Shown here piece by piece: positions 1 through 64,000 of a stretch of 64,000 nt of DNA. This DNA comes from Candidatus Kaiserbacteria bacterium (GTDB lineage Bacteria; Patescibacteriota; Minisyncoccia; Phycocordibacterales; UBA2100). How positions within the stretch are numbered: position 1 is the stretch's first letter; every line of letters starts with the position of its first letter. Under the pieces are notes generated by a model. The model was given only the letters and a program-made list of their open reading frames with translations. It was not told the origin of the DNA and ran no database searches. The stretch spans positions 10,044-74,043 of the forward strand of contig JAHFMV010000004.1 in the NCBI GenBank assembly GCA_023267655.1, written 5' to 3'. The position numbers were made by a program, and so were the translations under genes.

Positions 1-12219: not shown

Positions 12220-15200
12220 TTAGCGACGCGAGAACCACGTTCCGGGCCACCGATACGTGAGGATGGGGATCATAACGAGCGTGAGAATCATTGAAAACGC
12301 AAGACCAAACATGATCGTGTAGGCAAGTGGACCCCAGAGCGCGGTTGCGCCCGCAAGCGGGAGCATGCCAATTACGGTGGTGATTGTCGTAAGGAAGATG
12401 GGGCGCAGGCGTGAGATCGCGGCTTCGATGATGACTTCGCGCGGAGAAAGATCGAGGCGCGTGTGTGCTATGCGGTGAATGGAGTCGGTGAGGATGATCG
12501 CGTGGTTGATGATGACACCGGCAAGCGCAATGATGCCAACGACCGATGAAAATGAGAGCGTACGCCCCGAAATAAAGAGCCCGCCGAAGACGCCGATAAG
12601 CGAGAGGATGACCATGAGGATCAGGTAGAGTGCGTGGCGGATCGAGTTGAATTGCATGACCATGATCGCGATCATGAGGACAAGTCCCGCGATGAATGCG
12701 AAGCCCATTTCTGCAAATGATTTATTCACATCCTCGGTCTCGCCGCCGATTTTCATCGTAATGCCTTGTGGCATTTGCAGTTCCTCTTTTCGCTTCTCGA
12801 TTTGAGTGGTGACTTCCACTGCGGTCGTTTTCCCGACGACTTGGCTTGAGACGGTCTCGATGCGTTTGCGATCGTCGTGATTGATGCTGCTCTTGCCGCG
12901 ATCAAGCGTTGTATCGAGTACCGAGCCGAGGAGGATCGGACCTTTCGGCGTCTGGACCGTGATCGCACGCAAGGCATCCGCGCTGACATTTGTCGTTTCC
13001 GACGGATCGTCGTAGACCGGATTCAAATCCATTTTGACTACAACATCAGTGTCGACGTCAGGATTATGGATCGTTGTTGCGGTCGCGCCGTGCACCGCGG
13101 TGCGAAGCGTCTGCGCGATCATCGCCGGTGAGAGACCAAAGCTCGCGGCTTTTGCGCGGTCGATGGTGAGTGTAAATTCAAGACCGTTGTCTTTCACGCT
13201 CGATTGGATATCAGAGACGCCATTGATAGACGCGAGCAGTCGCTCGGCGTTGACCGTAACCTTTTCAAGATCATCAAGGTTGTCTCCGGAGAAGGTAATG
13301 AGGACAGGCGCGCCCGATGGCGGACCGTTGTTCGGCTCTGACACGCGGATCGTGGCGCCCGGGATTGTGCCGACTTTTTGTCGCACTGCATCCACAACTT
13401 CGGACGATGTATGTGCGCGGTCATGTTTGTCCGTGAGGAGAATCGTGATGTTCGCGAGATTTCCGCCGGCGGTCGGTTGGTCTCCTGAGAGCGCGCTGGT
13501 ACCGCCGACTGTTGTCGCAAACGAATCAATATCAGGATTACCATAGAGCGCCTCTTCGACTTGCCGTGTCACTAGATCAGTATCGAGAAGCGTCGTGCCT
13601 TGCGGCTTTTCAATTGAAATCACCACATAGCCGATGTCTTCTTGCGGGAAGAACGTCGTTTTCAAAAGGCCGGTAATCGGAAGCGCAAGTGCGAGGAAAA
13701 AGCCGCCGATGATTGACCAGAGGAAAATATTTTGTGCGCGACGGTTGTCGAGCATGTATCCCAATGTTCCGCGATACCATTCTTGGAATTTGTGCGTGTA
13801 TTCCTCTTGCTTTTTCTCGAGGCGATTCGATTCTTTTTTAGTAAACGTGATCGCAATCAAAGGGACAAGGCCGAGCGCGACGAAAATCGACGCAAACAGG
13901 ACGAAAATAAGGGTGAAGGGAATCGATTTAATGAATTGTCCGACAATGCCGGAGATAAAGAACAACGGCGCAAAGACGGCGACCGTTGCCATCGTACCGG
14001 CGATAAGCGGCCACGCGTATTCCTTGAGCGCGGCTTCGGCTGCTTCTTCTTTCGTTGGAAAGAGACGCATACGGGTGTGGATCGCTTCGGTAACGACAAT
14101 GCCGCTATCCACCAAAATACCGATCGCGAGAATGAGCGCAAAAAGGGAAACGAAATTCAGCGTGTTGCCGCTCTCCAAAAGACCGATGAACGCAATGAGG
14201 AATGAGAGCGGAATAGAAACTGCGGCGACGAGTGACTCGCGCCACCCGATCGTGATAAACAGCGTGATCATGACGAGTGCCATGGTCTCGAGACCGACTT
14301 TCGTGAGATCGCTCAAGCTCGTCTTTACTTCCTTGCCCAAATCAAGCGAAAGGACGACGGAGCTGCCATTTAGTATTCCTTTTTTCAATTCTTCGAGGCG
14401 TGCTTTGACTGCGTCCGCTGTCGTCACGATATTTCCACCGGAACTCTTAAATACTGAAAGGGTGAGTGAGGATTCAGAAGGTTTTCCGCCCGATGATGCG
14501 CGGGAAATGCTGGTTGGGCGTTCAAGACCATCGACGACATCCGCGATATCGCGCACGTACACGATGGTGCCCGTCGGTGCGACGATCGCGACATCGCGGA
14601 CTTGGTCGGCCTCTGCAATGTCGCCCTCGAAATTCAGAGCGTATTCGATATTGTCGACCGTGATCGATCCGACCGGGAGTTTTGCATTCGATGCGGCGAT
14701 CGCGCCGACGATGTCAGTCAAACGCAGCCCGTATTGATTCAATTTTTCCTTTTGGACGACGACTTGGATTTCCTTTTTGCGCACACCGGAAACTTCGACA
14801 CGTGAGACGCCTTTTACATTCTGGAGATCATCCTGCAAGTCTTTGCCGAGTGAAGTCAGGATTGCCGGCGCATAATCGCCAGTCACTGAAATGATAAGAA
14901 TCGGCTGTTCTGCAAAATTGACTTCGCTTACGAAAGGACCATTCGCTTCAGCAGGCAAGTCTGATTTCGACGCCGCAACTGCGTCTTTCAATTTCTGGAT
15001 GGATTTATCGAGGTTTGCATTTGCATCAAATTGCACCGTCACCATTGAGAGCCCTTCGCGTGAGCTCGAAGTCAGCTTGTCGAGGTTTTCAAGGTTTGCG
15101 ACGCCGCTTTCAATCTTATCGGTAACGAGTTGCTCGACATCAGCAGCGGATGCGCCGGGGAAGACGGTCGTGACGATACCAATCGGGATTCGCACTGCCG

Positions 15201-15315
15201 GCGCGTTTTCTTTCGGAATGCTCAAAAGAGCATACGTCCCAGTAGCGATGAGCGCGACGATCAGCAACACCGTAAACTGGCGCTTGCGCAAAAAATAATT
15301 CCAAAGCCACAGCAT
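12220..15315 (-). CDS. RND efflux transporter permease (AcrB/HAE1 family)
   Basis: 1031 aa with 12 TM segments and two large periplasmic loops. AcrB-type conservation throughout. Confidence 0.9.
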   Translation of the reverse strand: MLWLWNYFLRKRQFTVLLIVALIATGTYALLSIPKENAPAVRIPIGIVTTVFPGASAADVEQLVTDKIESGVANLENLDKLTSSSREGLSMVTVQFDANANLDKSIQKLKDAVAASKSDLPAEANGPFVSEVNFAEQPILIISVTGDYAPAILTSLGKDLQDDLQNVKGVSRVEVSGVRKKEIQVVVQKEKLNQYGLRLTDIVGAIAASNAKLPVGSITVDNIEYALNFEGDIAEADQVRDVAIVAPTGTIVYVRDIADVVDGLERPTSISRASSGGKPSESSLTLSVFKSSGGNIVTTADAVKARLEELKKGILNGSSVVLSLDLGKEVKTSLSDLTKVGLETMALVMITLFITIGWRESLVAAVSIPLSFLIAFIGLLESGNTLNFVSLFALILAIGILVDSGIVVTEAIHTRMRLFPTKEEAAEAALKEYAWPLIAGTMATVAVFAPLFFISGIVGQFIKSIPFTLIFVLFASIFVALGLVPLIAITFTKKESNRLEKKQEEYTHKFQEWYRGTLGYMLDNRRAQNIFLWSIIGGFFLALALPITGLLKTTFFPQEDIGYVVISIEKPQGTTLLDTDLVTRQVEEALYGNPDIDSFATTVGGTSALSGDQPTAGGNLANITILLTDKHDRAHTSSEVVDAVRQKVGTIPGATIRVSEPNNGPPSGAPVLITFSGDNLDDLEKVTVNAERLLASINGVSDIQSSVKDNGLEFTLTIDRAKAASFGLSPAMIAQTLRTAVHGATATTIHNPDVDTDVVVKMDLNPVYDDPSETTNVSADALRAITVQTPKGPILLGSVLDTTLDRGKSSINHDDRKRIETVSSQVVGKTTAVEVTTQIEKRKEELQMPQGITMKIGGETEDVNKSFAEMGFAFIAGLVLMIAIMVMQFNSIRHALYLILMVILSLIGVFGGLFISGRTLSFSSVVGIIALAGVIINHAIILTDSIHRIAHTRLDLSPREVIIEAAISRLRPIFLTTITTVIGMLPLAGATALWGPLAYTIMFGLAFSMILTLVMIPILTYRWPGTWFSRR

Positions 15316-15320
15316 ATACG

Positions 15321-16847
15321 TTAGTCGGCGACCGTCACCTCGTCGCCTTCCTTCAGACCTCGGCTATCGGCTACGATTTCCGTGTCTGCGGTAAGGCCTT
15401 GCGTGACTTGTACAGAATCTCCCGAAAGTTTGCCGATGGTGATTTCCTTCGCGACAAGTTTGTTATCAAGAACTGTAAAGACGATTGTGCGTTTTGCTTC
15501 GATCTTCAGCGCGGCTATTGGGATGGAGAGCGGACCGCTCGTTGGTGCGGTTGCAACGCCTTTTCCGAGTTCGATGCGGACCGATTGACCGTTTGTCAAA
15601 ACTTTCGCAGCGTTTGCTGGGAGTCCGATGCGGACTTCGATGCGGCGAGTCACCGGGTCAAGCGCCGGTGCGATTTTGGTAACAGTGCCAGTTACGCCAC
15701 CCTCGAGCGTGATTTTTTGACCGACGGAAACACGCGATTTGTCTTCCTCGGTCACGTACGCAACGGCTTCCAGCGCACCATTGTTCGACACAACGGCAAC
15801 TTGCTGCGATGGGGTGAGGAAATCGCCGAGTTTGATCGTGAAATTATTGAGTGAGCCGGCGATTGGTGAGCGGATGATGGTTTTCTCGAGGTTCGCGACT
15901 GTCGCGTTGTAGGCGCCTTGTGCCTGCTTAAGAGACGCTGAAGATGCCGATGGGCCGCCACTTTCACCCGTATTATTTGCGGCGACTTGAAGACCACTTT
16001 GTGCGCTCGCGACAGAGGAGAGTGCGCTTGTTACCGCCGTACGCCCCGCAGTCGCATCAGCGAGGTACGTCGCAATATTGGAGGACGACACATCAGAGCT
16101 TGGAATGCCTTTGTTGAGAACGATGATCAGCGTATCGAGATAGCTTCGCAAATCGCGCAGCTCCGATTCGGTCTTTGCGAGTTCCGTCGCTAGGTCGCTC
16201 GAGCCCGTCAGCGAGTTCTGAATATTCGCGTGACGTTTGATAACCGCCGTCAACGCGCCGCGGTTCAATACTAATTGCATCTTGAGTTGGGATTCAGATG
16301 TCTGGACGTTAAAGACGGGTGTCTGCGATTCCGGATTTGAAAAGTTGACATCGATATCATCATGGACGGTGCTTCCGTAGGTTGCATACGTGCTCAAGAG
16401 CGTGTTCAGCGCTGATGTCTGTGCGCTATCAAGTGAGACCGTAGTGTTGGCATTTGCCGCTTTAGCAGCTTCGAGAACGCCCTCCGCCTGCAAGACTGCC
16501 GCGCGCTGGGAATCATTTTCGACTTCTGCGAGGATTTGTCCGGCGGATACAAAATCGCCGAGCGATGCGCGCACATGCGTGACACGTCCGCCGCTTTCTG
16601 CGGAAATTTTCGCTTCATTGACGGAGCGGATTTCTGCAACGATTGAGAGTGAGCCGTTGCCGCTCATCAGATCAGCCACACGCCCGACGATGACTTCGGG
16701 CTTTGCATCAGGCGTTGCTGTGGCGTCTTTTGCACCCACAAAATGGAAAATAAGCCCGCCGCCAATAAGGAGAACGACAAGTCCGGCGATTGAGTAGCGT
16801 TTGTGCGCGAGTATTAGCGCCTTAATTCGAGCCACGTATGTAGTCAT
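15321..16847 (-). CDS. RND efflux periplasmic adaptor (membrane fusion protein, HlyD/AcrA family)
   Basis: N-terminal TM anchor, long coiled-coil hairpin, then the beta-barrel/lipoyl-like C-terminal part. Sits immediately upstream of the RND gene. Confidence 0.85.
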   Translation of the reverse strand: MTTYVARIKALILAHKRYSIAGLVVLLIGGGLIFHFVGAKDATATPDAKPEVIVGRVADLMSGNGSLSIVAEIRSVNEAKISAESGGRVTHVRASLGDFVSAGQILAEVENDSQRAAVLQAEGVLEAAKAANANTTVSLDSAQTSALNTLLSTYATYGSTVHDDIDVNFSNPESQTPVFNVQTSESQLKMQLVLNRGALTAVIKRHANIQNSLTGSSDLATELAKTESELRDLRSYLDTLIIVLNKGIPSSDVSSSNIATYLADATAGRTAVTSALSSVASAQSGLQVAANNTGESGGPSASSASLKQAQGAYNATVANLEKTIIRSPIAGSLNNFTIKLGDFLTPSQQVAVVSNNGALEAVAYVTEEDKSRVSVGQKITLEGGVTGTVTKIAPALDPVTRRIEVRIGLPANAAKVLTNGQSVRIELGKGVATAPTSGPLSIPIAALKIEAKRTIVFTVLDNKLVAKEITIGKLSGDSVQVTQGLTADTEIVADSRGLKEGDEVTVAD

Positions 16848-16929
16848 AGATTGAAAGATACTAACATTTATAAACGGTCACGTCAAGTTTCCCGTAATGT
16901 ATCCATTGCTGTGATACACTTTTCAAAAC

Positions 16930-17520
16930 ATGGCTAAAAAAATATTTCTGCTGCTCGGACATCCCGACAAAAGCGGCATTTCAGGGTCGTTTGCGGACGC
17001 GTATGAGCAAGGAGCGAAGGAAGGCGGGCACGAAGTTGTGCGCATGAACATCGGAGAGATGACCTTCGATCCCATTTTACACAAGGGCTACCGTGCCATG
17101 CAAGAATTGGAGCCCGATCTAAAACGTTTTACCGAACTTGTAAAATGGTCGGATCATTTTGTCATTATCCATCCAGTATGGTGGGTCGGGATGCCGGCGA
17201 TCTTGAAAGGGCTCTTTGATCGTGCGTGGCTACCCGGATCCGAGTTTCGCTACATGAAATTCCCGAGCGGCAAGCGCAGTATGTTTTGGCATCGTCTCAT
17301 GCGCGGCAAGACCGCGCGTATCATCATCGCAAGCGGTACGCAGCCGTGGCTGGTGCGGCTGCTTCCGGGTAACGTCAATGCGCAATTAAAGTGGGGAATT
17401 CTCTGGTTCGCCGGATTTTCCGTCAGCACAACATGGTACGGCCCGTCAGAAAATGTGCCGGAGCCGCGGAAACAACGATGGTTGCATAAGATTCGAGAAC
17501 TTGGTAGGCGCGGGTTATAA
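16930..17520 (+). CDS. NAD(P)H-dependent oxidoreductase, flavodoxin-like fold (NAD(P)H:quinone/KefG-MdaB-like)
   Basis: LLGHPDKSGISGS...HPVWW...P..LKG..D resembles the Flavodoxin_2 / NAD(P)H dehydrogenase (quinone) family. Confidence 0.7.
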   Translation: MAKKIFLLLGHPDKSGISGSFADAYEQGAKEGGHEVVRMNIGEMTFDPILHKGYRAMQELEPDLKRFTELVKWSDHFVIIHPVWWVGMPAILKGLFDRAWLPGSEFRYMKFPSGKRSMFWHRLMRGKTARIIIASGTQPWLVRLLPGNVNAQLKWGILWFAGFSVSTTWYGPSENVPEPRKQRWLHKIRELGRRGL

Positions 17521-17561
17521 AAATTGCGCCGCAGGTGAACCTGCGGCGCCTCGTGTTCTGA

Positions 17562-17807
17562 TTATGGGGCAATGTCCGGACCGTCAACCGCAGTATGATC
17601 GCGGATTAACGTTCTTTCGTCGTTGTAGGCATAGTACACCGTATCCATCTCGCCCTTACGTTGCCTATTCTGTCCATCGGCGATTGCTACAGCCTCTCCC
17701 GGTGTATCGCAATCCTTCACTACGCCATCCTCGTGAGAGAACAGGTCGACATAGATCACTCGGAACTTCCCCTTGGGGATGTCGTTCAAAATTGCAGCTT
17801 TGGCCAT
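17562..17807 (-). CDS. hypothetical protein (81 aa)
   Basis: Strong Shine-Dalgarno GGAGGA 6 nt upstream of the ATG (reverse complement of 17808-17820). This is rare in the window. Confidence 0.55.
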   Translation of the reverse strand: MAKAAILNDIPKGKFRVIYVDLFSHEDGVVKDCDTPGEAVAIADGQNRQRKGEMDTVYYAYNDERTLIRDHTAVDGPDIAP

Positions 17808-17920
17808 TTTAATCCTCCATTACGGGAGCTCCACCGCTCGCCGACCGCATATTGCCATATTAGACTTTGCATGTCAAAATCACTGCGATGTCACTTTCAA
17901 TCGCAATCGTCGGTCTGCCA

Positions 17921-17957
17921 AACCCCAGTAGGAAAGCGAAGCTTCCTACGGGGCAGG
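17921..17957 (+). promoter_or_regulatory. Conserved 37-nt hairpin/palindrome motif (copy 2), 14 nt upstream of the ychF ATG
   Basis: AACCCCAGTAGGAAAGCGAAGCTTCCTACGGGGCAGG, followed by CGTCGTAAATTTAT-ATG, where TAAATT is -10-like. Confidence 0.8.
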
Positions 17958-17971
17958 CGTCGTAAATTTAT

Positions 17972-19072
17972 ATGTCACTTAGTATTGGAATTGTTGGGTT
18001 ACCGAATGTGGGCAAGTCCACGTTATTTAATGCTCTGACGCGCAAGGGCGTGCTCATCGCAAATTATCCTTTCGCAACCATTGATCCATCGGTGGGTGTG
18101 GTTGCGGTACCGGATTTTCGACTTGATCGCTTGTCGCAAATGTCGAAATCGGAAAAGACCGTGCCCGCAGCTGTGGAATTTGTTGATATTGCAGGCTTGG
18201 TGAAAGGCGCATCGGAGGGTGAAGGGCTTGGCAACCAATTTCTCACCAACATTCGTGAGACGGACGCCATTGCGGAAGTCGTACGGCTTTTTGAGGATGA
18301 CGATATTCATCACGTGCATGGCGACGTCGATCCTTTGCGAGATATTGAAGTCATTAATCTTGAATTAGTGCTCGCCGACGAAGAGACGGCCTCGAAGCGG
18401 CTCGAGCGATTGGAGCGTGATGCAAAAGGCGGTGACAAACAGCTCGTTGCAGAACGCGATGTGTTGCGCAAGATCGTTCCCGCGCTGAAATCGGGTAAAG
18501 CCGCACGCACTGTCGCATTGGACGAAAAGGAATTGGAAGTGGTGAAAGGCCTGCACCTTCTTACCTCAAAACCACTTCTCTATGTTTTGAACCGCAAAAG
18601 CGGCGCGGTGAATATTGATGCAGAAGGTGGCGAGCGCTGGAAATCACTTGAGCGATTTATCGATGCCGACAAAGCACAGTCAGTATTTGTTGATGCGGGC
18701 GTTGAAAATGATCTCAATGACATGCAAGGCGATGAGAAGAACGAATTCCGCCGCGAACTCGGTGTCTCATCCGACGGTATCGATGACCTCATCAAAGGCG
18801 GCTATCGATTGCTCGACCTTATTTCATTCTTTACGACGGGCGAAAAGGAAACGCGCGCATGGACGATCAAGCGCGGTGCAACAGCGCCGGAAGCAGGTGC
18901 GGCAATCCATGGAGATTTCAGAGACAAATTCATCCGTGCGCAGGTAATTCAATGGGACAAACTCCTCGAAGCCGGCTCCTGGGCATCGGCGCGCGAAAAA
19001 GGCTGGGTCCGCACGGAAGGGAAAGAGTATGTAGTTCAAGATGGCGATGTCATGGAGTTTTTCCACAGCTGA
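17972..19072 (+). CDS. ychF: ribosome-binding ATPase YchF
   Basis: N-terminal [19 protein letters not shown]-domain motif and a C-terminal TGS-like domain. 366 aa. Confidence 0.9.
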
Positions 19073-19210
19073 AGCGCTTAGAAGGTTTAACCTTTTCTGT
19101 GGCTCTGTTGAGCGACATACAAGATTCGATCTTGTATTTCGAGCTACATGCAGCCGTTGTGCAATAAGATGAGCTTGCGTACGTCTTTGTGAGGTGTAGC
19201 ATTCAAACAT

Positions 19211-20170
19211 ATGAACACCCCAAAAGTCACGCCTAAGGACTTCTTTATCTGGGCTGGTGCAATGATCGCTCTTTATTCGTCGGTTTTTGCATTTATCGCG
19301 CTCCTGTTTCAGTACATCGATTACGCATATCCTGATGTCTTGTCGTATTCGTATGTCGATCCATTCTCGGGCGGGATCCGTATCGCGATGGCGACACTGA
19401 TCGTGATGGTGCCGGTTGCGATCCTCCTTCTGCGCTTTATCCGCAAAGACATTGTCGCCGATGCGATGAAAGCAGAAATCTGGATTCGCCGCTGGATTCT
19501 TGTTCTTACGATTTTTATCGCGGGCTTTGCAGCGGTCGGTGATCTCATCACGCTCATCAATTATTTCCTCGGCGGTGATATTACGACGCGGTTTGTTTTG
19601 AAAGTCGCGGTATTACTTCTCGTTGCGCTTGCCGTCTTTCTGCACTTCCTTGCAGACTTGCGCGGCTATTGGAATCAATATCCACAATACGCGCGCATGG
19701 TGGGTTGGGGTGCTGGCGTTGCCGTCCTTCTCGCGATTGTCGCCGGCTTCTTTATCATGGGCTCACCGACGCAGATTCGGCTGTATCGTTTCGACACGCA
19801 AAAAGTAAGTGATCTGCAAAATATCCAGTACCAGATCGTGAACTTCTGGCAGCAAAAGGAAAAACTACCGGCAACACTTTCGGAAGTGGCAGATCCAATC
19901 AGCGGCAATACAATTCCAGTGGATCCACAGGGCGGCGCGTACCGCTACGAAGTAACTGGAGCCATGTCGTTCAAGCTATGTGCGACGTTCAATGCGGACA
20001 GCAAGGATGTAAACACAGGCCGCTCTGTTCCTATTGCAGCACCGTATCCTGTAAAGGGCACTGGCATCGAAGACACATGGCAGCATGGATCGGGAGAAAA
20101 ATGCTTTGAAAGAACTATTGACCCAGAAAGATACCCGCCATTCAATAAGAACGTCTCTCCCGCGAAGTAA
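19211..20170 (+). CDS. hypothetical membrane protein (about 5-6 TM) with C-terminal soluble domain
   Basis: Hydrophobicity pattern only. The stop and the next start are 2 nt apart, so the two genes are probably translationally coupled. Confidence 0.5.
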   Translation: MNTPKVTPKDFFIWAGAMIALYSSVFAFIALLFQYIDYAYPDVLSYSYVDPFSGGIRIAMATLIVMVPVAILLLRFIRKDIVADAMKAEIWIRRWILVLTIFIAGFAAVGDLITLINYFLGGDITTRFVLKVAVLLLVALAVFLHFLADLRGYWNQYPQYARMVGWGAGVAVLLAIVAGFFIMGSPTQIRLYRFDTQKVSDLQNIQYQIVNFWQQKEKLPATLSEVADPISGNTIPVDPQGGAYRYEVTGAMSFKLCATFNADSKDVNTGRSVPIAAPYPVKGTGIEDTWQHGSGEKCFERTIDPERYPPFNKNVSPAK

Positions 20171-20172
20171 CT

Positions 20173-20487
20173 ATGACTGAAAAGGGACCATGGGGCTCTC
20201 CTGACGGTGCACCGCGACGCGATGCACAAGAAAATATAATTCGGGGAATTCGGAGTGAATTACGTTCCTCCATGAAGACAATTGCCGATTACGAAGTTGA
20301 AGAAGACTTTACAAGTGCTCCCCGGGTGACTTTTAGAAAATCTGACGACGCGTCGTGGCCTGCTGTTGAGAAAAAAATTGAAGAGCTCGCGAAAGATGCG
20401 AGTGGGCTTGCAAAAAAACATAATTATGGCGATGTTCAGGTTCGCAAAGAGGCAGATGGAAAGTCCGTAATTGTTGAAATTGTGTAA
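20173..20487 (+). CDS. hypothetical protein (104 aa)
   Basis: ORF directly following and apparently coupled to the membrane protein gene. No recognisable motif. Confidence 0.4.
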   Translation: MTEKGPWGSPDGAPRRDAQENIIRGIRSELRSSMKTIADYEVEEDFTSAPRVTFRKSDDASWPAVEKKIEELAKDASGLAKKHNYGDVQVRKEADGKSVIVEIV

Positions 20488-20513
20488 GACAGGCTTCATG
20501 GTAGGCTATTCCA

Positions 20514-23393
20514 ATGCGCTCGTACGACCATAAAAAAATAGAGCAGAAATGGCAGAAAGACTGGACGAAAAAGAAGCTCTACAAAACGGCCGACTCGGTG
20601 AAAGGGAAAGAGAATTTCCAACTTCTCGTCGAATTTCCATATCCCTCCGGTAATCTCCACGTCGGGCATTGGTATGCGTTTGCGGAGCCCGATATTTTAG
20701 CGCGCCATCTGCGCATGACGGGGAAGAACGTGATGTATCCGATTGGTTTCGATGCCTTCGGACTTCCCGCGGAAAATGCTGCGATAAAAAACGGACTGAA
20801 TCCAAAAAAATGGACGTTCGGCAATATCGCATACATGAAAAAGCAGATCGCATCGATGGGCACATCGTTTGATTGGTCGCGTGAAGTGATTACCGCCGAT
20901 CCCGCGTACTACCAATGGACGCAATGGCTCTTTTTGCAGTTTTTCAAGAAAGGCCTTGCATATAAAAAAGAGACTGCGGTGAATTGGTGTCCAAAAGACA
21001 AAACAGTGCTCGCGAACGAACAAGTGGTAAATGGCAAATGCGAACGCTGCGGCACGGAAGTTGAGCAACGCAACATGTTGCAGTGGAATTTGAAAATCAC
21101 GGACTATGCCGACCGTCTCGTCGATGATCTCGCGCCGCTCGATTGGCCGGAACAAATCAAAGAATCGCAACGCAATTGGATCGGCCGCAGCGAAGGCGCG
21201 GAAATTGATTTCTTTCTTGATTTTGGCGACGAGAAGGTAAATGCGCGCACCGACGCTAGTGGCAAACGTGCACATATCAAAATTTTTACCACGCGGGCAG
21301 ATACGCTTTTCGGCGCGACATATTTGGTACTTTCGCCCGAGCATCTATGGGTAAAATTGGCCCTCGGACACAGGACAGTTCTCAAAAATAACGAGGAAGT
21401 TCAAAAGTATGTCCGTGTAGCAGGGAAGAAAACAGAGTTAGAACGGCAGGAAAATAAAGAAAAGACCGGCGTGAAATTGGAGGGTGTTGAAGCAATCAAT
21501 CCGGCAACTGGTGAAAAGATTCCGTTATTCGTTGCTGACTACGTTCTCGCGCACTACGGTACCGGCGCAATCATGGCGGTCCCCGCACACGATGAACGTG
21601 ATTATGAATTTGCGACGAAATTTAAATTACCGATACGCGATGTTGTCGTCGAACAGACAACGCCACGAGTACCGGATGGTGTCTTCAGAAAAATCGGTAT
21701 AGCTATTGTCGAGAATGATAAAAATGAAGTGCTTTTACAATCAATTACTCACGAAGATCGCGTTGAATACGGACTACCTGGGGGAGGCATAGATGAAGGG
21801 GAGACAGAGGAAGAAGGAGTTATTCGCGAAGTTATCGAAGAAACAGGGTACACGAATTTTACTAATATCCGTCGCATTGGCACGGTTGAGTCAAATTTTT
21901 ATAATACCGTTCGAAAGATTAATCGACAGGCATTGGCCACATGCTATGCACTTCGTTTGAAAAATGAAACTAAGAAAGAATTGCAATTAACGGAACTTGA
22001 GAAAAAGGTCAAAATTGAAAATTTTTGGGTTAGTAAGCAAAAGGCCCTCGAACTCATTTCCGGATCACAATCTAACTCGGGTGAGGATCAGCCGTTATTC
22101 ATGCGATATCTTGGGGATAAAACTGATCCGTATACCGGTGCGGGCATACTGATACATTCTGCTGAATTTGATGGTCTAAATTCAGAAAAAGCGCGTCAAA
22201 AGATTACAGAAAAATTCGGCACGAAGAAGACGACGTACAAGATGCGCGATTGGGTTGTCTCGCGTCAGCGGTTCTGGGGCGTGCCGATTCCGATTATTCA
22301 TTGCCCGAAATGCGGTGATGTTGCGGTGCCGGATAAGGATTTACCCGTAAAGTTACCGGATTTGAAAGATTATCTGCCGACAGGAGACGGAAAGTCACCG
22401 CTCGCGAAAGTAAAATCATTCGTCAAGGTGAAATGTCCGCAGTGCAAAGGGAAAGCGGAACGCGAGATTGATACGTTTGATACCTTTGTCGACTCATCGT
22501 GGTATTTCCAAAGATATTCGGATCCGAAGAATACAAAGAAATTTGCGGATGCGAAAAAACTACAGAACTGGTTGCCGGTTGATTTGTATTCAGGCGGTGC
22601 CGAACATACGACGGTGCATCTTCTCTATAGCCGCTTCTGGCACAAGGCGATGTTTGATCTCGGGCTCGTAAAAGATGCAGAGCCATACACGCGTCGCATG
22701 AATCGCTCGCTTATCATGGGTCCTGACGGACAGAAAATGTCGAAATCGCGCGGCAACGTGATCGATCCGGATGAAGTCGTGCGCAATCTTGGTGCTGATA
22801 CGGTGCGTATGTATTTGGCCTTTATCGGCCCGTACAACGAAGTGGCAAGTTATCCATGGAATCCAAACGGGGTCGTTGGCGTGCGTCGATTTCTCGAGCG
22901 AGTCTGGCGCCTTCACGAACGACTCTCGGCTGTGCAGCATCCGCTTGTCGAGCGCGCGATTCATGTGTGTGCAAAGAAATTGACCGAAGATTTGCCGCAA
23001 ATGAAATTCAATACCGCCATCGCGGCGATGATGCTGTTTCTTAACGAAGCCGAAGCAAAGGGAATTACCAAGGGTCAATATCTCGTCCTTCTGCGTCTTC
23101 TTGCGCCGTTCGCGCCGCATATCACGGATGAGCTGTGGCACATCCTCGGCAACAAGAAGTCGGTCCATCTCGAAGCATGGCCAAAATATGATCCGAAGAA
23201 AGTTGTGTCGGAAGAAGCGACGATCGTGGTTCAAATCAATGGCAAGGTTCGCGCACAAGTCCAGGTAGCGTCAAATTCGAGCGAAGCGTTGGTACGCGCA
23301 GAAGCCGAAAAGACAGTTGAAAAATGGCTTGAAGGGAAGTCGGTACGTAAAGTCATCTTCGTACCGAACCGACTGATCAATTTCGTCGTTTAA
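20514..23393 (+). CDS. leuS: leucine--tRNA ligase with internal NUDIX hydrolase domain insertion
   Basis: HIGH motif as HVGHWYAF and KMSKS as KMSKSRGN. CP1 editing-domain conservation (AVPAHDERDYEFA). At 959 aa it is ~100-150 aa longer than typical bacterial LeuRS; the excess is a complete NUDIX fold. Confidence 0.95.
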   Translation: MRSYDHKKIEQKWQKDWTKKKLYKTADSVKGKENFQLLVEFPYPSGNLHVGHWYAFAEPDILARHLRMTGKNVMYPIGFDAFGLPAENAAIKNGLNPKKWTFGNIAYMKKQIASMGTSFDWSREVITADPAYYQWTQWLFLQFFKKGLAYKKETAVNWCPKDKTVLANEQVVNGKCERCGTEVEQRNMLQWNLKITDYADRLVDDLAPLDWPEQIKESQRNWIGRSEGAEIDFFLDFGDEKVNARTDASGKRAHIKIFTTRADTLFGATYLVLSPEHLWVKLALGHRTVLKNNEEVQKYVRVAGKKTELERQENKEKTGVKLEGVEAINPATGEKIPLFVADYVLAHYGTGAIMAVPAHDERDYEFATKFKLPIRDVVVEQTTPRVPDGVFRKIGIAIVENDKNEVLLQSITHEDRVEYGLPGGGIDEGETEEEGVIREVIEETGYTNFTNIRRIGTVESNFYNTVRKINRQALATCYALRLKNETKKELQLTELEKKVKIENFWVSKQKALELISGSQSNSGEDQPLFMRYLGDKTDPYTGAGILIHSAEFDGLNSEKARQKITEKFGTKKTTYKMRDWVVSRQRFWGVPIPIIHCPKCGDVAVPDKDLPVKLPDLKDYLPTGDGKSPLAKVKSFVKVKCPQCKGKAEREIDTFDTFVDSSWYFQRYSDPKNTKKFADAKKLQNWLPVDLYSGGAEHTTVHLLYSRFWHKAMFDLGLVKDAEPYTRRMNRSLIMGPDGQKMSKSRGNVIDPDEVVRNLGADTVRMYLAFIGPYNEVASYPWNPNGVVGVRRFLERVWRLHERLSAVQHPLVERAIHVCAKKLTEDLPQMKFNTAIAAMMLFLNEAEAKGITKGQYLVLLRLLAPFAPHITDELWHILGNKKSVHLEAWPKYDPKKVVSEEATIVVQINGKVRAQVQVASNSSEALVRAEAEKTVEKWLEGKSVRKVIFVPNRLINFVV
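21684..22064 (+). other. NUDIX hydrolase domain embedded in LeuRS (between the end of the CP1 editing domain and the leucyl-specific region)
   Basis: Perfect Nudix box G-GIDEG-E-TEEEGVI-RE-V-I-EE-T-G-Y (G x5 E x7 REUxEExGU), flanked by ~50 aa N-terminal and ~70 aa C-terminal fold elements. E. coli LeuRS has only ~30 aa at this position. Confidence 0.8.
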
Positions 23394-24877
23394 TACTTGG
23401 CGACGAGTCGTGGGCCGTCGGCGGTGTCTTCGATCACATACCCTGCGGATTCAATTTCTGTGCGAACCTGGTCGGCGACATCCCATTTCTTTTCTGCACG
23501 CGCTTCTTCACGCTTTGCAAGTAGGTCGCGCACATGTGCAGGAACGTCGGCAGAAGAAACTACGGCGCCAAGTTCCTTGCGATATAACTCACTCGCGCGA
23601 TCATCAGGCTGTGCGAGCTGCAATCCAAATACTTTATCTGCCGCGAGAATGCCTGCGCGAATGTCCGCGTGCGGGACATTTTTGTCATTGATCATTTCCC
23701 ACACAACGGCGAGTGCGCCCGGCGTATCAAAATCATCATTTATGCGCTCTTGGAAGCGAGTGAGATACGAAATCGGTTTAGAGCCGTCGTGCGGCAGTTC
23801 ATCAACAAGTTTCCGCAATTTCAAAAACGCCGTTTGCGCCGCTTGCAGTGCATCCCACGTAAAGTTCGATGGCTGACGATAATGCGCACCGAGCAGGAGA
23901 TAGCGAAACGCGAGCGGGTGGAATCCTTTCTCAATAATATCCGAAAGATACACAGTATTGCCTTCGGATTTTGAAATTTTTGAGCTCTCGATCTGCAAGT
24001 GCGCGCGATGAAGCCAATAGCGTGAGAACGGTTTCTTGCCCGTCGCGCTCTCCGACTGCGCGATTTCGTTGTTGTGATGCACAGGGATGTGTTCGATACC
24101 GCCGGTATGGATATCGATCTGTTCTCCCAAAATCGCGCGGCTCATCGCGGAGCATTCGATGTGCCACCCGGGGAAGCCCAGACCCCACGGGCTCTCCCAC
24201 CCCAACTTCTTGTCCAATTTCCACAACAAAAAATCCGTCGGATTGCGCTTTTCGATGGTTGCCTCGACACGTGCGCCTTCTTTCAAGCCCTCAAGATTGA
24301 TGTTGCCCAATTTGCCGTAGGCGGGAAATCGCGAGGTATCAAAATACACGCCATCGGTGCCACGATACGCATATCCTTTCTCTTCGAGCGTCTGTATCAT
24401 CGCGATTTGTGCAGGAATATAATCTGACGCGCGCGGAAAATGCGTCCCATCAGTTTTAATATTCAGTGTCGCAAGATCGGCGAGAAACAGCTCGGTGTAT
24501 TTTTCCGCAAGCGCGCGCATGTTCTCGAGCGTCAGTTTCATTTTCTCGCGCTTGAGGCCTTTGGTCATTTTGTCTTCGCCGTCGTCGCCGTCGGAGACAA
24601 GATGCCCGACGTCGGTGATGTTGATGACTTGTTTGACCGCATAGCCGTTCATCTCAAACGTGCGTCGCACGATGTCGGTAAAGACAAACATCGACAGGTT
24701 ACCGATGTGCTGCACGCCGTACACCGTCGGGCCGCAGTTGTACATCTTGACGTGACCCGGCTTCAGAGGCTCGAAGACCTCGGCCGATTGCGTGAGAGTG
24801 TTGTAGAGATGAAGGGGCGGATTTGTATCCACCGTCTTTCCACCGAGCAGCTTGTCCAACCACTTCATGTGAAGCAT
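23390..24877 (-). CDS. cysS: cysteine--tRNA ligase
   Basis: KISKSEGN (KMSKS) and CysRS-family conservation including the Zn-binding Cys. 495 aa. Confidence 0.95.
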   Translation of the reverse strand: MLHMKWLDKLLGGKTVDTNPPLHLYNTLTQSAEVFEPLKPGHVKMYNCGPTVYGVQHIGNLSMFVFTDIVRRTFEMNGYAVKQVINITDVGHLVSDGDDGEDKMTKGLKREKMKLTLENMRALAEKYTELFLADLATLNIKTDGTHFPRASDYIPAQIAMIQTLEEKGYAYRGTDGVYFDTSRFPAYGKLGNINLEGLKEGARVEATIEKRNPTDFLLWKLDKKLGWESPWGLGFPGWHIECSAMSRAILGEQIDIHTGGIEHIPVHHNNEIAQSESATGKKPFSRYWLHRAHLQIESSKISKSEGNTVYLSDIIEKGFHPLAFRYLLLGAHYRQPSNFTWDALQAAQTAFLKLRKLVDELPHDGSKPISYLTRFQERINDDFDTPGALAVVWEMINDKNVPHADIRAGILAADKVFGLQLAQPDDRASELYRKELGAVVSSADVPAHVRDLLAKREEARAEKKWDVADQVRTEIESAGYVIEDTADGPRLVAKY

Positions 24878-24896
24878 GCTACCAAGTCTCTTCGCA

Positions 24897-24936
24897 TTTT
24901 ACTAGAACCTGAAACCGGTAACCTGACACCTATTAC
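24897..24936 (+). repeat. Motif TACTAGAACCT-N10-ACCTGACACCTA (copy 2) in the corA-cysS intergenic region
   Basis: Same plus-strand orientation as the copy at 5228, but here the downstream gene (cysS) is on the minus strand. Confidence 0.75.
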
Positions 24937-25847
24937 TACAGCCACTTTTTATATTTGAAGTACATGAGCATTCCTGTGCCGGCGGCAAGGACGATACATA
25001 TGATTATCCAGAAATCGAACGGACGCCCGAGAATCGGATTGTGTTCGGAATGCACGTTCAAAATGGAAACGAGAAGCGACAGTGGAAACGTGAGGAACGC
25101 CATGATCGTAAGACGGCGCATTGTCTCGCCTTCCTTGGTAGAAAGAAGAGAATTGTTCGTCTCGCGAATTTCATGCAAGGTGTCCGTGAGGCGCATGATA
25201 TGGTTGTGGAGTCGGTAATAATCATTTTCGAGCGCGCGGAGGTATTGCACGAATTCTTCGCCGAAGAATTTCGCTCCGTCGTCAGCAAGTGTCTTTAAAA
25301 TATCGCGATGCGGTTCGATGGTCTGACGCAGGTTCAATACATCGCGTGCACACTGCGAAATCGCGCGGACCATGCGTACTTCGAGCCCCCCGAAAAGATT
25401 GTGCTCGATATGAACAAGATCAGTACGCACAAAATCGAGTTCGTGCTCGACTGCCTTGTAGAGACGGCGAAGCATGTAGAAAAAGAGATATCCCGCGTGC
25501 TCGCCCATCGGGCTTTTGTCCAAGACCGAATTCACCTCGAACACTTTGGAGAATTTGTGCAGAGGATCGATCGTATCGTAGTGCGTCGTGATCAAGAATT
25601 TTTCGCCGACGACAAAATCAACTTCTTGCTCTTCAGTCTTGTGAGCGTGACGTAGGGCAGGGAAGTGCAAAATGACATACAGGTATTTGTCGTGGAATTC
25701 GACGCGTGGCTTTTGCGTGGGTAGCAGTAATTCTTCAGCAACAAAATGATTGAGGCCATATTCGTCCATCACGCGGCGGACTTCGTCCGTTGTCGGATTT
25801 TCAAGGTCGACCCACGTGACGCCGCCGTGTTCATAGCGCGATAACAT
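24936..25847 (-). CDS. CorA-family divalent cation transporter-like protein (GMN motif not conserved)
   Basis: CorA-like soluble N-domain and two C-terminal TM helices. The signature loop reads LNV rather than GMN. Confidence 0.6.
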   Translation of the reverse strand: MLSRYEHGGVTWVDLENPTTDEVRRVMDEYGLNHFVAEELLLPTQKPRVEFHDKYLYVILHFPALRHAHKTEEQEVDFVVGEKFLITTHYDTIDPLHKFSKVFEVNSVLDKSPMGEHAGYLFFYMLRRLYKAVEHELDFVRTDLVHIEHNLFGGLEVRMVRAISQCARDVLNLRQTIEPHRDILKTLADDGAKFFGEEFVQYLRALENDYYRLHNHIMRLTDTLHEIRETNNSLLSTKEGETMRRLTIMAFLTFPLSLLVSILNVHSEHNPILGRPFDFWIIICIVLAAGTGMLMYFKYKKWL

Positions 25848-25852
25848 CTGAA

Positions 25853-25885
25853 TAGTATATAGCCACTAGCCAATAGCCACTAGGG
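25853..25885 (-). repeat. Heptad-repeat element, solo arm, promoter orientation for corA: CCCTA-GTGGCTA-TTGGCTA-GTGGCTA-TATACT-ATTCAG-ATG (locus 3)
   Basis: On the minus strand the three heptads abut TATACT, and 6 nt later the corA ATG (reverse complement of 25845-25847). Confidence 0.85.
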
Positions 25886-25944
25886 ATTACGATACACAGC
25901 TGTGCATTCTTTTAAATTTGAATTACTTGTGCGATACTTGTGCG

Positions 25945-27198
25945 ATGAATATCGAAGGGAAGATGCGCGCACTGATCGCGTCCACCGTTTTTTTGACCGT
26001 CATCGGCTTTGTCAGCGGTTTTGCGATTGGGAGTTCGCATGTCGCGCAAGGAGTTTTGCCCGCATCGGTCGCACAAGCCATCGGCGCCGACCAGCCGCCA
26101 ACCGGCGTTGATTTTTCTCCCGTGTGGAAAGCATGGGCGACTATTAATGATAAATTTGTGCCGGCATCGGTTCCGACGACGACTGCATCGTCATCGCCGC
26201 AAGTAGTGGGCACGCCCGAAGAGCGCCGCGTCTACGGAATGATCCAAGGGCTCGCTGATTCGCTCGGTGATCCATATACCTTTTATCTCCCACCGGTCGA
26301 ACAAAAACAATTCTCTGAAGATTTGAGCGGGGAATTCACGGGCGTCGGCATGGAAATCGCGATCAAGAACGAAATGTTGACCGTCGTGGCGCCGCTCAAG
26401 GGCACGCCAGCCGAGCGTGCGGGCATCAAGCCAGGCGACCTTGTCTTGCAGATCGATGGTGTCGACACGAAAGGTCTCGATATTACCGCTGCTGTTAATC
26501 GCATTCGCGGACCGAAAGGCACAATCGTGACCTTGCATGTCATGCGCGAAGGATGGAAGGAGCCGCAAGACATCAAAGTGACGCGCGATGTCATCAGCGT
26601 GCCGGTTGTGGAGACTGACAAAAAACCGGGCGGCGTGTTCGTGCTCTCGCTGCACAATTTCACCGCCAATTCGCCGGAACTATTCCGCAACGCGATGCGT
26701 GAATTTGTCGAAAGCGGCGACACGAGACTCGTCTTGGATCTGCGCGGGAATCCTGGCGGCTATCTCGAAGCAGCAGTGGATATGGCGAGCTGGTTCTTGC
26801 CGACAGGGAAGGTTGTGGTGACGGAAGATTATGCGGGACACCAAGACAACATTGTGCATCGCTCGCGCGGGTACAATATCTTTAATTCGAATTTGAAAAT
26901 GGTGATTCTTGTCGACAAAGGCTCCGCGTCGGCATCAGAAATTCTCGCCGGAGCTCTGCAACAAAATAAGATCGCACCGCTCGTCGGTACTAATACGTTC
27001 GGCAAGGGCTCAGTGCAAGAATTGGTGCCGATTACGGAGAATACCGGACTCAAGGTCACGGTCGCTCGTTGGCTTGAACCGGATGGCACGCACATCCCGA
27101 CGACCGGTATCACGCCGGATGTGGAAGTAAAAATTCCGGAAGATAATAAACCTCCTGCAGATCCGCAGATGGATAAGGCGCTTGAATTACTAAAATAA
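25945..27198 (+). CDS. ctpA: carboxyl-terminal processing protease (S41 family) with PDZ domain
   Basis: N-terminal TM/signal segment, a PDZ segment, and the S41 catalytic-region motif LVLDLRGNPGGYL, followed by a second conserved motif in the S41 C-terminal part. Confidence 0.85.
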   Translation: MNIEGKMRALIASTVFLTVIGFVSGFAIGSSHVAQGVLPASVAQAIGADQPPTGVDFSPVWKAWATINDKFVPASVPTTTASSSPQVVGTPEERRVYGMIQGLADSLGDPYTFYLPPVEQKQFSEDLSGEFTGVGMEIAIKNEMLTVVAPLKGTPAERAGIKPGDLVLQIDGVDTKGLDITAAVNRIRGPKGTIVTLHVMREGWKEPQDIKVTRDVISVPVVETDKKPGGVFVLSLHNFTANSPELFRNAMREFVESGDTRLVLDLRGNPGGYLEAAVDMASWFLPTGKVVVTEDYAGHQDNIVHRSRGYNIFNSNLKMVILVDKGSASASEILAGALQQNKIAPLVGTNTFGKGSVQELVPITENTGLKVTVARWLEPDGTHIPTTGITPDVEVKIPEDNKPPADPQMDKALELLK

Positions 27199-27201
27199 AT
27201 G

Positions 27202-27225
27202 CCCCCGCAGTGCGTACCGCGGGGG
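27202..27225. terminator. GC-rich hairpin CCCCCGC-N10-GCGGGGG after the ctpA stop (weak T-tract)
   Basis: 7-bp GC stem 4 nt after the TAA. It lies between the convergent ctpA and 27242 ORFs. Confidence 0.4.
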
Positions 27226-27241
27226 ACTTGCGTTTGCTGGG

Positions 27242-27586
27242 CTATTTGCGGGGGACTGCGAGGCTCAACATTTGGTAATACTCTTCTCGTGATGCGGTGA
27301 ATTTTCCCGTGCACGTGGAATATCCGTTTCTGCTTCCGCGTGTTCGGTCTATTCGACCTCGCAAATCCCTGGCATCCTGTTGTTTTTGCATTTCGAAACG
27401 GACATATGAACCGCGAGGAATACTGCATCGTGGATCGTGATCCAACCAAGAGTCGGATGTAACCAAGGTCCACGAACTGACGCGAACAGGCTGACCGTAT
27501 TCTGGTCCGGGAGACAGGAAGAAATAGTACCCGGCTCCTACAAGGACAAGACTCGTTACGGCGTACAGTGCGCTTGAGACCCTCAT
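27242..27586 (-). CDS. hypothetical small secreted/membrane-anchored protein
   Basis: ORF with an N-terminal hydrophobic segment. It abuts the IS left end and could be a remnant. Confidence 0.3.
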   Translation of the reverse strand: MRVSSALYAVTSLVLVGAGYYFFLSPGPEYGQPVRVSSWTLVTSDSWLDHDPRCSIPRGSYVRFEMQKQQDARDLRGRIDRTRGSRNGYSTCTGKFTASREEYYQMLSLAVPRK

Positions 27587-27654
27587 CTGCTTCTCCTACA
27601 TCTAGAGCCAATACGATAATACAATATTAATAAACTCTAGTCAACTTGCGGCAT

Positions 27655-28596
27655 CCGTGAATAACGAAATTCCATAATCGCACAACAAAGCCACAAAAAT
27701 GCAAAAAGGAACATGGGACAATGGATGGGTACCAACCTAACCATTGAAAACCATGCTCCCTTTGCAAGCGGATGATATCGCTGATTTGTTTTGTTGGGTA
27801 GATGAGCGGGTGCCTAAAGCCAAGGTGCACCCCGGGCGTCCTCCGGCGCTCGCAGACGCCGAAATCGTCACCATCCTCATCTGGCACACCATTCTCTTGA
27901 AACAGAAAACACTGAAGGACATATACGACCATGTACTCCGATATCATCAGTGCGATTTTCCTCGTGTGCCGACGTATCAAGCTTTTGTGCGTGAAGTACA
28001 TCGTGCACTGCCTGTGTGTTTTGATCGTCTCTCGGCATTGCTTTCGTCAGAAGAAGCAACCCGCATCATGGACTCAACGATGCTCGAAGTGTGCAAGCTG
28101 CATCGAGCCGATGACTATTCCGTGGCTCCAGATATGGTTGATTTCGGCAAGAACTGGCAGGGTTGGCACTTTGGATTCAAGCTGCACGCCAGTATCTCGC
28201 TCGATGGCCGCTTGTGCGGGCTCGCACTCACTGGAGCGAACGTATACGACGCGCAAATGGAACATCTCCTCTTGAACAAACACACGAGGATTGCGGTGGG
28301 TGACACCTTGTATGGCGCCTCGGTGATGCGTGAGCGGATGTGGAAGCGATACGGCACTATCATCATCGCACCGCCGCATCCAAAGCAAAAGGAAAAGATC
28401 GCTGCTCCATGGCAGATCGATCTTCTGCACATCCGATCGAAAATTGAATCGGTCTTCGATTACCTCAAGGAGCACCTGCATCTCGTCTCATCATTTCCGC
28501 GTTCGATGGCGGGATACCTCGTGCACTACCTTCGTATCCTGCTGAGCTACCAAATCATGGCTCTGTGCAAAGGGTTTTGAATTTCGTTATTCACGG
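27655..28596 (+). mobile_element. IS982-family insertion sequence (~940 bp) with 18-bp perfect terminal inverted repeats CCGTGAATAACGAAATTC
   Basis: The left inverted repeat at 27655-27672 and the right inverted repeat at 28579-28596 are exact reverse complements. A single DDE transposase ORF lies between them. Confidence 0.8.
27744..28580 (+). CDS. IS982-family DDE transposase
   Basis: 278 aa; the IMDSTMLEVC, GWHFGFKLH, VGDTLY and ...SFPRS..GYLVHYL..LSYQ blocks match the IS982 family. Confidence 0.8.
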   Translation: MKTMLPLQADDIADLFCWVDERVPKAKVHPGRPPALADAEIVTILIWHTILLKQKTLKDIYDHVLRYHQCDFPRVPTYQAFVREVHRALPVCFDRLSALLSSEEATRIMDSTMLEVCKLHRADDYSVAPDMVDFGKNWQGWHFGFKLHASISLDGRLCGLALTGANVYDAQMEHLLLNKHTRIAVGDTLYGASVMRERMWKRYGTIIIAPPHPKQKEKIAAPWQIDLLHIRSKIESVFDYLKEHLHLVSSFPRSMAGYLVHYLRILLSYQIMALCKGF

Positions 28597-28641
28597 GCGG
28601 CATACCTTGCAGACGCGAGTTCCGTGCTCAATACTACGGTT

Positions 28642-29082
28642 ATGCAGATCATCATGTTACGAGATGTCTCTGGCGTTGGGCAAAAGGGGAGCGTCAAGAA
28701 CGTCTCCGACGGGTATGCGCTCAACCACCTGATCCCCAATAAGATGGCGCAAATGGCGACGCCGGACGCGCTTAAGAATTTAGAGAAGAAAAATGCCGAC
28801 GACAAGGCGCGTCGCGCGGAGCAAGAAAAAGAATGGGCGGCGATTGCACAGAGGATGCAATCATTCACGCTCATGGTGCGCGCGAATGGGGACGCAAAAG
28901 GGCATTTATATAAAAAGATTTCGGCGGAAGATATTGCAAAAGTTTTGCGAGAGCAGGGAATCGATGTACCTGAAGAATCAATCCATCCAAAAATGCCCAT
29001 TAAACAAACCGGCACATGGCCGGTTGAGATTCGCCTGGGAAGTATCGTGGCGACGATCACTGTCGAAGTGATTACTTCGTAG
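28642..29082 (+). CDS. rplI: 50S ribosomal protein L9
   Basis: [32 protein letters not shown] matches the L9 N-terminal domain, and the C-domain is conserved. Confidence 0.85.
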
Positions 29083-29353
29083 CAGAAACAGAAACGATCG
29101 AGCGCACCGTGGTGCGTCCGTCAAAATTTCCTTTGCGCTTCAGTGCGAATTTAACGATGCCGTTTGCCATTGCGAAAAGCGTGTGATCTTTGGCGACGGC
29201 GACATTCTTGCCGGCCATGATCTTCGTGCCGCGTTGGCGGACGATGATTTCTCCGGGCGTGACACTAGAGCCATCTGCGCGCTTAACGCCGAGATACTTC
29301 GGATTTGAATCAGTCAGGTTTTTCGCTGTGCCGGCGGCTTTGGTTGTGGCCAT
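29072..29353 (-). CDS. rpmA: 50S ribosomal protein L27
   Basis: [29 protein letters not shown]...[34 protein letters not shown] is the L27 signature. Overlaps the rplI 3' end convergently by 11 nt. Start at MATTKAAG (29353). Confidence 0.85.
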
Positions 29354-29373
29354 AAAATGCAGTATTCCGTATC

Positions 29374-29398
29374 GCGGTATACCGTATACTGTATACGA
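29374..29398. promoter_or_regulatory. Palindrome CGGTATACCG plus (GTATACN)x3 heptad tandem in the rpmA / 29411-gene divergent promoter region
   Basis: GTATAC hexamers at ~29377, 29384 and 29391 with 7-bp periodicity. They lie 24-45 nt upstream of the rpmA ATG on the minus strand. Confidence 0.7.
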
Positions 29399-29410
29399 AA
29401 TACCTCGAAC

Positions 29411-29782
29411 ATGACTAATATACAAGACCAATGGCTAAAAATCAAGAGTGCGGGAGAAGTAGCGCTGGGGGAATGGGGGTTGATCCTGATCGTTCTTTTG
29501 GTCGGCCTTTCGAGCTTTGGGTTAGGGCGTTTATCGGCCACAGAAGCCTCAAAATCAGCCATTTCGGTCTCCCAGGCGCCTCTTGAGGCAGAGCCGAAGG
29601 GAATGGCCATCGGTGGGCTGGTAGAGGCCTCGCGGACGGGTACGGTCTACTACTACCCATGGTGTGGTGGGGCAACGAGCATCAAGCCGGAGAATCAGCT
29701 GTGGTTTAAGACCGAAGACGCTGCAAAGGCAGCGGGGTATGCCGCGGCAAAGAATTGTAAGGGACTCGGGGATAGCCACTAG
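29411..29782 (+). CDS. hypothetical membrane-anchored protein with C-terminal Cys-containing domain (YYYPWCGG...[10 protein letters not shown])
   Basis: N-terminal TM helix. The stop codon lies inside a heptad repeat (..AGC CAC TAG). Start at MTNIQDQ. Confidence 0.5.
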
Positions 29783-29860
29783 CGACTAGCCAATAGTCAC
29801 TAGGGGAAATACAAGACGCATTTCCTAGTCGCTATTGGCTAGTGGCTATATACTGTTCCT
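29773..29860. repeat. Heptad-repeat element, full copy with inverted arms (locus 4): TAGCCAC-TAGCGAC-TAGCCAA-TAGTCAC-TAGGGG...18 nt...CCTA-GTCGCTA-TTGGCTA-GTGGCTA-TATACT-GTTCCT-ATG
   Basis: Four heptads at 29773-29800 and the opposite-orientation arm at 29824-29848. TATACT is 6 nt before the exonuclease gene ATG at 29861. Confidence 0.85.
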
Positions 29861-30454
29861 ATGCTCGTCGTTGACGTTGAAGCTTCAGGAACAGAAGCCC
29901 ACAAGCATTCCATCGTTTCGGTGGGCGCTTTGGATTTGGCGAATCCGACGAATCGTTTTTACGAAGAATGCCGTGTCTGGGACGGCGCACATATCATGGA
30001 TGAGGCACTCGCGGTCAATGGCTTTACTAAAGAGCAGATTACTGATCCGAAGAAACAAAGTGAAGCGGATCTCGTGCACGCATTCATGCATTGGAGCAAG
30101 GATTTACCGGAAAAAACGCTCGCGGGACAAAACGTTTCGTTTGATCGCGATTTCTTGAAATACGCATCGGAGAGAGCAGGGCACACTGAATGGCCATTCG
30201 CCTACCGCACGATTGATACACATACCCTTTGCTACATGCACTACGTGACCCATGGCAAACAACCGCCGGTCATGAAGAATCGTTCCGCCCTGGATCTGGA
30301 CGCCGTCCTTAACTACTGCGGCATTCCCGAGGAACCGCACCCTCACAACGCTCTCACTGGCGCGCTTTCGCACGCGGAAGTCATCTCCCGCCTTCTGTAC
30401 GGTAGGAAACTTCTTCCGGAATTTTCACAGTTTGAAATTCCGTGGAAGAAATAG
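29861..30454 (+). CDS. 3'-5' exonuclease, DEDDh (DnaQ-like) family
   Basis: Exo I motif VVDVEASG, an Exo II-like region, and Exo III H-x4-D (HNALTGALSHAEV). Confidence 0.7.
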   Translation: MLVVDVEASGTEAHKHSIVSVGALDLANPTNRFYEECRVWDGAHIMDEALAVNGFTKEQITDPKKQSEADLVHAFMHWSKDLPEKTLAGQNVSFDRDFLKYASERAGHTEWPFAYRTIDTHTLCYMHYVTHGKQPPVMKNRSALDLDAVLNYCGIPEEPHPHNALTGALSHAEVISRLLYGRKLLPEFSQFEIPWKK

Positions 30455-30468
30455 TCCGCAGTACAACT

Positions 30469-30777
30469 TTATCCACGTCGAGTAATCAGGGACTTTAAAG
30501 ATGCGCGTCTCTTGAACTCGACAGCCTTTAAAAAATCAGTGAGATCGTCGCGAGCGGTAAAGCTATACGCTCGGATACGCGCATCGTCAACATCCGGATA
30601 GGGGATTTGTATGCATTCGATGATGTTTCCTGCGCTGAAATACGCCAACATCTTATCTGGGTTGCTCGTCTGCCCGCATTCGATGACTAGTTTCTTATCT
30701 ACACTCAGCACGTCGGGGTAATAGCCGCAAAAGGGCGCCTCAAACCGGACTTCTTTCCCGTATTCGCGAGAGACCAA
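30469..30777 (-). CDS. hypothetical protein (102 aa), possible minimal PD-(D/E)xK-like fold
   Basis: YPDVLSVDKKLVIECGQ loosely resembles the PD...(D/E)xK core of Hjc/YraN-type nucleases. Last gene of the recombinase operon. Speculative. Confidence 0.35.
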   Translation of the reverse strand: MVSREYGKEVRFEAPFCGYYPDVLSVDKKLVIECGQTSNPDKMLAYFSAGNIIECIQIPYPDVDDARIRAYSFTARDDLTDFLKAVEFKRRASLKSLITRRG

Positions 30778-30809
30778 GACCTGTGCAAGTTTTTTGAGCG
30801 CGATATGCG

Positions 30810-31019
30810 CTACGCCTCCGCCTCGGCATCATAATTGCCTTTGCGCGAAATTATCTCGATCTGTTCAAGGTATTCTTCTTTCGTTGAGATTGAGAATTCC
30901 TCATAGTGGAGATATCCCTCATCAACAAGAAACGCGATCTCCTGTACAAGCTCTTCAGAGGCCGTAAAGGCATGGGCGCTTGAATAAAAGATCGCTCGGA
31001 TTTTATCGATAGTGGACAT
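30810..31019 (-). CDS. hypothetical acidic small protein (69 aa)
   Basis: ORF 3 nt downstream of the recombinase gene, same strand. Confidence 0.4.
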   Translation of the reverse strand: MSTIDKIRAIFYSSAHAFTASEELVQEIAFLVDEGYLHYEEFSISTKEEYLEQIEIISRKGNYDAEAEA

Positions 31020-31022
31020 ACC

Positions 31023-31988
31023 TTACGAATCTTTCATACGCGAACCGCCGTGGAATTTCTCGTGAATGTCGCGCAGGCGCTTGTTGGTGACATGGGTATA
31101 GATCTGTGTCGTCGCGACGTTCTTGTGGCCGAGGAGTTCTTGAACACTGCGCAAATCCGCCCCGTGGAATAGAAGATCGGTCGCGTACGAATGGCGTAAG
31201 GTATGCGGTGTCACTTTTTTAGAAAGACCGGCGGCACGCGCGTATTTTCCTATCACGACCTGGATATACCGAGGGGAGAGGCGTCGCATCTCCGGGTTGC
31301 GCGTGCGCGTATTGATGAACAGCGGCTTTTCGTCATCGCCTCGTGTGGCGAGATATGCACGTATCCAGCCGCCCGCGCGCGGCGAAAGAAAAATAGTGCG
31401 CACGCGTTTCCCCTTGCCGATTATTGAAAGTTCGATGGTCATGTTCGGATCCTTCTTTCCTTTTAAGATCGATACCTGATCAACATTCAGCGCCGTCAAC
31501 TCCGATATGCGCATGCCGGATGAGAAAAACGTCTCCAAAATCGCCTTGTCACGTAAACCCTCTGGTTTCGTAGTGTTAGGCAATTGCAGGATACGTTCGA
31601 TCTCGTGCACTTCGAGAAATGAGATGTTTTCTTCCGTTTTCTGTTTTGCCAATTTTATTTTTGCTGAGGGAAGAGATGTAATGTCTCTTTCCGCGAAGAA
31701 ATCAAGAAGTGCACGAACGGCTATCAAATAATAATTTTGTGATTTGCGGGCCAGGCTATCGCCGCGCGGCGATTTGTAACCTCGTGCAAGATAGAGGCGA
31801 TAATCCCATACATGTTTTGCGGTGAGTTCTTCTGGCCGCAGTTTCTGGTTGTTGGTATGTCTCAACCAGTTCATAAAGATTTTTAAATACTGGCGGTAAT
31901 TACGCTGCGTATTATTTGAAAGCCCTTTTTCAATCTCACAATAGTCGAGAAAAGGGTAGAGGTATTCAATAATGGGCTTTTGAGACAT
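31023..31988 (-). CDS. tyrosine site-specific recombinase (XerC/XerD family)
   Basis: C-terminal catalytic region ...HTLRHSYATDLLFHGADLRSVQELLGHKNVATTQIYTHV (R..H..R..Y active site) and an N-terminal SAM-like core-binding domain. Confidence 0.85.
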   Translation of the reverse strand: MSQKPIIEYLYPFLDYCEIEKGLSNNTQRNYRQYLKIFMNWLRHTNNQKLRPEELTAKHVWDYRLYLARGYKSPRGDSLARKSQNYYLIAVRALLDFFAERDITSLPSAKIKLAKQKTEENISFLEVHEIERILQLPNTTKPEGLRDKAILETFFSSGMRISELTALNVDQVSILKGKKDPNMTIELSIIGKGKRVRTIFLSPRAGGWIRAYLATRGDDEKPLFINTRTRNPEMRRLSPRYIQVVIGKYARAAGLSKKVTPHTLRHSYATDLLFHGADLRSVQELLGHKNVATTQIYTHVTNKRLRDIHEKFHGGSRMKDS

Positions 31989-32303
31989 AAGTAGTATAAG
32001 GATAGCACTCTCAAAATCTTTGATACATATCAGGGAAGGGGGGCGGTTAGGTTTTCGATTTGCAATTTCTTACCTACAAGCGGGAATGATATGAAGAACG
32101 GACAAATACCTTTTTGAACTCATCGTGGTGTAATAGGGGAAAGATGAAGAAGGTGCCTTGGGTTCCCGAGATATACATATTCGCACAATATATGTAAAAC
32201 GAATAATACCTATAGCAAAACCGCACGTCTAGAGCGGCCTGTGGATACTGCTTAGGTTGCCGAGGTCCTACGAATCGATGGTTGCTTTGTTATCATTCCC
32301 TAC

Positions 32304-33026
32304 ATGTCATACGCAGACAAAATTAAAAAGATTCTTCCCCAAGATATGCGTCGGCTTTTTTCTACGCTCACTACTCCCTTTAAGGTTCAAAACTACCTCG
32401 ATACCCTTTCAATAAATTTCGAAATATCGGGGGAGTCGAACTCCTCGCCCGTCCAAGTTTTTGAGAAAAAGACAGCGCATTGTTTTGAAGGAGCCGTTTT
32501 TGCAGCGGCGGTACTTGCCTTCCATGGTCACAAACCGCTTTTGATGGACTTTGCGACCGCATATGACGACGAAGATCATACGGTTGCCCTTTTCAAGAAA
32601 AATAATCGTTGGGGCGCGATCAGTAAAACAAATCATGCGGTTTTAAAATACCGCGACCCGATTTACAAAACGCCGCGCGAACTCGCAATGAGTTATTTTC
32701 ACGAATATTATTTGTGGGATGGACGGAAATCGCTGCGCGGGTATTCGGCACCGTTCGACCTTTCCAAGTATCCACCCGAAAAATGGATTACGTCGGGGGA
32801 GTCCCCGAAGGATAGCAAGCTGCCTACGGGGCGGGCGCTCGACTGGGTCATGGCCAAGCTTTCAAAAACACGTTACTTCCCTGTCGTTCCGGATAATTTT
32901 GAACGGCAATTACGCCGCGCATCGAATGTTGAATTGCGCGCGCTCAAAATTGTCGGAGAAAAAGATCCGCGGTCTAAAGGTACTGCAAAGGATCAAGATA
33001 CCCGCTCGGTGCGGAAACAGGCATAA
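32304..33026 (+). CDS. hypothetical protein, possible papain-like (C39/BtrH_N-like) cysteine peptidase fold
   Basis: The Cys in TAHCFEGAVFAAAVLAFHG (Cys embedded in a hydrophobic helix) plus downstream His residues resemble the C39-like/BtrH_N arrangement. Weak. Overlaps the 3' end of the convergent M23 peptidase gene by ~50 nt. Confidence 0.4.
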   Translation: MSYADKIKKILPQDMRRLFSTLTTPFKVQNYLDTLSINFEISGESNSSPVQVFEKKTAHCFEGAVFAAAVLAFHGHKPLLMDFATAYDDEDHTVALFKKNNRWGAISKTNHAVLKYRDPIYKTPRELAMSYFHEYYLWDGRKSLRGYSAPFDLSKYPPEKWITSGESPKDSKLPTGRALDWVMAKLSKTRYFPVVPDNFERQLRRASNVELRALKIVGEKDPRSKGTAKDQDTRSVRKQA

Positions 33027-34236
33027 CCGCGTTATTGCAGCCTTTACCGGAGCTTAGCTGGCGAACCTGCACCGCATCAGACGCGTACAGAGAGAGATGC
33101 AAATGCGGACCGGTCGCGTACCCTGTTGCTCCCGAATATCCGATGGTCTCGCCGGTTGAGACACTCTCCCCTTGCGATGCGTTGATTTGTGACAAGTGCC
33201 CGTACAACGTGGAAAGACCATTGTTGTGTTTGATGAGAACCCACTTGCCGTACGAATAACATCCGTAAATCGCGTCGGTGTTGCCGGTTGCAGTGATGAT
33301 GCCGCTCAAGACGGCCTTTACTGGTGTCCCGATCGAGGCCGCAAAGTCGACACCGTTGTGCGTTCCCGACGAATAGAGTCGGCCGGAATCAGCGGTTTTT
33401 CCAAACTGCTGCGTGATGCGGATCGTATCGAGCGGCCAGTGCAAGATGCCTTTCCCCGACGGCGGCAGGCGCGACGGATCGAGCGTGTATTGCAGTTTAG
33501 ACTCGAGTTCATTCAACGATTGTTCAAAGACCACTTTCGACGCCTGCTTCTGCTTCAAAAGCGACTGATAATTTGATTCTTGGGATTTTGTCTGCGTGAG
33601 GAGCTCTTGTTGCGCTTTCTTTTGGACGGCGAGCGATTGTTGTTCCGACGTGAGATCGCCTTTTTGGCGAACTAATTCGGCTTGTTTTGCCTCCTGTTCT
33701 TTCTTATTGTCGGTCAGCTCTACTTTTGCCGCCTGAAGCGCTTCCACATGGCTGTGTAAGTTTTCTTGGAACGCTATTGCGTTTTCCGCGTCGTCCCACA
33801 TACCGCTCAAGGATTGATTTGAAAAAACCATCTCGGCAAGCGACGCCGAGTCGCTCTCTTGGAGCGAGCGGATACTCTCGCCTACTGCTGCGGTGTCGAG
33901 TGCGATAGAGGACTCTTTATTTGAGATACTTCCCGTGAGGGCCGTGATTTCAAGCTCCGTCGTCGCGATTTTATTCTGAATTGCTTTTATTTTTGCCTGC
34001 GTCTGTTTGTACGAAATATCGAGCGAGTTGATCGCGCCTTGCAATGTCTGTTTTTTTGATCCAATCGTCGTTAGTTGTTGTTCGTACGCGGCGATTTCCT
34101 TATTCAATGAGTCGAGTTGCGATTGATGCGTTGCAATTTGTGATTTGATTTCATCTGCGCTCTGGGCGAAAAGAACCAATGGAAAAAACAGCGCGAAAAA
34201 CGCCGTCACGCCTATGCTGTTCCGCGCTGATTTCAT
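32974..34236 (-). CDS. M23 family metallopeptidase with N-terminal signal peptide and long coiled-coil (EnvC-like)
   Basis: C-terminal LytM motifs HNGVDFAA...G and HLHLSLY, about 250 aa of coiled coil, and a signal peptide. Confidence 0.8.
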   Translation of the reverse strand: MKSARNSIGVTAFFALFFPLVLFAQSADEIKSQIATHQSQLDSLNKEIAAYEQQLTTIGSKKQTLQGAINSLDISYKQTQAKIKAIQNKIATTELEITALTGSISNKESSIALDTAAVGESIRSLQESDSASLAEMVFSNQSLSGMWDDAENAIAFQENLHSHVEALQAAKVELTDNKKEQEAKQAELVRQKGDLTSEQQSLAVQKKAQQELLTQTKSQESNYQSLLKQKQASKVVFEQSLNELESKLQYTLDPSRLPPSGKGILHWPLDTIRITQQFGKTADSGRLYSSGTHNGVDFAASIGTPVKAVLSGIITATGNTDAIYGCYSYGKWVLIKHNNGLSTLYGHLSQINASQGESVSTGETIGYSGATGYATGPHLHLSLYASDAVQVRQLSSGKGCNNAVMPVSAPSGYLDPLQYL

Positions 34237-34238
34237 AA

Positions 34239-35573
34239 TTACTGTTCAGAGGCTGCACGAATTCGTTTGAGTGTTTCGTCCTTCCCGATGATCGCTGCTA
34301 TCGTAAAGGGATCAGGCGATTTGTCGCGTCCCGAGAGGGCATAGCGGAGTGGCCACAAGACTGCACCCCTCCCCTTTTCTTCGGCATAATCCCAGAGCGC
34401 GTCTTTCAGCGTCGCGGCGTCGTATGCATCGTCCGGAATCTTCTCAAGTGCCTGCGCGACAAACGTCAGATGTTCTTTTGCCATTCCGCTCGTGCTTTTC
34501 CTGTCGGGGATCTTTGCCGCGTCCACTGATGGCTCTGAAAAGAAATAATCGAACTCGCCGTCCTGCACAAGCGCTCGCACGTCATCATAAATGCTTATGC
34601 GCTCTCGAATGATCGGAACAAGCAAACGCGCCTTCCCATCATCCCAAAGTATCCCGCGCCCTTCAAGTTCCGTCTTCATGATGTTGAGAACGTCCATTGT
34701 AAATTCTTCACCCTTCAGTACTAGATACTGACGATTGTACCAGCGTAACTTTTCTTCATTAAAGACGGCGCCGGCTTTGTGGATGCCCTCGAGGGAAAAG
34801 GCTTCTATCAATTCAGGGAGGGTATAGAGTTCTCGATCCCCTGCCCCTTCACTCCAGCCGAGAAGCGCGATGAAATTAATCATCGCTTCGGGTAGATACC
34901 CTTTCGCACGAAAATCTTTGAGAGCGGTTTGATGTTTGCGCTTCGACATTTTTGTCCTGTCAGGAGCGAGGATGAGCGGCAAGTGCGCGTACACCGGACG
35001 CGGATAGCCGAGTGCTTCTTGAATCAGAATCTGTCGCGGCGTGTTTGAGATATGATCCTCTCCGCGGATGATGTGCGTAATCTGTGCATCGCCATCATCA
35101 ACAACAACTGCAAAATGGTACAGAGGATCGTCGATAGAGCGGGCGATCACAAAGTCTTTTAATTCCGTCGTATCAAAGGTGATATCGCCGCGGATGACGT
35201 CATTAAACGTGATCGAGCGGCCGGGATTACGCAAACGTACAACTTCCACTTCCCTGACACTGTCATCTTTCGCAACTTCCTTCGAAATATACGCTTTGTC
35301 TTCAGCAACTAATTTTCGCAGCAGTTCTTTGTGTCGCTCCAGATGTTCCGACTGCACATATTTTTCATCAAACGAAAGCCCAAGCCAGTTGAATGAATCG
35401 TAAATGTCCTGCAGAAATTCCGGTGAGTTCCGTTTTTTGTCCGTATCCTCGACGCGTAGGATGATCGCACCGCCTTCCTTCTTTGCGAACAAATAATTGT
35501 AGAGCGCGGTGCGTGCTAAACCAAAGTGGAAGTATCCCGTTGGTGACGGAGCTATTCTCACGCGTACACTCAT
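34239..35573 (-). CDS. gltX: glutamate--tRNA ligase
   Basis: Class I HIGH motif as PSPTGYFHFG and KMSKS as KMSKRKHQ, with GluRS-family conservation throughout. 444 aa. -10-like TAGAAT lies 6 nt upstream of the ATG. Confidence 0.9.
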   Translation of the reverse strand: MSVRVRIAPSPTGYFHFGLARTALYNYLFAKKEGGAIILRVEDTDKKRNSPEFLQDIYDSFNWLGLSFDEKYVQSEHLERHKELLRKLVAEDKAYISKEVAKDDSVREVEVVRLRNPGRSITFNDVIRGDITFDTTELKDFVIARSIDDPLYHFAVVVDDGDAQITHIIRGEDHISNTPRQILIQEALGYPRPVYAHLPLILAPDRTKMSKRKHQTALKDFRAKGYLPEAMINFIALLGWSEGAGDRELYTLPELIEAFSLEGIHKAGAVFNEEKLRWYNRQYLVLKGEEFTMDVLNIMKTELEGRGILWDDGKARLLVPIIRERISIYDDVRALVQDGEFDYFFSEPSVDAAKIPDRKSTSGMAKEHLTFVAQALEKIPDDAYDAATLKDALWDYAEEKGRGAVLWPLRYALSGRDKSPDPFTIAAIIGKDETLKRIRAASEQ

Positions 35574-35589
35574 ACGCGGATTCTATTTT

Positions 35590-35617
35590 GAAAATTGAAA
35601 ATTGAAAATTGAAAATT
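35590..35617. repeat. (GAAAATT)x4 perfect heptad tandem, ~20 nt upstream of the gltX start on the minus strand
   Basis: Read directly. On the minus strand: (AATTTTC)4-AAAA-TAGAAT-CCGCGT-ATG. Confidence 0.85.
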
Positions 35618-35625
35618 CATGCACT

Positions 35626-36765
35626 TCATACCGGCTCGTGTTCGAGAGCAGTTTCAAGAATAATTTCCGCAATTTTACGTCCTGCTTGTGGGCGGGAAAA
35701 TTCTTTGGCCGCAGCTGACATGCGGGCACGTAATTCTTGATCGTTCATTATGCGCTCGATTTCAGCCACAAGAACATGCGGCGTAAGGTTGCGCTGTTCG
35801 ATGACGATCGCCGCGCCCGAGCGCGCATACGAGAATGCGTTTTCAGTTTGGTCGTGTGATACATCGAGCGGGATTGGAACAAGGATCGCCGGAATACCCC
35901 ACGACGCAAGCTCAAAAATAGTACCGGAACCCGCGCGCGCGAGAATGAGCGATGTCACTCCCGCGGCCATCTTGAGAGCGAGCGCATTCAAGAGACCAAA
36001 GATACGATATCGGTCGGCATGTTGTGAATTGCGAAGCGCGACGCTCGAAATACCTTTGACTTCTTCGAGATTCGAATTGCCGACTTGATGGACGACGTTA
36101 TATTTCTCGAGCAACGTCGGGAGCGCATCGAGCACCGTTTCGTTGATCGCCCGTGCGCCTTGTGAGCCGCCCATAATGAAAATCGTCGGCGTGTTTGGAT
36201 CTAATTTGAGAAATTCGTGCCCGCCTTCGCGCGCGACATTTTCTATTTCTCGACGGATCGGATGACCTACGCGCGCCATCCTGTCTTTTACTTTTGCGGG
36301 AAAGCCTGCTGCTGCGTCAGGATGTGCGACCGCGATCCAACGAGCAAATTTCGATGACCAGAGCGAGACTTTCCCCGGCTTTGCGTCAGCGTCGTAAATA
36401 ACCACAGGGATCCGCAAGAGGCGTGCGCAAAAAAGTGTAGAAAATGCGGCGTAGCTGCCGGTTGAAAAGACGACATCGGGATAGACGGAAAATAATTTGG
36501 GAAAAGTGCGCAGGACGGCGAAGGCGAGTTTGAAGAAACCAAAGTGGGTGCGCTTGCCGTCTTTGCGAATGGTCGCGCCGCCAACGGGGACGTAATCGAT
36601 GTCATGTTCCGGCAGAACCGATGGATCAAACGGTGCGGGTCCAAAGTAAAAATATTGCGGCTCGAGCAATTTCTTTTCGTTACAAATATCCTCGATCCCC
36701 TGCACAACGGCAATCAGGGGATAAAAATGTCCCCCTGTTCCGCCACCGGTAAGCGCGATCTTCAT
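35626..36765 (-). CDS. murG: undecaprenyldiphospho-muramoylpentapeptide beta-N-acetylglucosaminyltransferase
   Basis: MKIALTGGGTGGHFYPLIAV N-terminal G-loop and GT-B fold conservation. Confidence 0.9.
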   Translation of the reverse strand: MKIALTGGGTGGHFYPLIAVVQGIEDICNEKKLLEPQYFYFGPAPFDPSVLPEHDIDYVPVGGATIRKDGKRTHFGFFKLAFAVLRTFPKLFSVYPDVVFSTGSYAAFSTLFCARLLRIPVVIYDADAKPGKVSLWSSKFARWIAVAHPDAAAGFPAKVKDRMARVGHPIRREIENVAREGGHEFLKLDPNTPTIFIMGGSQGARAINETVLDALPTLLEKYNVVHQVGNSNLEEVKGISSVALRNSQHADRYRIFGLLNALALKMAAGVTSLILARAGSGTIFELASWGIPAILVPIPLDVSHDQTENAFSYARSGAAIVIEQRNLTPHVLVAEIERIMNDQELRARMSAAAKEFSRPQAGRKIAEIILETALEHEPV

Positions 36766-37082
36766 GCGGCTATTTTACACTAAATTTGCTCTGCAAGCGC
36801 CCGCTCGCGCCGCTAGGCGGTATTTCTCCCACCCGAACACGAACTAATCGGATTTCATGACGTCACATCTACTACTGTATGTCTACACGTATTTGTATTT
36901 GCTGCGCGATGTTCTCTGGGAGGAATACCGCCTATCGTCGTCTCGCTACTTCTTGTGGTCATTTTGGCGCCAAAACGGCCTCTGCGAGTCTTTTCGGCTG
37001 AAAAGATCCGCAGCAGATTATAAAGGGAGGTGAAGTTTAACGTTCCTGGTTGCATGAAATTACGTGCTACAGTGTCTGATAT

Positions 37083-37589
37083 ATGGGTGAGCCGATCAAT
37101 TTTTTGAAGAAAAAGGCTGAGCGAGATACTCAAAAGAAAAGCAGTCACTCACCGATAATAGAAAGCGAAAATACTGCAGAAGTAGCGAGTGTAGATTTTG
37201 GTAAATTAGCTGATAACACATGTTTTGATCTTGGGCATAAATATCGTTTTTTGGTATTGAAAGATGGTTTCCCGGAAGATAGAAAATTAGCGCACGATGT
37301 GACGATGCGATTGAGACGAGCACTGGGGCCGCTTGCGGATGAATTTGGTGCCAACGCGCTGTACAACCTCATGGGCGTGCAAGTGCTTTTTTCGCAAACG
37401 ACAACGGAGTATAAGATTGCATCTGGTGGTTGGCGAAGGCTATATCTCAGCAACAGTTTCACCGAAGAAGAAGTTCAGAATCAGATTAGACCACTATTAG
37501 CGGCCATGACCCCCGAACAACGAAAAGCCAACACGAATATACACAACGTAATTTATGGTGACGGTTTGGATCCGTTCAAGAAAGACTAG
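37083..37589 (+). CDS. hypothetical protein (168 aa)
   Basis: ORF on the opposite strand between murG and ftsW. No recognisable motif. Confidence 0.45.
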   Translation: MGEPINFLKKKAERDTQKKSSHSPIIESENTAEVASVDFGKLADNTCFDLGHKYRFLVLKDGFPEDRKLAHDVTMRLRRALGPLADEFGANALYNLMGVQVLFSQTTTEYKIASGGWRRLYLSNSFTEEEVQNQIRPLLAAMTPEQRKANTNIHNVIYGDGLDPFKKD

Positions 37590-38695
37590 TGAGTTCCTTT
37601 TCTTCTCCGCGAAATGTTCAGTAAGATGCCCGCGCTCGCGAGGGAGACTAACATTGCGCTGCCGCCTTGGGAGATAAACGTGAGGGGCACGCCGGTAAGT
37701 GGCGCCATGCCGAGCATGGCGGCGACGTTGATGAATGCTTCGCCGACAAGGTAGGTGGAAATGCCGACGGCGAGAAGTCCACCGAAGAGATCGGTGGAAT
37801 GCGCTGCGACACCGTACCCGCGGAGGCCAAGCACGAGAAAAAGAACGATGAGTATTCCGCCGCCGATAAAGCCCAATTCTTCGGCGATCACTGCAAAAAT
37901 AGAATCCCCCATCGGCTCGGGAAGATACGTAAATTTCTGTACGCCTTGGCCGAATCCGCGTCCAAAAAAACCGCCGGAGCCGATTGCGATCAGTGATTGC
38001 CGGATTTGGTAGCCTTCGGAGAGCGTATTTTGTTCTTGCGGACGGAAAAACGTGTCGATACGCTGATACACGTAATGATAATGCGGTGTGAGCGACAAAA
38101 GTCCGAGCGCCATTACGGCAACGACACCGATAAGCGCGATGTCGCGTACGCGAGCGCCCGCAGCGATAAAAATTGCAAGAACTGAAAACGAAATGATGCC
38201 GAGCGTTCCTAAGTCGGGTTGCAAAAGTAGAATTATTCCCGGGAGCGCGAGTGCGCCAAGAAACGCGACGGGCCCTTTCCAGCTCGCGGTTTGCTCACGC
38301 AGGAGCGAAAAGTACCACGCGGTCGCCATGATCGTGCCGAGTTTTAAAAATTCCGACGGCTGGAGCGTCATAAATCGCAGATCGATCCAACGCCGCCCCC
38401 CGCCGTGCTCGAATCCAATGCCCGGCATGAATACTAGTGCGGTGAGAACGATCGTAAACGCATAAAAATACGGCGCGAGTGCCCGCCATCGTCGATAATC
38501 AACCGCAAGCGCGATGATCAGGAGGACAAGGCCAACGCCAATACCGAGGACAAGGTGATTGAAAACGACGGATGAAATATGCGTCGCTCCGCGCGCCAAG
38601 AGCCCGAGCGCCGCCGACGTAAACACCAGCGCACCGCCGATGACCAATGCCGCCAAAAGCACCAGCAGTATCGTATCAACCCGAGCACTCCGCAT
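37586..38695 (-). CDS. ftsW: peptidoglycan glycosyltransferase FtsW/RodA (SEDS family)
   Basis: 10-TM SEDS topology with conserved periplasmic loop motifs. Located in the murG-mraY cluster. Confidence 0.85.
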   Translation of the reverse strand: MRSARVDTILLVLLAALVIGGALVFTSAALGLLARGATHISSVVFNHLVLGIGVGLVLLIIALAVDYRRWRALAPYFYAFTIVLTALVFMPGIGFEHGGGRRWIDLRFMTLQPSEFLKLGTIMATAWYFSLLREQTASWKGPVAFLGALALPGIILLLQPDLGTLGIISFSVLAIFIAAGARVRDIALIGVVAVMALGLLSLTPHYHYVYQRIDTFFRPQEQNTLSEGYQIRQSLIAIGSGGFFGRGFGQGVQKFTYLPEPMGDSIFAVIAEELGFIGGGILIVLFLVLGLRGYGVAAHSTDLFGGLLAVGISTYLVGEAFINVAAMLGMAPLTGVPLTFISQGGSAMLVSLASAGILLNISRRRKGTH

Positions 38696-38752
38696 TCAAG
38701 CAACAGTACCACATGAAATATGAGATCTGCGCAAGGCTTAGCCTTGCGCAAT

Positions 38753-39811
38753 TTACGCCGTAAGTGCGATGATCACGCCAAGAAATGCGAAGACGATCGA
38801 CAAAACCCAATACCGCATGACAACTTTTTCTGGTGGCCAGCCGATAGCTTCGAAATGGTGATGCAAGGGTGCAATACGGAATAACTTGCGTCCAAAAAGA
38901 GATTTCCAAAGCATCTGGAGAATGTTGGATGCGACTGTGACGACGAGGAGCGCGCCGATGATCGGGAGGACGCTGACCCCTACGCCATCGCCGAGGCTAT
39001 CGGTGAGAAATGCGATTACGGGCAGCACGAGTGTGAGCGCCATCGTGCCGGTGTCGCTCATATAAAAGCGCGCGGGCGGGATGTTGAACCAGATAAACGC
39101 AAGGAGACCGCCGACGACTGTCGCACAAAAAGCGGCGAGGTCAATTTGGTTTTGCACGAAAGCGATGATCGCGTACGACGCAAACGCGGATGCGAAGACA
39201 CCGCCGGAGAGGCCGTCGATACCATCAATGACGCCGCTTGCAAAGAGTGCAAGAGAGACTATGATGAAAAACGGGACGATCAGGATTCCCATTTCAATCG
39301 GCGCACCGAATGGATTGTTGATCGCATGCACGTCGAGTTTGTCATAAAACCACCAGCCGATCGCGAGCGAAAGCAGCGCAACGAGGATGAGACGGTAGCG
39401 GAGACGCAGCCCCGAGCCTCCCGGACGGATGATATAGATGTCGTCGATAAAACCAATCGCGGCACCGATGAGAAATGTTGCAAACGGTACCCATGTCTGG
39501 CTACGGCTTAAGAAATCAAGCTGTTCCGAAAACGGCGACGGCGAGAGGGCTGCGATCGATGTAAGGAGTGCGGTCACGATTGCGACCGATCCCCAGACGA
39601 CAACACCACCGAAGCGCGGCGCACGTATTTCGCGGGCTATGTGGAGGCCGTTGAATACTTCGGCGACCGAGCCATCCATCGCGTGTTTGCCACCGTTCTT
39701 TTTCCACGCTTTATATTTGTAGAGATAATGCGTAAGGAGCGGCGTACCGGCGATACCAATAACAAATGAAAGTCCCGCAGGGACAAGTACGCGGACGACG
39801 TCGGAAATCAT
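38753..39811 (-). CDS. mraY: phospho-N-acetylmuramoyl-pentapeptide-transferase
   Basis: MraY family membrane protein, 352 aa, with the conserved cytoplasmic Asp-containing loops. Confidence 0.9.
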   Translation of the reverse strand: MISDVVRVLVPAGLSFVIGIAGTPLLTHYLYKYKAWKKNGGKHAMDGSVAEVFNGLHIAREIRAPRFGGVVVWGSVAIVTALLTSIAALSPSPFSEQLDFLSRSQTWVPFATFLIGAAIGFIDDIYIIRPGGSGLRLRYRLILVALLSLAIGWWFYDKLDVHAINNPFGAPIEMGILIVPFFIIVSLALFASGVIDGIDGLSGGVFASAFASYAIIAFVQNQIDLAAFCATVVGGLLAFIWFNIPPARFYMSDTGTMALTLVLPVIAFLTDSLGDGVGVSVLPIIGALLVVTVASNILQMLWKSLFGRKLFRIAPLHHHFEAIGWPPEKVVMRYWVLSIVFAFLGVIIALTA

Positions 39812-39817
39812 GGGAAC

Positions 39818-39898
39818 AGTATATAGCCACTAGCCACTAGCCACTAGGGGATTTAATTCGTGATTCGCATTTCCCTATTGGCTAACTACTAGTCGCTA
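39818..39898. repeat. Heptad-repeat element, full copy (locus 5): on the minus strand ..AGCGAC-TAG-TAGTT-AGCCAA-TAGGG-22 nt-CCCCTA-(GTGGCTA)x3-TATACT-GTTCCC-ATG(mraY)
   Basis: Three perfect TAGCCAC heptads at 39824-39844, with the other arm at 39873-39898. The stop codon of the upstream gene lies in the repeat (AGC GAC TAG). Confidence 0.85.
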
Positions 39899-41016
39899 AG
39901 AGCTGATTTTTGCGCCGCTGCGACTAACTTTTTTACATCATTGAATCTTGCCTCTGGCGTGGAACCCAAGACAACGACGATCACTGGGTGATCCGCTGCA
40001 GCATTAAACGCGATCGCGAGATTGCCGCCCGCGAGATCGGTTGTGCCCGTCTTTCCCATGATAAGTCCGGGGATGTCGGCGAGTGCGTTGTTCGTATTGC
40101 GTGCGTAGCGCTCGGGAAAATTGATCGGGCCTAACGGTATATTGGTCTCGGCCGTGCCCGTAAAAAGTTCTTTGTGCGAGCGGAGCGCGTACGCGAACAG
40201 TGTCGCGACATCACGTGCGGAGCTTTGCGCGCCCGCTTGCGTCGCGCTCTCATCGAGCCCCGTCGGATTAATAAAATACGTTTCGTGCATGCCGAGCTCT
40301 TGCGCCAGCGCGTTCATCCGCCAGATCGTCGCGTTGCTACGCGTCGCGTCGGGATATTTTGCGGCGAGGAATGGTTCTGCCGTTTCTGCGAGCGCTTCAG
40401 CGCCGGTGTTTGATGACGTGATAAGTGTGTATTCGATCAAATCGCTGACGCGCCATTCTTCGCCCCAGGTCAGTCCCCCACCGCCGCGCGCAACGGCACC
40501 GCGTGAAATCGTGACGGTGCTCGTGGGCGCTAGCACTTCTGCAACAGCAAGTACCGTCGCAACTTTGGTGATCGACGCGAGCGGCAACTGCATACTGCTG
40601 TTTTTCGCGTACAGCTGTTTGTCATTTTGGGCGTCAAAAACATACACGCCCCGCGCAGCTGTTTGGACGCCGCTGAATACGTCGACGTGCGCCTCTGCCG
40701 CAGCGGCCGTTTGCGCTTTTGGCGCTTCTTTTGCCGGTACCGGAAGCATCGCGAGAATAAGTCCCATTCCCCCGATAATGCTTATTATTAGAAAAATCAG
40801 GCCGAAAAGAGCATGCGTCCGCGGCACACCGCCCGTATTTGGCGTAAAATCGTGCACCAGAGGCGCCGCAGAGTTCGCGACGATCTCTGGCAAAGGCGAG
40901 GGTTGAGAAACGTCAAATGGCGTCTTCGGTGATTGAGGTTGATTCTGCGGCATAGTTGTTCTGACTCGCTTCCTGACTGTTTTTAAAAGCGGTGAGTTCA
41001 GGCGCGATTGTACCAT
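39889..41016 (-). CDS. D-alanyl-D-alanine carboxypeptidase (serine-type, PBP5/6-like) with N-terminal TM anchor
   Basis: SxxK (ASITK), SxN (SSN) and KTG-type (GKTG) motifs. N-terminal Pro-rich region and a TM anchor. The true start may be at 40953 (MPQNQ), which would reduce the overlap with scpB. Confidence 0.8.
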   Translation of the reverse strand: MVQSRLNSPLLKTVRKRVRTTMPQNQPQSPKTPFDVSQPSPLPEIVANSAAPLVHDFTPNTGGVPRTHALFGLIFLIISIIGGMGLILAMLPVPAKEAPKAQTAAAAEAHVDVFSGVQTAARGVYVFDAQNDKQLYAKNSSMQLPLASITKVATVLAVAEVLAPTSTVTISRGAVARGGGGLTWGEEWRVSDLIEYTLITSSNTGAEALAETAEPFLAAKYPDATRSNATIWRMNALAQELGMHETYFINPTGLDESATQAGAQSSARDVATLFAYALRSHKELFTGTAETNIPLGPINFPERYARNTNNALADIPGLIMGKTGTTDLAGGNLAIAFNAAADHPVIVVVLGSTPEARFNDVKKLVAAAQKSALSD

Positions 41017-41500
41017 ATTCGGGCATCTTTTCCCGCTCAGTCACCCCCAGATGTGCCAGAAGATCGGTCGTTGCGCGGTAGATGAATTCGCGACCATCGA
41101 GTGGATTGCCGCTTCGCTCGACAAGTCCGCGGATGAGAAGCGTGCGAATGGTCGACGACGAATTCACGCCGCGAATATAGTCGATCGTTGCGCGCGTCGA
41201 AGGGCCTTCGTAGAGAAGTACCGCGAGGACTTCGAGTCCCGCGTCGCCGATATCGCGTTCGTATTCTTCAGTCGCTTTTTTGAGGACGGCGTCTTTTGCA
41301 TCAGGCGCGATTGCGAGCACAGCTTCGGTATCGGATACGATGAGGGTGAGGCCGGTGCCCTCGAGGGTGCGCGCGAGCGAAGCGAGCGCGCTTTTCAAAT
41401 CGCCTTCTCTGCAGCCGAGCGATTTCGTGAGCGATTTAAACGTGAGCGCGCCGCCTTCTGCAAAAAGCAACGCCTGTACTTGTATCGCGAGTTTATCCAT
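40913..41500 (-). CDS. scpB: segregation and condensation protein B
   Basis: ~190 aa double winged-helix protein directly downstream of scpA, with ScpB-like conservation. Confidence 0.7.
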   Translation of the reverse strand: MDKLAIQVQALLFAEGGALTFKSLTKSLGCREGDLKSALASLARTLEGTGLTLIVSDTEAVLAIAPDAKDAVLKKATEEYERDIGDAGLEVLAVLLYEGPSTRATIDYIRGVNSSSTIRTLLIRGLVERSGNPLDGREFIYRATTDLLAHLGVTEREKMPEYGTIAPELTAFKNSQEASQNNYAAESTSITEDAI

Positions 41501-42239
41501 ATTTGGGGACGCCTTCGGCAGCGTCAGATTCGAGAATTATATCGCTAAAAAGTTTATCTTGTGTGACGGAGATAGAACCATGCCGAACTAATTCGAGGAT
41601 CGCAAGGAAATGCACGATCGAGTCGTGCCGCGATGCGCCCTTGGTGATGTCGCTCCAGCGTGTCCGCGCAGCACGCGTGAGACGCTCTTTCAAGCTCACA
41701 ATGACGTCCTCTAATTTTAAAATCGGCGCAACGGTCGCTTCCGCAACGCGCTCTGGTTTCGGCAGCGTGTTGACCAACTTTTGAACGGCACGAAGCAGCG
41801 TTTGTAGTGCCGCTTCTCCGGGCGCGAATTTCGGTTTATCGACGCCAAGGATTTTCATAACGTCGGGCGCGCGTCGTGCAAACTGCAATGGCGCTTTCCC
41901 CCACTCCTTTTTGAGCAGCCTTGATGCTTCGCGTATTTTTGCGAGCCGTTTGAGGCGGCGTTCCAATTCGTCGATAGACAACTCTTCCTCTTCGGTGAGC
42001 GGCACCGGGAGAAGCGAACGAGATTTAATGAGAAGGAGTGTCGATGCGACAAGCACGAACTGTGACGTCTCGGAGAGCGGCAGTTCAGGTAACTTTTCAA
42101 CGTACGCCAAATATGCATCGCAGACTTCTGAAAGCGACACGAGTGAGACGGCGAGCTTGCGCGATTCAATAAGATCGAGCAGTGTCTCAAGCGGTCCCTC
42201 GTAATGTTCGGACTCTATTTTAAACTTCTCCATCGTCAT
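41493..42239 (-). CDS. scpA: segregation and condensation protein A
   Basis: ScpA/kleisin family pattern (LETLLDLIESRKL...LL.IKS..L). 248 aa. Confidence 0.8.
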   Translation of the reverse strand: MTMEKFKIESEHYEGPLETLLDLIESRKLAVSLVSLSEVCDAYLAYVEKLPELPLSETSQFVLVASTLLLIKSRSLLPVPLTEEEELSIDELERRLKRLAKIREASRLLKKEWGKAPLQFARRAPDVMKILGVDKPKFAPGEAALQTLLRAVQKLVNTLPKPERVAEATVAPILKLEDVIVSLKERLTRAARTRWSDITKGASRHDSIVHFLAILELVRHGSISVTQDKLFSDIILESDAAEGVPKYG

Positions 42240-43560
42240 TTAGTCTACCATCGATGCGGTTCATATCGCGTGGGAACATCGTCGCTTCACGAATATTTTT
42301 GAGGCCGAGGATTTGCATCGTCATGCGTTCGGCGCCGAGAGCAAAGCCACCTTCCGGCGGGACGCCGTAGCGAAATGCCTCGAGGAACATTTCGATCTTT
42401 GCGGGGTCCATCCCCCATTTTTCGACATGCTCCATGAGTTGGTTGTACTCATTGATTCGGCGTCCGCCCGAGAGCCATTCGACACCGCGGCAGAGGAGAT
42501 CCATACCTTCGTTGAACTCGGGGTTTTCCGCGTTTGGATAGACATAAAACGGTTTGGCTCGCGTTGGGTATCCATAGACGTAGACGAAATCCGATCCAGT
42601 TTCTTCTTTAATAATTTCGCAAATTCTTCGCTCGTGTTCTGGGTTCAGATCTTTATCCGCAGGAACACCTAATTTTTCAAACACCTCTGTTAGCGAGAGC
42701 GTCGGCGTTTCGTCGATCATCGATGGTAGCGTCGCGCCAAGGAGCGTTAATTCGTCTGCGCATTTTTCTTGGACCTGCGCGAGGATATATTTTACGGTTT
42801 TCTCCGACATATCGCGCACGTCTTTCCACGAATCAATAAACGCCATTTCAGCGTCGAGAGAGACGATTTCGGTGAGATGCCGCGTGGTCGCGGATGGTTC
42901 AGCGCGGAAGACTTTGTTGACAGAAAAAACGCGCTCAAACGCGGTCATGACGATTTGCTTGTATAACTGCGGTGACTGGGTGAGGTATGCTTTTGAATCA
43001 AAATATTTTATTTCAAAGACTTCCGATCCGCCTTCGGCCGTTGCGGGCACCATTGCGGGCGCTTGGAACTCGAAAAAATCCTGTTGCTTCATAAACTCGC
43101 GGAACGAATCAATGATGACCGCTTGGACTTTGAAAATCGCCTGGAGACGCGGATGACGAAGCGTGAGCGCGCGGTGATCGAGTTCGGTCGTAAGATCGAG
43201 ATTAAATCCATCGAGCGACATATCAAATGGCAACACCTCGGCCTGTGAAAGTGTCGTCAGCTGTAGCACTTCAAGTTCGATATCGCCGTTCTGCACCTTT
43301 GGATTGCGATTCTTTTCGGGTCGCTCATTTACTTTTCCTTCGACGGATACGACAGATTCGAGGCGTGTTTCTTTTGCGAGCTCGATCGCTTCGCTTTTCG
43401 GTAAGACAACTGCCTGCACCGTTCCAGACCGATCGCGAATATCAAAAAACACCATCTTGCCTTGATCGCGACGCACCGAAATCCAGCCTTTGACGACGAC
43501 TGTATTGCCGACTTCAGTCCGCAGGTCACGTACGAGAGTTCTTTGTGCTTTTGGTGACAT
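42220..43560 (-). CDS. aspS: aspartate--tRNA ligase, archaeal/eukaryal type 2 (AsnRS not excluded)
   Basis: 446 aa class IIb synthetase with an N-terminal OB anticodon-binding fold and the FRAEPSATTRHLTEIVSLDAEMAF motif 2 region. Shorter than bacterial-type AspRS because it lacks the GAD insertion. Confidence 0.75.
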   Translation of the reverse strand: MSPKAQRTLVRDLRTEVGNTVVVKGWISVRRDQGKMVFFDIRDRSGTVQAVVLPKSEAIELAKETRLESVVSVEGKVNERPEKNRNPKVQNGDIELEVLQLTTLSQAEVLPFDMSLDGFNLDLTTELDHRALTLRHPRLQAIFKVQAVIIDSFREFMKQQDFFEFQAPAMVPATAEGGSEVFEIKYFDSKAYLTQSPQLYKQIVMTAFERVFSVNKVFRAEPSATTRHLTEIVSLDAEMAFIDSWKDVRDMSEKTVKYILAQVQEKCADELTLLGATLPSMIDETPTLSLTEVFEKLGVPADKDLNPEHERRICEIIKEETGSDFVYVYGYPTRAKPFYVYPNAENPEFNEGMDLLCRGVEWLSGGRRINEYNQLMEHVEKWGMDPAKIEMFLEAFRYGVPPEGGFALGAERMTMQILGLKNIREATMFPRDMNRIDGRLNDDGEV

Positions 43561-43594
43561 ATTTGTGTAAATTCTAAATTTGAAATTTAAAATT

Positions 43595-44533
43595 TTAAAT
43601 TAAACTTACGCCTACTTTCTGTCGCACGTCCGTCATTTTCTTCGCGGCATATTCGCGTGCTTTATCACTTCCCTCTTTCAAGACACGTCGCACTTCGTCA
43701 TCAGTAATTGAATTGCGCTTCTCGCGCATCGGCGCAACGAGGTTCTCTATATCAGCGATCAGCGCTTCTTTCAACGCTTTGTAGCTGCCTTTATTTGCTT
43801 CGTAGATAGTAGCGAGCTCGGATTCGCTTCTGAAATTCTTGTGGATTTGATAGACGTTTTCCGGTCGCTGGCCCGACGAATCCGTCACGATCGACATCAC
43901 GGCTTTTGCAATCTCATCTTTCGAGCCGAACAGTGGGATGGTGTTGCCATAACTCTTTGACATTTTCTTGCCATCGGTTCCCGGGATGATCGCGATTTGT
44001 TTGTTGATCAATTCTTTTGGTTCTTTAAACGTCTCGCCATACGCGTTGTTGAATTTTGCAGCCGCTTCGCGCGCGTATTCCAGATGCTGCCGCTGATCCT
44101 CGCCAACAGGCACAACATCGGTGTCATAGAGCAAAATATCCGCGGCCATGAGCATCGGGTAATTGAAAAGTCCCGCGTTTGCCTCTAATCCTTTTGCGAC
44201 TTTGTCTTTATAGGCGTGTGAGAGTTCCAAAAAAGGCACGGTCACCAGACACTCAAAAATCCACGCCATTTCGGTGTGCTCGTGCACTTGTGATTGCTGG
44301 AAAATGATGCATTTCGACGGCTCAACACCGACCGCCATGTAGTCTTTCACGACGTTGAAAATATTTTGCCGGAGTGCTGCCGGGTCACGCAGCGACGTGA
44401 CGGCGTGATAGTCAGCAACCATCAGGTAGCTTTCGTAGGTATCGTACATTTCGGCAAATGGCTTCAGAACACCAAAATAGTTGCCGATGTGGAGCGCGCC
44501 TGAAGATTGCAGACCCGTGAGAAGCCGTTGCAT
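43595..44533 (-). CDS. trpS: tryptophan--tRNA ligase
   Basis: HIGH as ALHIGNYFG and KMSKS exact. 312 aa. Confidence 0.9.
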   Translation of the reverse strand: MQRLLTGLQSSGALHIGNYFGVLKPFAEMYDTYESYLMVADYHAVTSLRDPAALRQNIFNVVKDYMAVGVEPSKCIIFQQSQVHEHTEMAWIFECLVTVPFLELSHAYKDKVAKGLEANAGLFNYPMLMAADILLYDTDVVPVGEDQRQHLEYAREAAAKFNNAYGETFKEPKELINKQIAIIPGTDGKKMSKSYGNTIPLFGSKDEIAKAVMSIVTDSSGQRPENVYQIHKNFRSESELATIYEANKGSYKALKEALIADIENLVAPMREKRNSITDDEVRRVLKEGSDKAREYAAKKMTDVRQKVGVSLI

Positions 44534-44559
44534 AGCGGCATAATAGCAGAAAAGAGACT

Positions 44560-44880
44560 CTATGCTACGCTGACAATCTTTACTTTTGTGTACGGCTGGC
44601 GATGGCCCTTTTTCTTGTAGTAACGGGACTTCTGGCGGTAACGGATGACGGTGACTTTGTCGTCGCGGCCTTCTTCGAGGATTTCGCCCGAGACCTTTGC
44701 GCCGGAAACACCGGGCATGCCGACTTTCACATCAGCGCCATCGGCGGTAAGGAGGACATTTTCAAAGGCAACCTTCGAGCCGACGCCTTTATGACCCTTC
44801 AAAGTTTCCACAAAAATGACGTCCCCGTCTTTGACGAGGTACTGTTTCGAGCCGGTCTCGATAATCGCGAATTTGGACAT
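44560..44880 (-). CDS. rplU: 50S ribosomal protein L21
   Basis: MSKFAIIETGSKQYLVKDGDVIFVE...KVTVIRYRQKSRYYKKKGHRQPYTKVKI is the L21 signature. Start at MSKFAII. Confidence 0.85.
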   Translation of the reverse strand: MSKFAIIETGSKQYLVKDGDVIFVETLKGHKGVGSKVAFENVLLTADGADVKVGMPGVSGAKVSGEILEEGRDDKVTVIRYRQKSRYYKKKGHRQPYTKVKIVSVA

Positions 44881-44961
44881 GGCGAGAAATATACCGTATT
44901 TGCTCTGAAAAGCAAGAAATGCTACTTTCAAGTCAGAACCAATTACACGAGGATTCAGTCG

Positions 44962-45327
44962 ATGCAACTTCAACCACCTTTACGCCACAGAAAGCGCGCC
45001 GACAAGCCGATGGGCCCAATGCAGTATTTAGTGATTAAGACAGTTGCTAAACTTATGCCAAATGCATATGGTATGGAAGTGATCGAACAAGTTGACAATC
45101 AATTGGAATCGGTTACGGATTCTGGGCAAATTTATGTCACTCTAGATCGGCTCGTTGGCAAAGGTTACTTGAAAAGTTACGAGATGCCTTCTCCGCGCAA
45201 AACTGGACACACGGTATCCGGTTATATCATTACGCCAAATGGCGGTGTAGCGATGGCGATTGCGGACAAGTTCTATGGATTGCTCGGCAGACTTGCGTCG
45301 GAAACAAATGTCGCTGTCACCGACTAA
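44962..45327 (+). CDS. PadR-like winged-helix transcriptional regulator (tentative)
   Basis: YLVIKTV...GMEVIEQV...SGQIYVTLDRLVGKGYLKS....PRKTGHTVSGYIITPNG fits the PadR pattern (Y..L.RL...G.L.....G..R.Y.lT..G). The start may be at 45011. Confidence 0.5.
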   Translation: MQLQPPLRHRKRADKPMGPMQYLVIKTVAKLMPNAYGMEVIEQVDNQLESVTDSGQIYVTLDRLVGKGYLKSYEMPSPRKTGHTVSGYIITPNGGVAMAIADKFYGLLGRLASETNVAVTD

Positions 45328-45331
45328 ACAA

Positions 45332-45366
45332 CCCCGCCTTAAATACGTTTGAGGCGGGGTTTTTAT
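45332..45366. terminator. Intrinsic terminator CCCCGCCT-N12-AGGCGGGG-TTTTTAT between the convergent PadR-like and rmuC genes
   Basis: 8-bp GC stem followed by a T5 run on the plus strand. Overlaps the rmuC stop on the minus strand. Confidence 0.75.
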
Positions 45367-46424
45367 ACTTCGCTCTGAGGTCTCTCCAAAAGTCCGACCT
45401 CAATCCCCGCGGATTCTCCAGTAATACGCAAGACGTCTTTATCAATCTTCCCCAATTCTTTCGAGCCCGCGTTAAAATGATTTACCGTCGTCGAGAGTGA
45501 CGTGCCTAATTTTTTGTAGTAATCCTCGTATGCCTTCAGATGCCGTGAGAGATTTTCGACATTTTTGGCGATGTCTTTTGCCGTTTCTTCGATTTTAAAT
45601 GCTTTGAAGCCGTAGAGGACTGATTGGAGGTAGGCGGCGAAGGTCGTCGGCGAGACGATGATGACTTTCTTTTCGTTGTAGGCGTAATCGATAAGGTTGC
45701 GCGTGTTTACTTTCACCGACCCGACTTCGTTGATGAGAAGGTCGTAATAAATCGCTTCGGCTGGGATGTACATAAAGGCAAACGGGAGCGTACCGTCTTT
45801 GGGACGCACGTATTTCGCTGTCTCGTCGATGCGCATTTTGAGGTCGTTTTTAAATTGCTTTTCCAGTTCCTCGCGCTGTCGATCATCGATCGCATTCACG
45901 AGCCGCTGATAATTATCGAGCGAGAATTTGGCATCAATCGGGATCATGCCGTCTTTGGTCACGATCACCGCATCAACCGTCTCACCACCCGGAAATTCGT
46001 GCTGCATCTTGTACGAGCCGGGCGGGAGGATATTGCCGAGGATTAATTCTAGAGACGCCTCGCCGAGGTTCCCGCGCTGCTTCTGGTGCTTCAAGACCTT
46101 TTCGAGATTCTGCAGTTGTTCGGCAAGTGTAAAAACCTGTTTCGTCGATTCTTTTGTCTCCGTCACGCCCTTGATGACTTCGAGAAGATCGCGTGAGACT
46201 TTTTCGGTGACATCGCTCATCATGCGTTGGATGTGTTCAGTCTGCGAGCGTGAGGTGTCGTTCAAGCGATTTGTTCCCTCGCCCATCATGCGCGCCATGT
46301 CTTGCAGCTGGTTCTGGAGGAGCATCAGACCCTTCCCGTCATCCTGCGGGGCGCGGCGTTGCAGTACAAAGTACGCCACAAGCGCAAGATTGGCGATAAG
46401 GAGACCGATAATGAGCCATTCCAT
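45363..46424 (-). CDS. rmuC: DNA recombination protein RmuC
   Basis: N-terminal TM helix, coiled-coil, and the RmuC C-terminal nuclease-like domain with conserved residues. 353 aa. Confidence 0.85.
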   Translation of the reverse strand: MEWLIIGLLIANLALVAYFVLQRRAPQDDGKGLMLLQNQLQDMARMMGEGTNRLNDTSRSQTEHIQRMMSDVTEKVSRDLLEVIKGVTETKESTKQVFTLAEQLQNLEKVLKHQKQRGNLGEASLELILGNILPPGSYKMQHEFPGGETVDAVIVTKDGMIPIDAKFSLDNYQRLVNAIDDRQREELEKQFKNDLKMRIDETAKYVRPKDGTLPFAFMYIPAEAIYYDLLINEVGSVKVNTRNLIDYAYNEKKVIIVSPTTFAAYLQSVLYGFKAFKIEETAKDIAKNVENLSRHLKAYEDYYKKLGTSLSTTVNHFNAGSKELGKIDKDVLRITGESAGIEVGLLERPQSEV

Positions 46425-46465
46425 CCGACCATACTATCATGTGGACGATTTTGCTTTGAAGCGGT

Positions 46466-47098
46466 ATGCTCGTTAAAGAGAATACACATCAACCAGTGGA
46501 GACCGACGTGCACAATCTTGACCAGTATCGCGCAGCCGCGCTTGAAAACGTGCGGATTAGCGGCTATGAACCTCGCTTCGTCATCCCAAGAAAACACGAT
46601 GATGGAGAGACTCGCGAAGACCAGTCTTTTGAGAGGCACGTAGTCATAATGGAAGCGGTCTTAAATCCGCACAATCGGCGACTCGTACACCCTGTCATTC
46701 TTAATACGAATCTGTGTGATGACCGAGAAATTCTATGGCGAACCGGAATTCCCGGTGCGATGTATGGAGAACTGCCGAGCGGAAAATTCACCAAATGGTT
46801 GCTCGCGTACTGGTGGGCGAAAATACGGCAACGAGTCACCGAATTTGACACGGCATCAACGGAGGAGAAAGAAGTGTTTGTCTGGCAGATGCATGATTTT
46901 TTTCTGTGTTTGCAGCCGTTCATCCGCGGCAATGGCAGAACAGCGCGTCTTGTGCAACATAATTTACGACAAGTACTTGGCATGCCGCGGCATATCATCC
47001 AATATGGGAAGGCTAAAGAGTATTATGGCCACGTCAACGAATATCGCGTGGAAACATTCGTTCCGATGATGCGATGTCATGGATACATTCCGTCGTAG
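46466..47098 (+). CDS. Fic/DOC-family protein with degenerate active-site motif (QPFIRGNGRTAR instead of HPFx[DE]GNGRxxR)
   Basis: The core Fic motif is recognisable, but the catalytic His is replaced by Gln and the acidic residue by Arg. 210 aa. Confidence 0.6.
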   Translation: MLVKENTHQPVETDVHNLDQYRAAALENVRISGYEPRFVIPRKHDDGETREDQSFERHVVIMEAVLNPHNRRLVHPVILNTNLCDDREILWRTGIPGAMYGELPSGKFTKWLLAYWWAKIRQRVTEFDTASTEEKEVFVWQMHDFFLCLQPFIRGNGRTARLVQHNLRQVLGMPRHIIQYGKAKEYYGHVNEYRVETFVPMMRCHGYIPS

Positions 47099-47107
47099 GG
47101 TCTTTTG

Positions 47108-47136
47108 GCGGGTGGCTGCGCAGCAGCCACCCGCCT
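47108..47136 (+). terminator. Hairpin GGCGGGTGGCTGC-gca-GCAGCCACCCGCC after the Fic-like gene
   Basis: 13-bp perfect stem 10 nt after the stop, followed by TTCTTCATT. Confidence 0.6.
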
Positions 47137-47143
47137 TCTTCAT

Positions 47144-47172
47144 TGACAGTACAGCTGTGGTCTTTTATTCTT
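47144..47172 (+). promoter_or_regulatory. Sigma70-like promoter TTGACA-N17-TATTCT upstream of a structured leader
   Basis: Consensus -35, 17-nt spacer and near-consensus -10. Predicted start ~47180. Confidence 0.55.
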
Positions 47173-47179
47173 CATGATA

Positions 47180-47300
47180 GGTTCGTGACACTCGCGCAAC
47201 ATATGCCGGTCTCCCCGTCCGGTAGCGCGAGAGCCTATGGTTACCCTCCCATAGGCGACAGCGGCGCGTCGAGTCCTTCGACGCGCCGCCAACTTTTTCA
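47180..47300 (+). ncRNA. Candidate ~120-nt structured leader/attenuator or small RNA ending in an intrinsic terminator, ~45 nt upstream of the gatB/yqeY-domain gene
   Basis: Nested stem CGCGC..CCGG-tctccccgt-CCGG..GCGCG and hairpin GCCTATGG-N8-CCATAGGC. Then a 12-bp GC stem GCGGCGCGTCGA-gtcct-TCGACGCGCCGC followed by CAACTTTTT (terminator at ~47262-47300). Confidence 0.4.
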
Positions 47301-47343
47301 GCTTGTTCGCAGCGTTTTCATATCTTATACTTCAAGTCATTGT

Positions 47344-47790
47344 ATGCTCGCACAAAAAATTAAGGAGGACATGAAAGAGGCCATGAAGGCCAAAGACGAT
47401 CTGCGTGTTCAGACGCTCCGCGGCGCGATGGCCGCGTTTACGAACGAGCTCGTTGCGAAAGGTAAAAAACCGACGGACGAAGTGGATGACGCTATGGCGA
47501 TGGCGGTTTTAAAACGCCTCGGCAAACAGCGCAAAGACTCCGCCGAACAATTCACCAAAGGCAATCGACCGGAACTCGCTGCAAAAGAAATGAGCGAACT
47601 GAAAATCATCGAAAGCTACTTGCCGCAGCAAGCGAGCCGCGAGGATGTTGAGAAAGTCGCCCGTGCTAAAAAAGAAGAGCTCGGTATCGATGCCGCTGGC
47701 AAGGGCAAACTGATGGGCATCGTTATGAAAGAATTGGGCGGAAATGCCGACGGAGGCGTTGTTAAAGAGGTTGTTGATTCCCTCTTCTAA
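47344..47790 (+). CDS. GatB/YqeY domain-containing protein
   Basis: 148 aa; KIKEDMKEAMKAKD...LRGAMAAF...GKGKLMGIVMKELGGNADGGVVKEVV matches the YqeY/GatB C-terminal domain family. Confidence 0.8.
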   Translation: MLAQKIKEDMKEAMKAKDDLRVQTLRGAMAAFTNELVAKGKKPTDEVDDAMAMAVLKRLGKQRKDSAEQFTKGNRPELAAKEMSELKIIESYLPQQASREDVEKVARAKKEELGIDAAGKGKLMGIVMKELGGNADGGVVKEVVDSLF

Positions 47791-47791
47791 T

Positions 47792-48982
47792 CTACAGAAC
47801 TTTTTGCAAGCGGTTCGCGAGAAAGACTGACCACGCAGCGGCAATTGCGGCGACGAGAAGCGAAGCCGCGAATGCGAGCGACTCGACCGTCATGAGGGCG
47901 AGTGTGATAAACAAAATACAGAGCACAATGCGGCCGATCGCGAGACCCATTTCTTTTATTGCGGTGTATTCGTCGACAAAATGTCCGCCATCGGCTGATT
48001 GTTCGTAGGCATATGAATCGATGCTATAGCGACGCGGAGATGTGCCAGCGTTGTAGTAGATATCGACGGCAAGGATTTGTATCGGCGACGCGGCAGCGAG
48101 GCGTAAAATCCAACTTGAAAAGACGAGAGCGGCGGTGATGGTGGGCGACTTTTCAGAACCGAGTGCACGGAGAATGTTGCGCACGATAAAGCGTGCGAGA
48201 AACGTGACGCAGAGCGTCGCGGTCAGAATCGCGCCGAGCGAGACAAACGATTGCTTTAGCAGTAAGAACGCCGCAAGTGGCCAAATGAGAAGCAGTGCCG
48301 CTCCTTGGAAGCCGTCGAGAATAAAAAGTCCGACAGCAAGATTATTGCGACGTGCAACGAATTCTCGTAGTGTTTGCATAAATGTCCACTCGAACGGTTC
48401 GTACGATTCGTCAAATGGAAAAAGTGCAAGGGCTGCTGCAACGATACCGGCGGCGATCGTGGCAAAAACAATGAACGGTCCATGCGTGATGGCAAGAAAT
48501 ACGTATCCTGCAATGGCTGGCATAAGCGCGACCAATGCTTCACGGGCGAGCGTTGAGGGAGATTGTTCGGCGCTCTGCGCTTCGGCTGTCTTGTACGGCA
48601 CCCAGTAGAGCGCGCGGGACATGCCATGCATGACGGTGAACAGCGCGACCAGCCAAAAGACACTTTCGCGAGAGAAAGTTGTTTCCGAAAAAAGCGCAGC
48701 GATCGCGATGAAGGCGCCGGCGCACGCGAGAGTGCCAAACGTAAGTGCACGTTTGACTCCACGACGAAGTGCCATGCCGGTCAGCGGCGTTAGAAAAAAG
48801 GTGATGACCTGCGACAGCGCATAGAGCGCGGCGACGCCAGCGAGAGATTCTTCAAGATTATTCGCCGAAACAAAAAAGACGCGGAACACCACCATCCACG
48901 CAAAAATATTTCCCGCAGAGAGCGCGCAGCGGAAAAGGAGCCGGTGTAGCGCAAGACTACTGTCTCCCTTGCGCAGTGCCAT
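47792..48982 (-). CDS. multi-pass membrane transporter (MFS-like, ~12 TM)
   Basis: Hydropathy profile only. No specific subfamily motif recognised. Confidence 0.45.
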   Translation of the reverse strand: MALRKGDSSLALHRLLFRCALSAGNIFAWMVVFRVFFVSANNLEESLAGVAALYALSQVITFFLTPLTGMALRRGVKRALTFGTLACAGAFIAIAALFSETTFSRESVFWLVALFTVMHGMSRALYWVPYKTAEAQSAEQSPSTLAREALVALMPAIAGYVFLAITHGPFIVFATIAAGIVAAALALFPFDESYEPFEWTFMQTLREFVARRNNLAVGLFILDGFQGAALLLIWPLAAFLLLKQSFVSLGAILTATLCVTFLARFIVRNILRALGSEKSPTITAALVFSSWILRLAAASPIQILAVDIYYNAGTSPRRYSIDSYAYEQSADGGHFVDEYTAIKEMGLAIGRIVLCILFITLALMTVESLAFAASLLVAAIAAAWSVFLANRLQKVL

Positions 48983-48988
48983 AGCGCC

Positions 48989-49375
48989 TTAATTTGGTCG
49001 GGTCGCAGCTCGTGGTCGCCAAAATGACGTGAGGAGCGGAATGATAGCAACGAGTGCATACCCGACCCACACACTCCAGGTTGCGTAGAGCGACCAGCCG
49101 GAAAACGGCGCGAGGAATAACGCATCAAGCAAAACGGCAACGATCGCCCAGCAAAGGCTAAACGGTAGTAAATCTTTCCAATTGGTAAGGCGCTGTGCAC
49201 GGCCGGCAATTGTCGTAATAAGCGCGAGGGCAAGAAGCCGCACCACGAGAGAAAGAATGCCCGCCGCGAGACCGTAGATCACGAGACCTGACCACAGTAA
49301 ATACATGACCGCATAAATCGCGATTCCCCACCCCAAAGCGCGCATCCCAAAACGCAACATCCATATATCATACAC
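48989..49375 (-). CDS. hypothetical small membrane protein (4 TM)
   Basis: ORF with four hydrophobic helices, immediately upstream of the transporter gene. Confidence 0.4.
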   Translation of the reverse strand: MYDIWMLRFGMRALGWGIAIYAVMYLLWSGLVIYGLAAGILSLVVRLLALALITTIAGRAQRLTNWKDLLPFSLCWAIVAVLLDALFLAPFSGWSLYATWSVWVGYALVAIIPLLTSFWRPRAATRPN

Positions 49376-49460
49376 CCCCGCAAGGCTTTCGCCCCACGAG
49401 GGTGTAGATAACGTCGATTGTTTAATTTCGTCGTCAAATTCTCAAGGAATTACTGGCATA

Positions 49461-49498
49461 TGACAAAGCGCCCTTTCAGGCGCTTTGTCATACTTTTG
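49461..49498 (+). terminator. Terminator-like hairpin TGACAAAGCGCC-ctttca-GGCGCTTTGTCA followed by TACTTTTGG, plus-strand oriented between two minus-strand genes
   Basis: 12-bp perfect stem. A T-tract is present only on the plus strand. Confidence 0.45.
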
Positions 49499-49567
49499 GA
49501 GCGTGCGGCCGGTGGGCCGCTCATATCCAGAAAGATCGGCCTGGTTCGCGCTTTAGCGCGACCGAGC

Positions 49568-49900
49568 TTACCAAGAGTTGCGTCGTCCGCCTCCGCCGCC
49601 ACCTCCGCCCCAGTCGCCACCACCACCGCGATTGTCGCGGCGAGGGCGCTCCTCGAGAGGACGAGCTTCGTTGACCGTGAGCGTGCGTCCGCCGAAATCC
49701 TTGCCATTCCACATGTCGATCGCTTTTGTAGCGTCTTCATCGGCTGAGAATTCGACGAAACCAAATCCTTTCGATCGGCCGCTCATCTTATCCATGATGA
49801 TAACAGCAGATGATACAGATCCGGCTTGCGCAAACGCTTCCTTGAGCTGATCGTCCGTGGTTGAGTACGGAAGGCCGCCCACATATAACTTCTTTGCCAT
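49568..49900 (-). CDS. RRM-type RNA-binding protein with Gly-rich C-terminus
   Basis: RNP-2 LYVGGL and RNP-1 KGFGFVEF motifs, with a C-terminal RGG/Gly-rich tail. 110 aa. Confidence 0.85.
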   Translation of the reverse strand: MAKKLYVGGLPYSTTDDQLKEAFAQAGSVSSAVIIMDKMSGRSKGFGFVEFSADEDATKAIDMWNGKDFGGRTLTVNEARPLEERPRRDNRGGGGDWGGGGGGGGRRNSW

Positions 49901-50245
49901 GTCTGTGAGAAACTGTTTAAAAAGTCTATCTGCGTTGTTGCGGGGCCCCGCGTCGCTTTCGTCGTATCTCGATACGCCTCAGTCACCGCATTCCCCGCGC
50001 CTAGCACCTAGAGCTTTTTCAATCAGTTTCTTAAAAATTGCTTTTGTAAATCATGTAAACCAACCTCTTCCTTTCCCAAAGCCTCAGCTTGCACCTCCGC
50101 CGGTGGGGAAAACTTACATTCCCCGCCACCCTAGCACATGGCGTAAATAGGGCAAGTGCCGAACTTGCCTACCTGTGGAAAACGTTGTAGGGTTGCGGCG
50201 GTACAGGAACAGGGTTCCTGCCGTGAACATGCCTTGGAGGGCATT

Positions 50246-50464
50246 ATGGACGAGATTGAAAGGCTCAACAAAAAGAATCAGTTCAAGCGGGCGATCCGAA
50301 AGGACATCGCCCAACAACGTGCATTCGCTGTTGGCGAGGAAGCGCTGTTCGACGAAGCATACAGAGACTTCCTCGAGGAGGAATGGCAGGCATGGAATGC
50401 CATCGATCCAGAGGACGGCACCGCAAACAACAACGAGGCCAGCGGCATGAACAAAGGCCCATAG
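50246..50464 (+). CDS. hypothetical small protein (72 aa)
   Basis: ORF followed 10 nt later by a strong intrinsic terminator. Start at MDEIERL. Confidence 0.4.
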   Translation: MDEIERLNKKNQFKRAIRKDIAQQRAFAVGEEALFDEAYRDFLEEEWQAWNAIDPEDGTANNNEASGMNKGP

Positions 50465-50473
50465 CCGCAGAAA

Positions 50474-50513
50474 GGCCGGCGAGCACGCGTGCTCGCCGGC
50501 CTGCGATTTTTTT
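50474..50513 (+). terminator. Intrinsic terminator GGCCGGCGAGCACG/CGTGCTCGCCGGCC palindrome followed by TTTTTTT
   Basis: 28-nt perfect palindrome followed by a T7 run. Confidence 0.85.
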
Positions 50514-50603
50514 GTGGTCATAGATATTTTTCTCGCCGACGCTCAAAAAATTCCACGACCCTGACTCGCACCCGCATCAGCTGATGCGGGTCCCGCTCCG
50601 TCT

Positions 50604-50640
50604 TCCAAAACGCTAAAATCCTGCCCCCGGCAGGATTTTA
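50604..50640 (-). terminator. Intrinsic terminator for tRNA-Ala (minus strand): AAAATCCTGCC-ggg-GGCAGGATTTT then AGCGTTTTGG
   Basis: 11-bp stem starting 9 nt after the tRNA 3' end, with a T-run on the minus strand. Confidence 0.7.
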
Positions 50641-50648
50641 GTACGTTG

Positions 50649-50721
50649 TGGACCCTACAGGACTCGAACCTGCCACCCCCTCATTGCAAATGAGGTGCTC
50701 TACCAGATGAGCTAAGGGCCC
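50649..50721 (-). tRNA. tRNA-Ala (anticodon UGC)
   Basis: 73-nt cloverleaf: acceptor GGGCCCU/AGGGUCC with the G3:U70 Ala identity pair, anticodon stem CCUCA/UGAGG with loop UUUGCAA, and T-loop UUCGAGU. CCA is not encoded. Confidence 0.9.
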
Positions 50722-50744
50722 GACGTGACCAGAGTACCAAAAAA

Positions 50745-51713
50745 TTATCCCTTCGCCAACCCCACCGCATGCTCCAAAAACCCCTTAACAGAACTCCCCA
50801 CACTCTCCAACATCTTTGGAAATGATGCATGTTCATGCAACCCCGGCAGTGAATTGACCTCCAGCAGATATGGCCCGCGGTTGGTGACGATAAAATCAGA
50901 GCGTGAGAAGTCAGAAAGTCCAAGCGCGCGGTGCGCGTGTTTTGCCATACTAATGAGTTCTTTTTTGTGCTTCATTGAAAAGTCGCTCGGCACGAGATGG
51001 TGATGGCCGCCTTGCATGTGATGCGCAAAATGCAGGATTTCTGCATTGTCGGGCACTACGATATGTACCGGTGGGAGCGCGTACACTTCTTCGTTGCGAA
51101 AATCTTCGATTATGCCGACTGTTGCGTCTTCACCCACGAGATATTCTTCAACGATTGCTGCGCCAAAAGTATCGAGTACATCTGCGAGCACCTGTGGAAG
51201 ATCGACAACGGACGCGGCAATCAAGATGCCGTTGGATGCGCCCTCAAGCGGAGGCTTCACTATGTACGGCGGGCCAAATTCTGAAAAGACGAGTCGCGCC
51301 ATTTCGCCGGTATCCATTGAGCTGCGGGCGACAAACGACGCGCTGCGCGGCATGCGGAGCCCCGCGTGACGCAAGACTTCGGTCGCGCGGACTTTATTCA
51401 AAGAGAGCGCGCTCGGAAGCGGCGCGGACCCGGCATACGGGACGCCAAGGCGATCAAGAATTCTCTGCACGGTGCCGTCTTCACCGATGCCGCCATGGAG
51501 TCCGCTTACAACAATGTCAATTTGTTGGAGTGCGCGCGCCGGATCCACGGGCATGCCGCGTGAATGCCACAGGCCGCTTTTATCAATCAAAATATCGCGC
51601 GTGTCGTACTGTTCTTCCGGTAGTGCATTCAAAATTGCAGCGCCCGTCTTGAGTGAGAGGTCGTACTCACTCGAAGTTCCCCCTCTCAAAACACCAACAA
51701 TGGTGCGTGCCAT
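50745..51713 (-). CDS. ddl: D-alanine--D-alanine ligase
   Basis: ATP-grasp fold with Ddl-family conservation. 322 aa. Confidence 0.9.
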   Translation of the reverse strand: MARTIVGVLRGGTSSEYDLSLKTGAAILNALPEEQYDTRDILIDKSGLWHSRGMPVDPARALQQIDIVVSGLHGGIGEDGTVQRILDRLGVPYAGSAPLPSALSLNKVRATEVLRHAGLRMPRSASFVARSSMDTGEMARLVFSEFGPPYIVKPPLEGASNGILIAASVVDLPQVLADVLDTFGAAIVEEYLVGEDATVGIIEDFRNEEVYALPPVHIVVPDNAEILHFAHHMQGGHHHLVPSDFSMKHKKELISMAKHAHRALGLSDFSRSDFIVTNRGPYLLEVNSLPGLHEHASFPKMLESVGSSVKGFLEHAVGLAKG

Positions 51714-51719
51714 CTGAAT

Positions 51720-51751
51720 AGTATATAGCCACTAGCGACTAGCCACTAGGG
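51720..51751 (-). repeat. Heptad-repeat element, solo arm, promoter orientation for ddl: CCCTA-GTGGCTA-GTCGCTA-GTGGCTA-TATACT-ATTCAG-ATG (locus 6)
   Basis: Heptads at 51726-51746 with TAGGG at 51747-51751. The TATACT-ATTCAG-ATG tail is identical to the corA locus. Confidence 0.85.
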
Positions 51752-51786
51752 AGATGCACGGATAAGAACCGGATTTCGTATCGTGG

Positions 51787-52263
51787 CTACTCTGATGTCG
51801 AACTTGCCATACCGTCCACGCCCACGCGATCCTTAAATTCCTTCCCAATCGGTATCACAAACATTTTCGGATCAAGATTCCACACCCGTTTACAGCGTGA
51901 AATTTTGAAAAGATTAGCTTCCGTGGACGAATCGCCAAGATTGAAAACACTCTTTTGTGCAAAGTCGACGTTGTCTGCCCACGTATATGCGGAGCCGTCT
52001 TCGTACACGATCGTGTGGAGGTTTGCCGCAGTTCCCTCACCTTCTATCTTGTAATCTGCACGCAAGCGGCCTTGGCCAACGTACATTGTGCCAGAGAGAC
52101 CTTTCACGCTGGCGTCACCGATCGTGCACTGCATCGTCGGAAGCGAGAGGAATTGATCCCACGTACGGAGCGCACCGACATCGGGCACCCAGAACCAATA
52201 ACCGGTAAGGATGACCGCGATTACGATAAGGACTCCAATGACGATTGAGGCGGTGTTTTTCAT
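51787..52263 (-). CDS. hypothetical membrane-anchored protein (158 aa)
   Basis: N-terminal TM helix followed by a soluble domain. No recognisable motif. Confidence 0.45.
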   Translation of the reverse strand: MKNTASIVIGVLIVIAVILTGYWFWVPDVGALRTWDQFLSLPTMQCTIGDASVKGLSGTMYVGQGRLRADYKIEGEGTAANLHTIVYEDGSAYTWADNVDFAQKSVFNLGDSSTEANLFKISRCKRVWNLDPKMFVIPIGKEFKDRVGVDGMASSTSE

Positions 52264-52320
52264 ATACGTATTTGAATGCTTAGGGAGACTACTATACCAC
52301 AGATGACGGTGCGATGAGGT

Positions 52321-53580
52321 CTATCTGACACGCAAGCGCTTGCGGTGATACTCGATTGCAAAGCGGTGTGCTTCGTTGTTCGCGAGAAGGATGTCGCGTT
52401 CGTGGTCGGCGATAATTTTTGCATCGCCAACAAGTCGTTCTGGCTGGTGCCGTTCGTTTTTTACGACACCAACGATCGGAATTTGAATACCGGCATTCGC
52501 AAGAATTTTTCGCGCGGCGTTCATTTGCGCGGTGTGTCCGTCGACGACAATAATCCGCGGATACGGCCATTCAGGGTGGAGGAAACGACGCGAAAGTACT
52601 TCCGTCAGTGCACCGGGGTCGTTGTTGGTGAATCCACGGATTTTGAATTTACGATACGCGCTCTTCAGCGGCTGGCTGTCTTCGATTGCCACCATGACGC
52701 CGACCGTTTCGGTACCCGCCGTGTGCGCGACATCGTACGCCTCGATACGTGCGCTGTTTGCGCGCACGCTGCCGCCGGTCGCAAAACGCGACTCGCTTTT
52801 GATGAGGGAGACATCGCGGATATGCGTAAGCGCGGCGATTTGTCGCCGTGCGATCCCTGCCGCCTCAAAATGCTCTGCGCTTGCAGCCGCCCGCATTTCT
52901 TTCTGCAATTCTTTGATGAGCGCGCCTTTTTTGCCGCTGAAAAGAAGCACAATGTTATGGATCGTGCCCGCATATTCGCGTGCATCTGTTTCTCCGGTAC
53001 ACACACCGGGACACATGCCTATCTGCCGGTTGAAGCATGGACGACAATGCGCAAGGCTTAGCCTTGCACGTTTTTGGTCTACACACGGAGTACACTTATC
53101 ATCACGATACGGAAAAATACGACGCACCAATTTCATCGCATCGCGGAGCGCAAGCCCTTGCGGAAACGGTCCAAACAAATGCTTGATGTTACCGTCCTTC
53201 CAATTCGTAAAAAGGTCGCGACCACGCACGACAAGGACCCGCGGGAATTTCTCCTGAGTAATGACGAGATAATTAAAGCTTTTGTTGTCCTTAGAAGCGA
53301 TGTTGTACGGCGGTTCAAGTTTTTTTATGAGATTCGCTTCGAGGATAAGTGCTTCAAGCACCGAATCTGTTTGCTCCCACGTGAGGGTATCCGCCTCCAC
53401 TACCATCGCTTCAATCGCGCTTGATCGAGCTTCAACGATATCTTTCGCAAAATAACTACGCACACGATCGCGCAGCGACGTTGCCTTCCCCACGTACAAA
53501 ATCCGCTTCCCTTTTTGGAAACGATACACCCCAGGCTCTTCCGGTAGGTTTAAGGTGTCGAGATCCTCGCGTTGCATCAA
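52321..53580 (-). CDS. uvrC: excinuclease ABC subunit C (short form lacking C-terminal HhH region)
   Basis: N-terminal GIY-YIG domain (GVYRFQ...ILYVGKA), a Cys-rich region, and a UvrC-type C-terminal nuclease-like domain. 419 aa against the usual ~600. Confidence 0.8.
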   Translation of the reverse strand: MMQREDLDTLNLPEEPGVYRFQKGKRILYVGKATSLRDRVRSYFAKDIVEARSSAIEAMVVEADTLTWEQTDSVLEALILEANLIKKLEPPYNIASKDNKSFNYLVITQEKFPRVLVVRGRDLFTNWKDGNIKHLFGPFPQGLALRDAMKLVRRIFPYRDDKCTPCVDQKRARLSLAHCRPCFNRQIGMCPGVCTGETDAREYAGTIHNIVLLFSGKKGALIKELQKEMRAAASAEHFEAAGIARRQIAALTHIRDVSLIKSESRFATGGSVRANSARIEAYDVAHTAGTETVGVMVAIEDSQPLKSAYRKFKIRGFTNNDPGALTEVLSRRFLHPEWPYPRIIVVDGHTAQMNAARKILANAGIQIPIVGVVKNERHQPERLVGDAKIIADHERDILLANNEAHRFAIEYHRKRLRVR

Positions 53581-53613
53581 AAGACTATGCCACGACGCAC
53601 GGTTGACCGCAAA

Positions 53614-56211
53614 TTACTTCTTTTTCTTCAAAACGCGTTTCAAATACGTGCCGGTGTGCGAACCTTTGGTGTTCGCGACATTTTCCGGCGTGCCGTGTGC
53701 AACGATATGGCCGCCGCCGGAGCCGCCTTCGGGTCCCATGTCGATGATGTAGTCTGCGGATTTTAAAACGTCGAGATTGTGTTCGATAACGATAACCGTA
53801 TTGCCGCGATCTACCAATCGCTGCAAGATTTCAATCAATTTAGCGACGTCGTCGTAGTGCAGACCGACGGTCGGTTCATCGAGGAGGTAAATCGTCTTGT
53901 TCATGAGCGGTCGGTACAATTCGGACGCAATTTTCACACGCTGCGCTTCCCCGCCGGAGAGTGTTGTTGCGCTCTGGCCGAGTCGTAAGTATCCAAGACC
54001 GACGTCGTCGAGCGTTTTTAAACGGTCGGAAATCGCAGGAATATCTTCAAAGAACGCGAGCGCCTCTTCGACGGTCATTTCAAGAATATCGTGAATGTTT
54101 TTCTTTTGGAATTTCACCTCGAGTGTCTCTTTCATAAATCGCTTACCGTTGCAGACATCGCAGGTGACGTACACGGTCGGAAGAAAGTGCATCTCGACTG
54201 CGACAAGGCCGTTGCCCTCACACGCTTCGCAGCGGCCGCCTTTTCGATTGAAAGAAAAACGGCTCGGCCCCCATCCACGCGCCTTCGCTTCTTCCGTCAT
54301 CGCAAACATGTCACGGATATGCGTCCACGCACCGGTGTAGGTCGCCGGATTTGAGCGTGGCGTACGGCCAATCGGCGATTGATCGATGAGAATAGAACGT
54401 GATAAGTATTCAGTGCCGGAAAATTCTCCCACGTTGTAGATTTTTGCGGTCCGATAGCGTTTATCGAAACGTGCCTGCAAATTACGATGCAAAATTTCGT
54501 AGAGAAACGTTGATTTGCCAGATCCTGATACACCAGTCACGCATACCAACTTGCCTAACGGCACATCGACGTTCACGTTTTGAAGCGAAAATTTATTTGC
54601 GCCGCGGATTTTTATTTTGCCTTTGTCTTGCGTGCGACGTTCAGTCGGAATTTCCACGCGCGCCTCCTCGCGCAAATAGGCGAGTGTGCGTGAGCCGCTT
54701 TTGTTCGTCTTTGCGGTGAGCAAATCTTCGAGCCAGCCTTGTGCAACAATATTGCCGCCATGCGTTCCTGCGCCCGGGCCGATATCGATGAGGTAGTCGG
54801 AGGCGAAAATAGTATCTTCGTCGTGCTCAACGACGAGTACAGTGTTTCCAAGTTCACGCAAGTGCTTGAGCGTCGTTATCAATCGATCATTGTCTCTTTG
54901 ATGCAAGCCAATTGTTGGCTCATCGAGCACGTAGAGCGCACCGACAAGGCCGCTTCCGAGTTGTGAGGCAAGGCGGATCCGTTGCGCCTCGCCTCCGGAG
55001 AGTGTATTTGCCTTGCGGTTCAATGTTAGGTATTCAATGCCTACATTGAGCATGAATTGCAGGCGACTGCCGATTTCTTTGATCACTGCTTTTGAAATTT
55101 CTCTTTCCTTTTCGCTCAAATCAAGTCCGTCAAAGAATTTTTTTGCCGCGTCAATCGACATCTGTGAAATCTGCACGATGTTGGTGCGTTTAGTCTCATC
55201 GCTACCGCCATATAAAAAGACATTCAATGCTTCAGAACGCAGCCGCGCGCCATTGCAAGTTTCGCACGGCTCGTCGCCCCAGATGTATTTCGTCCCGAGG
55301 CCGTTGCAAGTCGGACATGCACCATACGGCGAGTTGAAAGAGAAGAGACGCGGTTCGACTTCGGGGAATGAAAAGCCGTCGTACGCGCACATGAATTTCG
55401 CTGACATGACGTGCCCTTCACCATTCGGATTAGTGATCTTGACCAGTCCTTCTGCTTCATGGAGCGCACGCTCGATGGCCTCCGATGCGCGTTCTCGTGC
55501 GCCTTTCGGATCGTCATTAAATTCACTGATGAAAATATCATCGACAACAATATCAATATCGTGCTTAAAATGCTTCTTTAGTTCCACGCGTTGTCGCAGA
55601 GATTTCTCTTCTCCATCGATAACCGCTTTTTCGAATCCCTTGTTAAGCATGTCGTAGAGCAGCTGGTAGTACTCGCCTTTTCGACCGACGACCACAGGCG
55701 CGGAAATACGGATTTTGGCGTTCGATACGCCGGCCGTAAGCTTTACTCCGGATTTCTTGGCTAATTTACTGGTCTTTTCGACCTGCTTTAAAACAGTCTC
55801 CAGAATTTCTTCGTTCGAGAGCTTTTTTACTTCCCTGCCGCAGATCGGACAATGCGCGTGGCCAATACGCGAATACAAGACGCGCATATAATCGTAAATC
55901 TCGGTGATCGTTGCAACTGTCGAGCGCGGATTGTTTGAACGACTTTTCTGATCGATTGAGATCGCGGGAGAAAGACCGGTGATCTCATCGACATCCGGCT
56001 TTTGCATCTGCCGCAAGAATTGCCGAGCATACGCAGAAAGTGATTCTACATACTTCCGTTGCCCCTCCGCAAAAATCGTATCAAACGCAAGCGATGATTT
56101 GCCGGAGCCCGACAAACCAGTAAACACGATCATTTTATTGCGCGGTATTTCAAGACTCACGTTCTTGAGGTTGTGTGTCCGCGCTCCCTTTATGACGATT
56201 TTATCTTCCAT
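53614..56211 (-). CDS. uvrA: excinuclease ABC subunit A
   Basis: Two ABC ATPase modules (two Walker [17 protein letters not shown] and two LSGGE signatures) with Zn-finger Cys clusters. Start at MEDKIVI; the ORF track extends to 56265. Confidence 0.95.
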
Positions 56212-56316
56212 ATCAACAGCTCGAACCCCTCCATTGCTGCGAGGGGTACATGCGGAGTCTAGCATAGTCGGCTTTTTCAGGCTAAACTCGCGCCAGAGTC
56301 GATCCTGGAGGTAAAA

Positions 56317-56523
56317 ATGGCCAGTAAGAGACGTCTGCGGCGACGAAGTTGCAATTCAAAAGTACGCCATGACGATCAATCAAAAGCAGTGATGCAAGCG
56401 AAAAGGTTGGGGTGGCCGTGGAGTACGTATAAATGCAATTTTTGTGGCGGATGGCACGTGGGGCGACCGAACAGACAAAAGCGTCAAGCAATGCGCGCAC
56501 GTCAGGAAAATCGATTCCGATGA
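56317..56523 (+). CDS. hypothetical basic Cys-containing small protein (68 aa)
   Basis: Arg/Lys-rich ORF with C12, C40 and C43 and a WHVG segment. Possible zinc-ribbon. Low confidence that it is expressed. Confidence 0.3.
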   Translation: MASKRRLRRRSCNSKVRHDDQSKAVMQAKRLGWPWSTYKCNFCGGWHVGRPNRQKRQAMRARQENRFR

Positions 56524-56525
56524 GC

Positions 56526-57431
56526 TCACAGTACGACTGCTTCCTCAACAAGTGCGACGTCAAATTGGCGTCGCACTTCTTCTTTTACTTTTGCCGCTAG
56601 TTCGCGGACGTCTTCGGCAGTCGCGTTGTTCGCGTTGATGATGTAGTTGGCCTGCTGCGGCGAAACTTGGGCGCCACCGAGTTTCGCCCCCTTCATACCA
56701 GCCTTTTCGATGAGCCATCCCGCTGGAACTCGCCCGCCACGGGATTTCACACCTTTTTCTTCTTCAAACATATTCACGATGCGCTGTGGCGCAACTGGAT
56801 TCATAAAGAACGAGCCCGCGGCTTTCACATTTTGAATATGACGCTTCTCACGTTCGGCGATTGTTTCGTCGATGAGATGCGGCTCAGATGTTCCAAGGGA
56901 GAGATGCACGTCGAGAATGATCCATTCGGGATTCTTTTTGAAAAAACTCATGCGGTAGTCGAATGCACACTCGACATTTGAAAATTCGTGGACTTCCTCC
57001 GTTTTTGTATTGATTGCGCGAACCCATGTCACAAAATCTTTGATTTCAGGACCAAATGCGCCTGCATTCCCTCGAACAGCTCCGCCAATCGTCCCGGGAA
57101 TGCCCGCAAGCTTTTCCCACCCCCCTTTTCCCTGTTTTGCAGCCTCTCTGATCAATGTCAAAAGATTGCATCCCGATTGCGCTTCCAGACCGCTCTCGGT
57201 GAATTGGAATTTCTCGCCGGTGACGCGAATAACAAGGCCCGCAAGTCCAGCATCGGGCATAAGATTGTTGCTCCCGCCAGCAATTACAAAAAAAGGCGCG
57301 TCGTGCTCTCGCGCCCAACCGAGTGCCTCTCTAATACCAGCTTCATCCGAAACCTCCACAAAATACTGCGCTGACCCTCCAATTTGGAAGGAGGTAAGCG
57401 GCGCAAGCGGAACATTCTCGCGGATTTCCAT
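56526..57431 (-). CDS. murB: UDP-N-acetylenolpyruvoylglucosamine reductase
   Basis: FAD-binding PCMH domain plus the MurB C-terminal domain. 301 aa. Confidence 0.9.
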   Translation of the reverse strand: MEIRENVPLAPLTSFQIGGSAQYFVEVSDEAGIREALGWAREHDAPFFVIAGGSNNLMPDAGLAGLVIRVTGEKFQFTESGLEAQSGCNLLTLIREAAKQGKGGWEKLAGIPGTIGGAVRGNAGAFGPEIKDFVTWVRAINTKTEEVHEFSNVECAFDYRMSFFKKNPEWIILDVHLSLGTSEPHLIDETIAEREKRHIQNVKAAGSFFMNPVAPQRIVNMFEEEKGVKSRGGRVPAGWLIEKAGMKGAKLGGAQVSPQQANYIINANNATAEDVRELAAKVKEEVRRQFDVALVEEAVVL

Positions 57432-57515
57432 TTGGGCAGGATAGCATTACGCGAGATAAAAAGGGAGCCGGCGCACTTGAGTTGTGCGCCGGGTTCGACG
57501 TGACCTTTTGAATGG

Positions 57516-57815
57516 CTATGCAATTACGAGACGTTTTAGAAAACCATGCACGATGGCGCCTTGGCGACCACTCACTGTATGGCCGAGGGATTCGCCAAAT
57601 TCACCATACGCGTTGTAGCCGCAATATTCAACCTTGAAAACGGCGATGGGAAATCCCTCGCTGCTTTTCTCCTGCAAAAGATTCACTCTGGCACCGTCCC
57701 GTAGCCTTGCTGTTGTACGGCCGTCGTGAGTGTGGATGTCAAATGGTTTGGCAAGAAAAAAAGCGATACTAGTAAGTATGGCCTCAAGACCGTTCGGCGC
57801 TTGATTTTGGAACAT
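57516..57815 (-). CDS. hypothetical protein (99 aa)
   Basis: ORF only. Confidence 0.3.
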   Translation of the reverse strand: MFQNQAPNGLEAILTSIAFFLAKPFDIHTHDGRTTARLRDGARVNLLQEKSSEGFPIAVFKVEYCGYNAYGEFGESLGHTVSGRQGAIVHGFLKRLVIA

Positions 57816-57919
57816 GGCACACTCCTGTTGTTACTCTTTGGAAGTAGCCTCGACTTGTCGAAGCAACCTGTACACAGTACACACCCAAGCAAACTTCACG
57901 TCAACTTCATTATGTGTTC

Positions 57920-59941
57920 TTATTTTTTACCGCTTTTTGAGAGCTCTAATTGACGGACTTCGTCGCGTAAGAGTGCGGCTGTTTCGAAATCGAGATGGTC
58001 GGCCGCTTGATGCATCTCTTCACGTTTTTGTTTGATGAGTTTCGTGATATCGCCACCGACTGCTGCAAGATCGCCTTGTGCAAGATCGGAGACCGCGCGG
58101 TCACGGACACGCTGGATATCGCCGATGATGTCGTGGATTTTCTTTGCGACGGTTTTCGGAGTGATGCCGTGCTCTTTGTTGTACGCAACTTGTTTTTCAC
58201 GGCGGCGGTTGGTTTCGCCGATTGCACGTTCCATCGAGCCGGTAGTTATTTCCGCGTAGAGAATCACGCGGCCGAGCACGTTGCGTGCGGCGCGACCCAT
58301 CGTTTGAATGAGGGATGTCTCTGAACGTAGGAATCCTTCTTTATCAGCATCAAGAATCGCGACCAGTTCGACTTCCGGAAGATCGAGTCCCTCGCGCAAA
58401 AGGTTGACACCGACCAAGACGTCGAACAATCCTTTGCGGAAATCCGTGAGCGTCTCGATACGATCGATCGTCTTCACGTCGCTGTGGATGTAACGCGATT
58501 TGATTCCTTTTTCGATCAAAAATTGATTCAGGTCTTCCGCCATCTTTTTGGTCAGCACTGTTGCAAGAGAGCGACCGCCTCGCTGCGTGACAATCTCCGC
58601 TTCGGCGATAAAATCTTTCACTTGCCCCGTATACCCGCCGGTCGCAATGATCGGGCGAATCGTTATTTCCGGATCAATAAGCCCGGTCGGGCGGATGATC
58701 ATTTCGATCGGTGTACCGCCATGCTTCTCTTCAAAATCAGACGGTGTCGCTGACGTGTAAATGGTCTGTCCTGTTTCTGTACGGAACTCCTCAAATTTGA
58801 GTGGGCGGTTATCGACGGCGCTCGGAAGGCGGAAACCGTGATCGATAAGCGTGATCTTGCGCGCGCGATCGCCTGCGTACATCGCGCCGATTTGTGGCAC
58901 GGTCACGTGGCTTTCGTCAATGATAGTGAGGAAATCCGGCGTACCGTCCGCTTTATGCGGGAAATAATTAAGGAGCGTATAAGGCGGCTCACCAGGTTGA
59001 CGGCGATCAAAGTGCCGCGAATAATTCTCGATACCGCTGCAAAAGCCGAATTCACGAATCATCGCGATGTCTTGGCGTGTCCGTCTTTTCAAGCGTTCGG
59101 CTTCGAGTATTTTTCCACTTTCGGCAAAAACTTTCAATTGCTCTTCAAGCTCAAATTCGATGTCTTTGAGCGCGGCGTCGATAACATCTTTGGGAGTGAC
59201 ATAGTGGCGCGCGGGAAACACAAATGCACCTTTCAATTCCTTGCTTATTTCACGCGTAATCGGATCCATTTCCTCTATTTTCGCCACTTTGCCGCCCGTG
59301 AGGTTGACGCGATAGATCACGCGCTCATTGGCCGGCATGATTTCAACATGCGAACCGAGCGCACGAAACGACCCGGGTGTTAGATCACCCGGCGTGCGGT
59401 CAAAATACATTGAGATTAATTTTCGCGTGAGTGTCGCACGCGTCATCGGCTCTCCTTGCTTCAGTTTGAGATTTACTTTTTCGTATTCGACGGGAGAGCC
59501 GAGGCCATAAATGCAAGAGACCGACGCCACAATGATCACGTCTTTGCGCGTGAGGAGCGCTTGCGTCGCCGCATGACGAAGGCGTTCGATGTCTTCGTTG
59601 ATCATCGCTTCCTTTTCGATATACGTATCTGTCACTGGCACATATGCCTCTGGCTGATAGTAATCGTAGTAGGAGACAAAGTAATGCACCGCCGCATCAG
59701 GAAAAAACTCGCGATATTCGGCCGCGAGCTGCGCGGCGAGCGTTTTGTTGTGTGCGATGACAAGCGTCGCCTCACCCGTTTTTTCGATGATGTTGGCCAT
59801 CGTGTACGTCTTTCCCGAACCAGTGACACCAAGGAGTACCTGGTCGCGCTTCCCCCCCTTGAGACCCTTTAAAAGCGCAGCAATCGCCACGGGCTGATCT
59901 CCGGCTGGTTTGTATTCGGACTTGAGTTTGAAGGTGGACAT
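57920..59941 (-). CDS. uvrB: excinuclease ABC subunit B
   Basis: Helicase motifs (GVTGSGKT, DESH), the beta-hairpin region, and the C-terminal UVR domain. Confidence 0.95.
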   Translation of the reverse strand: MSTFKLKSEYKPAGDQPVAIAALLKGLKGGKRDQVLLGVTGSGKTYTMANIIEKTGEATLVIAHNKTLAAQLAAEYREFFPDAAVHYFVSYYDYYQPEAYVPVTDTYIEKEAMINEDIERLRHAATQALLTRKDVIIVASVSCIYGLGSPVEYEKVNLKLKQGEPMTRATLTRKLISMYFDRTPGDLTPGSFRALGSHVEIMPANERVIYRVNLTGGKVAKIEEMDPITREISKELKGAFVFPARHYVTPKDVIDAALKDIEFELEEQLKVFAESGKILEAERLKRRTRQDIAMIREFGFCSGIENYSRHFDRRQPGEPPYTLLNYFPHKADGTPDFLTIIDESHVTVPQIGAMYAGDRARKITLIDHGFRLPSAVDNRPLKFEEFRTETGQTIYTSATPSDFEEKHGGTPIEMIIRPTGLIDPEITIRPIIATGGYTGQVKDFIAEAEIVTQRGGRSLATVLTKKMAEDLNQFLIEKGIKSRYIHSDVKTIDRIETLTDFRKGLFDVLVGVNLLREGLDLPEVELVAILDADKEGFLRSETSLIQTMGRAARNVLGRVILYAEITTGSMERAIGETNRRREKQVAYNKEHGITPKTVAKKIHDIIGDIQRVRDRAVSDLAQGDLAAVGGDITKLIKQKREEMHQAADHLDFETAALLRDEVRQLELSKSGKK

Positions 59942-60222
59942 ATGCAATTCATCATACTAGCTAAAATCTTGATTCTGTGCCATATTTATAATGTAGTTCA
60001 ATAGCGCACGGGGTTTACACATGCTTCCTCCACTTCTCGATCTAATTCGAAAGAGTGAGAAAAGCGTAACCGTTCTCATCGACTGGGAACGCATCAAGAA
60101 AAAACTTGAGAAAAAGTGTAAGAAAACTGGGAAACAGGTTCCTAGTGAGTACGAGGACACCAGTGACTAGGAGCGATACATGGGTGGCATACGGCCGCCC
60201 TTTTCTTTGGTATACTGGTTCC

Positions 60223-60483
60223 ATGTCGGAAGTAGGCGGCGAGAAGCGAAAACCTCGGTATGATTTAGGAGAGCCCGGTCCTGATTCTTTTACTGCACAT
60301 TTGAACGAGCTACGAAATGCCCACACTGCAAAGCGTGTTCGAGAAATCGAAGATGAGAGGGGTATTCCAAATATTCAACAAATCCATGAAGAATTCGAAT
60401 TGGCCATAAATGATCATCTCAAAAAGAAAGGAAATAATTTGGGAAATTTCCTGCTCAAGAAGAAAAAATCAGTCAAGCACTAA
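60223..60483 (+). CDS. hypothetical small protein (86 aa)
   Basis: ORF between uvrB and tyrS. Its 3' end overlaps the tyrS 3' end convergently. Confidence 0.3.
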   Translation: MSEVGGEKRKPRYDLGEPGPDSFTAHLNELRNAHTAKRVREIEDERGIPNIQQIHEEFELAINDHLKKKGNNLGNFLLKKKKSVKH

Positions 60484-61761
60484 GACGGAAACATTTCGTT
60501 TGCCGCGCTTCAGAAGCGCAATATTGTTGAAGAAATCCGATTCTTTGAGAATACGATTCACGTCGGTTACTGCCGCGCCCGAAAGATTCACAGCCCCGTC
60601 TTCGACGAACTGCCGCGCTTCACGGTTCGACGTCGCAAGTTTTGATTCCACGAGCGCATCTACGATTGTCATACCGAGTTTGATCGTCGCAGACGGTGCT
60701 TCTTTTTGCAGCATTTTCGCCGTGGACGCGGGAACTTCCGATAAGTTTTTACCTGCAAATAGCACTTCGGAAATACTTTGAGCGCTTTTCGCGGCATCTT
60801 CGCCGTGTACAAGTGTGGTCACTGTCGTTGCAAGTGTGATTTGAGCTCTCCGCTCGGAAGGATTCGCTGCATGCTCCTTGACTAGTGCGTCAATATCATT
60901 TTTCGGCAGGAGCGTCATTTTAAGAAGCATTTCTTCGACAGCATCATCGCTTATATTCAGCCAAAATTGATAAAACTGGTACGGAGAGGTCTTTTTGCTA
61001 TCGAGCCAAACCGTTGTTCCGCCTTCGCTCTTGCCAAATTTCTTGCCGGTCGCTTTGTCGACAAGAAGCGGCCATGAAAAGGCGTATACTTGGTCGCCCG
61101 TCGTCTTGCGGATCAGCTCGACTCCCGAGAGAATATTTCCCCATTGGTCGGAACCGCCGACTTGGAGATCGCAGCCGTACCGTTTGTGCAATTCAAGGTA
61201 ATCGTACGCCTGGAGGAGCATATACGAAAATTCGGTGTAGGAAATTGATTGGTCGGGCGTTTCGAGACGCGGTCGCACGCTGTCGCGCTTGACCATTTCA
61301 TTCACGGTGAAATGCTTGCCGACGTCTCGCAAGAATTCCATCATGCCGATTTTTCGCAGCCAGTCAGCGTTATTTACCATTTCAAAGCCTGCCCCGTTAG
61401 AGGACGAAGTCTCTCTAATGGGGTCAACGCCACCAAGCAGCTGCTTGAACTGTGTGCGTAATGCTTTAGAATTGGCATCAACGGTTTCATCGGAAAGGAG
61501 GTTGCGCTCGGCGCTCTTCCCTCCGGGATCTCCCACCATTCCGGTTCCGCCACCGACAATAACGATGAGCTTATGACCGTCTTCAACGAAACGTCGCAAG
61601 ACAAGGATGCCTTGCAATTGGCCGACATGCATCGAATCAGCGGTTGGGTCGACACCGAGGTAGAGCGTACGCTTCTTGCCATCGGTGATCTCTTCGAGCG
61701 TCTCGCTTGAGTGCTGGTACACATACCCTCGCTCGTGAAGAATTTCGGAAAGCTTCGCCAT
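60469..61761 (-). CDS. tyrS: tyrosine--tRNA ligase
   Basis: HIGH as MHVGQL and KMSKS as KFGKS, with a C-terminal S4-like domain. 430 aa. Confidence 0.95.
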   Translation of the reverse strand: MAKLSEILHERGYVYQHSSETLEEITDGKKRTLYLGVDPTADSMHVGQLQGILVLRRFVEDGHKLIVIVGGGTGMVGDPGGKSAERNLLSDETVDANSKALRTQFKQLLGGVDPIRETSSSNGAGFEMVNNADWLRKIGMMEFLRDVGKHFTVNEMVKRDSVRPRLETPDQSISYTEFSYMLLQAYDYLELHKRYGCDLQVGGSDQWGNILSGVELIRKTTGDQVYAFSWPLLVDKATGKKFGKSEGGTTVWLDSKKTSPYQFYQFWLNISDDAVEEMLLKMTLLPKNDIDALVKEHAANPSERRAQITLATTVTTLVHGEDAAKSAQSISEVLFAGKNLSEVPASTAKMLQKEAPSATIKLGMTIVDALVESKLATSNREARQFVEDGAVNLSGAAVTDVNRILKESDFFNNIALLKRGKRNVSVLVLD

Positions 61762-61860
61762 GTCGGGAATATACCATAAAAAAAGACCGCTCCGAAGAAC
61801 GGTCGCAGCAGTGTAGTTTGGGTGTGCGGAGTTAACTACTGCTGCCGGGTGATCATACGC

Positions 61861-62262
61861 CTATGCACGAAAATCTCCAATATGCCGATCTTTTTCCAAT
61901 TTCTCGACACCATGTTCGTCAATTCCAAAATGATGTGCGAATTCGTGCCAAATGGTATCAGCTACCACATCGCGCACGTCGAGTTTGTCCTCTCTCGCCG
62001 CTTCCGAAATTGGTAGCTGGTAGAGAGTAATCGTATCCGGCAACGTCATGCCCACGCCGTACATTTCTCCACGCTCCAAAAGTGGAATTCCCTTGTAGAG
62101 GCCGAGTAACGTCTCGTCATCCTCGAGACCTTGTAATTCCCTGTCTTCTCGCGACGGTTCATCTTCTACTAAAATCGCGACGTTCTTGATTTTCGCCCGC
62201 ACCCATGCGGGTAGTCGATCAAATCCTTCCGCAACGAGCTTTTCAAATTCATCCAACGTCAT
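61861..62262 (-). CDS. minimal zincin-like metallopeptidase domain protein (COG3824-like)
   Basis: 133 aa with HEFAHHFG (HExxH) near the C-terminus and the GLYKG.PL..R pattern typical of this small family. Confidence 0.6.
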   Translation of the reverse strand: MTLDEFEKLVAEGFDRLPAWVRAKIKNVAILVEDEPSREDRELQGLEDDETLLGLYKGIPLLERGEMYGVGMTLPDTITLYQLPISEAAREDKLDVRDVVADTIWHEFAHHFGIDEHGVEKLEKDRHIGDFRA

Positions 62263-62269
62263 TGGCGCA

Positions 62270-62809
62270 TTATGCGCTGGGATTTACCAATTCCGCAAAT
62301 CGCTTGCGGACTTTCGCTATTTTCGGCTCGATGATAAGTTGGCAGTACGGCGCACTTTTGTTGGTTTTGAAATAATCTTTGTGGTACGACTCTGCGGGAT
62401 AAAACATGTCGAGTGGAAGTACTTGCGTGACAACACGAGAGCCGTCCGAGAGGGATTTTTGCACGTCATCGATGATTGTGTCGGCAATTTTCTTTTCAGA
62501 ATCATCGTTATAAAAAATTACCGATCGATACTGTTCGCCCACATCGTTCCCCTGCCGATTTGGTGTCGTCGGATCATGTGAGCCGAAGAAAACTGTGAGG
62601 AGATCTTCGTAGCTTATGACGCTAGGATCATAGGTGACTCGGATAACCTCTGCATGACCGGTATTCCCTTCGGATACACGTTCATACGAAGGATTTTCCA
62701 TCGCACCGCCTGCATACCCCGGCTCAACTTTTGAGACGCCCTTCAACATTTGGAATACCGCCTCCGTGCACCAGAAGCATCCTCCACCAAAAACTGCAGT
62801 TTTTTGCAT
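62270..62809 (-). CDS. msrA: peptide-methionine (S)-S-oxide reductase
   Basis: N-terminal GGGCFWC active-site motif. 179 aa. Confidence 0.9.
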   Translation of the reverse strand: MQKTAVFGGGCFWCTEAVFQMLKGVSKVEPGYAGGAMENPSYERVSEGNTGHAEVIRVTYDPSVISYEDLLTVFFGSHDPTTPNRQGNDVGEQYRSVIFYNDDSEKKIADTIIDDVQKSLSDGSRVVTQVLPLDMFYPAESYHKDYFKTNKSAPYCQLIIEPKIAKVRKRFAELVNPSA

Positions 62810-62815
62810 AGTGGC

Positions 62816-63733
62816 TCAAATGGCGCCGTTTGAGCCGGCCGCGGACTCAAACCGCTGTAATTTTGATACGTTATACATCGCAAAGAGTAGGACGAGCGCC
62901 GCGAGATATTGGCTCCAGTTAAGCGTGACACCGTAGAGCAGGTAATCTATGAGAACTGCGGTCATCGGAAATGCGAGTTCCACAATCGCGGAAATACGTA
63001 CGGGAGTTGTGCGGAGGCCGCGGTAGTAGATCCACAACGCGAGCATACCGGTTGATACGGCGATCAGAGCGAGGGTCGCGTACTGCGCGCCTGTAACGGC
63101 GCTTAACGATGGCAGCGCGCCCATTGCAAAGACAAAAATAAATGCGATCGGGACAGTAAGAAGAAAGCGCACACCGGTAATCAACGTGTTCGAATGATTG
63201 AGGAGCGCAAAGCGTGAAAGCGCCGTGGATGATCCCCATGCGATTGCAGCGGCGAGGGCGAAAAGTGCCGCGGTGACGTACGCGCCGCCTGCTGCAAAAT
63301 TCACGACGCCCATCGGGAATGTGACGAAATAGCCGGCCACAAGTGCGAGCAACGCCCAAAGCCAATAGCGCGTACTCGGAACTTCTTTGAGAACTGCCCA
63401 CGCCATTGCGATCGCGAAAATCGGCTGCAATTTTTGAATGAGAAAGACAACGCTAAACGGAATGAAATTAACCTTAAGAAGCGCAGTAGTAAAAAACAGT
63501 GTACCGAGAACCCCCGAGAGGAGCGCGACGACACCGAGTGCGTACCATTCCTTTGCTTCAAGCGCTTCCTTTTTCCACGCGCGAAAGAGGAACGGCGAAA
63601 TAATGATGAGCCCGATTAAATGCTCAAAAAAGACGATCGTGATCGGCGGCAAGCTGTAGAGCGATCGTCGTAAAATTCCATCGAGGCCCCATAAAATGGC
63701 GGCGATAAATATAAAGAATGGTCCGTAGCTCAT
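62816..63733 (-). CDS. DMT-superfamily (EamA-like) transporter
   Basis: 10 TM helices arranged as two EamA-like repeats. Confidence 0.7.
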   Translation of the reverse strand: MSYGPFFIFIAAILWGLDGILRRSLYSLPPITIVFFEHLIGLIIISPFLFRAWKKEALEAKEWYALGVVALLSGVLGTLFFTTALLKVNFIPFSVVFLIQKLQPIFAIAMAWAVLKEVPSTRYWLWALLALVAGYFVTFPMGVVNFAAGGAYVTAALFALAAAIAWGSSTALSRFALLNHSNTLITGVRFLLTVPIAFIFVFAMGALPSLSAVTGAQYATLALIAVSTGMLALWIYYRGLRTTPVRISAIVELAFPMTAVLIDYLLYGVTLNWSQYLAALVLLFAMYNVSKLQRFESAAGSNGAI

Positions 63734-64000
63734 CCCGTTAGAAATCGGACGCGGACGCGGTGCATCCGTACCTCGATTTATTATTTTTTGTAAAACTATT
63801 CAGGGGCGTCAATAAATCATATGAACCGAGTCCGCTATTTCTAACGGGATTCATGACAGGAGTATACCAGAAAAATATTTAATCTGATTTGGGGCGAAGT
63901 AGCGGGAAGATCTGTGCCTCGTGCGCCGGTCGATTTTCGAGAAATGAGAAGAGTCGTTCCGAGACGCCGAAACCAAATGCCGGTGGCATACCGTATTCCA

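Follow-up and report, generated by a model that had tools for sequence, protein, structure and literature searches.

The gene leuS, which encodes leucyl-tRNA synthetase (LeuRS), lies on the forward strand of the window (the whole stretch of DNA that was analysed, 64,000 nucleotides long). The protein carries a NUDIX domain nested within its CP1 editing domain. The features of the locus are given here by position, strand and basis.

20514..23393, + strand: leuS, leucyl-tRNA synthetase with nested NUDIX, 959 aa (open reading frame)
20658..20669, + strand: HIGH signature of the class I synthetic site, present as HVGH, aa 49-52 (motif position)
21213..21284, + strand: CP1 insertion site 1, empty here, a 24-aa loop FLDFGDEKVNARTDASGKRAHIKI, aa 234-257 (alignment to relatives)
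21288..21305, + strand: Thr-rich editing motif TTRADT, aa 259-264 (motif position)
21576..21602, + strand: editing-site motif AVPAHDERD, aa 355-363, which holds the conserved editing Asp (motif position)
21624..21647, + strand: CP1 strand KLPIRDVV, aa 371-378, ascending arm of the hairpin hosting insertion site 2 (alignment to plain LeuRS)
21660..22133, + strand: inserted cassette (NUDIX and short linkers), aa 383-540, about 152 extra residues (alignments)
21699..22046, + strand: Pfam NUDIX (PF00293) match, aa 396-511 (profile search)
21783..21851, + strand: Nudix box G424-X5-E430-X7-R438-E439-V-X-E442-E443-X-G445-Y446 (motif position)
21900..21902, + strand: Tyr463 in the X-loop, 17 residues past the Nudix box, candidate base-stacking or specificity residue (X-loop rule)
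22131..22280, + strand: CP1 resumes (YTGAGILIHSAEFDG...), followed by the C-terminal linker TTYKMRDWVVSRQRFWG into the catalytic core (alignment)
22734..22748, + strand: KMSKS loop, aa 741-745 (motif position; invariant among relatives)

The reading frame is exactly as given in a preliminary description of this DNA, and its assignment to leuS holds. The whole protein scores 953.8 bits against the equivalog TIGR00396 (leuS_bact, cut-off 548.4). It aligns with the T. thermophilus LeuRS in the PDB (1h3n, E 1.7e-214), and the full-length AF2 model (pTM 0.66) matches LeuRS structures including 2bte and 5on3, with a Foldseek E of 6e-69 to 2bte. In a 41-sequence alignment of relatives, H49, G51 and H52 of the HIGH signature are invariant and V50 is nearly so. 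Residues T259, T260, R261, D263 and T264 of the Thr-rich motif are unchanged in all relatives, with or without inserts. The second editing motif pairs with AVPAHDQRD of T. thermophilus LeuRS, and its residues A358, H359, D360, R362 and D363 are invariant. Judged by these motifs, both the synthetic and the editing sites are intact. The protein probably leucylates and edits, given the intact motifs and the place of the gene at the syntenic leuS locus of its relatives.

Alignment to LeuRS sequences, which the preliminary description had proposed, delimits the insertion at residues 383-540. The insert is therefore larger than the roughly 125 residues first estimated. Residues 387-540 stand in place of residues 370-377 of T. 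thermophilus LeuRS (1h3n), and the segment between the flanking anchors is 181 residues long, compared with 27-29 in plain relatives. The NUDIX domain had been placed after the CP1 editing domain, but it lies inside it: the Pfam profile of the LeuRS editing domain (PF13603, 183.7 bits) is broken by the insert at position 144 of 185, and beyond the insert CP1 runs on from YTGAGILIHSAEFDG... up to the TTYKMRDW linker. The insert sits at the tip of a beta-hairpin within CP1. In the AF2 model, DSSP assigns a strand to residues 378-381 at the hairpin hosting site 2.

An intein or other self-splicing element can be rejected. There is no Hint or intein match in Pfam, and the junctions read RDVV/VEQTTPR and DKTDP/YTGAG. 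The repeats seen flanking the insert are short and at chance level. A dip in GC3 that is local to the interior of the gene would fit a chimera made in assembly, or a neighbouring gene that is frameshifted. Against such an artefact, the frame runs unbroken through LeuRS sequence on either side, an identical protein is present in NCBI (P0034), and the architecture recurs in roughly 100 or more independent clusters drawn from many samples and in 34 species-representative genomes. The chance of an artefact is negligible.

As had been claimed, the insert holds a whole NUDIX domain whose Nudix box is of textbook form. PF00293 matches the whole protein with E 1e-13 and 51.9 bits (cut-off 21.1) and the excised segment with E 7e-15, the scores ranging from 51.9 to 55.7 bits. 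The box GGIDEGETEEEGVIREVIEETGY (aa 424-446) agrees with GX5EX7REUXEEXGU at all positions and falls on a predicted helix, residues 432-444, of the AF2 model. Modelled alone, the insert folds confidently (pLDDT 91.5, pTM 0.86) into the alpha/beta/alpha arrangement of NUDIX enzymes. A Foldseek search with it found 593 PDB chains at E <= 0.001, and all among the matches listed are NUDIX enzymes. Of 97 inserts homologous to it, 88 have the strict box. By these features, the insert is a self-contained and apparently active NUDIX hydrolase.

Its substrate is plausibly of ApnA or NTP type. In a profile search of solved structures, the matches named here range from E 1e-15 to 8e-10, the best being 2azw, an E. 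faecalis MutT/nudix protein with no stated function. Named Ap4A hydrolases fall within the top six (3i7u at 2.2e-12, 1f3y at 1e-10 and CT771 at 8e-10), and an NDP-sugar hydrolase, an ADP-ribose pyrophosphatase, MutT and DIPP follow close behind among the PDB matches. The Foldseek matches include 3i7u (TMt 0.79), the diadenosine polyphosphatase Rv2985, the Ap6A hydrolase Ndx1 and RppH-Ap4A. The position 17 residues past the box is aromatic in 112 of 114 inserts (F in 71, Y in 41), and a Tyr about there in the X-loop has been associated with ApnA activity (PMC5389931, reviewing Dunn et al. 1999). The domain in the window has a net charge of -4. Because 97% of 118 inserts are net acidic (mean charge -5.2), a small molecule is a likelier substrate than RNA.

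Among the NCBIfam profiles, the insert falls below the cut-off of every curated NUDIX equivalog. A MutT 8-oxo-dGTPase is rejected by TIGR00586 (32.6-34.5 bits, cut-off 97.9) and NF008044 (24.5-28.1 bits, cut-off 148). The two best RppH sub-models (NF001938 and NF001936) give 24.4-29.8 bits for cut-offs of 116-118, with lower scores from the remaining sub-models. YtkD (TIGR02705) gives 27.5-31.2 bits for a cut-off of 154.4. Overall similarity is an unreliable guide to the substrate specificity of NUDIX enzymes.

The nested NUDIX domain is one case of a widespread insertion of small hydrolases into the LeuRS of tiny-genome bacteria. In the 120 closest LeuRS clusters (Kaiserbacteria/Paceibacteria, CPR), a database search for the co-occurrence of LeuRS and NUDIX, suggested earlier, found NUDIX at site 2 in 97. 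An alpha/beta serine hydrolase of about 165 residues occupies the second CP1 site, site 1, in 79 of the 120. Both inserts occur together in 66, and the serine hydrolase retains GxSxG in 77 of its 79 occurrences. More distant LeuRS carry tandem NUDIX, Ham1/ITPase (Ham1p_like) or ASCH domains, and site 1 may hold Ham1, ASCH or NUDIX. Site-2 NUDIX is found in several phyla; for instance, Bacillota-type LeuRS from gut MAGs have NUDIX on the same hairpin. The preliminary description was aware of no account of this architecture. No paper describing a LeuRS with a nested NUDIX, or the wider insertion of small hydrolases into LeuRS, was found in the literature, and there is no curated LeuRS+NUDIX model among the 25 families listed for the protein. 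The architecture is not unique. Besides being the majority state of its closest CPR relatives, it is present in public databases under the generic names 'class I tRNA ligase family protein', 'NUDIX domain-containing protein', 'alpha/beta fold hydrolase' and 'hypothetical protein'.

Comparison of close relatives shows a mosaic of insert states. The gene order DUF5671-leuS-cysS-corA-S41 is shared by the window, where LeuRS has NUDIX only, by one locus with a plain LeuRS (L081) and by another with the serine hydrolase only (L082). The closest cores, 78-81% identical, have another insert state or a NUDIX domain that is only 41% identical. On average, pairs of NUDIX inserts are 37.8% identical and pairs of alpha/beta hydrolases 44.7%, compared with 72.0% for pairs of cores, and the inserts diverge about twice as fast as the core. 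From these syntenic orthologues and closest cores, the cassette is judged to be dispensable for LeuRS function and mobile.

The insert in the window also looks compositionally foreign. Its GC3 is 0.348, whereas the remainder of leuS has 0.541 and the genes around it have 0.52-0.62, an anomaly that is extreme against a background with mean -0.055 and sd 0.061. Scored with a profile of the majority-type inserts, it does not rank above NUDIX proteins that stand alone. NUDIX domains related to it also occur in other proteins, fused to GrpE and to an M17 aminopeptidase, nested in a ProRS, and at the N-terminus of another class I synthetase. LeuRS hosts this type of NUDIX far more often than any other protein does, in 31 of the best 151 representatives.

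The best explanation, at a probability somewhat short of even, is an autonomous, swappable cassette for a small-molecule pyrophosphohydrolase, carried by an essential LeuRS on a loop that tolerates insertion. A self-contained NUDIX pyrophosphohydrolase would have been spliced into the tip of the CP1 beta-hairpin of a housekeeping enzyme, giving two enzymes on one polypeptide that most likely work independently. LeuRS would charge and proofread tRNA-Leu as usual, while the acidic NUDIX domain would cleave a small nucleotide in a house-cleaning role, with (di)nucleoside polyphosphates and non-canonical NTPs as the likeliest candidates. LeuRS would serve as a carrier with at least two permissive CP1 loops and a third in the Zn-knuckle region. 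In the streamlined genomes of CPR and small-genome Bacillota, NUDIX, alpha/beta Ser-hydrolase, Ham1/ITPase and ASCH cassettes would be gained, lost and swapped on these loops. Since the cassettes sit in LeuRS loops, they would presumably inherit its constitutive expression. This explanation is favoured over a LeuRS-specific mechanism because the inserts vary among syntenic orthologues and evolve fast, because the same loops also house Ham1, ASCH and Ser-hydrolase domains, and because GrpE, ProRS and an M17 peptidase bear related NUDIX domains. The persistence of NUDIX in most of the closest relatives and in several phyla, with LeuRS its commonest host, could nevertheless reflect a real functional link and not hitch-hiking.

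One form of such a link would be an ApnA (Ap4A/Ap3A) or related alarmone hydrolase placed on LeuRS, so that local alarmone levels are tied to LeuRS activity. The NUDIX domain would then destroy the dinucleoside polyphosphates that arise when ATP or ADP attacks enzyme-bound leucyl-adenylate. Synthesis of Ap4A by aminoacyl-tRNA synthetases is established biochemistry. Ap4A hydrolases are prominent among the best functionally named profile and fold matches, Tyr463 sits where Tyr correlates with ApnA activity, the acidic domain suits a small-molecule substrate, and two relatives are attached to other synthetases, one nested in ProRS. Yet orthologous LeuRS at the same syntenic locus do without the cassette, the loops also host Ham1, ASCH and Ser-hydrolase domains that have no link to Ap4A, and further NUDIX relatives reside on GrpE and the M17 peptidase. 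Tyr is moreover the minority residue in the X-loop, where Phe is commoner, and LeuRS is not known to be a strong producer of Ap4A. This coupling, which the preliminary description had put forward, is a possible but doubtful account. It is rather unlikely that CP1 is a modular quality-control hub in CPR and small-genome Bacillota, with NUDIX, Ham1, Ser-hydrolase and ASCH acting in concert with the synthetase. In such a hub, for example, Ap4A or non-canonical adenylates from the synthetic site might be destroyed, the local ATP pool sanitised, or a second deacylation or clearance step provided. If true, nesting of domains would have produced a new level at which synthetases proofread or alarmones are controlled.

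Other roles for the domain appear less probable still. A non-catalytic module, either a nucleotide sensor or a structural spacer, might modulate the movement of CP1 and hence editing or aminoacylation. CP1 is mobile, a strict Nudix-box position is lost in 9 of the 97 homologous inserts, and non-enzymatic NUDIX proteins are known (PMC5389931). Such a role is improbable: the box in the window is perfect, and every catalytic position is kept in 88 of the 97 despite a mean identity of about 38% elsewhere, which is the pattern expected of selection on catalysis. The domain could alternatively act on tRNA or RNA held by LeuRS, whether as an RppH-like 5'-pyrophosphohydrolase, in NAD or Np4A decapping, or in tRNA end repair. 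The insert lies in a domain that handles the tRNA acceptor end, it has a weak, sub-threshold likeness to the RppH and YtkD models, RppH structures are among its fold matches, and some relatives have in the same loops ASCH, a domain often regarded as RNA-binding. An RNA substrate is nonetheless quite improbable, as those model scores are far under their cut-offs (at least 116, and 154.4), the negative charge of nearly all inserts is unfavourable for RNA binding, and the domain is dispensable in orthologues. Finally, the cassettes (NUDIX, Ser-hydrolase and, by analogy, GNAT in IleRS) might detoxify antibiotics that mimic aminoacyl-adenylates and act against the synthetase. Their variable, fast-evolving, laterally exchanged pattern resembles that of conflict-driven genes, NCBIfam has an exception model for IleRS with GNAT (NF040702), and agrocin 84 targets LeuRS (PDB 3zgz title). 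The argument is wholly one of analogy, no immunity or toxin genes lie near the leuS locus, and both Ham1 in the same loops and the NUDIX-GrpE fusion are left unexplained. NUDIX enzymes cleave pyrophosphate bonds, which adenylate mimics generally lack, and self-defence of this kind is very unlikely.

Aminoacyl-tRNA synthetases with added catalytic or signalling domains are usually discussed in connection with eukaryotes. LeuRS, a bacterial synthetase that is essential, has active-looking enzymes nested in its editing domain, across hundreds of uncultivated lineages. The autonomous-cassette reading makes the gene an example of cassette-like domain gain, loss and swapping in a universally conserved gene, which bears on its use as a phylogenetic marker and on annotation. 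The inserts also provide a natural map of the LeuRS/CP1 loops that tolerate insertions of 150-200 residues. Such a map is useful for engineering, for the study of CP1 dynamics and for drug targeting of the editing site. In addition, the protein is a tractable system in which to ask whether minimal-genome symbionts physically link nucleotide house-cleaning or Ap4A turnover to translation.

The window protein belongs to the same family as canonical bacterial LeuRS (T. thermophilus 1H3N/2BYT, E. coli 4AQ7/4ARC). They share HIGH, KMSKS, CP1 with its T-rich and Asp motifs, Zn knuckles, the anticodon-binding domain and the C-terminal domain. Unlike T. thermophilus LeuRS, the window protein has a catalytic-type domain of about 152 residues where residues 370-377 lie and is without the leucine-specific domain (residues ~580-636 are unmatched). 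With stand-alone NUDIX proteins (E. faecalis 2AZW, A. aeolicus 3I7U, lupin 1F3Y, Chlamydia CT771) the insert has in common the fold, the full Nudix box and the X-loop aromatic. Target-normalised TM-scores reach 0.79, identity is at most 26% across the fold-search matches, and both termini of the insert are tied into the LeuRS hairpin. Compared by model listing, IleRS with GNAT (NF040702, 'ileS_w_GNAT') is likewise a bacterial class Ia synthetase with an extra catalytic domain, curated as an exception. It differs from LeuRS+NUDIX in host synthetase, inserted fold and chemistry.

Eukaryotic synthetases gain GST, WHEP, EMAPII and UNE modules, and the INS of bacterial ProRS is an editing domain inserted into the catalytic core. 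Such modules are appended at a terminus or serve specifically to edit tRNA, whereas LeuRS has a generic nucleotide hydrolase nested in an existing editing domain and varying among close orthologues. The BEAN and HABAS insertions of RNA polymerase beta and beta' are, to our knowledge, non-catalytic structural folds, in contrast to the LeuRS cassettes, which are enzymes with conserved active-site motifs. They resemble the LeuRS insertions in being polyphyletic and in recurring at permissive positions of an essential, conserved enzyme (PMC11515920).

Judged from its sequence, the open reading frame of leuS is by all measures a bacterial leucyl-tRNA synthetase (LeuRS). It scores 953.8 bits against TIGR00396, for which the cut-off is 548.4, and T. 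thermophilus LeuRS (1h3n) matches it with an E-value of 1.7e-214. Pfam recognizes tRNA-synt_1, the LeuRS editing domain and the anticodon-binding domain. Because the HIGH, KMSKS, TTRxDT and AVPAHDxRD motifs all occur, and do not vary among relatives with or without inserts, the host enzyme is predicted to be fully functional. Its core is short (about 755 aa), in keeping with a missing leucine-specific domain (22720-22760, aa ~736-741). Residue 736 aligns with residue 579 of the Thermus chain and residue 741 with residue 637, which leaves T. thermophilus residues ~580-636 unmatched.

The enzyme and its insert are located as follows.

20514-23393, + strand: LeuRS, 959 aa (open reading frame, profile and structure-chain matches)
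21660-22133 (aa 383-540), + strand: insert (NUDIX cassette), about 152 residues (alignment to 1h3n)

Three observations establish that the insert is real and about 152 residues long. The Nudix box string quoted in the preliminary description is found at aa 424-446, where every position of GX5EX7REUXEEXGU fits. The Pfam NUDIX family matches aa 396-511 above its gathering score (E 1e-13). Finally, in the HMMER alignment to 1h3n, residues 387-540 occupy the place of just Thermus residues 370-377. The domain had been described as following CP1, the editing domain; in fact it lies inside CP1, where it interrupts the Pfam editing-domain profile after 144 of its 185 positions. Downstream of the insert the LeuRS sequence picks up again (YTGAGILIHSAEFDG...), followed by the TTYKMRDW linker.

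In the full-length AlphaFold model (mean pLDDT 82.5, pTM 0.66) the flanks of the insert (378-381 and 545-546) form short strands, which would place the NUDIX domain at the tip of a hairpin. The insert itself is confidently predicted there, with means per 10-residue block between 87 and 94; a separate model of it, built from 31 diverse sequences, reaches pLDDT 91.5 and pTM 0.86. Foldseek found 593 PDB matches to the insert at E <= 0.001, and every match listed is a NUDIX enzyme, with 2azw, 5c7q, 3grn, the Ap4A hydrolase 3i7u and the diadenosine polyphosphatase 9cxx at the top. A profile of the inserts likewise matches the solved structures 2azw (1.4e-15), 3i7u (2.2e-12), 3fk9, 3smd, 1f3y (another Ap4A hydrolase, 1e-10) and CT771 (8e-10). 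The window protein reaches none of the NCBI curated NUDIX equivalogs (MutT, RppH, YtkD, NudC, NudE and others), scoring 17-35 bits against cut-offs of 80-475. An origin as an intein or mobile element is rejected for lack of a Hint domain, a junction signature and flanking repeats.

How widespread is this arrangement? An insert-only word-index search returned a single LeuRS fragment, which implied extreme rarity. This was overturned by full-length and exhaustive searches, and was an artefact of sensitivity, since even the identical protein had been missed. The full-length search returns that identical NCBI protein (P0034) first, followed by proteins labelled Candidatus Kaiserbacteria, Parcubacteria, Paceibacterota and Minisyncoccota. 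Insert sizes and states were read from a MAFFT alignment of the 120 best full-length matches. The core is constant at 752-778 aa, and CP1 has two discrete insertion sites, which are occupied in different combinations.

Site 1, CP1: the stretch separating GAEIDF from the T-rich motif
Site 2, CP1: the stretch separating KFxLPI from LINSxEFDG
66 of 120: NUDIX at site 2, with an alpha/beta serine hydrolase at site 1
31 of 120: NUDIX only (the state of the window LeuRS)
13 of 120: hydrolase only
9 of 120: plain, no insert
1 of 120: an unrelated 83-aa filler

The strict Nudix box is retained in 88 of 97 site-2 inserts, and GxSxG in 77 of 79 site-1 hydrolases. The filler belongs to a close relative, P0074 (864 aa), whose site 2 holds 83 unrelated residues (RVASAELGRHPGLKYVIKPNSEEDF...WKGHWRGY) and no NUDIX.

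Different insert states can be compared at a single locus. In the window, leuS lies between a gene for a DUF5671 protein and a convergent cysS, with corA and an S41 peptidase gene beyond. The same order surrounds a plain LeuRS (P0041, locus L081) and a hydrolase-only LeuRS (P0073, locus L082). This shared gene order marks the three leuS genes as orthologues, which occupy the same locus but each differ in insert state. No free-standing NUDIX gene was found near leuS in L081 or L082, and the 64-kb window holds no second NUDIX.

Some further features of the neighbourhood can be noted. The 3' ends of leuS and cysS (- strand, 23390-24877) overlap by 4 nt (23390-23393), leaving no room for an intergenic terminator; the order leuS-cysS-corA-S41 is kept in L081 and L082. 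Directly upstream of leuS, after a gap of 26 nt, is a 104-aa open reading frame (20173-20487) with no Pfam match, and no gene is called at the matching spot in L082. At 12220-16847 (- strand), genes for a 1030-aa RND transporter of the AcrB family and for a membrane-fusion protein of the HlyD type lie in an otherwise CPR-like, streamlined context.

The inserts diverge faster than their hosts: where the core averages 72.0% pairwise identity, the hydrolase averages 44.7% and the NUDIX 37.8% over the same pairs. P0035 has the core closest to that of the window protein (81% identical), yet its NUDIX is just 41% identical; P0038 and P0040 have cores 78-79% identical to it and no NUDIX. The window insert belongs to a minority type A, together with those of P0036, P0037 and P0077. 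Scored with a profile built on the majority type, it receives 69-80 bits, about as much as unrelated free-standing NUDIX proteins. Its GC3 is 0.348, versus 0.541 in the rest of leuS and 0.52-0.62 in adjoining genes. A dip in GC3 is only partly a general property of inserts: the insert-minus-host difference over 34 other loci averages just -0.055 (sd 0.061), which makes the window, at -0.19, an outlier. This base composition suggests, short of proof, a fairly recent capture or swap of the cassette in the window leuS.

Beyond the closest relatives, the insert was compared exhaustively with 1.84 billion representatives by phmmer, which yielded 1166 matches at E <= 0.001. The 150 best of these matches were examined together with one cluster member, and LeuRS or fragments of it account for 31 of the 151 proteins. 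Each of the 31 carries between one and three NUDIX domains, placed at site 1, at site 2 or at a third position, and some additionally have Ser_hydrolase or Ham1p_like. In species-representative genomes, 34 of the best 80 loci have a site-2 NUDIX in LeuRS, and Pfam finds ASCH at site 1 or 3, Ham1p_like at site 1 and tandem NUDIX domains in the longer proteins. The third site lies in the Zn-knuckle region, past RQRYWGxPIP..HC (L004:1524-5021, L009:2990-6556, L032:3017-6466, L008:535-3711). It holds Ser_hydrolase in L004 and L009 (confirmed by Pfam) and apparently in L032 (by eye only), and ASCH in L008.

Four of the species-representative loci (L017, L020, L022 and L024) come from gut MAGs labelled Bacilli, Bacillota or Muribaculaceae. 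Their LeuRS cores share 61-63% identity with Bacillus LeuRS and just 43-46% with the window protein; being of Bacillota type, they place a NUDIX in the same hairpin in a different phylum. Lateral transfer of a whole CP1 into such hosts is rejected, because L017, L020 and L024 are uniformly Bacillota-like segment by segment. Several labels (Muribaculaceae, Gammaproteobacteria, Bdellovibrionales) look inconsistent with the type of LeuRS, and the MAGs concerned may be mis-binned or mislabelled.

Related NUDIX domains also occur on other proteins. P0299, P0245, P0200 and P0252 comprise a ProRS with one nested between its anticodon-binding and C-terminal domains, a GrpE to which a double NUDIX is fused, a GNAT-NUDIX-GNAT-M17 aminopeptidase and a set of four tandem NUDIX copies. 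A Ham1/ITPase-like domain accompanies the site-2 NUDIX at CP1 site 1 in L070:2300-5902 and P0164, and P0263, a fragment of a class I synthetase, has a Ham1-NUDIX pair fused at its N-terminus. These three carry two distinct nucleotide house-cleaning folds on one synthetase.

What the cassette does can be approached through its residues. It is most likely a small-molecule pyrophosphohydrolase, rather than an RNA-directed or purely structural module, because catalytic residues are kept amid fast divergence, net charge is negative in 97% of 118 inserts, and Ap4A/MutT-type enzymes are prominent among the nearest functionally named solved relatives. The single best solved-structure match has no stated function. 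An F or Y stands 17 residues after the Nudix box in 112 of 114 inserts, and in the window protein this residue is Tyr463. A Tyr at that place in the X-loop correlates with ApnA activity (PMC5389931), which makes an ApnA or NTP-type substrate plausible here.

The preliminary description proposed that the NUDIX could clear Ap4A in a manner coupled to LeuRS. This idea is still viable, but rather unlikely. Orthologues at the syntenic locus do without the cassette, Ham1, ASCH or Ser-hydrolase modules can take its place, and it is found at three separate LeuRS sites; its relatives are attached to ProRS, to GrpE, to a GNAT-M17 aminopeptidase and, N-terminally, to a further class I synthetase. All of this speaks against a LeuRS-specific mechanism, and the evidence points to a passenger more than to a new form of proofreading. 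On the favoured reading, held at somewhat under even chances, the module would be a house-cleaning enzyme that works autonomously, lodged in a permissive loop of a host that is essential and constitutively expressed in a streamlined genome.

These LeuRS sequences have been public for years under generic names. Full-text searches of open-access PMC and bioRxiv turned up no account of LeuRS-NUDIX or of hydrolase cassettes in CPR LeuRS, an absence that is not proof. The words "tRNA synthetase" do not occur in the 2017 survey of the whole Nudix clan (PMC5389931), and the inserts go unmentioned in a 2026 review of the phylum. The components are already known; their nested, modular architecture appears to be undescribed, and should interest specialists in both synthetases and CPR bacteria.

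Follow-up and report, generated by a model that had tools for sequence, protein, structure and literature searches.

The 64-kb stretch of DNA analysed here (the window) carries a family of tandem 7-nt repeats (heptads) of the form TAGCSAM that sit between genes in a fixed arrangement. In the reading that we favour, with about even confidence, these copies form a gene-boundary module that joins the upstream half of a leaderless promoter to stop codons in all frames and a hairpin, and that belongs to a lineage-specific set of intergenic heptanucleotide repeats. Many genes would then have leaderless mRNAs, transcribed from a -10 box that lies 6-7 nt ahead of the ATG, as suggested by the sequence pattern and its conservation in orthologues, and the promoter-proximal arm would most likely serve as the upstream half of that promoter, in place of the customary TGn-extended -10. 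Where neighbouring genes run in the same direction, an inverted copy on the far side presents TAG in every frame, and the upstream ORF ends on one of these. In read-through RNA, this copy is predicted to pair with the proximal arm into a hairpin of 20-35 bp, which probably ends or stabilises the upstream transcript and insulates the two genes. Both roles of the module, as promoter and as terminator, are putative.

All six TAGCSAM loci listed in the earlier note are present, and all are intergenic (n = 6; Table 1). Allowing at most one mismatch, TAGCSAMTAGCSAM has 17 matches in the window against 0.20 expected, a count reached in 0 of 100 shuffles, and TRF reports period-7 arrays of 3.4-4.4 head-to-tail copies at every one of the six loci. 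The arrays are in general followed by TAGGG, as had been described, except at 4786, where the left arm runs into TAGAAC. Three loci have two arms in inverted orientation, and a fourth has a lone inverted heptad. Pfam confirms the neighbouring genes as atpF, atpH (OSCP), CorA, an MraY-type GT4 enzyme, an S11 DD-carboxypeptidase, Ddl and an RNase_T/DEDDh exonuclease. The distal arm is indeed the source of the stop codon of atpF, the 29411 gene and the DD-carboxypeptidase; the gene upstream of ddl also stops on a heptad TAG, which brings the total to four genes. On the other side, GTGGCTA-TATACT-N6-ATG is exact at four loci, and the atpH copy has ATTACT-ATTCCT-ATG. The proposal that the arrays feed genes in this manner holds for these five but not for the copy at 1400, which is reversed, with its GTGGCTA strand toward the 3' end of the AdoHcyase gene, and whose box is degenerate, so that it feeds no gene.

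Table 1. Heptad arrays of the window and the signals next to them
Feature	Coordinates	Strand	Details
Focal copy, distal (left) arm	29773..29805	+	TAGCCAC TAGCGAC TAGCCAA TAGTCAC TAGGG; upstream ORF stop is the second TAG, 29780-29782
Focal copy, hairpin loop/spacer	29806..29821	+	Unconserved among copies
Focal copy, promoter-proximal (right) arm	29822..29848	+	TTCCTAG TCGCTAT TGGCTAG TGGCTA, three heptads
Focal copy, -10 box to start codon	29849..29863	+	TATACT 29849-29854, spacer GTTCCT, ATG of the DEDDh/RNase_T exonuclease gene (29861-30454)
atpF/atpH copy	4786..4880	+	Left arm 4786-4809, atpF stop TAG 4793-4795, spacer
atpF/atpH copy, right arm and junction	4840..4880	+	Right arm 4840-4865, two 14-mers CCCTATTGGCTAAA; junction 4866-4880, ATTACT 4866-4871, ATG 4878
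corA copy, single arm	25845..25887	-	CCCTAG TGGCTAT TGGCTAG TGGCTA; junction 25845-25859, TATACT 25854-25859, ATTCAG, ATG 25845-25847; divergent intergenic region
DD-carboxypeptidase/mraY copy	39809..39899	-	Distal arm 39873-39899, stop TAG 39889-39891, spacer
mraY copy, proximal arm and junction	39809..39848	-	Proximal arm 39824-39848; junction 39809-39823, TATACT 39818-39823, GTTCCC, ATG 39809-39811
ddl copy	51711..51789	-	Proximal arm 51726-51751; junction 51711-51725, TATACT 51720-51725, ATTCAG, ATG 51711-51713
ddl copy, lone inverted heptad	51783..51789	-	Gives the upstream gene's TAG stop, 51787-51789
Reversed single arm, AdoHcyase/DUF1653 gene	1400..1427	+	AdoHcyase stop 1387-1389, DUF1653 gene ATG 1435; -10 equivalent degenerate AACAACT
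Second family (AATTTTC)n/(GAAAATT)n, inverted pair, atpE/atpF	4234..4343	+	atpE stop TAA joins the array
Second family, inverted pair, atpD/atpC	9793..9886	+	atpD stop TAA joins the array; TAAATT-N7-ATG inside the right arm
Second family, single arm (AATTTTC)4	35580..35617	-	Beside TAGAAT-N6-ATG of the gene starting at 35573
Third family CTAGAAC/CTAGTAC/CTGACAC, atpH/atpA	5230..5260	+	atpH stop TAG 5238-5240 within the array
Third family, second copy	24902..24930	-	Between the corA stop and the start of a cysS-like gene
Fourth family (TAAATTT)n	43568..43601	-	Fills a 34-nt gap between two co-directional genes

As had been proposed, TATACT-N6-ATG fits a -10 box from which the first transcribed base is predicted to be the A of the ATG. 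A TANNNT motif lies 5-8 nt before the ATG in 21 of the 64 window genes (14 of them at N6), compared with 2.1% of internal ATGs; a layout common to so many genes points to -10-N6-ATG as a putative genome-wide leaderless promoter pattern, used by a third of the window genes. SD-like motifs are found in two of the 64 genes, and the host, a Kaiserbacteria-like CPR bacterium, seldom uses Shine-Dalgarno sites. To our knowledge, almost nothing has been established by experiment about the start and stop of transcription in CPR/Patescibacteria.

We assign the predicted -10 box and the ATG to the gene and not to the repeat, contrary to the suggestion that the element carries its own promoter. At the starts of exo, mraY and corA orthologues, a -10-like box at N6/7 is kept in most of those sampled; a clear -10 box was absent at a few (L158, L160 and L165, and mraY in L163 and L167). 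The -10-N6/7-ATG layout occurs without heptads in orthologues of L156, L161, L163, L164, L166, L167, L131 and L133, which argues that the promoter is resident and was not brought by the element. Even TATACT itself stands at N6/7 without heptads before corA in L131, mraY in L164 and exo in L161 and L166, and the gene at 60223 in the window has TATACT-GGTTCC-ATG without them. The TAGCCAC proximal arm shows no recognisable -35 and no TGn, and it was left uncalled in a consensus promoter scan. We rejected a -35 supplied by these arms: TAGTGG at 17 nt scores 2/6, and only 8 nt separate the better TTGGCT from the -10. A scan-positive -35 derived from heptads was found for the AATTTTC family only.

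These comparisons also bear on the view of the earlier note that the element is a mobile, MITE-like promoter/terminator cassette, which inserts with its own TATACT, remodels gene 3' ends and drives the downstream gene; we consider this decidedly unlikely. Presence/absence polymorphism at corA, mraY and exo would suit such a cassette, yet between filled and empty orthologous sites the entire spacer is replaced, with the -10 box in both, and the boundaries are not clean. TATACT is enriched beside heptads, since it makes up five of the 21 -10 boxes and four of these five adjoin heptads (hypergeometric p about 8e-4), but the empty sites already have it. A 42-nt proximal arm that includes TATACT is a genuine conserved dispersed repeat, kept with its RTTCMN spacer in five copies, and in other species the same exact 24-mer precedes a methyltransferase-like, a thioredoxin-reductase-like and one other gene. 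Against mobility, the copies have no conserved core (their 16-30 nt spacers do not align) and no terminal inverted repeats besides the arrays, the flanks of the complete copies (GGGGA...TATACT; AGGGTC...ATTACT) hold no direct repeat that would mark a target-site duplication, and no transposase was identified in the 64-kb window.

A regularity lies in the proximal arm, CCCTAG(TGGCTAG)2TGGCTA, which consists of exactly three heptads (21 bp, two helical turns) and spans -38 to -13, directly against TATACT. All five proximal arms in the window have 3.4 TRF copies and a single register relative to TATACT. Three heptads in the same register are also found in L105 and in seven distinct metagenome loci (four genes, GC 40-59%), although in the metagenome matches ascertainment accounts for part of this count, since a minimum of 2.5 units, with no upper bound, was built into the search pattern. 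The arm adjoins the -10 box even where spare spacer is available (97 nt at corA, 73 nt at ddl), and it occurs without an inverted partner at corA, in L123 and in L126, in the last case just past a canonical terminator. Unit number does not vary as slippage would have it, the proximal arms in the window and at the seven other loci always having three units, in contrast to the 3 to >20 units of (TAGCCAC)n in other phyla. Strain-level copy-number variation was not seen in three other contigs with an identical exonuclease, which are of the same strain and carry an identical element. By its sequence, the proximal arm does not behave as a free microsatellite.

This regularity has to be weighed against the possibility that the heptads are non-functional or selfish repeats, which arise and spread by slippage and recombination and persist only where harmless, in the few bases that separate a stop codon from a -10 box, their position and orientation reflecting purifying selection. 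Heptads are absent at the same genes in close relatives, which indicates that they are dispensable, and the closest relative carries another unit at a corresponding site. Heptamers are an over-represented class of simple sequence repeats in many bacteria, for which slippage has been proposed (Mrazek et al, 2007, as cited in PMC4679880 and PMC4692102). In our genome scan, TAGCCAC array stretches numbered at least 119 and came from many phyla. Horizontal transfer of TAGCCAC across phyla was considered and rejected: in viral contigs, composition-matched control heptads also form perfect three-unit arrays (3, 5 and 4 stretches, against 10 for TAGCCAC), so that the cross-phylum matches need no transfer, and genomes with TAGCCAC arrays (824 kb) are full of other period-7 arrays (134, against 41 of period 6 and 8 of period 8). 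We therefore treat the cross-phylum matches as independent instances of a general heptamer phenomenon. The same figures fit selfish repeats, but a constant three units in one register relative to TATACT in all copies (chance about (1/7)^4) does not, nor do an arm that adjoins the -10 despite free spacer and an exact 24-mer that recurs before different genes in genomes with GC contents of 40-59%. On this evidence, non-functional or selfish repeats seem rather unlikely to us.

The arrangement extends to other units. Besides the six TAGCCAC loci, the window holds three of AATTTTC, two of CTAGAAC and one each of TAAATTT and GTATACC, and the stop-array-start layout is common to three more heptad families besides TAGCCAC. 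The atp operon has heptad arrays at four junctions, and the atpD/atpC copy is the longest inverted repeat in the window. In the single AATTTTC arm, a heptad gives the -35-like TTTTCA at 17 nt. There are eight strict arrays of period 7, compared with 0-2 for periods 5, 6, 8 and 9; scores of 11/14 or more for period 7 are reached in ten of the roughly 45 intergenic regions, and the period-7 arrays all lie within, or at the edge of, the 10% of the window that is non-coding. In the GC-rich units (TAGCCAC, TAGCGAC, TAGTCAC, TAGGGNN and CTAGAAC), the invariant is (C)TAG every 7 nt. All-frame stops, tried as a general explanation of heptamer repeats, fit the TAG, TGA and TAA units found here but fail for GTATACC in the window, and we rejected that generalisation. 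It also fails for the CCCCAGT and GGGAATC units of other systems.

These data bear as well on whether the arrays are binding sites for a heptad-reading protein, either omega/ParB-like on DNA or HutP- or RRM-like on RNA, with the heptad-bearing genes as its regulon. Such a reader would suit the (C)TAG invariant and the retention, from species to species, of the exact sequence and of three units, but at one site the unit is replaced in the closest relative, and four unrelated units with one layout argue for structure rather than for one reader. HutP acts on RNA of the form (UAG-N4)3, and omega/ParB of pSM19035 recognises the unit WATCACW, from which the unit here differs. The window encodes an RRM_1 protein (49568-49900), but no RHH domain was found in 20 of its small or unassigned proteins, and no HutP-like protein among its small ORFs. 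In layout, the arrays resemble the parS sites/operators of pSM19035, where the ribbon-helix-helix protein omega/ParB coats contiguous 7-bp repeats, direct and inverted, at promoters, evidence that arrays of this kind can be recognised by a protein (PMC9499535); that system differs in being plasmid-borne, with the RHH gene adjacent. A binding partner is also proposed in a study of Nostoc heptamer repeats (bioRxiv 10.1101/2022.06.06.494920). Taken together, we find a protein-binding array quite improbable. A related proposal sees the three-heptad block, in Kaiserbacteria-like CPR bacteria, as a distinct upstream promoter element that replaces -35/extended -10 contacts at leaderless genes and is read by a dedicated DNA or RNA factor for a housekeeping regulon, the inverted partner making it a terminator or attenuator for the upstream gene. 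We rate it as unlikely; if true, the regulon would comprise ATP synthase, mraY, ddl, corA and the exonuclease, and the reader would be omega-like on DNA or HutP-/RRM-like on UAG-N4 RNA.

The hairpin of our preferred gene-boundary module was evaluated by folding. Hairpin formation by full copies, as anticipated in the earlier note, is borne out for the focal copy (29765-29865; -48.5 kcal/mol, z = -8.2) and the mraY copy (-30.5 kcal/mol, z = -3.3), both with long hairpins, but the atpH copy folds weakly (z = -1.3). The AATTTTC copies reach z = -4.1 and -6.4, and orthologous copies z = -3.2 to -4.6, with L124 weak (z = -0.7); a consensus stem is kept in five species. The focal and mraY copies thus have the stable G+C-rich hairpin of an intrinsic terminator. 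The stem is followed by UAUACUGUUCCU and not by a U-tract, and a terminator scan of the window called none of the heptad hairpins, which lack the U-tract and have loops too large for the scan. An Rfam search of the window at gathering thresholds returned tRNA-Ala and no other known RNA family.

The same stems could instead serve translational coupling, the terminating ribosome melting the stem and freeing, or handing over to, the next start in a host without Shine-Dalgarno sites. The element spans exactly the interval from stop codon to start codon, heptad arrays occur at four atp operon junctions, and predicted stems extend to within 0-2 nt of the AUG in the window, L131, L125 and L165; yet a -10 box immediately in front of the ATG would give the downstream gene a leaderless transcript of its own, and no stem is possible for single-arm copies. 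RNAalifold gave four pairs with double changes at the stem base, a hint that the last codons of the upstream ORF covary with the -10-to-ATG spacer. We rejected this hint, as a duplex test between ORF ends and spacers was not significant (cognate -5.58 kcal/mol, non-cognate -5.40 kcal/mol; 112 of 265 derangements as good). Coupling is, in our estimate, very unlikely indeed.

With a 7-nt unit in at least about three copies, a period-7 excess and several loci and families, the TAGCCAC arrays are intergenic tandem heptanucleotide repeats. The earlier remark that this is not a named element is correct for the TAGCCAC family, and none of the published sequences contained TAGCCACTAGCCAC, but tandem intergenic heptamers near gene starts have already been described (PMC4679880; PMC4692102; bioRxiv 10.1101/2022.06.06.494920). 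The class includes the cyanobacterial STRR heptamers of Calothrix and Nostoc, the Nostoc repeats (TTTTGAA)n and (GACYAAT)n, both near start codons, and long SSRs (Mrazek et al, 2007). Like these, the window arrays are head-to-tail 7-nt units with several families per genome and an over-representation of period 7 relative to neighbouring periods, and they are strongly intergenic, often about 30-100 nt from a start codon or -10 box, and also found inside operons. They differ in having three units in a fixed register relative to the -10, in mixing CCAC, CGAC and CCAA units, in an inverted array that holds the upstream stop, and in their host, a CPR bacterium with leaderless genes. What is new here is an unusually fixed and orderly form of a known repeat class.

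Two members of the class are particularly close. The TAACTGA direct repeats of marine Beggiatoaceae, cyanobacteria and Bacteroidetes (MacGregor, 2015; PMC4679880) likewise occur in 2-6 copies a few nucleotides upstream of the starts of unrelated housekeeping genes without ribosome-binding sites, and their unit also contains stop triplets. They are almost all direct (with one inverted case) and were assigned a proposed translational role in the 5' UTR, whereas in the window the predicted transcription start comes after the arrays, half of which form inverted pairs. The GGGAATC repeats of Xanthomonas (Rehm et al, 2015; PMC4692102) are similarly intergenic, typically with about four units and with some inverted pairs able to form stem-loops, and lie between the same genes in related species, where they vary in length and sequence; they are G-rich, quadruplex-forming and 2-26 units long, while the window units are not G-rich and are of fixed length. 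REP/BIME elements and MITEs share with the window copies a dispersed, short, extragenic hairpin structure between genes or in operons, which can stabilise or terminate transcripts, but the arms described here are built of tandem heptads that vary in composition.

What bacterial heptamer repeats do has been asked since 1990. The locus offers an unusually clean case, with fixed length, fixed register, leaderless starts, natural comparisons with and without heptads at the same genes in relatives, and a unit swap at one site, so that a small reporter series could distinguish whether heptamers act on promoters, on termination or on neither. The arrays also matter for annotation, as gene prediction yields spurious ORFs and misplaced starts within them, and assemblies break there.

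The six heptad loci described in the earlier note are all present at sequence level in the window, and Tandem Repeats Finder calls a period-7 array of 3.4-4.4 copies at each. The degenerate two-heptad pattern TAGCSAMTAGCSAM, allowing at most one mismatch, matches 17 times in the window, against 0.20 expected from shuffles. Alignment of the proximal arms, which abut the -10 box of the downstream gene, yields a 42-nt consensus (CCCTAG TGGCTAK TSGCTAG TGGCTA TATACT RTTCMN ATG) common to the copies before the DEDDh exonuclease, mraY, ddl, and corA genes; the atpH copy is a variant with two 14-mers and ATTACT. Pfam confirmed every gene label in the note. Whatever the reading frame, the distal, inverted arm supplies a TAG, and the upstream ORF terminates at one of these. 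As previously proposed, a heptad TAG is the stop codon of atpF, of the 29411 gene (the Ada-like neighbor of the exonuclease gene), and of the DD-carboxypeptidase gene; the gene upstream of ddl likewise ends on one.

Heptad arrays and other features of the window and its relatives
Feature	Position	Description
TAGCCAC-type inverted pair	29773-29848	Focal copy, before exonuclease gene
TAGCCAC-type inverted pair	4786-4865
TAGCCAC-type inverted pair	39824-39899
Fourth TAGCCAC-type locus	51726-51751	Lone inverted heptad at 51783-51789
Sixth TAGCCAC-type copy	1400	Reversed; adjoins AdoHcyase stop codon; degenerate box
(AATTTTC)n/(GAAAATT)n		Inverted pairs at atpE/atpF and atpD/atpC; single arm before gene at 35573
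CTAGAAC/CTGACAC		atpH/atpA and corA/cysS gaps
TAAATTT array		One in window
(GTATACY)3	29377-29396	Contains TATACT; between divergent rpmA (L27) and 29411 gene; 22 nt to the latter's ATG, so does not fit N6 layout
ATP synthase cluster	3039-10136	Heptad arrays at four junctions: atpE/F, atpF/H, atpH/A, atpD/C
atpH product (delta subunit)		Short, 120 aa; matches OSCP C-terminal two-thirds only
Extra ORF	8057-8344	95 aa, between atpG and atpD; no family assigned
Direct repeat	25924-25946	Perfect 11-nt TACTTGTGCGA x2 over GATACT-N6-ATG start of S41 peptidase gene; far side of corA heptad arm
Inverted repeat	10-45	Perfect 17-nt TCCCTTACATTGCGACA / TGTCGCAATGTAAGGGA, 2-nt loop; just upstream of AdoHcyase start region
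Leaderless-type starts (examples)	10187, 11719, 20514, 32304, 36765, 44533, 46424, 57431, 60223, 61761
RRM_1 protein	49568-49900 (-)	110 aa; strong RNA-recognition motif, E = 8.5e-24
Hairpin of another unit, closest relative	L165:1225-1322	TAGCTKC/GAGCTTC inverted heptads
Short ORF upstream of exonuclease gene	L158:9819-9998	59 aa, no Pfam hit
Short ORF upstream of exonuclease gene	L160:9819-10004	61 aa, no Pfam hit

The window appears to be largely leaderless, a promoter layout that GeneMarkS-2 models in bacteria (PMC6028130). A TANNNT box ends 5-8 nt before the ATG in 21 of 64 genes (at exactly 6 nt in 14), compared with 2.1% of internal in-frame ATGs, and a Shine-Dalgarno-like motif precedes only two of the 64. 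Boxes without heptads are usually of the extended TGn type, with T in 10/17 and G in 11/17 at positions -3 and -2, and no conserved -35 was found among these 17. Because such boxes are common and Shine-Dalgarno motifs rare, TATACT-N6-ATG is best read as the ordinary leaderless layout of this genome and not as a property of the repeat.

Comparison with relatives points the same way. Synteny links the window to a Candidatus Kaiserbacteria MAG (L105; six genes, 63-79% protein identity), and the closest exonuclease homologues carry the names Parcubacteria, Paceibacterota or Patescibacteria. Among contigs chosen only for an exonuclease homologue at 84-96% identity, TAGCCAC heptads are absent upstream of the exonuclease, mraY or corA genes in L156, L158, L160, L161, L163, L164, L166, and L167. 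Most of these relatives have a -10 box (TACAAT, TATACT, TAGAAT or TATAAT) at N6/7, and some heptad-free starts closely resemble those of the window, such as L164 mraY (TATACT-GTTCGCC-ATG) and L131 corA (TATACT-ACTCAG-ATG). Since relatives keep the box at the same genes without the heptads, the predicted promoter is resident and old, and the TAGCCAC heptads are lineage-specific, dispensable, and subject to gain, loss or replacement. These starts, together with TATACT-GGTTCC-ATG at heptad-free gene 60223, argue against the earlier suggestion that the element carries the promoter, and likewise against the rival reading of the heptads as a mobile promoter cassette. The interpretation in that note is thus partly supported: its promoter and hairpin readings are reasonable, whereas neither "MITE" nor "carrying the promoter" is.

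In the closest relative (L165, exonuclease 96% identical), the same site holds a hairpin of another heptad, without TATACT and with the ATG immediately after the arm, so that one unit has been exchanged for another while the position is conserved. Period-7 arrays number 0-1 per 20 kb in the relatives. The called short ORFs of L158 and L160 occupy the place of the window's Ada-like gene and heptad element, and gene callers seem liable to make doubtful predictions in the gap upstream of the exonuclease.

A metagenome scan for the 24-mer GCTAKTSGCTAGTGGCTATATACT, a sample selected by pattern, returned 11 stretches. Eight represent the orthologous Ada-like/exonuclease spacer and reduce to four distinct sequences (70-86% identity of the exonuclease, GC 47-57%), each with a TAGCCAM-type left arm, an unrelated spacer, three heptads, TATACT, N6 or N7, and ATG. 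The remaining three, from genomes of 40-59% GC, precede methyltransferase-like, thioredoxin-reductase-like, and unknown genes, and one of these arms lies directly 3' of a canonical terminator.

The proximal arm always comprises three units in one register against TATACT, in five window copies, seven distinct loci of the pattern-selected metagenome sample, and L105; arrays of TAGCCAC units in other phyla have from 3 to more than 20. It adjoins the -10 box despite spare spacer (97 nt at corA, 73 nt at ddl) and also occurs without an inverted partner. Of the window's 21 -10 boxes, five read TATACT, and four of those five are heptad-adjacent (p ~8e-4). Three heptads span 21 bp, equal to two helical turns; given the N6 spacer, they cover -38 to -13 as a block that takes the place of the TGn context used by the genome's other promoters. 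It contains no recognizable -35, and a promoter consensus scan of the window does not call it. A slippage origin has been proposed for heptamer repeats (Mrazek 2007, as cited in PMC4679880 and PMC4692102), and the heptads could accordingly be products of slippage, neutral or selfish, that selection has confined to these sites. However, the fixed unit number, single register, contact with the -10 box, and TATACT enrichment next to heptads suggest that the arm is no free microsatellite; its geometry would fit that expected of an upstream promoter element.

This genome uses heptads widely. The window has eight strict arrays at period 7, compared with 0-2 at periods 5, 6, 8, and 9, and ten of about 45 intergenic regions reach a period-7 score of at least 11/14. 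All heptad families repeat one layout, in which the upstream stop lies at or in the first units, an array or inverted pair fills the spacer, and the next start follows a few bases on. The heptad pairs exceed all other inverted repeats of the window in length. Folding of full copies, a check proposed in the earlier note, predicts a strong hairpin for the focal copy (-48.5 kcal/mol, z = -8.2) and for three other heptad pairs (z = -3.3, -4.1, and -6.4), but only a weak one for atpH (z = -1.3).

Heptamers are an over-represented class of long SSRs in many bacteria (Mrazek 2007, via PMC4679880, PMC4692102), including cyanobacterial STRR units and GGGAATC in Xanthomonas; the latter, too, forms inverted pairs, and sister species retain it between the same genes (PMC4692102). 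In Beggiatoaceae, cyanobacteria, and Bacteroidetes, TAACTGA is mostly found shortly before start codons, in settings with few ribosome-binding sites (PMC4679880). The Nostoc repeats (TTTTGAA)n and (GACYAAT)n occur close to start codons and -10 boxes, and deleting them alters regulation (bioRxiv 10.1101/2022.06.06.494920). No TAGCCAC array turned up in the papers searched. Scanning one genome per species for (TAGCCAC)-type 21-mers gave at least 119 stretches in many phyla. We rejected spread of this element as the explanation in favor of a general heptamer phenomenon, because composition-matched control heptads also form arrays (3-5 stretches in viral contigs vs 10 for TAGCCAC) and the matched genomes are rich in other period-7 arrays (134 in 824 kb, vs 41 at period 6 and 8 at period 8). 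Bacteroidetes RA.bin61, Chamaesiphon, and Brevundimonas carry (TAGCCAC)n at many loci, also as inverted pairs. Many scan matches (L004-L122) sit no more than 50 bases from a contig end, so such arrays are evidently points where assemblies break.

The heptad feature is most likely a gene-boundary module. Its complementary arms form a predicted 20-35 bp stem, kept in five species, and the downstream gene has a conserved -10 box at leaderless distance. The stem would end or stabilize the upstream transcript, albeit without a U-tract, and the proximal arm may contribute to promoter function. Alternatively, the stem could couple translation; however, pairing between the ORF end and the -10-to-ATG spacer is no better within than between species (-5.58 vs -5.40 kcal/mol), and 112 of 265 derangements pair as well. 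Judged from sequence, what sets this case apart is that the heptamer module has a fixed length, abuts a promoter, and is often inverted, and that its host belongs to a CPR lineage with leaderless genes; it offers a clean, testable case for this class of repeats.

The heptads might instead be a binding array for a heptad-reading protein. The closest precedent is omega/ParB of pSM19035, which reads contiguous 7-bp repeats, direct and inverted (PMC9499535). The 64-kb window yielded no ribbon-helix-helix protein. Its RRM_1 protein is a possible candidate reader, since RRM proteins in bacteria are characteristic of cyanobacteria, a group that also has many heptamer repeats.
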